A stretch of 23,341 nt of DNA, counting the filler, from an uncultured virus (IMG/VR IMGVR_UViG_2061766007_000905) (taxonomy: Duplodnaviria; Heunggongvirae; Uroviricota; Caudoviricetes). It is 3 parts of one record of this genome, joined end to end, with 100 filler letters (N's around TTAATTAATTAA, not from the genome) between each part and the next. Parts side by side here need not be neighbours in the genome. Positions count along the whole stretch, not along the records: positions 15,050 to 22,025 come from IMGVR_UViG_2061766007_000905; 2 more parts are not named here. The stretch is one strand, 5' to 3'. Numbering within the stretch: position 1 is the stretch's first letter; each line of letters begins with the position of its first letter. The notes under the pieces are model-generated. The model searched no databases. It worked only from the letters and a program-made list of their open reading frames with translations, and was not told the DNA's origin. Positions 1-23,341 of this stretch are shown in pieces. Position numbers and translations under genes: made by a program.

Positions 1-306
1 TCTTTCAATTTCGGTACTTTATGAATAAGGTATTTATATAAACGAAGATTGGTAAATGTATAATCATAATCATCATCATGCCTGTAAGTCAATGAACCTA
101 CAATATGACCATCATAAAATACATGCCAAATGCCACTAGCATTCTTCGTAATTTCAAAACCTTTTCGATCAAGCAGAAGTCTTAACAAGTATGATGAGGA
201 GTTAAGCCAATCAAACTCCTTCTTNNNNNNNNNNGTCAAGTAGAAGTCTTAACAAGTATGATGAGGAGTTAAGCCAATCAAACTCCTTCTTCTCTTCCTG
301 TGTCAT
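1..306 (-). CDS. hypothetical protein, 3' partial, interrupted by gap and duplicated segment
   Basis: ATG at 306 gives MTQEEKKEFDWLNSSSYLLRLLLD..., and the same sequence continues below the gap to the window edge. Confidence 0.55.
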
Positions 307-538
307 TTTCTGTTTCCTTTTCTTTTTTAACTTCCTTGACTTCTTCAGCAGGATGAGTCTTATCAACTTCGACATCTACTTCAACAGTAGCGTCATATGC
401 TTCCTTGATGAAATCAATAAGTTCTTTCTTAACCGTTTTAGGGTCTTCGCCATAACGTTTGAAATAGACGGGAACGGTATCAGGCCTACCTTCAACGATA
501 GCCGGAAAATGTGCAGTACACTTATATCTTGTCTTCAT
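278..538 (-). CDS. hypothetical protein (MKTRYKCTAH...)
   Basis: ORF track; start moved to ATG 538, which is 7 nt after a TTGACA-17-TATATT promoter. Confidence 0.7.
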   Translation of the reverse strand: MKTRYKCTAHFPAIVEGRPDTVPVYFKRYGEDPKTVKKELIDFIKEAYDATVEVDVEVDKTHPAEEVKEVKKEKETENDTGREEGV

Positions 539-545
539 GTTTTTA

Positions 546-574
546 AATATAGAAAAATTATTATGGTTTGTCAA
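546..574 (-). promoter_or_regulatory. sigma70-type promoter, likely leaderless mRNA
   Basis: TTGACA-17 nt-TATATT-7 nt-ATG. Confidence 0.7.
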
Positions 575-583
575 CCCAGAGAT

Positions 584-610
584 AAAAAACACTAGACCAT
601 GGGCCTAGTG
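584..610 (-). terminator. intrinsic terminator after endolysin
   Basis: CACTAGGCC-CAT-GGTCTAGTG followed by TTTTTT. Confidence 0.7.
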
Positions 611-662
611 CAAAGATATTTAACGATTGAAACGTGTTCGGGGAAAACTTCGCTAAATATCT

Positions 663-1208
663 TTATTTAAATGCTTTATATGTTTTACCATTATCCAAAG
701 ACATTAAATATTTCTGTCTTTTAACAACTTCAACAAAATTATAATTAAATATCAATGTCGGGTCATTACCGATATGAATCCATTCTGAGCCGGTTTTAGG
801 ATTCTTTTCATAGATAACCTGACCAAAATGAACTAAACCATTCTTATCCCATTGAATAATCTTAGCTGCAATTTCCTTCATAGATAAAGAACAATTCTTG
901 ACTACGATATCTGCTGCACCCAAAGTAGGCTTAGACAAAAGTTGAAGACCACAGAAATGGTCAGAAGTCTTACTAGGATTGTAACCATTCTTTATAAGTC
1001 TGTCATAATCAGCCTGGGTTCTAACACCAGACGAGATAGAAATACTTACAGTCTTTTTCGGCAATGCAAATTCCTGTAAGAAATCTCTGACAAGTTGTAA
1101 ATTATCTGCAAGCAACTGTAATAGAGCAAGCTGATAATCATTTGGGTCTACTTTAATAAATTCTGATAATTTAAAATTATTTGTAAGCTTCTTATCTTTC
1201 ATCATCAT
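663..1208 (-). CDS. peptidase M15 family Zn peptidase, probable endolysin
   Basis: LTNNFKLSEF, SSGVRT, SKTSDH, AADI and WIHI motifs typical of peptidase M15A. Confidence 0.8.
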   Translation of the reverse strand: MMMKDKKLTNNFKLSEFIKVDPNDYQLALLQLLADNLQLVRDFLQEFALPKKTVSISISSGVRTQADYDRLIKNGYNPSKTSDHFCGLQLLSKPTLGAADIVVKNCSLSMKEIAAKIIQWDKNGLVHFGQVIYEKNPKTGSEWIHIGNDPTLIFNYNFVEVVKRQKYLMSLDNGKTYKAFK

Positions 1209-1213
1209 ACCTA

Positions 1214-1648
1214 TTAATTATACCAATCATCATTAGGTGGAGTATCGGAAATTTCAAAACCCCACTTTTCTTGGAATTCTCCTTGGTCAGACGGAACGTC
1301 ATAGCCATCGGTTTCAAATGTATTTATAAGACGTTCGTAGACCTGCTTATAAGCTGCAGTCGGACCATAACTTCTTTCATAGTCAAAATCATAATGGTNN
1401 NNNNNNNNNNNNNNNNNNNNNNNNNNNNNNNNNNNNNCATAGCCATTTTCGTTTAAAACCTTAACGGCATGTTCTAATTCTTCTGAATTTTCTTTCATAT
1501 GTTTGAACTTCCTCATATCGCCAAGATGTTTTTCTGCGGCTGATTTTGATTTGTGAGAACTTAAAATTTTATGAGTAGCATGAGAAACTATACACCATTC
1601 GGCTTTTTCGCCTTTACTATTCTTATGACCTTTTTTATATACAACCAT
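1214..1648 (-). CDS. hypothetical protein (gap inside)
   Basis: ORF track, AGGAG RBS; internal LEHAVKVLNENGY motif. Confidence 0.6.
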   Translation of the reverse strand: MVVYKKGHKNSKGEKAEWCIVSHATHKILSSHKSKSAAEKHLGDMRKFKHMKENSEELEHAVKVLNENGYXXXXXXXXXXXXXXHYDFDYERSYGPTAAYKQVYERLINTFETDGYDVPSDQGEFQEKWGFEISDTPPNDDWYN

Positions 1649-1654
1649 GATTAC

Positions 1655-1923
1655 TCCTTAAATCTCATGCCATTTTACCATAAAACGATATCTAGCTACC
1701 ATTTCTTTTGCCGTATCGAAAGCATCATAGCCATCGCTATATTTGCGTTTATAAACGTTGTATGCTTTTTCAAATACATCTTCAGGATCATATGGATTTT
1801 TAAGAAGAGGATCACATATTTGCCTAAGACATTCCATAACANNNNNNNNNNTGCATCGCTTTCAACGACGTAGCCGCTTTTTTCTAAAATTTCTTTTGCT
1901 TCTGATAGTCTAATACGTTGCAT
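1655..1923 (-). CDS. hypothetical late protein with LxEA..L..GY leader; frame broken by gap
   Basis: TATAAATA 4 nt upstream of ATG; N-terminus MQRIRLSEAKEILEKSGYVVE; 3' end uncertain. Confidence 0.55.
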
Positions 1924-1927
1924 GTAT

Positions 1928-1935
1928 TATTTATA
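1928..1935 (-). promoter_or_regulatory. T4-type late promoter
   Basis: TATAAATAATACATG, identical to the context at 6878-6892. Confidence 0.65.
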
Positions 1936-1943
1936 TCACATAT

Positions 1944-2186
1944 CTAGCCTGCATCGAAGAAATTGACTGACATTTCCTTACTGGGTATAGATTCCTTAGG
2001 CATATATTCAATATCTTTAAAATCGAATTTCGGTCTAAAATCTCCATCACCATCAGCATAGAAACCTAGGAGTTCAGAATGACCAGCTTGACCAAAGAAT
2101 TCCATAGTTTTAAGAAATGAAAGGAAATAGTCTTTCCATCTCTCTTCCATTTCACATTCAATCGTAAATTTAATCTTATTTTTCAT
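1944..2186 (-). CDS. hypothetical phage protein (YADGDGDFRPKF motif)
   Basis: ORF track; start moved to MKNKIK at 2186, just after the CCA gene stop. Confidence 0.7.
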   Translation of the reverse strand: MKNKIKFTIECEMEERWKDYFLSFLKTMEFFGQAGHSELLGFYADGDGDFRPKFDFKDIEYMPKESIPSKEMSVNFFDAG

Positions 2187-2190
2187 CTTA

Positions 2191-3469
2191 CTACTCTGCA
2201 ATATGCTTAATATATCCAATAGCATTAGCCTTAAGCTCGCTTTCAGTCCCATACTTGTATTCATGTGCAATTACGAGACTAGAAAAGATGTTAAGATAAT
2301 GCCAACGTCTTACTTCAGTAAGCATTCTACCAAATTTCGGACCTTGATATCCGCATTCGGCTACAGCCTCGCTAAGGACATGGTTAAACGGAGCTGCAAT
2401 CTTTGCGACTTTAATAATTCTATCAAGAAGTTCTTTATCGACTCGGAAACCGGTTACGGCATCAGCAAGTTCCTGGAGCTGGTTAAAAAACTTATTATTA
2501 ACCATATCGACTTCTGCTACAATATCGTGACCAAAGTCTTGGAATTTATCGAGGTGATTAAAGCACCATTGGGCACATTTAAAGGTCTCGTTTTCCATCT
2601 TATAGTGTTGATATGCATTTCGTAAATCGGACTCCCAGAGCATGCATACGAGCGAACCAAGGTCAGTAAAGAACTCACCCATCTTATTATTTTTCCTGAT
2701 TGCACGACCACCGATTAAATTACGAGCCTTTACAGCATTGATGTAACCTTTCGGGTCAATAATCTGAAAAATACCATCAGTAACCATGTGGTCAATCATC
2801 TCATAAAGTTCAGAATAACCATAACTCATGCACTTCTTGATTTCATCGAAGACACGTTCCATAGCAATGTTAGCCAACTTATACTTAGTCTTACGAATTG
2901 CTTCTCTAACATCATCAGGAATAGTCATCTTGAACCTAGACGCAAAGCGATAGGCTCGAATGATACGTAAAGCGTCTTCTTCGAAACGTTCAGCTGGATC
3001 ACCAACTGTGCTAAGAACTTTATCTTCTAAGCACTTGATACCATTATGATAGTCGATTACATTACCATCAGCATCAATACCCATAGCATTGATAGTGAAA
3101 TCACGACGAGCCGTATCTTCCTTAAAAGACTCAGTAAAAGTAATAGAGTCAGGGTGACGACCATCAGTATATGCACCATCAGTTCTGAACTGAGTAGTTT
3201 CGAAATAAATATCATTCCACTTCACGAGAATAGTCCCGTGAACTTCACCATTATTGCTAGCAGTCTTAAACTTAGCCTTGAGCATTTCAATAGGCATGTT
3301 AGTAGCAATATCGACATCATGGATATTAGCATTATCAACCATATCCAACGTATGCATTATGATATCTCTTACACAGCCACCGACAAGATATGCCTCATAA
3401 CCGTAACTGTTAATTACTCTGCAAAGGCAACTACCGCCAAAAACTTCATAATTATATTTCGATACATCA
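2191..3469 (-). CDS. cca: CCA-adding tRNA nucleotidyltransferase (class II), 5' end in gap
   Basis: Frame is open upstream of the ORF-track start and gives YEAYLVGGCVRD; also DVDIAT, RTDGAYTDGRHP, RRDFTINAM, RFEEDALRIIRAYRF. Confidence 0.9.
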
Positions 3470-3697
3470 NNNNNNNNNNACTTTCAGTCCCATACTTGTA
3501 TTCATGTGCAATTACAAGACTAGAAAAGATGTTAAGATAATGCCAACGTCTTACTTCAGTAAGCATNNNNNNNNNNTAATTGCTTTACAAACAGCTCGAT
3601 GCTTTCATCAATCATCTTTTTTGAATTTTCAAGTTCCTTACCGTATTTCTCTTCGAAAAGATCAGCTGGACCTTTATAATAGGTATANNNNNNNNNN

Positions 3698-4519
3698 GGA
3701 GTTAAAATAGACATAATTAGGTTCAAGATTTACATGAGTAATAATTTCAGAACTACTTATCCAGTATATTCTGACATCTTCAAGACTATCATTGTAGTTT
3801 GTGAAGAAGCTAATAATTCTGTTTCTCTTTTGTTCTGCTCTTTCCTGTTTATTCGGATTCCATTCCCAGCTAGAACCAAACATACGAGAACCATAAGTTT
3901 TATGACTAGGTAAATCGTAGTGACCATACCTTTCATCTAGTTCTTTTTCATAGTTAGCGAGATCACCATCCGTCGCACTACGGAAATTATACAATTCATT
4001 AGAAATTTCATTTAAACTATTTCTAATTTCAACTAATTCTCTATCAATTTCCATATAACGCATATACCTCACGCTCTTGTTNNNNNNNNNNTTAGAAGTA
4101 AGCATACAGTTTGGATGATATGTTTTATATCGTTCAATGATTTCTTTATACAAATCGTCAAACTGAATAGTCTTATTTAATATTACGGGATTTTCACAAA
4201 TAGTCTTTGCTGCAATTGTTGCATATCTATTTGTGCTTTTACACCATTCATAAAAACTAACGAGCTTCTTGAACTTATCATATTCTAATGCACGAAGCTT
4301 AGTTGCTTTAATAATTTCATTGAGCTTATAAGGAAGATTTAAATAGATGCAAGAATAAACCAAATCACCTTGAATTACAATATCCTGTGGCTTAACATAG
4401 ACATTTGTAATCAATGTAGGAACTTTGATATTCATATTTCTATGATGTTTTCCGAGAATTCCTTCATAAGAGTTAAAATAGACATAATTAGGTTCAAGAT
4501 TTACATGAGTAATAATTTC
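3698..4519 (-). CDS. fragments of a hypothetical protein, pieces apparently out of order
   Basis: EIITHVNLEPNYVYFNS ends the 3698-4081 piece and begins the 4092-4519 piece. Confidence 0.45.
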
Positions 4520-4529
4520 NNNNNNNNNN

Positions 4530-5066
4530 CTTAGTAATATTTCTATAATCAGCTCTAATACAGATTTCAAGGTTTTTCATACCTTTTAACGGTTGAATAA
4601 ATGTGTCAAATACATCTACATCAAAAGCTTCAGATAATACGACATTCAATTTAATAAATTTCGTAATCTTCTTGAAATCTTCCATTGGCAAAATCGGTTC
4701 ATAAAATTTCTGGTGCATGTGACGAGAAATATTAATACCTGCAATCTTACTATTGTTTACGAAGTCTATTCTTTTCTGAACATCACCTTCCAATGGGAAC
4801 GTGGTATTAACAAAACAGGGCTTTTCCATTGCATCTAATAATACTTGACATTTTTCAATATCAGCTAATGGTTCACCACCTGTCAAAACAAATTCAGTAA
4901 TTAACGGGTTTTGATTAATTTTCTTAATTTGTGCAAGAATAGCATCCATATCACATGCACGTTCTTTATACATGTGTTTAGATGTGCAGAATTTACAATG
5001 GTTATGACAATCCCATGGAACAAAAATTGTGCAGCTAAGATTACTTCTGCCTTTAATAAATCTCAT
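4530..5066 (-). CDS. radical SAM protein, 3' end in gap
   Basis: CHNHCKFC (CxxxCxxC) and LTGGEPL. Confidence 0.85.
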
Positions 5067-5359
5067 TAATTTGCTTCCTCACCAAATTCTTTTAAAATCT
5101 CATTTAATGTATTCTGAAAAGCTAATTCACGACCAGGCTCTGGTTCTTTATTAAATATAGCTTTATAACTATGAAATGCACCACAATCAGGATCATAATT
5201 AGTATCTTCATCAAGAATAAACTTATAACCCCAATCTCCAAGACGATGTACTAGCTTAGCATAGGCTTTTGCCATTTTAGGCAGATTGGTTCCACAATAA
5301 ATTGTAGAATCTGTATTAAATTGATTTTTTACTGCAATATAATAATGGCGTAAATTCAT
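5066..5359 (-). CDS. hypothetical protein
   Basis: ORF track; TAATG coupling to the next gene. Confidence 0.7.
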   Translation of the reverse strand: MNLRHYYIAVKNQFNTDSTIYCGTNLPKMAKAYAKLVHRLGDWGYKFILDEDTNYDPDCGAFHSYKAIFNKEPEPGRELAFQNTLNEILKEFGEEAN

Positions 5360-5362
5360 AGT

Positions 5363-5773
5363 TTATTTCTCAATCAAATTTGTATATTCTTTGGTTAAAT
5401 CCATTGGTTTGCACACATTATCTTCTTCTTCGTATATAACTTTAATTGAAGATTCAGTATCTGGATCTGTAAAACAGTTTTTTGTTAATTGTAAAAGTTG
5501 TTTAGCATAATCTATATTAGGAACTAAACAATCTTTTTCTTCATATAATACACCTTGTGGTTCTAATGCAATTTCTGTTCCGCGAAATTTCTTTGCTATT
5601 TCTTCAGCATTATAATATACATCTTTCCAATTATGCTTAATAAGACCGAAAAATGACGGATCTTTTTTATATTGCACAATATAATATGGCTTATCGCTTT
5701 TAATTAATCTTTTACCTATGAATTCTTTATCATATTTAGAACGATGATCTACAGAAATAATCCTATACTTCAT
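5363..5773 (-). CDS. hypothetical protein (MKYRIISVDH...)
   Basis: ORF track; start at ATG 7 nt after TATATT. Confidence 0.7.
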   Translation of the reverse strand: MKYRIISVDHRSKYDKEFIGKRLIKSDKPYYIVQYKKDPSFFGLIKHNWKDVYYNAEEIAKKFRGTEIALEPQGVLYEEKDCLVPNIDYAKQLLQLTKNCFTDPDTESSIKVIYEEEDNVCKPMDLTKEYTNLIEK

Positions 5774-5780
5774 ATAATAT

Positions 5781-5813
5781 AATATAGAAAAAGGGTTAAC
5801 TTTTGTCAACCCT
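5781..5813 (-). promoter_or_regulatory. combined terminator hairpin and sigma70 promoter
   Basis: AGGGTTGAC-AAAA-GTTAACCCT-TTTT with TTGACA-17-TATATT embedded. Confidence 0.65.
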
Positions 5814-5827
5814 CATATTTTTAATCT

Positions 5828-6043
5828 TTATTTATGATAATCTTTCCAACTCGGTAATTTTGGTTTACTCGTTAGATGGAAACAATTACAAAGTTTACAG
5901 AAATAAACTCTTTGTTCATGTCTATCATGGTCATTTTTTAATCTGCCTGCGGCTTCGCATTTATATAATGCAAATTGGGCGTCAATCTTTTTAGGATAAC
6001 AGACCTTACCACATTCGCAACGTTCATAAAGTTTCTTTTGCAT
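5828..6043 (-). CDS. small Cys-rich (putative Zn-binding) protein
   Basis: CECGKVC and YFCKLCNCFHLTS; AGGAG RBS. Confidence 0.7.
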   Translation of the reverse strand: MQKKLYERCECGKVCYPKKIDAQFALYKCEAAGRLKNDHDRHEQRVYFCKLCNCFHLTSKPKLPSWKDYHK

Positions 6044-6068
6044 ATATTTCTCCTATAATAACAAAAAC

Positions 6069-6106
6069 AATATAATAAAAAATAGGCATTTTGTCAATGC
6101 CTATTA
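6069..6106 (-). promoter_or_regulatory. combined terminator hairpin and sigma70 promoter
   Basis: AATAGGCATT-GACA-AAATGCCTATT-TTTT containing TTGACA-17-TATATT. Confidence 0.65.
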
Positions 6107-6880
6107 AATCTCATCTACATATATGCCCGTTTCTTTCGAAGGGTCATACATGACATTTATATTATTATAAGGATCCGGATTTTCCTTAGCTTCATCGCTA
6201 ACCATATCATTTGTAGCCAGAATATCCTTAATTTGATATTGACTTGGCAATGAATCAGGTGCTACTTTATAAATTGGGTCATTCGGGTCGGATAATGTAG
6301 GAGAACTAGTGTCAATCGTATACTTATTGTCTTTGTAAACTTTCAAAGTGAATGTATAAGTATGCGGTTTTAAACCGAATGCCTGTTCATAATATTTTAC
6401 GTCTACAATTCTGTAAAAATAATCATTAGCAGGAATATAAATTATATCACCGATAGATGGTGGTTGTTCATCATATACTTCTGGCGTATTCTTATCAACA
6501 CCACCATAAGTAGAATAATAATTGAATGCATCAATACTTGCAAACATAGTTACAGTATCTTCGCCCCAAATACCTTCAAGCTGATATGATCTTACATTTG
6601 GAGGTAATTGTTCAACATATCCATTGAAATACCAACTTCTGACAATCATTCTTAGTTGGTCTTCACCATAAAGCTTATCCCTAAGCAAATCTTCAGATAC
6701 TCGATAATATACACATTTTAAACCGAATGTATCATACGCATCTGTTACAATGCTATCTACTGTGTCAGTTTCATTTGTGCAAACTATATTATTACCATCA
6801 CTTATAGGATTAGATAGCCCATTAAGTGTGCCACATAACCAAGGATATGCTTCTGTATTTTTTACTTCAGCTACTGCCAT
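6104..6880 (-). CDS. T4 gp14-like neck/head-closure protein
   Basis: FGLKCVYY, LYGED and PSIGDIIYIP..YRIVDV pattern of the gp14 family; TATAAATA late promoter upstream. Confidence 0.7.
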   Translation of the reverse strand: MAVAEVKNTEAYPWLCGTLNGLSNPISDGNNIVCTNETDTVDSIVTDAYDTFGLKCVYYRVSEDLLRDKLYGEDQLRMIVRSWYFNGYVEQLPPNVRSYQLEGIWGEDTVTMFASIDAFNYYSTYGGVDKNTPEVYDEQPPSIGDIIYIPANDYFYRIVDVKYYEQAFGLKPHTYTFTLKVYKDNKYTIDTSSPTLSDPNDPIYKVAPDSLPSQYQIKDILATNDMVSDEAKENPDPYNNINVMYDPSKETGIYVDEI

Positions 6881-6884
6881 GTAT

Positions 6885-6892
6885 TATTTATA
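6885..6892 (-). promoter_or_regulatory. T4-type late promoter
   Basis: TATAAATA 4 nt before ATG 6880. Confidence 0.65.
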
Positions 6893-7553
6893 GCATAGAT
6901 TCTGTCTTTAATCTTTCATGCTTATAATACTCTGAATTTTTGTCAATTTCGTCTTGTCTATCCTTTGCGGTTTGAACGGAAATAGTTTGGAATGATTTTC
7001 CTACTTGCATAGCTATTTCTGGTGTTAAACTATCAGAAATAGTATTGACGTCAACCACTCTCTTAGTTATACCGTCATCAATAACAGCAGTATATGTTAT
7101 TTTAGCCTTTCTTTCTTCTGCAAGTTTCAAATTTTCAGCATCTTGTTTAGCAAGTTCAATCATAAGACTATCTTTAACGAATTGCTCGCGGTCCTGTTGT
7201 TTAACAAGTGCCATAGAATCTTGAATTTGCTTTACTTTGGTTTTTGTCTTTTCCCAGTCTTCTTCGGTATATGAGAAAAGTGCGTTCTTTTTTGCTGCAG
7301 CTATATCCATAGACGCCATCTTATAATTACTACTATAAGTCACCGTGCTAGAAACATAGATGTCAATGTCTGGAGTTTCATTGTTGACCTCTGTAAACTT
7401 TAAAACTACAAACATTGTAGCAAATAAGAAAAACAGAAAAAGACCAGCATGAATTTTTCTATCATGCTTAACCAAATATGGATATGTAATACTTACATTT
7501 CCATAATCTGGTTCATCTGCTTCTAAATGAGGTTTATATTCATAATCAATCAT
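6888..7553 (-). CDS. single-TM membrane protein, DGIT-domain paralog 1
   Basis: Hydrophobic helix; C-terminal IDDGITKRVV...DRQDEIDKNSEYY. Confidence 0.75.
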   Translation of the reverse strand: MIDYEYKPHLEADEPDYGNVSITYPYLVKHDRKIHAGLFLFFLFATMFVVLKFTEVNNETPDIDIYVSSTVTYSSNYKMASMDIAAAKKNALFSYTEEDWEKTKTKVKQIQDSMALVKQQDREQFVKDSLMIELAKQDAENLKLAEERKAKITYTAVIDDGITKRVVDVNTISDSLTPEIAMQVGKSFQTISVQTAKDRQDEIDKNSEYYKHERLKTESML

Positions 7554-8162
7554 TATTGCTCCTCGTTGATAATTCGTTTTGTATAATATTCTTGATTATT
7601 GTCAATTTCTGTTTGTCTGTCTTTCGCAGCTGTCCAAGCCATATGATTAAATGTCTTTCCNNNNNNNNNNNNNNNNNNNNATAGAATCGCCGACCGCATT
7701 TACTTTTACTTCTCTTGATGTAATACCATCATCAATAAAAGCAACCAAATCAACTGTTACTTTTTTGTCAAGACTTAATACATAATTAATACTGTCTTGA
7801 ATATATTGTGCTTTAGCTATACTATCGCAAAGATAATTATATTTTTCAATACTATCTTGTGCATGCTGCATACTATCAGCCATTGCTTTCTTTATAGCTT
7901 CTTTTCGAGCTTCTTCTTGCTCTAATTTAGCATAAATTTCTTCAATACTTTTTTTCTCTTGTTTGCTTTTTTCAGTTTTATTATGTTCTGCAACAATTAA
8001 CATTGCAAATAATAAAAAAATAACAATTAAAAGAAAAAGNNNNNNNNNNNNTTTGAATTCTTCTTCATCATTATCGTCATAGTCATCTTCTGGTTCCCCG
8101 TAATCTTGACTATAACTATTAGACATGAATATACAATGTGGATGATGTTCTTGATTATCCAT
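7553..8162 (-). CDS. single-TM membrane protein, DGIT-domain paralog 2 (gaps inside)
   Basis: IDDGITSREV; after the gap another frame reads AKDRQTEIDNNQEYY...EEQ* ending at 7553. Confidence 0.7.
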
Positions 8163-8164
8163 TA

Positions 8165-8554
8165 TTAATTCTCAATGAAACTAATATTTGCAGGGGTTTC
8201 TTCTTTAGATGTATTGATAAACTTAGCGGAACGCCAATAATTCTCGTTATGGTCAATTTCACTCTGACGTGTAGCAATCATCTTGTGTGTTGCTTCTCTA
8301 ATAGCTCTATTTACGATTTCAGTATCTTTATGAGTAATAGAGTCAGTAACGACCTTAGAAGCTACTACACGCCTCGTAATGCCGTCATTAATGACAGTAT
8401 ACATCTCAATCGTAACCGGCTGAGAATACTTGCGGTCTTCTTTTACTTCAGCTTGGAATGCTGGTTTATGCCACAATTCGCCAATAAACCAGAATGAACC
8501 ACATCCTGCAATAAATGCAATTATGACTAAATATTTTCTAACTAATTCTTCCAT
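8165..8554 (-). CDS. single-TM membrane protein, DGIT-domain paralog 3
   Basis: N-terminal TM; INDGITRRVV...RQSEIDHNENYW. Confidence 0.75.
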   Translation of the reverse strand: MEELVRKYLVIIAFIAGCGSFWFIGELWHKPAFQAEVKEDRKYSQPVTIEMYTVINDGITRRVVASKVVTDSITHKDTEIVNRAIREATHKMIATRQSEIDHNENYWRSAKFINTSKEETPANISFIEN

Positions 8555-8555
8555 A

Positions 8556-9766
8556 TTAGTTATTCCAAGTTAAAGGGGTTTCGCTATTAATTCTTACCGT
8601 CTTATAATATGTCTTAGAAGTATCAATTTCAGTCTGTCTATCCTTAGCCATATNNNNNNNNNNNNNNNNNNNTTGGTCAAATGCTTCATATCAGCTTCTT
8701 TAATAGTATCAAGAATAACACCAGTCTGAACACGTCTCGTTGTAATACCGTCTTCGATTGTTGCCATAAGTTCAATCTGAACTTTCTTTTCCTTAGGTAA
8801 TTCTGCAATTACTTTTTCTTTTTCCTGAATTTCCTTAGCAATAGAATCAGCACGATTTGCTAAAGACGCAAGATAAATAGAATCAGCTCTTGCCTTCGCA
8901 TCTTCTGTATTAAATACACTTGCAGAATCGACAGATGTAAATACACTATCAGAATTAATTGACCAGTTAAGTGCAGCTGTATAACTGTTTTTCTTAACTG
9001 TGGTTTCTGTCTTAACTTCTTTTACAACTTCCTGTGGTGCGTTGACTTTTTCATCAACCCAATTACTAAATCGTCCATATATTTCAGGAATTTTAAAACC
9101 CATGAAAACTACAAGAAAGATTAAACAAATAATAGCAAACCATGGCATAATACGTCGTTCCATGAGAGTGCTGAAATTAAGTTTTGGCTTTACTTCAATT
9201 TTTGCAGCTTCAATTTCGTCCACAAATACAATCTTTGGACGACTTTCTTCAGGAATTTCAGTTAAACGCTTCTTCCATTCCTTATCTCGTTTTTCTTCCT
9301 GTTTGGCGCGTTTCTTTTCTTCTGTACTTTCCGGTTTTTCAATCAGGTTTTCATTTTCAACCATTTCAAGATGAACTGGATTAATAAATTGTAAAGTATA
9401 ACCTGGGAAAGCATTAGAAAGCTTAAATCCATAATTCTTATCAATATCAGGTAAAGGATTTACCTGGTCTGTCACAATAATGATATTTGTTGTAACCTTG
9501 AACATGTCAAGGTAATTCTTTTGATCTCCACTACGAATACGAGAAGGAATAATTGTCCAGTCATATTCAAAAATATCCTTATTACTCATAAGGACTACAG
9601 GACAGGTCTTCTTCGCGTCATAATAACCTAATACATTGGTATCATTATATGAACCAATACCAATAATTGTATATGAATACTTATACATAGCATCTTTGTC
9701 ATTTTCCTCTCGGGAAACCTTGAACATAAGATACTTGTATTTCAAACAACTGTTATTATCTACCAT
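8556..9766 (-). CDS. single-TM membrane protein, DGIT-domain paralog 4 (gap near 3' end)
   Basis: Central TM; IEDGITTRRV; after the gap MAKDRQTEIDTSKTYY...WNN* ends at 8556. Confidence 0.7.
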
Positions 9767-9957
9767 TATTTCCTCCTTTCAATTTGGTCAAAGTTACCGT
9801 AAGCGCAGATAATATTCAGAACAAACAAAAGGATTGTTCCTACATAGAATTTAACATCAGTCACATTTTCATTAATAAGAAAATATCCAACAACTACCAT
9901 GAAAAGGGCTGTTAGTGCGCTAAGTGAACCGAAAATGATAGAAATTATATTATTCAT
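9766..9957 (-). CDS. small two-TM membrane protein
   Basis: Two hydrophobic helices; ATG 7 nt after TTTACA-17-TATATT. Confidence 0.7.
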   Translation of the reverse strand: MNNIISIIFGSLSALTALFMVVVGYFLINENVTDVKFYVGTILLFVLNIICAYGNFDQIERRK

Positions 9958-10135
9958 ATATAACAATATAGTAAAAAATGCTATTTTTGTAAATGGTTTT
10001 CAAAAACGTATTTTCGAGTGAAAATACAGTACGCCTTGATGCGGAAGGGTTCCTAAAACCCATAGCGGAGGAAACTGATATGTGTAAAGCATGGATTATC
10101 CGAAGGTAAACATTAAAAAATAAAGAAAACAAATA

Positions 10136-11011
10136 ATGACAAATAAAGAAATAAACATTGTAAAAGCATGTTCAAAAAATATAAATCAATTCGTTAAATA
10201 TGTAAAAATTCTTGGTCCTAAAGGATTTGCAGAATTTAGACCATATCAATTTCAAGTTAAACTTCTGAGAAAGTTTGTTCATTCTTGGGAAAACAGAAGA
10301 ACAGAAAAGCATAATCATATTGTTGTTGGTCCAAGACAAGCAGGAAAAACAACAGCTCTTGCAGTATATGCTTTATGGTATCTTTTATTTAACAGTGATA
10401 AATGTGTTGGTCTTCTTAGTTATAAACACAGTATTTCTGAAGAAATCCTTTTAAGAATTAAAGAAATCTATAATAATTTACCTGATTTTCTTAAACAAGA
10501 TGTTGTAAGAAATACAAAAGATCATTTTAGACTAGCTAATGGTTCTTATATTTTTACAGCTTCAATGTGTGCAAGAAGTGTTCATGGCAAAACTGTAGAT
10601 TTGTTACTTTTTGACGAAGCAGCACTTACTCGTGATAGTGACTTTGAAGAATTTATACTTTCTGTATTTCCTACACAAGCAGCAAGACCTGATGCCCAAA
10701 TGATTATGATTTCTACTCCATATGGTAACAATCAATTCTATGAAATCTATAAACGTGCAGTAAGTGGAGCCTCTTCATTTATCGCAACAAGATTAAGATA
10801 TAATTGTGTTCCTGGTCGTGATGAGGAATTTAAAGAAAAAATGATTAGAGATAATGGTCGAGCTTTCTTTGAACAAGAGTATAATGCTTCATTTATAATT
10901 TCTAAAGAAATTCCNNNNNNNNNNNNNNNNNNNNNNNNNNNNNNNNNNNNNNNNNNNNNTGATATTAAAACTATCAAAAATAAAACTGAATATGAAATAG
11001 AATATATCTAA
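10136..11011 (+). CDS. terminase large-subunit-like ATPase domain (T4 gp17 N-terminal half only)
   Basis: PYQFQ, Walker A PRQAGKTT, Walker B LLLFDEAA, MISTPYG, FFEQEYNASF; no nuclease domain visible. Confidence 0.8.
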   Translation: MTNKEINIVKACSKNINQFVKYVKILGPKGFAEFRPYQFQVKLLRKFVHSWENRRTEKHNHIVVGPRQAGKTTALAVYALWYLLFNSDKCVGLLSYKHSISEEILLRIKEIYNNLPDFLKQDVVRNTKDHFRLANGSYIFTASMCARSVHGKTVDLLLFDEAALTRDSDFEEFILSVFPTQAARPDAQMIMISTPYGNNQFYEIYKRAVSGASSFIATRLRYNCVPGRDEEFKEKMIRDNGRAFFEQEYNASFIISKEIXXXXXXXXXXXXXXXXDIKTIKNKTEYEIEYI

Positions 11012-11013
11012 AT

Positions 11014-11043
11014 AAAAAAGCGGGTTAAATACCCGCTATTTTT
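11014..11043. terminator. bidirectional terminator between convergent genes
   Basis: AAAAAAGCGGGT-TAAAT-ACCCGCT-ATTTTT. Confidence 0.65.
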
Positions 11044-11294
11044 ATAATCCCTGATTTCATTGTTTCTTTTATTCTTCGCAATTCATCATCTTTTCTAGTT
11101 TGTTCTAGCCATGCTTTCATTTCTTGCTCATGAATTCTCATGATTTTTTCAAGAGTTCTCTTATTGTATTTACAGCCACAATTACCGTGTCTGTCATCGG
11201 ACACCATACTATCATCATATCCGAAAACATTACAAAAAGTATCACAGCTATCCCAGCCACTTACATTAATGAATGGACAATTATTACAACGCAT
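11025..11294 (-). CDS. small Cys-rich hypothetical protein
   Basis: MRCNNCPF...C...CGC. Confidence 0.65.
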   Translation of the reverse strand: MRCNNCPFINVSGWDSCDTFCNVFGYDDSMVSDDRHGNCGCKYNKRTLEKIMRIHEQEMKAWLEQTRKDDELRRIKETMKSGIIKIAGI

Positions 11295-11303
11295 TTTATC
11301 TTC

Positions 11304-12143
11304 TTATAAACAATCTTTAAGTCTTCTAGCAAAATATTCCTTTGCCATATTAACTTCAAAATCGTTATGACTTTCTACCCAAGCTTTAAGTTCTTCATAA
11401 TGTTTATCATCTTTGCATTCACCTTTTTTCTTATCTTCTTCTTTACAATGCTTGACGAAACGATAAGTGTAAGCTTCAAGACACTTCAGCGACCACTTAG
11501 TGAAATCTTCATCTTGTTCAGTTTTAAAACGATATACTTCGTCATATAGACGAATGACTGTTGTATCATCTTCTACTTTAATACTACCAATTCTATTTTT
11601 CCACCAATGATCAGTATCACTATTCCAAATAGTAATTTCATCCCGTTTCATATCGGCGACCATACCAGCATACTTATCTTCTTTAATATCGTATTCCAAG
11701 CCGATATTGCGGTCTCTGTCTTTGAAAAATGAAAAAACAACATCTTTATATGATGCTTTCTTATCTTTAGAAAACCAACCACCGCCATAGCCAATTTTTT
11801 GGCTATATCCTTGCTTTTCTAAATACTCATGAGCATCATCTTTATACGGGTCAATATCGAGCTTCTTCCACTTACCGTCAATATATGCAACAGGCGTAAC
11901 CTTAAGGTCTTTTAACTTTGTAGTATCAGAAGTTGTCCAATATGAATCAGATTCAAACTTATCAAATTCGATATTCTTGCCTGTCATATCAACTTCAAGT
12001 GCAATATCAAAAAGACGATGCGTATATGACCAAGGAATTTTTGAAAGACCTTGCTTGGTCATAAAACGATAATCATCTAATATATCTTCTCCACTTACTC
12101 CACCAGACAAGATATACATTTTATTTTGAATTTTATACGGCAT
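11304..12143 (-). CDS. hypothetical protein
   Basis: 279 aa ORF, AGGAG RBS. Confidence 0.75.
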   Translation of the reverse strand: MPYKIQNKMYILSGGVSGEDILDDYRFMTKQGLSKIPWSYTHRLFDIALEVDMTGKNIEFDKFESDSYWTTSDTTKLKDLKVTPVAYIDGKWKKLDIDPYKDDAHEYLEKQGYSQKIGYGGGWFSKDKKASYKDVVFSFFKDRDRNIGLEYDIKEDKYAGMVADMKRDEITIWNSDTDHWWKNRIGSIKVEDDTTVIRLYDEVYRFKTEQDEDFTKWSLKCLEAYTYRFVKHCKEEDKKKGECKDDKHYEELKAWVESHNDFEVNMAKEYFARRLKDCL

Positions 12144-12660
12144 TATTTTGCTCCTTTTTTGGATAGATGATATAGAAATGGAACATAATTTTTACGTTTT
12201 CAGGAATCTCAACATCATATAGAGTATTATCATATTCGGTTTGATGCGGGATTTTACCGATATAAGGACCATTTCCATAATAGAATTTTTCGCCATAATC
12301 AGCTTGTGCATCAAAAGGTTCAAGAACAATGCAATATTCTCTGTCATCATCCTTCATCTGTTCTTCTGCATACAATCTAGCCTGTGTGGCATTATCACAG
12401 AAACCATAGTCATAACTATCGAGCTTAATACGATCTTTAATCATCCAATCCCAATGTGCTGGATTACCAATATAGCTTATGTATACATTCTTATTTTCTT
12501 CGGGCTTATCTTTCTCATAGAAGCAATCTAAATCCATTGGGTCAATATCAGAATATGGAAACCATAATTCATCTATTGAAGGACTAAATCCTGTTTTAAT
12601 CTGAGTGATTTCTGTTTTAGTAAACGGAAAGAGTTTTTCGATTTTGACTAGTTTTCCCAT
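12133..12660 (-). CDS. hypothetical protein
   Basis: 175 aa ORF in operon. Confidence 0.75.
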   Translation of the reverse strand: MGKLVKIEKLFPFTKTEITQIKTGFSPSIDELWFPYSDIDPMDLDCFYEKDKPEENKNVYISYIGNPAHWDWMIKDRIKLDSYDYGFCDNATQARLYAEEQMKDDDREYCIVLEPFDAQADYGEKFYYGNGPYIGKIPHQTEYDNTLYDVEIPENVKIMFHFYIIYPKKEQNNAV

Positions 12661-12664
12661 AATT

Positions 12665-12955
12665 TTATTTTTTATTTCGAACTAAAAAAGGATAGAGTCT
12701 TTCTTTGTTTTCTTCAATCCATTCCATTAATTCTTTAATATCGTTTAATTCATTAGCAGTAAATTCAGTAATAGGTTTATTTTTATTCCATCTATCTTTA
12801 AATACATAAGTAATTTTATTATCAGGATGAAATTTCTGAATAATTCTTACTCTATTATTCACAAATTCATATTCTCTAATATCACAACCAGTTGGAACAT
12901 CATTGCCCCNNNNNNNNNNNNNNNACCAGGTAGCGCCATATCTAAAATTAGCCAT
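12665..12955 (-). CDS. hypothetical protein (gap inside)
   Basis: ORF track, AGGAG RBS, promoter upstream. Confidence 0.65.
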   Translation of the reverse strand: MANFRYGATWXXXXXXGNDVPTGCDIREYEFVNNRVRIIQKFHPDNKITYVFKDRWNKNKPITEFTANELNDIKELMEWIEENKERLYPFLVRNKK

Positions 12956-12982
12956 AACTTAATGCTCCTTTTTATATTATAT

Positions 12983-13013
12983 AATATAAAAAATAGGTTG
13001 ACAAATGTCAACC
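12983..13013 (-). promoter_or_regulatory. palindromic terminator/promoter
   Basis: GGTTGACA-TT-TGTCAACC with TTGACA-17-TATATT. Confidence 0.65.
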
Positions 13014-13030
13014 GTTTATATAATAATATT

Positions 13031-13371
13031 CTAATTCAGNNNNNNNNNNNNNNNNNNNNNNNNNNNNCAAGTTCTTTGCACTTGTCATTAAGCTCGCGCT
13101 TCAGAAAAAGTTTACAAACATTTTTATACATTCTATTCAAAGCATTTTCACCAGGTTGATCATAAGAATTATAGACCATATCTGCGAGCTTAATAAGCAA
13201 AGCTTCTTCACTCATCTTGAGCAGTTTTTCGGTAATATAGGCTTCCTTGCCCATTTCTTCTTTAAGAATTTCGTTATTTCTGAGTTCAGTACACAAATCG
13301 GCACAATGCTCAGAATTACCTACAGCCATGATTTCAAGATATGATGTTTCAGTATCTTCAAGCAAATCATG
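13031..13371 (-). CDS. HD-domain protein, RelA/SpoT hydrolase (small alarmone hydrolase)-like, partial
   Basis: HDLLEDTETS and LLIKLADMVYN match the HD..ED and K.AD..N motifs; 5' end in gap. Confidence 0.7.
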
Positions 13372-13396
13372 NNNNNNNNNNTTTATTTCAGACTAC

Positions 13397-13552
13397 TTAT
13401 GCAACTTCAATAATTATTTTCCCACTAGGACTTTTGTAAATATCTAAAACTTCGCCATCATTGCCACCCTGGTCTATTGTCTTTAATTCACTGTCACCAT
13501 AACCTTCGGCAATATATTTAGTTATTTCTTTTTCTAATTCTGATAATGTCAT
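13397..13552 (-). CDS. small hypothetical protein, 51 aa (MTLSELEKEI...)
   Basis: Translated by hand; AAGGA RBS and promoter upstream. Confidence 0.6.
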   Translation of the reverse strand: MTLSELEKEITKYIAEGYGDSELKTIDQGGNDGEVLDIYKSPSGKIIIEVA

Positions 13553-13580
13553 AATTAATATTCCTTATACTTTATTTTAT

Positions 13581-13612
13581 AATATAGAAAAAGGTTGACA
13601 AATGTCAACCCT
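13581..13612 (-). promoter_or_regulatory. palindromic terminator (end of tRNA operon) and promoter
   Basis: GGTTGACA-TT-TGTCAACC-TTTTT; TTGACA-16-TATATT. Confidence 0.6.
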
Positions 13613-13622
13613 TTTATTTTAG

Positions 13623-13694
13623 TCCGCCTGCCGAGATTTGAACCCGAACCAACTCCGTCACAGGGAGGTATGCTACCAATTACACCACAGAGGG
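13623..13694 (-). tRNA. tRNA-His(GTG), atypical (no G-1, A73)
   Basis: Cloverleaf, loop CT-GTG-AC. Confidence 0.7.
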
Positions 13695-13776
13695 GATAAA
13701 ATTTAGAGCGTCTNNNNNNNNNNNNNNNNNNNNNNNNNNNNNNNNNNNNNNNNNNNNNNNNNNNNNNNNNNNNNNN

Positions 13777-13848
13777 GCCACTACCTGGATTCGAACCAGG
13801 ACCCGCTGATTAAGAGTCAGCTCGACTAAGCCGTTATCATATAGAGGC
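13777..13848 (-). tRNA. tRNA-Lys(CTT)
   Basis: GCTGA-CT-CTT-AA-TCAGC; T arm CCTGG TTCGAAT CCAGG. Confidence 0.85.
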
Positions 13849-13856
13849 AAATGTAG

Positions 13857-13929
13857 TACCCCAGGAAGGACTCGAACCTTCAACCCACGGATTAAGAGTC
13901 CGCTGCGCTACCAATTGCGCCACTGGGGC
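13857..13929 (-). tRNA. tRNA-Lys(CTT)
   Basis: GCGGA-CT-CTT-AA-TCCGT; full cloverleaf. Confidence 0.9.
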
Positions 13930-13936
13930 ATTTTAG

Positions 13937-14007
13937 AGCGTCTATCCGGGTTCGAACCGGAGCTTCAACCATGGCAAGGTCGTTTGCTACCACTACAACA
14001 TAGACGC
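13937..14007 (-). tRNA. tRNA-Gly(GCC)
   Basis: CGACC-TT-GCC-AT-GGTTG; GCG start, U73. Confidence 0.9.
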
Positions 14008-14011
14008 ATAA

Positions 14012-14110
14012 AAACTATAAGCCAACGGATTTCTACCAGATAACCTCTTGTCTTTGCAAGCGCTCTTTGGAATTGTACACATTCCTGCGATTGAGCTACG
14101 CTTATAGTTT
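14012..14110 (-). ncRNA. tRNA-like RNA with extended acceptor stem and hairpin inserted in D loop
   Basis: AAACTATAAGC/GCTTATAGTTT closing stem, TAGCTC..GAGC D stem enclosing GGAAT/ATTCC, CTTG/CAAG arm, degenerate T arm. Confidence 0.5.
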
Positions 14111-14112
14111 AG

Positions 14113-14185
14113 AGCGGCATATCGGATTCGAACCGATGACCTTCTCCATGGCAAGGAGACGTTCTACCAACTGAACTAATGCCGC
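14113..14185 (-). tRNA. tRNA-Gly(GCC)
   Basis: TCTCC-TT-GCC-AT-GGAGA; full cloverleaf. Confidence 0.92.
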
Positions 14186-14293
14186 ATAGGCGAAGGTTTT
14201 TGATTTTGGACAGAAGCTACCTACAAACTCCAGGAACCTAATTTTTTATCTTCCCGGTGTCGGACACGAGAAATTAGTAAAACNNNNNNNNNN

Positions 14294-14369
14294 TCAGACA
14301 GGGATCGAACCTGCATTTTCAGCTCCAGTTACGATTACAAGATTCGTAGTCTTGCTCGGCTACTGATGT
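14294..14369 (-). ncRNA. non-canonical tRNA-Arg(ACG)-like RNA, 3' end in gap
   Basis: CAAGA-CT-ACG-AA-TCTTG arm, GCAGG TTCGATC CCTGT T arm, no normal D arm, long variable region. Confidence 0.55.
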
Positions 14370-14376
14370 ATGTTAG

Positions 14377-14450
14377 CGATCATGGTGGGATTCGAACCCA
14401 CGAAAACTGGTTAGACAGACCAGCGCCCTGGACCACTAGGCGACACGACC
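14377..14450 (-). tRNA. tRNA-Asp(GTC)
   Basis: CTGGT-CT-GTC-TA-ACCAG; G73. Confidence 0.85.
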
Positions 14451-14457
14451 AAATTAG

Positions 14458-14531
14458 CGAGCATGGCGAGGTTCGAACTCGCGTATGTTGGTTAGACAGA
14501 CCAATGTGTTAGACCACTTCACCACACGCCC
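14458..14531 (-). tRNA. tRNA-Asp(GTC)
   Basis: TTGGT-CT-GTC-TA-ACCAA; G73. Confidence 0.85.
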
Positions 14532-14536
14532 AAATT

Positions 14537-14567
14537 AAAAAAGATTCCTGTGAGTTGCACAGGAATC
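14537..14567 (-). terminator. attenuator terminator before tRNA-Asp
   Basis: GATTCCTGTG-CAACT-CACAGGAATC-TTTTTT. Confidence 0.8.
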
Positions 14568-14592
14568 ATTCTTAAAACTTTACAGTTAAAAA

Positions 14593-14649
14593 CTAGATGA
14601 CCCTGTGCTTGTGTCGATCCTTATCATGCTTACCGAAACCTCGTCCGTC
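14593..14649 (-). CDS. leader peptide, 5' partial: DGRGFGKHDKDRHKHRVI*
   Basis: Frame shared with 14878-14949, with synonymous differences GGT/GGC and CGA/CGT. Confidence 0.7.
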   Translation of the reverse strand, partial: DGRGFGKHDKDRHKHRVI

Positions 14650-14661
14650 NNNNNNNNNNCG

Positions 14662-14730
14662 AGAATAGCGAGAAGTATATTTAACGGATTTACAGTCTGT
14701 ATTTTTAATAGGAACTTCTTATGCTATTTT
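14662..14730 (-). ncRNA. rod-like RNA carrying a Tyr(GTA) anticodon stem-loop and GTTCCTATT motif
   Basis: AATAGC/GCTATT and AGAAGT/ACTTCT stems around ACAGA-CT-GTA-AA-TCCGT. Confidence 0.5.
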
Positions 14731-14738
14731 GTTTGTAG

Positions 14739-14813
14739 CGATCCCAGTGAGATTCGAACTCACGAAAAACTGGTTAGACAGACCAGCGCCTTAGACCACT
14801 AGGCAATGAGACC
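14739..14813 (-). tRNA. tRNA-Asp(GTC)
   Basis: CTGGT-CT-GTC-TA-ACCAG; G73. Confidence 0.85.
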
Positions 14814-14816
14814 AAA

Positions 14817-14851
14817 TAAAAAATGATTCCCGTTTTTACACAGGAATCATT
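14817..14851 (-). terminator. attenuator terminator before tRNA-Asp
   Basis: AATGATTCCTG..CGGGAATCATT followed by T run. Confidence 0.8.
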
Positions 14852-14877
14852 CTTCAAAAACTTTATACAGTTTAATA

Positions 14878-14949
14878 CTAGATGACCCTGTGTAGGTAAC
14901 GATCCTTATCATGCTTGCCGAAACCTCGTCCGTCGCGGCGAGTCTTGCA
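14878..14949 (-). CDS. leader peptide, 5' partial: CKTRRDGRGFGKHDKDRYLHRVI*
   Basis: Translated by hand; start lost at contig end. Confidence 0.7.
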   Translation of the reverse strand, partial: CKTRRDGRGFGKHDKDRYLHRVI

Positions 14950-14993
14950 NNNNNNNNNNNNNNNNNNNNNNNNNNNNNNNNNNNNNNNNNNNN

Positions 14994-15005
14994 TTAATTA
15001 ATTAA
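14994..15005. other. artificial contig linker
   Basis: TTAATTAATTAA embedded in N run (stops in all six frames). Confidence 0.9.
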
Positions 15006-15056
15006 NNNNNNNNNNNNNNNNNNNNNNNNNNNNNNNNNNNNNNNNNNNNTATTTAG

Positions 15057-15129
15057 TACTCCGTCCCAGATTCGAACTGGGGTTAACCGATAGAAAGTCG
15101 GTTGGCTTGAACCACTGGCCGAACGGAGC
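15057..15129 (-). tRNA. tRNA-Glu(TTC)
   Basis: ACCGA-CT-TTC-TA-TCGGT; identical to 19167-19239. Confidence 0.85.
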
Positions 15130-15133
15130 ATAT

Positions 15134-15166
15134 AAAAGAAAAGTTCCTGTGTTTGTGCACAGGAAC
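15134..15166 (-). terminator. attenuator terminator before tRNA-Glu
   Basis: GTTCCTGTG-CACAAA-CACAGGAAC-TTTTCTTTT. Confidence 0.8.
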
Positions 15167-15194
15167 CGTAAATTCTCAAATACTCGGTAATTAC

Positions 15195-15293
15195 CTATGC
15201 ACGTAGCCTTGACATAAATTCGGCAAATTCGCGACCTGCGAATGCGGCGCGTTCTGCTGCAAAAAATTCATGTTCAAACTTAGTCATAGTCAT
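15195..15293 (-). CDS. leader peptide MTMTKFEHEFFAAERAAFAGREFAEFMSRLRA
   Basis: 32 codons, 18 are E/F/A; AAAGGT RBS; stop lies within antiterminator GTGCATAGG. Confidence 0.8.
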   Translation of the reverse strand: MTMTKFEHEFFAAERAAFAGREFAEFMSRLRA

Positions 15294-15453
15294 TTTGTTA
15301 CCTTTTATATTATATATAAAAATTTTTTCCTGTTTNNNNNNNNNNNNNNNNNNNNNNNNNNNNNNNNNNNNNNNNNNNNNNNNNNNNNNNNNNNNNNNNN
15401 NNNNNNNNNNNNNNNNNNNNNNNNNNNNNNNNNNNNNNNNNNNNNNNNNNNNN

Positions 15454-15501
15454 CGTTCTTACTTCAATTTATTGATCGTGTCTAGCAGACATTCATTTAA
15501 C
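15454..15501 (-). ncRNA. 5' part of structured ncRNA homologous to 19648-19782
   Basis: GTTAAATGAATGT..CTAG..ACGATCAATAAAT shared; TTTACA-17-TATATT promoter upstream. Confidence 0.55.
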
Positions 15502-15579
15502 GATATATAATATAGTAAATTATTACCTGTTTGTAAACCCCTAAAAATAAAATTATTTTTTCTGCTACCCTCAATCTAC

Positions 15580-15587
15580 TATAAATA
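15580..15587 (+). promoter_or_regulatory. T4-type late promoter
   Basis: TATAAATA upstream of AATAGGAG RBS. Confidence 0.65.
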
Positions 15588-15605
15588 ATAAAAATAGGAG
15601 AATAA

Positions 15606-16034
15606 ATGAATTTAAATGAAGCAAAACAATTACTTAAAAAATCTGGATATGTTCTTCTTAAAGAAAATACAGATTTTACTATAGATGACTTTAATATTTC
15701 AAGCGACTATGAAGGGACATCTGATTATGAACAAGATGATACTTTACCACATCCGCTTGTTTTCGTTAATCCGCCTTCTATCGAAGCCCATGCTTTTATT
15801 AAAAAATATTTCATCGACACTCAGAGTTTAATTGAGGGAACTGAAATTGAAGGTGTATATGATGACGATGATGATTTAATTGAATTTGTATTTCCAGAAA
15901 CAGATTTCTGCGACCATGAAATGAGACAAGAGTATGAAGAACTTGTCAGGTCTTTAATCGAGAAAGCATTTGAAATTGAAAATCAAAGTAACAATGACGT
16001 CATTTTAGGTGACGAAGAAATGTTTGACGTTTAA
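15606..16034 (+). CDS. acidic hypothetical late protein with MNLNEA leader
   Basis: ORF track, AGGAG RBS. Confidence 0.75.
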   Translation: MNLNEAKQLLKKSGYVLLKENTDFTIDDFNISSDYEGTSDYEQDDTLPHPLVFVNPPSIEAHAFIKKYFIDTQSLIEGTEIEGVYDDDDDLIEFVFPETDFCDHEMRQEYEELVRSLIEKAFEIENQSNNDVILGDEEMFDV

Positions 16035-16045
16035 TAGGAGAATTT

Positions 16046-16489
16046 ATGAATTTAAATGAAGCACTAAAAACACTTAAAACCGCAGGTTTTGAACTTCTCA
16101 AAGAAGATGCCGAAGGTAATAATTTTTTATGTTATGGCATTTATGGTGATAGAGCACATAATGACCCAGAAACAGCACAAATTTATGCACTAACTAAAAA
16201 TAAACGAGAAGTTATAGATGCAATATGTGATTGGTTCAGTGCAGGACCAGATGATATTTTCTTCTGTGGTGTTACTATTGTAAATGACAGAGATGCAGAA
16301 AAACTTAATCGTTTAGGAAAAGAAGATCTTGCAGATACCCCTGCATGTCAACAGTTAATGCAATTCGTACCAAAATGTGCATTAGAATATTCTGGTGATG
16401 CTGCCATGGATTTATATGACGAAGATGACGAAGAAGGTTCTATGCGAAAAGTTCGCCGAATGGTAACACGAGCTATAAATGCACTTTAA
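16046..16489 (+). CDS. acidic hypothetical late protein with MNLNEA leader
   Basis: ORF track, AGGAG RBS; same N-terminus as preceding gene. Confidence 0.75.
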   Translation: MNLNEALKTLKTAGFELLKEDAEGNNFLCYGIYGDRAHNDPETAQIYALTKNKREVIDAICDWFSAGPDDIFFCGVTIVNDRDAEKLNRLGKEDLADTPACQQLMQFVPKCALEYSGDAAMDLYDEDDEEGSMRKVRRMVTRAINAL

Positions 16490-16497
16490 ATAAAAAT

Positions 16498-16526
16498 AAA
16501 AACCAGGTTAAATACCTGGTTTTTTT
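16498..16526. terminator. bidirectional terminator
   Basis: AAAAACCAGGT-TAAAT-ACCTGGTTTTTTT. Confidence 0.75.
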
Positions 16527-17113
16527 AAATATGACCGAAATTTTTAATCCATTTAACTTTTATTTTAGAATTATCTTTTAATTTCAATTCTCTTTCCCCA
16601 GTATGTTCTAATGGGTCAGTCCAAATTGCATAATGTAAAATTGTGCTAGGCCAATGAACATTATTGGGATTGTTTTCTGCACAAACAATATACTTATTTG
16701 TATTTCCTGTTTTATTATATGCCCAAGTTTTGGCCATATCTAAATCATAAGTCCAACTATGACCAAGATTATCCAAATCTATATCGTCAGCAGAATTAAC
16801 GAACAATGCCCTATAAATTTCTTTGACGTCTGTATTTTTGCAGAAATCTCTATAAATGTAATCCAGATGTTCTTTTAAGAAATCTACACAATAATCAAAC
16901 CATGCTTTTACATCAGGATCAGTCAAACTTGCTTTGATTGCCTTTTTGTATTTAAATTTAATTTTGTGCTTTGCAAAAAACTTTTTCTTAAGCATCATAT
17001 ATTCAGAAAGCTCTGCAGAAGTGCATTCGAATATTTGATACATATACTCATCATTTACCGTTCCATTTAACAATTTATATAACGGATTAGCTGGATATGT
17101 TTCTTTAAACTGT
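16525..17113 (-). CDS. hypothetical protein with possible ADP-ribosyltransferase (R-S-E) motifs, 5' end in gap
   Basis: Frame open to the gap; IYRAL, GHSWT, GEREL. Confidence 0.5.
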
Positions 17114-17395
17114 NNNNNNNNNNNNNNNNNNNNNNNNNNNNNNNNNNNNNNNNNNNNNNNNNNNNNNNNNNNNNNNNNNNNNNNNNNNNNNNNNNNNNNN
17201 NNNNNNNNNNNNNNNNNNNNNNNNNAAATCTAGTTGGACTATTAAGAACATATTTCTGTTCTAATTTTATACCGCCAAATTTTATTGCAATAGTAATACC
17301 TTTAAAAAATGCATCTGGTTCATCACTAACTTTCATTTCACAAACATTAAATATATCTGTCATGTTTGGCTGAATGACAGTAAGCNNNNNNNNNN

Positions 17396-18149
17396 ACCTG
17401 TTGGGTTACAACCGAGAACTAATCCACCATTCTTTTCGCCAATCTTTACAGTTGTTCCTTTACGATATTCTGTATTCCATGTATCATTGCAATCACCACT
17501 TACAGAATAGGAATTATTACCTGCTCCCTTACCAGGAATATCGAAATCTTCAGCTTCAATTACTTCACCAAGATTAAATGCTGTTCCCTTAAATGGCTTC
17601 TGCGGTTCAGGTTCAACAATCGTTACACCATCACCAGTTGGAAGACCAGTAGAATTTACGCCTTTATTATCCTTCAAATAAGACTTCAACCATGTCATTG
17701 CTGCTCTATCTTGGTTATTCTTGATAATACCAGATGTTCCGCTATTCCAAGTTGCACCATAAATATAACCCCAAAGAGTAATACCAGCAATATGTTCATT
17801 TTCCATAAAGTAAGAAATCTGTTCCTGATAGCACTGCTTCTGAATATTATCATCATCTGTGAAAATATCGTATTCACTAATGAACATTGGCATCTGAGTC
17901 TTATTCCAAATTTCTTCAATTACAGACTTCAATGTATTAATATTTAAGCAAGAACCACCGCCGCCAGTTCCGCCGTTTCCACCACCTTGGCTCATCATAT
18001 CATGAGCTTGAAGACCATAAGCATCAACTGGAGCACCTTGCTGTTTCAATTTATTAATTAAGTCAATTCCTTCGTTCTTTTGCCATTGAACTGTATTATA
18101 ATCATTATAAATCAAAATTGCATCCGGCCAACGTTCTCTTGCCATCTTA
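17396..18149 (-). CDS. GH10 endo-xylanase C-terminal half plus start of a CBM, both ends in gaps
   Basis: LIYNDYN, DAYGLQAH, PMFISEYD (nucleophile Glu), GITLWGY, then IEAEDFD CBM6-like start. Confidence 0.85.
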
Positions 18150-18161
18150 AANNNNNNNNNN

Positions 18162-18695
18162 CTTTCTATTTTTACTTATTTTACATTTTCTTGCGATAGA
18201 CCAAAGTTCATTACTATTAAATACATTTCTTCCTTCAACCCAAAAATCTTCTACAGGTTTTTCTTTAAACTTTTTACTTTCGCCTGTATTCCTATTTGTA
18301 TACCATTTAGTACCAAATTGTGAATTAAGATTTCCTGATTGTTTTATACTTGTTAATTCTCCAACAGTTTTTATAAATTCCATACGTAAAGCTTCATATG
18401 CTCGAGAATTTATATAACGACACTTTTCTTTGGTTGATTGCCCTTGCATTCGCCAAAGTGCACATAACATTTTATGTCTTTCAACAGTTCCTTTATTATA
18501 CATTTTAACTAGTAACCAATGACAGATAAAATGTTCACGTGCCGTTAATTTAACAAGGTTTTCTTTATCGTTTGTGCCTCCTAAAGACTTTGGTTGAATA
18601 TGATGTTTTTCATAATAACCTACAAGTCTGTTTCCATTTTCAGTTTCCTTTTTTGCATTTTCAATTATCTTATAATATATAGCTTTGTAATTCAT
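18162..18695 (-). CDS. HNH homing endonuclease, 3' end in gap
   Basis: YYEKHHIQPKSLGGTNDKENLVKLTAREHFICHWLL. Confidence 0.85.
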
Positions 18696-18755
18696 ATATT
18701 ATATATAATTCTTCGTTTTCCGAACTCGTAATTTCATTATTGCGAATTCTTTTCG

Positions 18756-18826
18756 TGGACCTACGGAGAGTCGAACTCCGGCGAACAGAATGCAAATCTG
18801 CAATGCTACCATTACATCATAAGCCC
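18756..18826 (-). tRNA. tRNA-Ala(TGC)
   Basis: GCAGA-TT-TGC-AT-TCTGT; G3:U70, A73. Confidence 0.88.
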
Positions 18827-18837
18827 ATAATGTTTAG

Positions 18838-18911
18838 TGCCTCCCCTCAGAATCGGACTGAGCTACTCCGGGCTTCAACCGGGTCCAATCACCAGGTTTG
18901 GATTGAAAGGC
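18838..18911 (-). tRNA. tRNA-Phe(GAA), atypical
   Basis: CCGG-TT-GAA-GC-CCGG; divergent D arm and T loop TCCGATT. Confidence 0.65.
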
Positions 18912-18920
18912 ATATTTTAG

Positions 18921-18994
18921 TGGACCTGACGGGGAACGATCCCGTAACCTTTAGCTTGCAAAGCTACTGCGCTACCAAATTGCGCCACAAGCCC
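18921..18994 (-). tRNA. tRNA-Ala(TGC)
   Basis: TAGC-TT-TGC-AA-GCTA; G3:U70, A73. Confidence 0.88.
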
Positions 18995-19002
18995 ATATTT
19001 AG

Positions 19003-19075
19003 CGGGACCGGTAGGAATCGAACCTACGACGCTTGGCTCTTCAGGCCAACGCTCTACCTACTGAGCTACAGTCCC
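19003..19075 (-). tRNA. tRNA-Phe(GAA)
   Basis: TTGGC-CT-GAA-GA-GCCAA; full cloverleaf. Confidence 0.92.
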
Positions 19076-19084
19076 AAATTTTCG

Positions 19085-19156
19085 TGGATACATATCGGAT
19101 TCGAACCGATGCCCTCTGAGTGCAAATCAGAGATACTCCCATTATACTAATGACCC
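19085..19156 (-). tRNA. tRNA-Ala(TGC)
   Basis: TCTGA-TT-TGC-AC-TCAGA; G3:U70, bulged acceptor stem. Confidence 0.8.
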
Positions 19157-19166
19157 AAATTTTTAG

Positions 19167-19239
19167 TACTCCGTCCCAGATTCGAACTGGGGTTAACCGA
19201 TAGAAAGTCGGTTGGCTTGAACCACTGGCCGAACGGAGC
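19167..19239 (-). tRNA. tRNA-Glu(TTC)
   Basis: ACCGA-CT-TTC-TA-TCGGT. Confidence 0.85.
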
Positions 19240-19253
19240 AAATATTGTTTTTT

Positions 19254-19284
19254 AAGTGGTGTCTCCACTACTGGACTACCAGCA
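19254..19284 (-). pseudogene. remnant 5' half of a tRNA
   Basis: GCTGG-TA-GTCCAGTAGTGGAGAC-ACCAC-TT resembles acceptor 5' strand and D arm, then stops. Confidence 0.4.
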
Positions 19285-19290
19285 AAGTAT

Positions 19291-19324
19291 AAAAGAAAAG
19301 TTCCTGCGCATTGTGCACAGGAAC
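19291..19324 (-). terminator. attenuator terminator before the Glu/Ala/Phe tRNA operon
   Basis: GTTCCTGTGCA-CAA-TGCGCAGGAAC-TTTTCTTTT. Confidence 0.82.
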
Positions 19325-19350
19325 CGTTTTTTCAAACTTATTTAGGTTAA

Positions 19351-19464
19351 CTACCTAATCCTATGCACTGTATCTGAACAAAATGCTTCAAACGCTGCAG
19401 CTGCGAATTCAGCTGCGGCACGTTCTGCTGCAAAAAATTCATGTTCAAATACGTTCATAGTCAT
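19351..19464 (-). CDS. leader peptide MTMNVFEHEFFAAERAAAEFAAAAFEAFCSDTVHRIR
   Basis: 37 codons, 21 of codons 6-28 are E/F/A; AAAGGT RBS. Confidence 0.82.
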   Translation of the reverse strand: MTMNVFEHEFFAAERAAAEFAAAAFEAFCSDTVHRIR

Positions 19465-19526
19465 TTTTGTTACCTTTATATTATATATAAAAAATTTTTC
19501 CTGTTTTTTGTTATTTTACGTTGTTA

Positions 19527-19555
19527 AATATAGTAAAAAGTTTTTGGTTTGTCAA
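19527..19555 (-). promoter_or_regulatory. sigma70 promoter of leader/tRNA operon
   Basis: TTGACA-17-TATATT. Confidence 0.7.
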
Positions 19556-19579
19556 CCCCTTTTTAAAATATTTTTTTAG

Positions 19580-19643
19580 TGGGAAAGCAGGACTTTAACC
19601 TACAACATGCACGATGGCCGCTCTGACATTGAGCTATTTCCCA
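19580..19643 (-). ncRNA. tRNA-like RNA lacking a proper anticodon arm
   Basis: GGGAAA/TTTCCC acceptor, GCTC/GAGC D stem, GTAGG/CCTGC T stem; only 16 nt between D and T arms. Confidence 0.55.
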
Positions 19644-19647
19644 TGAT

Positions 19648-19782
19648 ATTAAAATAAAATGTTCTGAAGGAATCCCGATTCTCCACCTTCATGTAAGACC
19701 GTTCTTGCCGGTAATTGGCAAGCTGACCGCAACGCCGTCCTTACGTCTATTTATTGATCGTTCTAGCGAACATTCATTTAAC
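19648..19782 (-). ncRNA. unrecognised ~135 nt structured RNA
   Basis: Own TTGACA-17-TATATT promoter (19790-19818); closing stem AAATGAATGTTC/GAACATTTTATTT; inner stems GTAAGGAC/GTCTTAC, CTTGCC/GGCAAG, TGAAGG/CCTTCA. Confidence 0.6.
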
Positions 19783-19840
19783 AAGATTAAATATAGTAAA
19801 AAGTTTTTGATTTGTCAACCTTTTTTAAAATATTTTTTAG

Positions 19841-19952
19841 TGGGGAAAGCAGGATTCGAACCTACGACGCACGCCTTGAGATGAAAAATAGGAACGTTAT
19901 ATGCATTACTACGTAACGTAATACCGTTGCTCTACCACTGAGCTATTTCCCC
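19841..19952 (-). ncRNA. tRNA-like RNA with anticodon arm replaced by a ~55 nt insert
   Basis: Canonical acceptor GGGGAAA/TTTCCCC, D and T arms; insert contains GTATTAC/GTAATGC hairpin and GTTCCTATT. Confidence 0.65.
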
Positions 19953-19956
19953 ATGT

Positions 19957-20023
19957 TGTAACACGGAATGTAATTTGCTATTTAAAAAATTAATGATTTA
20001 ATAGGAACATTCTTTGCGTTACA
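19957..20023 (-). ncRNA. rod-like small RNA with GTTCCTATT motif
   Basis: Starts at expected +1 of TTTACA-17-TATATT promoter; TGTAACGC/GTGTTACA and GAATGT/ACATTC stems. Confidence 0.5.
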
Positions 20024-20066
20024 TATTAAATATAGTAAATTATTTTTATTTTGTAAACCCTATAAT

Positions 20067-20405
20067 TTATTTTTCATATTTATCTATAACATGCTTAAGC
20101 GAATCAATAACCGCTGCCGTATCTATAGGCTTAATGCTATATTTAACAGAGTCGGAATACCAGCGAGAACGTTTTTCCAGACAGTCTATCGTATTTTCTG
20201 TACATTTTGGCTTCAGTTTTAGAAACGTTTCATATCGCTCATGTTCATCTGGTGTCTGTGTAAAGAATAGAATGCCTGTTATAATAAGTGCCAAACCCCA
20301 AATTTTCTTTACGCCCTTTATCGCAAACATAATACACAATCCCAACGTTATAAATACCGCCGTAAAAATTATAAGGCATAGCGCAAAAAAATTTATAATA
20401 ACCAT
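20067..20405 (-). CDS. membrane protein (two TM helices)
   Basis: Start moved to MVIINFFAL at 20405. Confidence 0.65.
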   Translation of the reverse strand: MVIINFFALCLIIFTAVFITLGLCIMFAIKGVKKIWGLALIITGILFFTQTPDEHERYETFLKLKPKCTENTIDCLEKRSRWYSDSVKYSIKPIDTAAVIDSLKHVIDKYEK

Positions 20406-20412
20406 ATATACC

Positions 20413-20913
20413 TTATCGTGTTTCAATCCGTTTGCATGCTGCAGCATACATCTTTTCCCAATCTGGCGTAGGCTCTTCATCAGGTTCATGTTTTTCATCC
20501 TCGCATGAACCATAAGCACATTTACATTTTGGACAATATACATTACCGTCCAACGGCATATAAGCTCTTAGATGGTCCTTATCGTCGATATAAACGGCAA
20601 AATGAATAGGGAATTCCCAATCTCCGCCTGCGAAACACCAGATAATCGATGTTCCGTCTGGAAGTTTTCCATATTTTTGGCTTTCAAAATCTTCTTCCGA
20701 ATTTTCCCAATCAAATTCGAGCTTTGACAAGTCTTTTTCTATTTGAGGATTCATGTTACTGTATGCGACACAATTATGAAGCCACTCCTGAATTACTTGT
20801 TCAGAATCAGTTTCATCCATATCCTCGTCATACCCGCCATCTTCTTTAAGCTGGTCAAGCATCTTTTCAATAATATCTGTCCTTGTACATCCTTTCTTTG
20901 CATATCTTGGCAT
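20413..20913 (-). CDS. hypothetical protein (AGGDWEFP, CPKC motifs)
   Basis: ORF track, AAGGA RBS. Confidence 0.75.
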   Translation of the reverse strand: MPRYAKKGCTRTDIIEKMLDQLKEDGGYDEDMDETDSEQVIQEWLHNCVAYSNMNPQIEKDLSKLEFDWENSEEDFESQKYGKLPDGTSIIWCFAGGDWEFPIHFAVYIDDKDHLRAYMPLDGNVYCPKCKCAYGSCEDEKHEPDEEPTPDWEKMYAAACKRIETR

Positions 20914-20924
20914 AATTATTTCCT

Positions 20925-21671
20925 TTAAATAGTCCAGACTACTACAGCCTTGAATTTTTTGTGTTTTTCCTGTTCTTGCATTTCAATTTGTTGGAAGATT
21001 TGCTTAATTCGATTGATCATGTTAAGAGAAGCGGTATACACGTCCGCACAGTCAAGACCGTCCGCAATATTGGTAAATTCAATCGGATGAGTCAAATCGA
21101 TCACATACTTATCAGTATTCGGCATCAAATAATTGGTCTTACCGATTTTACTGATATTCGAATTCAAAAAATCTTCATAACTCACATACTTATTGACATA
21201 TAAATCATAAAAATAATCATATAAGTCTATTAATACACGATAATCACGTATAACGAACGTCGTATTGAGTTTTTTCTCGTCGGTAAGGTATTTTACTAAC
21301 TCGACATTTTCTTGCTTTTTAAGATATCCTATAATCAATTTACGGATAACCAGTTTTGTCCACAAATGCAATGCCTTCTGGTTATGCTCGTAAGCCGGAA
21401 TAGTCTTGCCTTCATACAAAGGCAAAGAATTTGCAATCGTTGACGCCTTATAAAACGACATATCATTGGTACAGGTATATTTTTCATTGTTTTCAATGAT
21501 ATCAATGACATGTAAGAACTTGTCAAGCTTTTTACTGTCAAGAACCCAAAACTGCTCAGAAATAGAGCTGTATTCCCTTGCATCATAAACTTTAGAATTT
21601 ATATTAAACGCGAATGATTCCCTATCGCATTCGTATGTTCCAGGTTGTCGTGAAAGATTATACTTCATCAT
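20925..21671 (-). CDS. hypothetical protein
   Basis: Start moved to MMKYNLS at 21671 with GGAG RBS; upstream part of the ORF-track call overlaps a tRNA. Confidence 0.75.
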   Translation of the reverse strand: MMKYNLSRQPGTYECDRESFAFNINSKVYDAREYSSISEQFWVLDSKKLDKFLHVIDIIENNEKYTCTNDMSFYKASTIANSLPLYEGKTIPAYEHNQKALHLWTKLVIRKLIIGYLKKQENVELVKYLTDEKKLNTTFVIRDYRVLIDLYDYFYDLYVNKYVSYEDFLNSNISKIGKTNYLMPNTDKYVIDLTHPIEFTNIADGLDCADVYTASLNMINRIKQIFQQIEMQEQEKHKKFKAVVVWTI

Positions 21672-21739
21672 ATTATTCTCCAAAAGTAAGTACAATATAA
21701 AAAAAGAATTGACTTTCGTCAACCCTAGTTTTATTTTTA

Positions 21740-21812
21740 CGCCGAAAGAGTGACTCGAACACCCAACCATCGCATTACGGAAGCGCTGCGCTACCAATTA
21801 CGCCATTCCGGC
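21740..21812 (-). tRNA. tRNA-Thr(CGT), atypical (C33)
   Basis: Positional loop TC-CGT-AA, GCC acceptor start. Confidence 0.65.
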
Positions 21813-21819
21813 ATTATAG

Positions 21820-21891
21820 AGCTGGAGATAGGACTTGAACCTACAACTTGCGGATTACTAAACCGCTATTCTACCATTGAATTACTCCAGC
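21820..21891 (-). tRNA. tRNA-Thr(AGT)
   Basis: GCGGT-TT-AGT-AA-TCCGC; full cloverleaf. Confidence 0.75.
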
Positions 21892-21894
21892 AAA

Positions 21895-21965
21895 GGCGGG
21901 TCGTAACAACCTTTTGATTAGCAATCAAACGCTCTAACTTGAGCTAAATAGGAACGACCTGTGCC
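21895..21965 (-). ncRNA. T-armless tRNA-Ser(GCT)-like RNA with GTTCCTATT motif
   Basis: GGTCGT/ACGACC stem, TAGCTCAAGTTAGAGC D arm, TTTGA-TT-GCT-AA-TCAAA arm, no T arm. Confidence 0.55.
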
Positions 21966-21976
21966 AAAATTTTTAG

Positions 21977-22025
21977 TCAGAATGAGAGGTTATGATCCTC
22001 CGACCTCACCGCCCCGAACGGTGCG
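21977..22025 (-). tRNA. tRNA-Pro(CGG), 5' part in gap
   Basis: CACCG-TT-CGG-GG-CGGTG. Confidence 0.75.
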
Positions 22026-22069
22026 NNNNNNNNNNNNNNNNNNNNNNNNNNNNNNNNNNNNNNNNNNNN

Positions 22070-22081
22070 TTAATTAATTAA
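22070..22081. other. artificial contig linker
   Basis: TTAATTAATTAA embedded in N run. Confidence 0.9.
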
Positions 22082-22126
22082 NNNNNNNNNNNNNNNNNNN
22101 NNNNNNNNNNNNNNNNNNNNNNNNNT

Positions 22127-22330
22127 GGTCCGGCAGATGAAGGACTTACCAAATACGTATTGCCTAAGATTATTTCTAACGAAGCATATACCAAGACCGG
22201 AAAATTCAATTCCGGTTATCTTAGGGATGCAATAACCGAAATTTACGAAACTGAAAATATGCCGGGAATTCTTAAGTTCTGCAGAGAATTCTTGAAACCG
22301 ATTCTTGAAAGAAATTCGACAATGTGCTAG
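22127..22330 (+). CDS. 3' end of hypothetical protein
   Basis: Open frame GPADEGLTKY...RNSTMC*. Confidence 0.5.
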   Translation, partial: GPADEGLTKYVLPKIISNEAYTKTGKFNSGYLRDAITEIYETENMPGILKFCREFLKPILERNSTMC

Positions 22331-22470
22331 GAGACATTATGATACAAGTCAGCAAGCAGAAGACTAACGAACCGCTTTATTCAATGGGCCGACATAATAT
22401 NNNNNNNNNNTTGTAGAGAATTCTTGAACCCGGTTCTTGAAAGAAATTCTACAATGTGCTAGGAGACATT

Positions 22471-23080
22471 ATGATACAAGTTAGCAAGCAGAAGACTAAC
22501 GAACCGCTTTATTCAATGGGCCGACATAATATGAATCAGGAACAGATTTGGGAAACCGAAGATAACGGCGGCTTTGAGATGATTACGGTAATGGGCGAGG
22601 CCAGAAACTGCCGAGAATATACTGAAGAATCGGTAAAAAAGGCGGTCGCTGACTTTAACGAACGTATAAAGCGAGGCGAAGGTATTGCAGTAACTATGCT
22701 GGACGATTTTNNNNNNNNNNAAATATACCGAAGAATCCGTAAAAAAGGCAGTCGCCGACTTTAACAAACGTATAAAGCGAGGCGAAGGTATTGCAGTAAC
22801 TATGCTGGACGATTTTACTATACCGATCGATAAGGCCTATGCTAAAATAAACCATGCTGAAGTTGTCGACGGTAATAAAATCAAGATGCATATGACGCTC
22901 TTGGACACTGAACAGGGCAATTATATAAAGCAGCTTATCGAATATGGTTCGAAAGAACCAGTTTATTGCAATACGAAAGAAGATCTTGAACTTAAAGTAG
23001 ATGGCATAGTCGACAAAGACCGTCTCGATAATATCTTAAACGTAACAATTGACAGCACAAATGTGTCACCAATAATCTAA
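22471..23080 (+). CDS. degenerate T4 gp21 prohead protease-like protein (split by gap and duplicated segment)
   Basis: NCREYTEESVKKAVADFNERIKRG and LLDTEQGNYIKQLIEYG resemble gp21 NGR.Y and ILDTP.G motifs. Confidence 0.5.
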
Positions 23081-23081
23081 T

Positions 23082-23341
23082 ATGGAAATCAAACACGAAA
23101 TAGTAAAACAATTACGTGACGAGGCTAAAACGGGATATGGCCTAGTTGTCGCCAGAAAAGCTTTAAAACATTTTAACGGCGACTATGAAAGAGCGAAGGT
23201 ATCGCTTAGAAACCATCGTTGGAGCACGCCTTTATCCGGTGTTGTCTATCATGAACCATGTGAAGACGATGTTGACTATATCGATTCTGAGAATTTCAGG
23301 GAGTTTGACCGCGACTTTAAGGAATGGCGTTATGCAAGACA
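23082..23341 (+). CDS. protein with EF-Ts N-terminal UBA-like domain, 3' partial
   Basis: MEIKHEIVKQLRDEAKTGYGLVVARKALKHFNGDYERAKVSLR resembles [29 protein letters not shown]. Confidence 0.55.
   Translation, partial: MEIKHEIVKQLRDEAKTGYGLVVARKALKHFNGDYERAKVSLRNHRWSTPLSGVVYHEPCEDDVDYIDSENFREFDRDFKEWRYAR

Follow-up and report, generated by a model that had tools for sequence, protein, structure and literature searches.

Leader-peptide attenuators are familiar from the amino-acid operons, where they include trpL, hisL, leuL, thrL, the ilv leaders and pheL, and the Trp, His, Leu and Thr leaders have families of their own in Rfam. In E. coli the same device is found at pheST, where the leader pheM controls an aminoacyl-tRNA synthetase. 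The tRNA genes of phages are usually treated as a constant addition to the tRNAs of the host, and we know of little that bears on how they are regulated. Here we report on a locus of a giant rumen phage in which a short leader frame and a terminator stand ahead of a tRNA operon; we read this unit, with a probability of roughly 80%, as a ribosome-mediated (leader-peptide) transcription attenuator that gates the operon.

Like the attenuators of amino-acid operons, the phage unit has a Shine-Dalgarno sequence and a short reading frame rich in regulatory codons, the predicted pairings 2:3 and 3:4 with a possible 1:2, and an intrinsic terminator before the regulated genes; like the thr and ilv leaders, it would sense several amino acids. 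It differs in that it would regulate tRNAs in place of biosynthetic enzymes, so that its product acts directly on the sensor, in that five or six amino acids would be sensed together through synonymous codons that fit particular anticodons, and in being phage-borne; the two share no sequence similarity, and no Rfam leader family is matched at E values up to 1. The pheST attenuator also applies leader-peptide attenuation to a gene of the translation apparatus, but it acts on a synthetase, senses one amino acid and belongs to a cellular gene. T-box riboswitches resemble the phage unit in reading tRNA status through an antiterminator/terminator switch, but do so by direct binding of uncharged tRNA, via a specifier codon and the T-box sequence and without translation. 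In Anabaena sp. PCC 7120 the repressor TrcR is reported to govern the trn operon, with its 26 tRNA genes (PMC10272220); much as we propose for the phage, this is a reserve of tRNA genes that stays silent until particular conditions activate it, although the control described there is a protein repressor at the promoter and not a codon-matched leader with a terminator. A literature search found no published leader-peptide attenuation of tRNA genes, and its use as a control of viral tRNA supply appears to have no earlier description.

The tRNA operon and its two leader copies

The window, by which we mean the whole stretch of 23,341 nucleotides (filler included) that was analysed, carries on its minus strand two short reading frames, each of which ends just upstream of a strong terminator and a tRNA-Asp, with genes of the types Asp, Arg(ACG)-like, Gly, Lys(CTT) and His downstream. 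Leader B1 (14949..14878) reads CKTRRDGRGFGKHDKDRYLHRVI*, which comprises the last 23 codons and TAG, its 5' part missing at the contig end; leader B2 (14649..14593) reads DGRGFGKHDKDRHKHRVI*, the last 18 codons and TAG, its 5' part missing at a join. The reading frames, the predicted hairpins and the tRNAs called by ARAGORN confirm the arrangement described in the earlier note, and the synonymous differences that it saw between the two copies (GGC/GGT and CGT/CGA) are real.

ARAGORN calls Asp(GTC) three times, Gly(GCC) and Lys(CTT) twice each and His(GTG) once, all on the minus strand. The first gene after leader B1 is a tRNA-Asp(GTC) at 14738..14813, found by both ARAGORN and Rfam, and beyond it lies a reduced tRNA-like element (14660..14727), which begins with GCATAAGAAGTTCCTAT and whose structure was judged by eye only. 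Leader B2 is followed by a pair of tRNA-Asp(GTC) genes called by ARAGORN (14376..14531, comprising 14457-14531 and 14376-14450) and by a tRNA-like gene of unusual form (14294..14369), which has ACG in its anticodon loop and loses its 3' end to a gap. Further along stand two tRNA-Gly(GCC) genes (14112-14185 and 13936-14007, spanning 13936..14185; ARAGORN and Rfam) with a conserved stretch between them (14010-14110), a tRNA-Lys(CTT) pair (13775..13929, comprising 13856-13929 and 13775-13849; ARAGORN) and the last gene of the operon, a tRNA-His(GTG) at 13622..13694 (ARAGORN), before an operon-end terminator at 13588..13615 that was found by the terminator scan. A further tRNA is predicted under a run of Ns at 13706..13776, where the 3' strand of its acceptor is visible at 13713..13706 and loose contig ends of sequencing runs X8 and X1 lie at 13777; relatives with Gly(TCC) beside His suggest that the hidden gene is probably a tRNA-Gly.

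The gene set proposed in the earlier note therefore stands for Asp, Gly, Lys and His, but not in full for its Arg(ACG)-like member: neither ARAGORN nor Rfam calls the element at 14294-14369 as a tRNA, and, since a D stem is lacking beside its ACG anticodon stem-loop, it does not qualify as a canonical tRNA-Arg(ACG). Across four sequences its 17 pairs are 100% paired with seven compensatory changes, the acceptor, anticodon and T stems co-varying, and canonical tRNA-Arg(ACG) genes occupy the same place, between Asp and Lys or Gly, in 4 of 16 operons of this type (B operons).

As judged from sequence identity, depth and contig paths, the B1 and B2 copies are alleles of two co-assembled strains and not a genuine tandem, a possibility that the earlier note had rightly allowed. 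B1 is 97.6% identical to one relative (L008/L032) and B2 99% identical to another (L012/L017), and their pieces differ in DNA contig depth (449 and 36, respectively). The join of ten Ns at 14650..14659 is false, linking pieces of the two strains; in a comparison of contigs over 13383-14949, those of runs X1, X16 and X17 continue from 14660 into a second tRNA-Asp and not into leader B2, and those of X8 and X16 extend leader B1 upstream in frame (KFVVDTHDFD). In complete relatives and on single run contigs alike, the leader is joined to its terminator and tRNAs without a break, so that a separation of the tRNAs from the leader finds no support. Contigs from the RNA libraries of two studies span the leader, the terminator and tRNA-Asp, the form expected of read-through, although such contigs are blind to RNA ends, strand and level and may reflect DNA carry-over. 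Neither the B2 piece (14294-14649) nor a protein gene at 13383-13541 is covered by the RNA runs, from which no conclusion is drawn because both are 12-48 times shallower than the B1 piece in the DNA run; for the same reason the protein gene is unusable as a silent-stretch control for DNA carry-over.

Two sister units lie on the minus strand of the window, and their leaders, unlike B1 and B2, which are cut at gaps, are complete. Unit A1 (18755..19555) comprises a promoter (19555..19527), a shared 5'UTR motif (19491..19473), a leader (19464..19351) and a terminator (19325..19299), followed by tRNA genes in the order Glu, Ala, Phe, Ala, Ala. Unit A2 (15056..15293) has the leader MTMTKFEHEFFAAERAAFAGREFAEFMSRLRA* (15293..15195), a terminator (15167..15142) and a tRNA-Glu(TTC) (15129..15056), and then reaches the contig end. 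Five matches to the shared 5'UTR motif stand before ordinary protein genes.

Terminators and alternative pairings

A terminator scan of positions 13400-22200 gives 13 sites, against 4.6 +/- 2.2 in shuffles. The predicted intrinsic terminator of B1, formed by segments 3 and 4 with a U run, lies at 14817..14856 (-20.8 kcal/mol, z -7.2) and that of B2 at 14543..14567 (-15.8 kcal/mol, z -4.9); the U runs are at about 14817 and at 14537-14542, and the terminators lie 4 and 12 nt, respectively, before tRNA-Asp. The last four codons of the leader contain segment 2, CACAGGGTCATC, at 14881..14892 in B1 and 14596..14607 in B2, as a candidate antiterminator strand, and the predicted 2:3 hairpins (-15.4 kcal/mol, z -3.0 and -13.4 kcal/mol, z -2.7, respectively) compete with the terminators. 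The pairing sets CACAGGGTCAT against ATGATTCCTGTG, that is, the last codons of the leader against the 5' arm of the terminator, and bears out the suggestion that the leader end can pair with a terminator strand. Segment 2 is also complementary to the start of the leader (AUGACU-GGUCAU), so that the first codons can pair with the last, and the complete leader is predicted to fold end to end at -28.3 kcal/mol (z -1.7) in the B1 type and -32.8 kcal/mol (z -3.3) in the B2 type. As modelled, the overlapping pairings 2:3 and 3:4, with a possible 1:2, would make up the classic attenuator arrangement.

Self-structure is less general across leaders, with only 10 of 16 beating 95% of codon-order shuffles and the Asn/Pro/Thr leaders having no excess of it. 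Segments 2 and 3 are nearly invariant among the 11 distinct B leader sequences, with a single variable base (A to G in L010, turning A-U into G-U) and thus no compensatory change, which speaks neither for nor against the pairing. A looser N-terminal codon pattern retrieves 36 loci, made up of the 15 known B loci and 21 unrelated chance matches; the B family is therefore narrow as sampled.

All 20 leaders examined have a GC-rich hairpin and a U run downstream, and in 17 of them the best upstream partner of the terminator 5' arm falls between -5 and +7 nt relative to the stop codon (it lies elsewhere in G001_0, G002_0 and the A2 leader, win_A2). Both regularities weigh against the alternative that survives best, though we consider it improbable, in which the leader is translated and the same codons are sensed, but the output is something other than intrinsic termination: stalled or passing ribosomes would alter how the precursor is processed, how stable it is or how readily Rho reaches it, and the hairpin would be only a processing or insulating signal. 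Codon matching would suit any translation-coupled sensor, and the leaders are flanked by tRNA-like elements that are possible processing signals, as that alternative would have it; a partner for the terminator arm placed at the stop codon is, however, specific to an antiterminator/terminator switch.

The leader in relatives and codon-anticodon matching

The relatives are IMG/VR jumbo-phage contigs, and in all 15 related loci the leader has a purine-rich Shine-Dalgarno sequence, an ATG and the same frame of 33 codons (MTKFVVDTHDCKTRRDGRGFGKHDKDR..HRVI), in which codons for Asp, Lys (AAG), Gly, His and Arg (CGN) abound. The full frame with both start signals is present in L008/L032, which are near-identical to B1, and in the B2-like L012/L017; together with the in-frame extension of B1 on run contigs, this places an in-frame start upstream of the truncated copies. 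Among the 11 distinct leader sequences the variable sites number 6, 6 and 12 at the first, second and third codon positions, and the stop codon varies between TAG, TGA and TAA. Most replacements stay within the amino-acid set of the operon (K/D, D/G, H/K, K/R and H/R), while others fall outside it (T/I/M, C/F/V, K/Q/M, H/Y, and L at codon 29), and the variant L010 carries one AAA Lys codon. Searches of the INPHARED phages for cultured relatives gave no match by blastn with the B region, megablast with 15600-18700 or tblastn with the 33-residue leader.

The tRNAs called by ARAGORN decode 10 of the 23 codons of leader B1 and 11 of the 18 of B2, against a background frequency of 0.165; with the Arg(ACG)-like element counted as well, the decodable codons rise to 14/23 and 13/18 (background 0.186). 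For 16 leaders that head tRNA operons in three near-complete relatives, the mean decodable fraction is 0.56 with the leader's own operon and 0.09 with other operons, and falls to 0.13 and 0.15 in the shifted frames. This loss of the match, the Shine-Dalgarno sequence, ATG and frame in 15/15 loci, the excess of variation at third positions and the varying stop codon all argue against a T-box-like RNA switch that works without translation, by direct binding of tRNAs or a protein, and in which the open frame is incidental. T-boxes do provide a precedent for reading tRNA status without translation; over 13400-22200, however, only tRNA reaches the Rfam gathering score in a search with E values up to 1, with no T-box, leader or other cis-regulatory family, and we hold such a switch to be very improbable.

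In each of the three relatives the true pairing of leaders with operons is the single best among the permutations (120, 720 and 120). The match holds at the level of amino acids (259 of 444 residues, 88 expected) and of synonymous codons (78 of 91, 46.9 expected), although the 16 leaders belong to about 6 families, so that z-scores overstate their independence. Synonymous choice follows the anticodon, AAG going with CTT and AAA with TTT, AGY with GCT and TCN with AGA/TGA; the Lys(TTT)/Arg(TCT) operon is headed by a leader with AAA and AGR codons. The Trp/Leu/Ser leader has Gln and Cys codons only where its operon has Gln and Cys tRNAs, and the Glu/Ala/Phe leader has four Val codons, against two, where its operon has Val tRNAs. 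The independent repetition of the pattern reported in the earlier note thus extends to other leader families, with specificity at the level of codons. The weight that it gave to AAG in an AT-rich genome does not hold, since AAG is not rare, accounting for 47% of the Lys codons in 128 long reading frames of the relatives, and its use alone is weak evidence. About 40% of the codons in the leader (Phe, Val, Thr, Cys, Tyr, Leu, Ile and AGG) have no tRNA in the operon to read them, and a leader is missing from some tRNA clusters. The least probable explanation of all is that the frames before tRNA clusters are ordinary small genes or arose by chance, with terminators that end upstream units and a match due to chance or base composition, for although AT-rich DNA commonly holds short frames and the 5'UTR motif also precedes protein genes, the permutation ranks and the tracking of anticodons by synonymous codons speak against chance, and the charge-reversing K/D swap against a peptide with its own function.

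A model for control of the tRNA supply

Anatomy, conservation, codon-anticodon matching and alternative hairpins, all computed, support the reading of the locus as an attenuated tRNA operon; that the leader is translated, in which direction the switch works and how it responds to the supply of tRNAs are what we infer from the attenuator model. A sigma-70-like promoter would give a transcript that begins with the 33-codon leader, whose Asp, Lys(AAG), Gly, His and Arg(CGN) codons would be served by the downstream Asp(GTC), Lys(CTT), Gly(GCC/TCC), His(GTG) and Arg(ACG). When decoding is fast, the ribosome would reach the stop codon and cover segment 2 (CACAGGGUCAU), the terminator would form and the tRNAs would not be transcribed. 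When a charged tRNA is scarce, the ribosome would stall earlier and leave segment 2 free to pair with the 5' arm of the terminator, so that RNA polymerase could continue into the tRNA genes; if the leader is not translated at all, its first codons would pair with its last and the terminator would again form. Matching codons at positions 26-30 of the leader, however, lie near enough to segment 2 that a ribosome stalled on them would mask it. With a codon-matched leader and a switchable terminator ahead of the tRNA genes, the tRNAs are probably made only during slow reading of these codons and, because the products are the very tRNAs that would relieve the stall, the unit would form a negative feedback loop on decoding capacity.

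If this model is correct, tRNA genes enter the small set of genes under leader-peptide attenuation, and an attenuator whose product is the molecule sensed would put a textbook mechanism to a new use and act as a direct homeostat of decoding capacity. It would also provide a sequence signature for spotting regulated tRNA arrays in metagenomes, and a natural reporter of how fast particular codons are translated and perhaps of attacks by the host on tRNAs. We lean towards a wider proposal, in which every tRNA operon in this clade of jumbo phages is an autonomous, codon-resolved feedback loop whose leader gauges the decoding speed of the codons that its own tRNAs read, the phage topping up only those tRNAs that are scarce; a shortage could arise when phage codon usage exceeds what the host supplies, or when certain tRNAs are cut by host defences. 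At least six such leaders, taken together, include codons for 19 of the 20 amino acids.

Leader variants and the tRNA operon

The arrangement of leader, terminator and tRNA genes in this stretch is confirmed, with three corrections, and comparative and structural evidence supports its interpretation as leader attenuation. Two short frames on the minus strand, B1 (14949..14878) and B2 (14649..14593), translate to CKTRRDGRGFGKHDKDRYLHRVI and DGRGFGKHDKDRHKHRVI, each ending at a stop codon. As the earlier note described, each is followed by a terminator and a tRNA-Asp gene: a terminator-like hairpin with a U run lies at 14856..14817 behind B1 (minus; -20.8 kcal/mol, z -7.2) and at 14567..14543 behind B2 (minus; -15.8 kcal/mol, z -4.9), and ARAGORN calls a tRNA-Asp(GTC) behind both. 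Terminator-like sites number 13 in 13400-22200, against 4.6 +/- 2.2 in shuffles. Farther downstream ARAGORN reports two more Asp(GTC) genes, two each of Gly(GCC) and Lys(CTT), and His(GTG); the terminator scan places the end of the operon at 13615..13588 (minus). All 16 ARAGORN tRNA genes of the window are on the minus strand. The window is AT-rich phage DNA, with Pfam matches to a T4-type terminase large subunit, a CCA-adding enzyme (PolyA_pol head domain), a radical SAM protein, a GH10 fragment and an HNH endonuclease. It is a scaffold rather than a finished sequence, interrupted by 28 N runs and containing two N-flanked ttaattaattaa linkers (14994-15005 and 22070-22081).

At 14369..14294 the Arg(ACG)-like gene shows its ACG anticodon in a perfect stem-loop but lacks a D stem; it is truncated by a gap, and neither ARAGORN nor Rfam calls it. 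Every one of the 16 B operons (the window and 15 related loci) includes an ACG-anticodon gene, canonical in 4 and atypical in 12. When the 4 distinct atypical copies are aligned, the acceptor, anticodon and T stems keep every one of their 17 pairs, 7 of them with changes on both sides, a level reached by 0 of 500 shuffles. This constant presence and the co-varying stems identify the element, on comparative grounds, as a real, conserved tRNA-like gene. Elsewhere in the operon, a 63-N run at 13706-13776 conceals a whole tRNA: contigs of the DNA run X1 and the metatranscriptome library X8 continue from 13777 into a tRNA 5' end, with the matching 3' acceptor strand showing at 13713..13706. Going by relatives, this is probably Gly(TCC). 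No tool calls a tRNA in 14010-14110 or 14186-14283 (minus), the latter with same-place counterparts in relatives; both may be further atypical tRNA-like RNAs.

The starts of B1 and B2 are lost in gaps. A degenerate pattern of conserved leader codons retrieved 15 loci from IMG/VR, on contigs of 5.4 to 424 kb, and all 15 supply the in-frame start that the earlier note had sought upstream: a 33-codon frame, MTKFVVDTHDCKTRRDGRGFGKHDKDR..HRVI, preceded by a purine-rich Shine-Dalgarno site. Behind it in every case stand Asp, Asp, the ACG gene, Lys(CTT), Gly(GCC), Gly(TCC) and His(GTG), the order differing slightly from locus to locus. Contigs of X8 and of a second metatranscriptome library, X16, prolong B1 itself upstream in frame by codons for KFVVDTHDFD. 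Public runs containing the neighbouring stretch are labelled as bovine or sheep gut metagenomes, and the contigs of four such runs were compared with the window.

B1 and B2 belong to two strains, as the earlier note had cautioned they might. The B1 piece shares 97.6% identity with one relative (G001) and the B2 piece 99% with another (L012/L017); contig depth in X1 is 449 for the former and 36 for the latter; and from 14660 the contigs of X1, X16 and a further public run (X17) continue into a second tRNA-Asp, not the B2 leader. The two pieces are thus falsely joined by the 10-N run at 14650-14659. Each pattern-matching IMG/VR contig carries exactly one B leader. Metatranscriptome contigs from two studies cover 14660-14943 (X8 record 19, 356 nt; X16 record 10, 392 nt), each joining leader, terminator and tRNA-Asp on one piece, which bears out the contiguity of tRNAs and leader. 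These contigs fit the read-through form, while carrying no information on ends, strand or level and being open to DNA carry-over.

Codon matching across leader families

The tRNAs called in the window decode 10 of 23 codons in B1 and 11 of 18 in B2, rising to 14 of 23 and 13 of 18 once the ACG element is added; the background share of those codons, in 30,003 codons from 128 long ORFs of related phages, is 0.165 and 0.186 (binomial P ~1e-5 to 1e-6). The Lys codons are indeed AAG, matching the CTT anticodon, but the weight given to this choice in an AT-rich genome was misplaced, because AAG makes up 47% of Lys codons in those ORFs.

The same pattern recurs at other tRNA operons, as the earlier note had suggested from 18756-19555. 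A 5'UTR motif common to A and B leaders has 2 matches in the window (0 expected) and 19 in five large records, of which 14 stand before leader-like ORFs heading tRNA genes and 5 before ordinary protein genes without tRNAs. Three near-complete relatives (completeness 100, 98 and 100%) were then screened, across their tRNA regions, for ATG ORFs of 12-50 codons ending <=90 nt upstream of a terminator that lies <=260 nt from a tRNA. Of the resulting 23 ORFs, 7 were dropped (5 overlapping off-frame, 2 unrelated) and 16 kept as leaders, every one with a purine-rich site upstream. They form about six families: Asp/Lys/Gly/His/Arg (the B leader); Glu/Ala/Phe, plus Val in one genome (the A leaders); Trp/Leu/Ser(GCT), plus Gln and Cys in one genome (MKTLSLTLLLLSSLLLSWLLRRSLVGTK); Tyr/Met/Ser(TCN), plus Cys, Ile and Gln in one genome (MQNVHYTSFVISSNSMFGYSYYMMGYSGK); Asn/Pro/Thr (MIMLFMNTTTNPTNNNPEVLQD); and Gln/Lys(TTT)/Arg(TCT) (MLRFVKQVKQIRKQQVAVCFAMGSE). 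Some tRNA clusters have a promoter and no leader.

Under simple wobble rules (G34 pairing with C and U; C34 with G; U34 with A and G; A34 with U, C and A), the share of a leader's codons that can be decoded averages 0.56 with its own operon and 0.09 with other operons of the same genome; the same nucleotides in the other two frames give 0.13 and 0.15. The true leader-operon pairing is the sole best of 120, 720 and 120 permutations in the three genomes, a test run within single genomes and thus not inflated by leader homology. At the amino-acid level the own operon serves 259 of 444 residues (88 expected), and at the synonymous level 78 of 91 codons are those read by the operon anticodons (46.9 expected), totals that overstate independence because the leaders of the three genomes are homologous. 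Lys is AAG before Lys(CTT) and AAA before Lys(TTT); Arg is CGN before Arg(ACG) and AGR before Arg(TCT); Ser is AGY before Ser(GCT) (5/5) and TCN before Ser(AGA/TGA/GGA/CGA) (5/6 and 7/7). Leader and operon also change together: in the Trp/Leu/Ser leader, Gln and Cys codons are confined to the genome with Gln and Cys tRNAs in that operon; in the Tyr-operon leader Cys appears and Ile and Gln codons are commoner where the operon has those tRNAs; and the Glu/Ala/Phe leader has 4 Val codons instead of 2 in the genome that carries Val tRNAs. On the leaders compared, codon matching is general in this phage clade.

Among 11 distinct B leaders from the 15 loci, first and second codon positions have 6 variable sites each and third positions 12, codons 19-27 being fixed by the search pattern and hence uninformative; the stop codon may be TAG, TGA or TAA. 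Many replacements stay within the operon's amino-acid set (K/D, D/G, H/K, K/R and H/R), one a charge reversal; others fall outside it (K/Q/M at codon 3, T/I/M at 8, C/F/V at 11, H/Y at 28, L at 29). The swaps within the set fit selection for any codon of this set over a particular peptide.

A proposed attenuation switch

The pairing noted earlier between the strand before the stop codon and the terminator is reproduced by folding in both B units. Segment 2, the last four leader codons (CACAGGGUCAUC), pairs with the terminator 5' arm (segment 3) in a hairpin of -15.4 kcal/mol in B1 (z -3.0; terminator -20.8) and -13.4 in B2 (z -2.7; terminator -15.8). In the sister units A1 and A2 (minus strand, 18755..19555 and 15056..15293) antiterminator and terminator stand at -20.1 vs -18.7 and -16.4 vs -15.2 kcal/mol. 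The complete B leader is also predicted to fold end to end, with AUGACU of codons 1-2 (segment 1) pairing with GGUCAU of segment 2; the fold has -28.3 kcal/mol in the B1 type (z -1.7) and -32.8 in the B2 type (z -3.3), and the A1 leader reaches -38.8 (z -3.9). Self-structure exceeds 95% of codon-order shuffles in 10 of 16 leaders, and the Asn/Pro/Thr leaders show no excess by this measure. In 17 of 20 leaders (16 from relatives, 4 of the window) the best upstream partner of the terminator 5' arm lies -5 to +7 nt from the stop codon, so placed although sequences differ among families. In the other three, A2 of the window among them, it lies elsewhere; direct folding of A2 nevertheless yields the stop-codon hairpin. 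No compensatory change was found in segments 2 and 3 among 11 distinct B-family sequences, because these segments vary at one base only (A to G in L010, turning A-U into G-U); a looser search for more divergent B leaders gave none, its 36 loci being the 15 already found and 21 unrelated.

We give the attenuation mechanism itself a probability of about 0.8. Under the classical model, an untranslated leader would form 1:2 and 3:4, and transcription would terminate; a ribosome at the stop codon would mask segment 2, with the same outcome; a ribosome stalled farther upstream would break 1:2, freeing segment 2 to pair with segment 3 and permit read-through. If a ribosome shields some four codons beyond its A site, matched codons to about position 25 could act as sensing sites, and those at 26-30 could not. 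Against the attenuation reading, the AGG within segment 2 is not read by ACG, about 40% of leader codons have no matching tRNA in the operon, and one Lys codon of L010 is AAA.

The layout of the B unit is that familiar from leader-peptide attenuators of amino-acid operons. Unlike those, its targets are tRNA genes, its sensing would be multivalent and anticodon-specific, and its setting is a phage. Rfam at E up to 1 returned no leader family and no T-box, and thus no sequence relation to known attenuators. Among the entries returned by full-text literature searches, none describes control of tRNA genes by leader-peptide attenuation; of the regulated tRNA arrays among them, the Anabaena trn operon with its repressor TrcR (PMC10272220) comes nearest.

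Further elements around the operons

In relatives L009-L022 (L011 2302-2377 being one case) a tRNA-like gene precedes the B leader by ~130 nt; it is absent in G001. ARAGORN reports a two-base anticodon for it, and a GCAA tetraloop on a co-varying stem replaces the anticodon loop. It sits between promoter and leader, so the leader is transcribed behind it, and it may be a processing signal. The motif GCAnAnnnnGTTCCTAT occurs four times in the window against 0.05 expected (14708-14724, 19888-19904, 20001-20017 and 21948-21964, minus). By eye, it opens an element in which an outer helix is followed by a 3-nt bulge, a 6-bp helix and TCCTAT; complementary strands close the element on its 3' side, and it encloses a reduced or whole tRNA-like body. 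Rfam matches tRNA without an ARAGORN call at 19579-19643 (40.6 bits) and 19841-19952 (50.3 bits), both minus; the latter spans 112 nt and therefore holds a ~40-nt insertion, which contains the GTTCCTAT motif. A separate promoter lies at 19818..19790 (minus).

The GH10 fragment and HNH endonuclease (17360-18145 and 18147-18695, minus) directly adjoin the Glu/Ala/Phe tRNA operon, and in relatives tRNA operons are interrupted by ~830-nt stretches containing an open reading frame. A Thr(AGT)-Arg(CCG) tRNA pair occupies 21739-21891 (minus), its upstream region cut by the contig join at 22026.

Follow-up and report, generated by a model that had tools for sequence, protein, structure and literature searches.

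A probable natural allele of a predicted ribosome-coupled attenuator upstream of a Glu/Phe/Ala tRNA cluster in a large T4-like phage

The window and its relatives

The stretch of DNA analyzed here (23,341 nucleotides with filler letters; hereafter, the window) comes from a large T4-like phage and is a scaffold with gaps. It encodes a terminase, a neck-like protein, a nucleotidyltransferase, an HNH protein and a GH10 xylanase (Pfam), together with 16–17 tRNA genes that all lie on the minus strand. Features of the tRNA regions are listed in Table 1. Pattern and protein searches reached relatives with genomes of 410–424 kb as well as fragments, and these were used as stand-ins for the whole genome of the window: G001 is 424 kb with terminal repeats (100% complete), G002 is 411 kb (98% complete) and G006 is 416 kb (100% complete). 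G004 is 99% identical to window positions 19050–22025. The gene at 16525–17073 has no match in five relatives. Sequencing runs containing the window stretch are, where labeled, mostly gut metagenomes, and parts of it also occur in six RNA runs.

The xylanase gene (17360–18145, minus strand) is phage-borne and is truncated by a scaffold gap, the full form being about 600 residues. It is present in G001, G006 and G007 and absent in G002 and G008, and many relatives carry PF03422. The host of the phage is likely Fibrobacter, as judged by this one gene, because the phage xylanase is 84–86% identical to Fibrobacter enzymes. The gene at 2191–3357 (minus strand) encodes a nucleotidyltransferase of the poly(A)-polymerase/CCA-adding family. 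As an encoded CCA end is missing from most of the phage tRNA genes, this enzyme may have a role in maturing phage tRNAs. The HNH gene (18147–18695) is located within or behind differing tRNA clusters across relatives (L009–L014), a placement that seems to resemble that of a mobile homing element of tRNA arrays.

Table 1. Features of the leader units and tRNA clusters in the window
Feature	Position	Strand	Basis or remark
D/R/G/K/H leader 3' part and switch, G005-like allele, before Asp-Asp...Gly-Gly-Lys-Lys-His	14534..14649	-	sequence, covariance model, terminator scan
D/R/G/K/H leader 3' part and switch, G001-like allele, before tRNA-Asp	14816..14949	-	sequence, covariance model, terminator scan
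Palindrome within N runs, presumably an artificial linker; second at about 22070	14995..15006		sequence
tRNA-Glu, first gene of the putatively controlled cluster	15056..15129	-	Phe-Ala-Phe next in gap-spanning contigs (L194; run X1)
Terminator U tract, allele B	15132..15141	-	consensus scan
Predicted intrinsic terminator hairpin, segments 3:4, 10 pairs, allele B; 5' arm also used by antiterminator	15142..15167	-	fold, consensus scan, covariation
Predicted antiterminator 5' strand (segment 2, GTGCATAGG), allele B; includes stop codon	15194..15202	-	fold and covariation
Leader ORF, allele B, 32 codons, E/F/A-rich, sensing run ending at Phe26	15195..15293	-	sequence; 98% identical in L194
Promoter-like AT-rich octamer and purine-rich ribosome-binding site	15301..15316	-	sequence; recurs upstream of most leader units; putative function
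Sigma70-type promoter match, 10/12, upstream of conserved non-coding stretch	15509..15537	-	1 match vs 2.3 expected by chance; weak alone
tRNA cluster Glu-Ala-Phe-Ala-Phe-Ala	18755..19239	-	tRNA calling
Allele A switch: predicted antiterminator, terminator 19325-19299, U tract	19290..19372	-	folding, covariance model
Leader ORF, allele A, 37 codons, E/F/A-rich, sensing run ending at Phe28	19351..19464	-	same in G001, G004
N/T/P cluster tail; leader beyond gap, seen in G004	21739..22025	-	tRNA calling; G004 comparison

Anatomy of the E/F/A leader units

Two units of the window carry leaders rich in Glu, Phe and Ala (E/F/A) codons, one at 19.4 kb (allele A) and one at 15.2 kb (allele B). The order on the sequence is a ribosome-binding site, a short ORF, a codon run, a strand at the end of the ORF that is complementary to a terminator arm, a terminator and tRNA genes. 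As stated in the initial annotation, the 15.2-kb leader is E/F/A-rich: these codons make up 18 of its 32 (binomial P = 1.0e-6 for a background of 0.177, derived from 73,661 codons of G006). With strict wobble rules, tRNAs of the unit's own cluster read 15 of the 26 codons in the sensing zone of this leader (P = 4e-6). In the allele A cluster, the second Phe tRNA (about 18838–18911) is called by ARAGORN only at a lowered threshold. A second sigma70-type promoter is found in contig L194 directly upstream of the leader, at the position of the window's gap.

The allele B leader and the 37-codon leader of allele A have a 12-residue block in common, and both keep the element GTGCATAGG, which, as noted before, is read in different frames: it is one base out of frame between 15293–15195 and 19464–19351. 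The TAG of GTGCATAGG is the stop codon of the allele B leader, and the stop of allele A lies 6 nt beyond GTGCATAGG. Despite the differing length and frame, the last Phe codon is located 15–16 nt upstream of the antiterminator strand in both alleles, a distance of about one ribosome half-footprint (footprint assumed to be +13 nt).

In allele B, GTGCATAGG is predicted to pair with CCTGTGCAC (15163–15155) at −15.2 kcal/mol (z = −2.85; 2 of 200 shuffles as good), forming an antiterminator with a 9-bp outer helix. CCTGTGCAC overlaps the 5' arm of the terminator (15167–15132), which is also predicted at −15.2 kcal/mol (z = −5.4; 0 of 200 shuffles as good) and is followed by the U tract and tRNA-Glu. 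A consensus terminator scan of 14500–15620 yielded four sites, including three unit terminators, against 0.4 expected from shuffles.

Probable allelic origin of the two E/F/A units

The 15.2-kb unit was initially taken as a second, diverged leader of the same genome, and this interpretation is not upheld. The piece containing it (15051–15335) lies between N gaps beside a palindromic scaffold linker, which presumably represents an artificial join of the kind usual in assembly practice. In the gap-free contig L194, the promoter, leader, switch, Glu-Phe-Ala-Phe-Ala tRNA genes and HNH gene occur in that order; its downstream part is 96% identical to window 18555–19081. Seven metagenome contigs have the shared leader start, of which six carry allele A and L194 alone carries allele B. 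The Asp/Gly/Lys/His leaders of the window match single copies in two relatives (97.6% identity in G001 and 99% in G005). Because of L194, the join seen in run X1 (see below), the single copies in relatives and the Asp leaders matching different relatives, the four window leaders most likely represent two loci with two alleles each, the window being a strain mosaic, and the apparent duplicate is most likely an artefact of strain mixing.

It is very unlikely that the E/F/A cluster was duplicated in tandem within one genome and that the 15.2-kb unit is a true second copy. Both copies stand on one window scaffold, and a collapsed duplication would likewise leave a leader–Glu stub at the gap; also, run X3 contains 0.88 of the allele B words together with a 258-nt contig over allele A, which a strain mixture explains equally well. 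However, G001 and G002 have one full-length E/F/A leader match each. In a 10,095-bp contig of run X1, window 18833–19077 runs directly into 15051–15335 and then on to 17385, with one difference from the allele B piece over 285 nt, linking the allele B leader to Phe-Ala-Phe tRNAs while bypassing allele A; the gene order is the same as in L194. In addition, there is reason to doubt that the scaffold correctly links the two copies. The xylanase ORF corresponds only to the C-terminal 242 residues of a protein of 604 residues (100% identity) and adjoins the gap at about 18151, where two run X3 contigs diverge from the window; in G006 and G007, the xylanase gene is located about 8 kb upstream of a single E/F/A leader. 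Other side-by-side near-duplicates at window gaps (D6, D10, D12) also argue against duplication. The region 19182–19334 is without cover in runs X1 and X11, which was not counted as evidence.

Near-identical stretches flank small N gaps at window 22280–22532, 22616–22816 and 2240–3566, which are further signs of strain variants in the assembly.

Leader units of the phage family

As judged from the sequences, most tRNA clusters of the family are preceded by their own leader unit, with six or seven units per genome. In the regions of the relatives examined, 40 leader units were catalogued: seven in G001, six each in G002, G003 and G006, and 15 in fragments and the window. The leader classes are N/P/T/V, N/T/P, E/F/A, D/R/G/K/H, L/S/W, Y/C/S/M and Q/K/R/I, with strain-dependent additions of I/V in E/F/A, C/Q in L/S/W and I/Q in Y/C/S/M. 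Every unit consists of a short ORF, a terminator 22–34 nt past the stop and downstream tRNAs, the terminator of the G001 Q/K unit being found only with a relaxed search. A few solitary tRNAs and one G006 cluster occur without such a leader. When the first 400 of the 416 kb of G006 were searched for the promoter-like motif followed by a short ORF, 13 matches were obtained; five precede tRNAs, and all five are catalogued units. A switch-pattern scan of viral contigs gave 87 loci, 19 of which have a tRNA within 400 nt and leaders of the D/R/G/K/H or E/F/A type.

A further leader, rich in Pro, Thr and Ser codons, had been predicted beyond position 22025. In G004, a leader does exist beyond the gap, in front of Asn-Asn-Pro-Pro-Pro...Thr-Arg tRNAs, but its 21 codons include seven Asn, three Thr, two Pro and no Ser; thus, it is rich in Asn, Thr and Pro, not in Ser.

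The Q/K/R/I units L090 (G001) and L213 (G006) have no clear ribosome-binding site and, unlike other units, are preceded by the motif TATAAATA, which is presumably the T4 late promoter consensus.

Codon match between leaders and downstream tRNAs

Anticodons were assigned by ARAGORN and codons were matched by a strict wobble rule. Leaders were split into a sensing zone and a downstream zone where a modelled ribosome starts covering the antiterminator; the zone boundary was taken from folding and cluster spans were assigned by the analyst, and the automatic tRNA calls included a few doubtful tRNAs and missed some real ones. In 37 distinct leaders, the unit's own cluster reads 532 of 807 codons in the sensing zone versus 39 of 225 in the downstream zone, P values from these phages overstating independence because the phages are related. 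The observed pairing of leaders with clusters is the single best of 5040 possible assignments in G001, of 720 in G002, G003 and G006, and of 6 in L027. The initial annotation proposed that the switch carries interchangeable codon cassettes and regarded tRNA sets unrelated to the leader codons as the contrary case. The matching agrees with the proposal, and the contrary case was not seen, as the true pairing ranks first in all four genomes.

The match extends to synonymous codons. Where a cluster has only one of two synonymous groups, leader codons belong to that group in 48 of 49 instances for Ser, 25 of 25 for Arg, 29 of 31 for Lys, 19 of 19 for Ile and 15 of 18 for Gln. Among the 11 L/S/W and Y-class units, the presence of Cys codons coincides with that of tRNA-Cys without exception: in G001–G003, tRNA-Cys is in the Y-class cluster and the Y-class leaders have 3–4 Cys codons, whereas in G006 and L027 it is in the L/S/W cluster, the L/S/W leaders have two Cys codons and the Y-class sensing zones have none. 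Similarly, Gln codons and the tRNA both enter the L/S/W unit in G006, the E/F/A units of G003 and G006 contain both Ile codons and the corresponding tRNA, and seven Ala codons and tRNA-Ala both enter the Asp unit in L008. Cys, Gln, Ile, Val and Ala tRNAs mostly switch clusters along with leader codons.

Exceptions exist. The L135 leader contains four Ile and two Val codons, but neither tRNA was called in its cluster. L015, a short contig, has four Ile codons with no tRNA-Ile called, and an Ile-like tRNA of the G002 Y-class cluster was missed by the filter. The Y-class leader of G002 (L094 3300–3395) has an in-frame stop at codon 9, which is identical in G008 (L307) and may make the Y-class cluster of these phages constitutive.

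Covariation and folding of the switch

All four leader units of the window contain the core CAYAGG ... CCTGTG-loop-partner-U tract, as described initially. The view that the element is conserved as RNA gains support from compensatory changes in both helices, while frames and residues differ among the units; covariation, whose absence would have spoken against a conserved switch, is therefore present. In the terminator, 91% of 280 alignment cells are paired and 31 are changed on both sides (0 of 500 shuffles as high), these two-sided changes affecting six of 10 pairs in 28 sequences. In the antiterminator, 89% of 180 cells are paired with 14 two-sided changes (0 of 500 shuffles as high), affecting four of nine pairs in 20 sequences and including a pair that is C-G in the E/F/A-plus-Asp classes and U-A in the N/T/P class. 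As segment 2 of all classes is not in register in the MAFFT alignment, the antiterminator was counted on subsets of 20 and 8 rows, the L/S/W unit of L027 being outside both. In the 8-sequence alignment, which combines L/S/W and Q/K units, pairing amounts to 87.5% and is not significant (46–183 of 500 shuffles as high). When segment 3 carries a single change in the L/S/W, Y or Q/K class, both of its fold-predicted partners carry the matching change.

In full-length equilibrium folding, the terminator is favored at every ribosome position in both E/F/A copies of the window, which suggests that the switch would need co-transcriptional kinetics; five of six E. coli attenuators also favor the terminator throughout. 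In co-transcriptional snapshots, 23 of 40 phage units and four of six E. coli controls passed a pairing-probability measure. Allele B fails on this measure (0.76 still paired at the stop), and an energy measure was adopted after allele B and 16 other phage units had failed. The energy for freeing the terminator 5' arm of allele B is calculated to fall from 11.2 kcal/mol with the ribosome in the codon run to 3.0 with the ribosome at the stop. The decrease is at least 6 kcal/mol in 39 of 40 units, the exception being the G001 Q/K unit with almost no change (6.8 to 5.6). For E. coli thrL, the value falls from 12.2 to 0.0. A null set of 139 terminator-like hairpins in G006 has a median of 1.9, and its top three are leader units; among the six E. 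coli controls, however, the energy measure separates only thrL and pheL. Without a ribosome, the arm of allele B costs 7.1 kcal/mol to free versus 0.2–1.7 in the E. coli controls, and this cost is low only in the L/S/W and Q/K classes. A strong anti-antiterminator (1:2) is not predicted in the E/F/A, N/T/P and Y classes.

The null set also contains four other terminator-like hairpins at G006 loci L204, L214 and L211 with strong upstream competitors (8–10 kcal/mol). These are possibly further attenuators located before protein genes.

Possible common origin of the switch classes

A covariance model, R1, was trained on E/F/A, D/R/G/K/H and N/T/P units and one Q/K unit. R1 detects all four window units with E values of 3.5e-11 to 9.5e-8, the 15.2-kb copy being in the training set. 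Its strong matches in 830 kb are leader units only. Five whole records contain at least 13 matches below E 1e-6, 11 of which coincide with catalogued units, and two matches in G007 have the same scores as G006 units. The three untrained Q/K units give weak matches (23–25 bits, E 0.2–0.5), and a weak match is present at G002 147405 (E 0.006). In the 830 kb, R1 detected no L/S/W, Y-class (Y/C/S/M) or N/P/T/V unit; the distant phages L021, L024 and L025, which have a single leader each, yielded no match at E < 1, and five Fibrobacter genomes yielded none among 150 candidates scored per genome, the last result saying nothing on absence.

The initial annotation assumed one ancestral switch and suggested scanning relatives with a covariance model. 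The scan recovers the window units but leaves the L/S/W, Y/C/S/M and N/P/T/V classes undetected, and the assumption is supported for only some of the classes. A shared core aligned in register supports a common ancestor for the E/F/A, D/R/G/K/H and N/T/P classes. The low scores of the untrained Q/K units give weaker support to the inclusion of the Q/K/R/I class.

A model for codon-specific attenuation

The 15.2-kb segment is very probably a natural allele of a predicted ribosome-coupled transcription attenuator. It would gate the Glu/Phe/Ala tRNA cluster and is one among the six or seven units of this kind. The modular switch is real at the sequence level and, with similarly high confidence, functional. 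When Glu, Phe or Ala codons are decoded fast, the ribosome would reach the stop and cover GTGCATAGG, allowing the terminator to form and ending transcription ahead of tRNA-Glu. A ribosome lingering at or before Phe26 would allow GTGCATAGG to pair with CCTGTGCAC before the 3' arm exists, and polymerase would continue into the tRNA genes. Newly made tRNAs would relieve the stall, resulting in negative feedback.

The units probably sense whether particular usable tRNAs are in supply, which changes through loss, cleavage or shortage in infection, and not the amino-acid pool alone, because leaders split synonymous groups in step with the downstream isoacceptors. In an extended form of the model, held with somewhat better than even confidence, the units would constitute a code-wide set of six or seven stalling sensors, each switching on only the back-up tRNAs that the cell has lost (e.g., through anticodon-cutting defences), with leader codons and tRNA genes reshuffled jointly as modules between strains. 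A sensor that would switch on a cluster in response to slow reading of its own codons favors on-demand replacement over constant codon compensation, and the leaders would tell which isoacceptors the phage expects to run short. A tRNA-loss signal agrees with the idea, expressed in the accessible parts of two reports, that phages supply tRNAs in place of host tRNAs destroyed by anticodon nucleases (PMC10264068; PMC11555353).

The same attenuator might instead be tuned to host amino-acid starvation, timing tRNA synthesis to the nutrient state through uncharged tRNA. This is the less likely setting. A stalled ribosome cannot distinguish uncharged from lost tRNA, and all characterized attenuators of such design respond to amino-acid limitation, according to the consulted part of a review (PMC1183508); however, additional tRNA would presumably be no cure for an amino-acid shortage, which makes tRNA loss or shortage the likelier signal, and a split of synonymous groups that tracks isoacceptors is unneeded for amino-acid sensing. 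It is improbable that the ribosome has no regulatory part at all, the terminator being constitutive or overridden by a phage antitermination protein and the ORF being a relic or serving another purpose. The preference for the terminator throughout equilibrium folding, the broken leader in G002 and G008 and the mismatched leader in L135 are in line with this idea, but it leaves unexplained why codon matching is confined upstream of the antiterminator, why tRNAs and leader codons move together, and why the antiterminator shows compensatory changes. Direct binding of uncharged tRNA to the leader RNA, as in a T-box, is the most remote of these explanations. T-box riboswitches also link the tRNA state to the choice between antiterminator and terminator; however, Rfam gives only tRNA matches in the window and six related loci, and the units, in place of a single specifier, possess a ribosome-binding site together with numerous in-frame codons that cover up to six amino acids.

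Relation to known systems

In ribosome-mediated attenuation, slow decoding of regulatory codons permits read-through (PMC1183508). The predicted phage units are like the trpL, hisL, leuL and pheL leaders and the multivalent thrL and ilv leaders in having an ORF that contains regulatory codons, 2:3 and 3:4 hairpins that exclude each other, a U tract and downstream genes, as far as the part of this review consulted describes them (PMC1183508). In the energy calculation, E. coli thrL has the same profile as the phage units. Unlike the enterobacterial attenuators, which control biosynthetic enzymes, the phage units would control tRNA genes, and six or seven of them per genome divide the code by synonymous groups; in addition, a strong 1:2 hairpin is predicted for only some classes. 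Attenuation is textbook knowledge for amino-acid enzymes. Attenuators control genes that relieve the sensed shortage, and the tRNA clusters correspond to this in logic, whereas textbook members encode enzymes. The E. coli pheM attenuator of pheST, encoding phenylalanyl-tRNA synthetase, responds to the supply of charged tRNA and controls a part of the translation machinery; unlike the phage units, it is chromosomal, senses one amino acid and has a protein-coding target. The T-box riboswitch makes a tRNA-dependent choice between antiterminator and terminator, whereas the anatomy of the phage units is translation-dependent and no Rfam T-box match was found in the window or the six related loci.

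The nearest inducible tRNA array found in print, in the sources as far as accessible, is the trn operon of Anabaena, which is repressed by TrcR and turned on under translational stress (PMC10272220). There, a protein repressor acts on one array, and the abstract describes no codon-specific leader peptide (PMC10272220). Work on anticodon nucleases supplies a motive, namely tRNA loss in infection, but the accessible part describes no such sensor and has no occurrence of 'attenuat', 'leader' or 'promoter' (PMC10264068); likewise, 'attenuat' and 'leader' do not occur in the accessible part of PMC7824862. In a search of titles and the starts of abstracts, with subscription journals and supplements outside its range, neither attenuators on phage tRNA genes nor a bank of codon-specific attenuators over tRNA genes was found. 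To known attenuators, this locus family adds a partition of the code among several units, a match that extends to synonymous codons, and tRNAs that move together with leader codons.

Other elements near the leader units

Distant phages have one mixed-codon leader and terminator before a long tRNA array (L021 9079, L024 8722, L025 9387 and L029 6892; 0-based starts), and in L021, L024 and L025 a clear complementary strand is present at the end of the leader. A single mixed leader before a long array is possibly the ancestral layout.

A conserved stretch of about 130 nt is located upstream of the E/F/A leader (window 19655–19790, minus strand, with a remnant at 15454–15510; L194 886–1006; L096 6300–6430). 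It has its own promoter match and is also found upstream of the N/P/T/V leader in G001 and G003. Rfam gives no match for this stretch and its fold is no better than that of shuffles (z = −0.5); it is possibly a novel RNA.

Two tRNA-like genes without a normal anticodon arm are present at 19841–19952 and 19579–19643 (minus strand), each with its own promoter match. One has a long two-helix insert and one is shortened, and the Rfam tRNA scores are 50 and 41 bits. tRNA-like elements of a similar kind precede leaders in relatives.

Follow-up and report, generated by a model that had tools for sequence, protein, structure and literature searches.

A giant ruminant-gut phage probably makes each set of its tRNAs only when ribosomes read the matching codons slowly. 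In the window, the whole 23,341-nucleotide stretch of DNA analysed here, a short Glu/Phe/Ala-rich open reading frame (ORF) and an intrinsic terminator lie between a promoter and an array of Glu, Ala and Phe tRNA genes, and it is likely that this unit is a ribosome-sensing, trp-type leader-peptide transcription attenuator gating a block of phage tRNAs, rather than biosynthetic enzymes. Comparative analysis strongly supports this interpretation, which was first proposed in a first-pass annotation of the same DNA, through the correspondence between leader codons and tRNA arrays in two related phage genomes (G001, complete at 424 kb, and G002, both being approximately 420-kb genomes), and through a recurring antiterminator and terminator architecture. 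The same design, using other codons and other stems, appears to gate other tRNA blocks of this phage clade.

Organisation of the leader-tRNA unit

The unit comprises the following features, in minus-strand order.

19527..19555, minus strand: sigma-70-type promoter TTGACA-17-TATATT, heading the leader-tRNA unit, 11/12 consensus matches
19473..19489, minus strand: AT-rich conserved element TATATATAATATAAAGG, 8 nt 5' of the leader ATG
19351..19464, minus strand: leader ORF of 37 codons (37 aa), MTMNVFEHEFFAAERAAAEFAAAAFEAFCSDTVHRIR, ATG at 19464, TAG stop at 19353-19351
19361..19460, minus strand: predicted long hairpin of the ribosome-free leader (the '1:2' pairing), codons 2-8 pairing with codons 29-35
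19359..19368, minus strand: antiterminator strand GTGCATAGGA, within the final leader codons, immediately 5' of the stop
19289..19325, minus strand: intrinsic terminator, stem-loop 19325-19299 and T-run 19298-19289 TTTCTTTTAT, -18.1 kcal/mol
19240..19288, minus strand: spacer with element GCTGGTAGTCCAGTAGTGGAGACACCACTTAAAAAAC, between the T-run and tRNA-Glu
19166..19239, minus strand: tRNA-Glu(TTC), ARAGORN and Rfam
19086..19156, minus strand: tRNA-Ala(TGC), ARAGORN and Rfam
19002..19075, minus strand: tRNA-Phe(GAA), ARAGORN and Rfam
18920..18994, minus strand: tRNA-Ala(TGC), ARAGORN and Rfam
18835..18912, minus strand: putative non-canonical tRNA-like RNA, anticodon loop UUGAAGC (GAA, Phe), from cloverleaf fold and conservation
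18755..18826, minus strand: tRNA-Ala(TGC), the last array gene, ARAGORN and Rfam

The promoter, leader and terminator of the first-pass annotation were all recovered. The promoter scan is weak on its own (48 sites against 36.8 +/- 6.9 in shuffles); an identical promoter sequence heads the homologous units in loci L001, L002 and L004. The scan found no further promoter-like site on the minus strand from 19527 to 18691, including between the terminator and the tRNAs. The AT-rich element, also found 5' of most leader families in G001 and G002, could be either a Shine-Dalgarno-like AAAGG with an enhancer or a second promoter. AAAGG lies 8-12 nt 5' of the leader ATG, and AAGGA/GGAG motifs likewise precede gene starts in the window.

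The leader has the composition that had been annotated: 21 of the 23 codons from 6 to 28 encode Glu, Phe or Ala, the exceptions being H8 and R15 (P(>=21 of 23) = 4e-14 against a background share of 0.18, from 3975 codons in 18 window ORFs). Glu is encoded by GAA in 5/5 cases, Phe by TTT/TTC and Ala by GCN. Under strict wobble rules the array tRNAs read 18/36 codons of this leader, with GCC and GCT unread unless U34 is modified. The terminator stem has 12 pairs, six of them G-C, and a loop of 3; across the window, 16 such combinations of hairpin and T-run were detected, against 6.6 +/- 2.5 in shuffles. The spacer element is missing from a second copy of the unit in the window, and a similar element lies 5' of tRNA-Pro in G001.

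tRNA genes were called independently by ARAGORN and Rfam. The array had been annotated as Glu, Ala, Phe, Ala, Phe, Ala, and the two tools agreed on five of these genes, but neither called a second tRNA-Phe(GAA) in the gap at 18827-18919, for which, as for the leader, Rfam returned nothing. The gap RNA folds as a cloverleaf (z -0.14, such that energy alone is uninformative) and is conserved in two other loci with one compensatory acceptor pair, and we read it as a putative non-canonical tRNA-like RNA with a GAA anticodon.

Further leader units lie in the same window.

15195..15293, minus strand: second, diverged Glu/Phe/Ala leader MTMTKFEHEFFAAERAAFAGREFAEFMSRLRA, a paralog of the leader at 19351..19464
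15142..15167, minus strand: second-copy terminator, followed by TTTTCTTTTATA and then directly by tRNA-Glu
15056..15129, minus strand: second-unit tRNA-Glu(TTC), from ARAGORN, with the sequence past it masked
14878..14949, minus strand: 3' part of an Asp/Lys/Gly/His leader, ending in CKTRRDGRGFGKHDKDRYLHRVI and a stop, 5' part masked by N, full ORF in G001
14821..14852, minus strand: terminator 5' of tRNA-Asp 14813-14738, from the hairpin scan
14593..14649, minus strand: 3' part of a second Asp/Lys/Gly/His leader, ending in DGRGFGKHDKDRHKHRVI and a stop, full ORF in G002
14543..14567, minus strand: terminator 5' of the array Asp, Asp, Gly, Gly, Lys, Lys, His (14531-13622), from the hairpin scan

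The peptide of the second copy has diverged yet is still rich in Glu, Phe and Ala. The copy retains GTGCATAGG in a different reading frame, with its TAG stop inside GTGCATAGG, suggesting that conservation acts on the RNA. As its tRNA starts directly after the T-run, this array would be expressible by read-through only.

RNA-library contigs from four runs (three studies) cover the leader of the first unit; one, X6 record 24, spans the terminator (19517 to 18837), which in a contig is not evidence of transcription, and several have ends at 19288/19289 yet carry on into strain variants, which is not evidence of 3' ends. Such contigs show neither 3' ends, strand nor level, and may reflect DNA carry-over; hence they were not used as evidence.

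Competing RNA structures

The first-pass annotation held that the antiterminator strand is complementary to the 5' arm of the terminator, making the two pairings mutually exclusive. This was borne out: GTGCATAGGA pairs with TCCTGTGCAC in the 5' arm at -18.1 kcal/mol, a value reached by none of 300 dinucleotide shuffles (-8.5 +/- 2.4). This strand spans -16 to +9 nt relative to the stop codon. The ribosome-free leader (19290-19479) folds at -65.2 kcal/mol (z -6.54, 0/200 shuffles as stable), and the predicted hairpin 19460-19361 includes GTGCATAGG, such that the antiterminator strand would be sequestered when the leader is untranslated.

The same architecture recurs across units with differing sequences. 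In 13/15 units the antiterminator duplex is stronger than in 300 shuffles (fraction <= 0.033), and in the other two it is no better than shuffles (fractions 0.267 and 0.073), these 15 units being seven families with close homologs rather than independent cases. The antiterminator strand lies between -17 and +12 nt from the stop codon in the units tested, the terminator follows the stop at 24-34 nt in 14/14 units listed, and the hairpin is 4-60 nt 5' of the first tRNA.

Folding the leader with and without a ribosome footprint, as the first-pass annotation had suggested, gave a divided result. In nascent RNA lacking the 3' arm, a ribosome stalled mid-leader leaves the antiterminator helix as the minimum-energy fold in 9/9 units (-9.7 to -26 kcal/mol), whereas with a ribosome at the stop this helix is worth only 0 to -3.2 kcal/mol in the nine units; in the window unit it forms with the stalled ribosome and not with the ribosome at the stop. 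However, equilibrium folding under a sliding ribosome mask is mostly static, with a terminator probability of approximately 0.9 or more at nearly every position in 7/9 units, and switching was seen only in the Asn/Pro/Thr/Tyr unit and partly in the Asp/Lys/Gly/His unit. Hence the switch would have to be kinetic, as in trp, and the structural case is built on nascent-RNA folds and duplex statistics.

Correspondence between leader codons and tRNA arrays

Seven IMG/VR loci were retrieved by a degenerate pattern, and in all seven the Glu/Phe/Ala leader lies 5' of an array restricted to Glu, Ala and Phe: downstream of the leader, ARAGORN made 63 calls, 58 of them Glu, Ala or Phe and 5 '???(ga)'. 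Nine Glu/Phe/Ala copies share an unchanged antiterminator strand and terminator 5' arm but differ in the 3' arm and loop, the pattern expected of a 5' arm that takes part in two pairings.

In G001 and G002, every array examined is preceded by its own leader, spelled in the codons of that array. Read in frame, the seven G001 leaders match their own arrays at 104/180 codons, whereas the two other frames give 22/187 and 29/187 (12-16%); the six G002 leaders match at 91/168, against 18/174 and 25/174 out of frame. The true pairing of leaders with arrays is the single best of 5040 permutations in G001 and the best of 720 in G002. Two hairpins were discarded as leader terminators, L008 9600-9617, which lacks both an immediately following T-run and a matching ORF, and L009 14747-14772, which falls within a tRNA T-arm. 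Dropping these merges arrays, and counts are given with and without the merges: with stricter, unmerged arrays, the G001 value is 2 of 5040 permutations. The codon-anticodon correlation among homologs, on which the first-pass annotation had staked its reading, is thus strongly positive in both genomes.

The correspondence extends to synonymous codons, the choice of which fits the array isoacceptor in 30/30 codons of the G001 leaders.

Lys: AAG 4/4 with array tRNA Lys-CTT; AAA 2/2 with Lys-TTT
Gln: CAG 3/3 with Gln-CTG; CAA 2/2 with Gln-TTG
Ser: AGY 5/5 with Ser-GCT; TCN 7/7 with Ser-GGA/TGA/CGA
Ile: ATT 4/4 with Ile-GAT; ATA 3/3 with Ile-TAT

Several of these choices run counter to the phage's own codon preference, and the Gln/Lys/Arg leader of G002, whose array contains both Gln tRNAs, uses both CAA and CAG. 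Leader paralogs retain composition and not sequence. Approximately 42-46% of all leader codons in the two genomes have no match in the array, three leader families share Arg CGN codons for which the arrays have no cognate tRNA, and the Tyr/Cys/Ser leader of G002 has an in-frame TAA at codon 9. An Rfam search of the G+C-rich sequence separating tRNAs in G001 found nothing.

Proposed mechanism and alternative explanations

We infer from this organisation that the leader is translated, that stalling leads to read-through, and hence the direction of the switch. Transcription would begin at the promoter (19555-19527), with the 37-codon leader translated as it is made, a mechanism that presumes coupling of transcription and translation in the host. 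With rapid decoding of the Glu, Phe and Ala codons, the ribosome would reach the TAG stop and cover GTGCATAGGA, allowing the hairpin 19325-19299 to form, and RNA polymerase would halt at the T-run without making tRNA. When charged tRNA-Glu, -Phe or -Ala is scarce, the ribosome would stall in codons 6-28, opening the long leader hairpin and leaving GTGCATAGGA free to pair with the terminator 5' arm before the 3' arm is transcribed, such that polymerase reads through into Glu-Ala-Phe-Ala-(Phe-like)-Ala. Without a ribosome, the leader would fold on itself and the terminator would form. The tRNA products should relieve the stall, and the loop would therefore be a negative feedback on decoding capacity. 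Its natural trigger could be cleavage of host tRNAs, or plain demand or amino-acid shortage.

The leader might instead encode an ordinary small protein and have a terminator of its own, with the tRNAs supplied by constitutive leak-through and the composition reflecting a peptide function, such as an amphipathic or membrane helix. The leader peptides do have a helical appearance, that of the Leu/Ser/Trp leader, MKMLSLTILLLSSLLLSWLL, is similar to a membrane segment, and equilibrium folds favour the terminator throughout. Yet this account, to which we give very little credence, leaves unexplained why seven and six unrelated peptides use the codons of their own arrays (1 of 5040 and 1 of 720), why synonymous choice follows the isoacceptor (30/30), why paralogs keep composition without sequence, and why a terminator-complementary strand lies at each stop codon. 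Similarly, it is highly improbable that tRNA is sensed by the leader RNA itself, with no ribosome involved, through specifier triplets pairing with anticodons in the fashion of a T-box. Many leader triplets are complementary to array anticodons, and the leader is highly structured, but the match is limited to the one frame that runs from the ATG behind AAAGG to the stop (104/180 in G001, against 22/187 and 29/187), the strand competing with the terminator sits beneath the footprint of a terminating ribosome, and no T-box or other known leader family was detected at E <= 1.

A further alternative accepts the architecture and has translation of the leader act elsewhere, with the hairpin serving as a processing or stability site of the tRNA precursor, or with reverse polarity, fast translation causing read-through. 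The hairpin is indeed only 4-60 nt 5' of the first tRNA, where 5' processing must occur, and there are unexplained conserved spacer elements. However, G+C-rich stems with immediate T-runs are the signature of intrinsic terminators, and their excess in the window (16 against 6.6 +/- 2.5 in shuffles) makes a processing site unlikely; reverse polarity is also unlikely, as the stop lies 24-34 nt upstream, from where a terminating ribosome would reach the antiterminator strand only, and not the hairpin, thereby fixing the polarity.

Distribution in other phages

The expectation that short ORFs and terminators precede phage tRNA arrays held in the clade genomes and in part beyond them. In the cultured Cellulophaga phage phi4:1, 2/3 tRNA blocks have the same design: the block 1 leader, beginning MKIQRLHLQELEQP, has 11 consecutive matched codons (array Pro, Glu, Gln, His, Leu, Leu, Arg), the block 2 leader has 15/26 codons matched (array Ala, Lys, Ile, Gly, Met, Asp, Thr, Val, Arg, Met, Tyr), and in both a hairpin and T-run lie 25 nt past the stop. 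The two ORFs are at record positions 87065-87133 and about 88025-88108. These leaders may be leaderless, with the ATG just after a TAnnTTTG-type box, and phi4:1 is an independent lineage with the same design. The expectation failed in block 3 of phi4:1, where gp076, considered as a leader, has 6/32 codons matched and no clear terminator, and in phage T5, where none of the 12 annotated small CDSs beside tRNA genes (12/12) is enriched in the amino acids of the neighbouring tRNAs. The design may span unrelated phages, giant rumen phages with sigma-70-type promoters and this marine Cellulophaga phage with Bacteroidota-type promoters.

Among cultured phages, a DNA similarity search gave tRNA-sized matches only and no relative of the leader. 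When the Rfam models were run over the entire window with cmscan at E <= 1, nothing beyond tRNAs and weak chance hits emerged, and neither a Trp, His, Leu, Thr or Phe leader family nor a T-box was among them. Of the 114 loci listed in a broad viral-contig scan for AT-rich TATATATAATA-N(1-4)-AAAGG, three were from this clade, and the scan was not used for counts. The literature search found no description of leader-peptide attenuation for tRNA genes, in agreement with the first-pass annotation, which knew of none for phage tRNA arrays.

Relation to known regulatory systems

The trpL, hisL, leuL and pheL leaders, and the multivalent thrL and ilvGMEDA leaders, each have a promoter, an ORF rich in control codons, 1:2, 2:3 and 3:4 hairpins and an intrinsic terminator, with stalling leading to read-through. 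In E. coli, the pheST attenuator with its pheM leader controls phenylalanyl-tRNA synthetase by sensing charged tRNA-Phe. The pheST system therefore resembles the phage unit in placing a leader-peptide attenuator over a component of the translation machinery, but regulates a protein, the synthetase, rather than a tRNA, and responds to a single amino acid. The E. coli tRNA-Phe genes pheV and pheU were considered for a leader of their own; they have approximately 105 nt upstream, with no annotated leader.

The window leader shares with the enterobacterial amino-acid leaders, of which pheL (PMC3082878) and the his leader (PMC4046918) are examples, a promoter, a short control-codon ORF and competing hairpins ending in a terminator, and shares with thr and ilv the use of several amino acids in one leader. 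It differs in that its cargo is tRNA genes and not enzymes, the product acting directly on the step that is sensed; in that its control codons are chosen among synonyms to fit single isoacceptors; and in that one phage has at least 6-7 leaders, one per tRNA block. It has no sequence similarity to the Rfam leader families. T-box riboswitches, for which PMC10327191 mentions a terminator/antiterminator mechanism, likewise read a specific tRNA state before translation-related genes, but bind uncharged tRNA directly, free of the ribosome, through a conserved T-box sequence, whereas the phage signal is frame-specific and no T-box was found in the window. The mycobacterial polycysteine attenuators, leaderless short ORFs that tune downstream genes by cognate amino-acid supply according to bioRxiv 10.1101/834739, share a short ORF at the transcript start, rich in the control codon, but carry cysteine metabolism genes and respond to one amino acid.

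The tRNA arrays of phages, often large, are commonly regarded as constitutive cargo that corrects a codon-usage mismatch or replaces tRNAs destroyed by host defences. According to PMC12409363, the tRNAs that some viruses encode serve to counteract immunity directed at tRNAs. Such accounts, like ours, have phage tRNAs restore decoding after host tRNA cleavage, but they address the presence and sequence of tRNAs, and the literature search found no codon-sensing switch over tRNA synthesis. Demand-driven tRNA supply could conceivably be a general phage strategy, in which block-wise 'test ORFs' sample each encoded isoacceptor, sense the loss of host tRNAs, including that caused by anticodon nucleases and other tRNA-targeting defences, and switch on the replacement set that is needed, a counter-defence trigger working through decoding, although we hold this broader idea only tentatively.

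If the attenuator operates as proposed, the leader would gauge how fast ribosomes decode and release the corresponding tRNA block, feeding back directly on translation capacity, and this would be the first attenuator to yield the very molecule that it senses. Such control would explain the sorting of tRNA genes into fixed isotype sets in these phages, the small 'hypothetical proteins' found among tRNA genes, such as gp075 of phi4:1, and how a phage could answer tRNA-cleaving immunity within minutes. A further use of the leaders could be as natural, modular sensors of single-isoacceptor supply.

Organisation of the Glu/Phe/Ala unit

The first-pass annotation had proposed a codon-matched leader peptide that controls a phage tRNA operon (Glu/Phe/Ala) by attenuation, and its promoter, leader ORF, terminator, codon bias and antiterminator complementarity were all confirmed at the main unit.

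Features of the main unit
19555-19527, minus: promoter, TTGACA-17-TATATT
between promoter and leader ORF, minus: conserved AT-rich stretch with AAAGG at its end
19464-19351, minus: leader ORF of 37 codons, MTMNVFEHEFFAAERAAAEFAAAAFEAFCSDTVHRIR
19325-19299, minus: terminator hairpin of 12 pairs, then TTTCTTTTAT
array, minus: 49-nt spacer, then tRNA-Glu(TTC), Ala(TGC), Phe(GAA), Ala(TGC), 93-nt gap, Ala(TGC) (ARAGORN, Rfam)

Glu, Phe and Ala account for 21 of the 23 codons at leader positions 6-28 (P = 4e-14, given a background Glu+Phe+Ala share of 0.18 over 3975 codons), and GAA is used for all five Glu codons. The antiterminator strand GTGCATAGGA (19368-19359) pairs with the terminator 5' arm at -18.1 kcal/mol, against -8.5 +/- 2.4 kcal/mol for shuffled sequences, none of 300 being as good. 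A second Phe(GAA) gene had also been placed in the array, and this part stood only partially: the 93-nt gap between the last two Ala(TGC) genes yielded no tRNA call by ARAGORN or Rfam, even when searched alone, yet its minimum-energy fold is a cloverleaf with the anticodon loop UUGAAGC. Two other loci keep the element, where the acceptor stem shows one compensatory change and one that is one-sided, and it is best regarded as a tRNA-like RNA of non-canonical form with a GAA anticodon. The Glu/Ala/Phe array of G001, a related phage genome, contains additional Ala(TGC)- and Phe(GAA)-like tRNAs of non-canonical form that were missed by ARAGORN.

The window holds further units of this type.

Other leader units in the window
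15293-15195: diverged paralog of the Glu/Phe/Ala leader, MTMTKFEHEFFAAERAAFAGREFAEFMSRLRA
15167-15142: the paralog's own terminator, with tRNA-Glu beginning right at the end of the T-run
14852-14821 and 14567-14543: related hairpins, each 5' of a tRNA-Asp

The paralog's peptide has drifted in sequence and retained its richness in Glu, Phe and Ala; GTGCATAGG is also retained, but in another frame and with the stop codon within it. Upstream of each of the two related hairpins is the visible 3' end of another ORF, ...DGRGFGKHDKDR..HRVI*, and the array downstream comprises Asp, Asp, Gly, Gly, Lys, Lys and His. An element GCTGGTAGTCCAGT(A/G)GTGG..CCAC(T/C)TAAAAAAC, which may be a processing signal, recurs directly 5' of some tRNA genes (window 19240-19288, minus; G001 locus L008 8940-8975) and is missing from the second Glu/Phe/Ala unit.

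Leader codons follow the anticodons of their arrays

A degenerate pattern for FEHEFFAAER, searched against IMG/VR, retrieved seven loci, of which three lie on contigs 291-424 kb long, and the promoter-leader-terminator unit is kept in all seven. Downstream of the Glu/Phe/Ala leader, the 63 ARAGORN calls comprised 58 Glu/Ala/Phe and five '???(ga)'. We analysed the tRNA regions of G001 (424 kb, terminal repeats, 100% complete) and of a second related genome, G002 (411 kb). An automatic search located 19 hairpins with a T-run within 200 nt on the 5' side of a tRNA, and ORFs terminating beside these sites were then listed.

Leaders of G001 and their arrays
MQLVVTTNVTPVNNPKVTFD: Asn, Pro, Thr, Met, Val, Leu
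MTYVMNTNNTNPNNNPEVLQD: Asn, Asn, Pro, Pro, Pro, Thr, Tyr
Glu/Phe/Ala leader: Glu/Ala/Phe
MTKFVVDTHDCKTRRDGRGFGKHDKDRYLHRVI: Asp, Asp, Lys, Gly, Lys, (Gly, His)
MKMLSLTILLLSSLLLSWLLRRSIVGTK: Trp, six Leu, Ser(GCT)
MNLQSYTSSCISICGQQSSIYCMYSIKTGG: Tyr, Tyr, Cys, Met, Ile, three Ser(NGA), Gln
MMSIRKQIRIRKQGSPWF: Arg(TCT), Gln(TTG), Lys(TTT), Met, Ile(TAT)

Each leader codon was scored by strict wobble rules against the tRNAs of its own array. Across the seven G001 leaders, 104/180 codons matched in frame, as against 22/187 and 29/187 in the other two frames, and the true leader-array pairing was the single best of 5040 permutations. In that run one array had been joined over a hairpin that was dropped, and two tRNAs had been assigned across the ends of the record; without either step the figure was 2 of 5040, at codon and isotype level alike. 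No phage-type promoter was found inside the merged array. The six G002 leaders gave 91/168 in frame, as against 18/174 and 25/174, with the true pairing best of 720. The expected correspondence among homologs between leader codons and array anticodons is hence borne out.

The agreement extends to synonymous codons, where the G001 choices for Lys (AAG 4/4 with Lys-CTT, AAA 2/2 with Lys-TTT), Gln (CAG 3/3 with Gln-CTG, CAA 2/2 with Gln-TTG), Ser (AGY 5/5 with Ser-GCT, TCN 7/7 with Ser-GGA/TGA/CGA) and Ile (ATT 4/4 with Ile-GAT, ATA 3/3 with Ile-TAT) fit the array tRNA in 30/30 cases. Several of these choices run counter to the codon preference of the phage itself (e.g. AAA 222 vs AAG 143, and ATT 207 vs ATA 49). 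All six Leu codons are present in the Leu leader, whose array carries five Leu anticodons, and the G002 Gln/Lys/Arg leader contains both CAA and CAG, with both Gln tRNAs in its array. Judged from sequence, we see no other explanation than that ribosomes on the leader ORFs would be meant to sample the tRNAs of the array.

The G001 Asn/Pro/Thr/Tyr leader (L008 10991-11056) is without its own promoter and lies within the operon headed by the Asn/Pro/Thr/Val leader; two attenuators appear to act in series here. Codon 9 of the G002 Tyr/Cys/Ser leader (locus L014 1300-1395) is an in-frame TAA and that of its G001 counterpart TCA; frame and composition are retained in the codons past it, and either a recent nonsense mutation or a fault in the assembly may account for the TAA. 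The G001 arrays also contain G+C-richer stretches, 150-650 nt long, that separate tRNA genes (L008 8700-10200, 16950-17110) and have no long ORF and no Rfam match.

Competing RNA structures

The fold of the window leader follows the same four-segment logic of competing pairings as the trp leader. Without a ribosome it reaches -65.2 kcal/mol (z -6.54), codons 2-8 pairing with codons 29-35 and GTGCATAGG being buried; hence an untranslated transcript should, on this model, terminate. In this scheme the unmatched N- and C-terminal leader codons form segments 1 and 2, and CSDT spaces the last control codon from segment 2. Across nine Glu/Phe/Ala copies, the antiterminator strand and terminator 5' arm are invariant and the loop and 3' arm variable, which fits a 5' arm serving two pairings. 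The stop codon lies 24-34 nt from the terminator stem in all 14 listed units, placing the hairpin out of the terminating ribosome's reach.

In 13 of 15 units, which represent seven families rather than independent cases, a strand located -17 to +12 nt from the stop pairs with the terminator 5' arm more favourably than 96.7% or more of 300 shuffles, the two exceptions scoring 0.267 and 0.073. With a ribosome stalled mid-leader and the 3' arm not yet included, the antiterminator helix is in the minimum-energy structure of the nascent RNA in 9/9 units; with a ribosome at the stop codon, folding leaves the terminator 5' arm free. Counting against a switch, equilibrium ensembles give the terminator a probability of ~0.9 at almost every ribosome position in 7/9 units. 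The proposed switch would therefore have to be kinetic.

Independent lineages

The comparison set comprised the tRNA region of the cultured Cellulophaga phage phi4:1, and phage T5. In phi4:1, the leader MKIQRLHLQELEQPIISGGTGV, with 11 consecutive matched codons, stands ahead of block 1 (Pro, Glu, Gln, His, Leu, Leu, Arg), and an ORF inside gp075 with 15/26 matched stands ahead of block 2 (Ala, Lys, Ile, Gly, Met, Asp, Thr, Val, Arg, Met, Tyr); a hairpin and T-run lie 25 nt past each ORF. Their antiterminator duplexes are of modest strength, at 4.7% and 7% of shuffles. No codon match was seen for block 3 (6/32), and nothing comparable was found among 12 small CDSs of T5. The E. coli tRNA-Phe genes pheV and pheU, inspected as well, have no annotated leader upstream.

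The block 1 leader is absent from the phi4:1 annotation. The gene gp075 (phi4:1 locus L132 4355-4474) is annotated as a 39-aa 'hypothetical protein' starting within a TATGTTTG promoter-like box common to the block 1 unit; the block 2 leader likely begins at a GTG downstream of this start.

Proposed mechanism

Codon-anticodon match, frame specificity and competing pairings support the attenuator interpretation, and we consider it quite likely that the main unit gates its tRNA genes by ribosome-sensing attenuation. When the leader is decoded fast, transcription would terminate; when the codons that a block serves are decoded slowly, antitermination and production of that block's tRNAs would follow, which would in turn relieve the stall. 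Natural triggers might include the late-infection rise in demand, host tRNA decay, amino-acid shortage or host tRNA-cleaving defences, whose existence is reported in PMC12409363. The proposed mechanism is of the trp type; what would be new is the tRNA cargo, the direct feedback, codon matching at the level of isoacceptors and a family of leaders within one genome. In the literature covered, in which subscription journals are thinly represented, leader-peptide attenuation was found for amino-acid and related protein-coding operons only, and none for tRNA genes.

Genomic surroundings

The window is phage DNA of 33% G+C with 16-18 tRNA genes (ARAGORN, Rfam) and genes for a T4-type terminase, a radical-SAM protein, a GH10 fragment, an HNH endonuclease and a member of the tRNA nucleotidyltransferase/poly(A) polymerase family (2191-3357, minus; PolyA_pol head domain, E 2e-25), the last of which fits a phage maturing its own tRNAs. 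Gut runs from cattle, sheep and goats contain near-identical DNA (20 rows, 15 studies). In the region 17360-18695 (minus), the HNH endonuclease gene (18695-18147) comes straight after the tRNA array and is directly followed by an ORF whose match to glycoside hydrolase family 10 is confined to the C-terminal part (positions 157-288 of the 311-position profile). N-masked blocks at 15000-15060 and 22030-22140 enclose TTAATTAATTAA, a six-frame stop linker, so that the window may consist of concatenated contigs; further short N masks are numerous (e.g. 15335-15453, 13727-13776).

Two tRNA-like genes with the acceptor GGGGAAA/GGGAAA, detected by Rfam alone, each have their own promoter without a leader ORF: one (19841-19952, minus; 112 nt, 50.3 bits) has a ~40-nt insert in the anticodon region, the other (19579-19643, minus; 65 nt, 40.6 bits) a shortened anticodon arm. 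A conserved promoter-driven non-coding unit (window 19650-19790 and 15450-15505, minus; L008 8215-8345), which may be a small RNA, is without an Rfam match; it starts TTAAATGA(A/T)TG..GATCAATAAA, and its end is a GAAGG..CCTTC hairpin followed by a T-rich tail. The motif GTTCCTATT, often palindromic as ATAGGAAGTTCCTAT, recurs in the spacers of tRNA genes and also within the insert carried by the 112-nt tRNA-like gene (window ~20010, ~19895, ~14715 and ~21950, minus; L008 10380, 10600, 10780 and 10850), and is possibly a recombination or endonuclease site.
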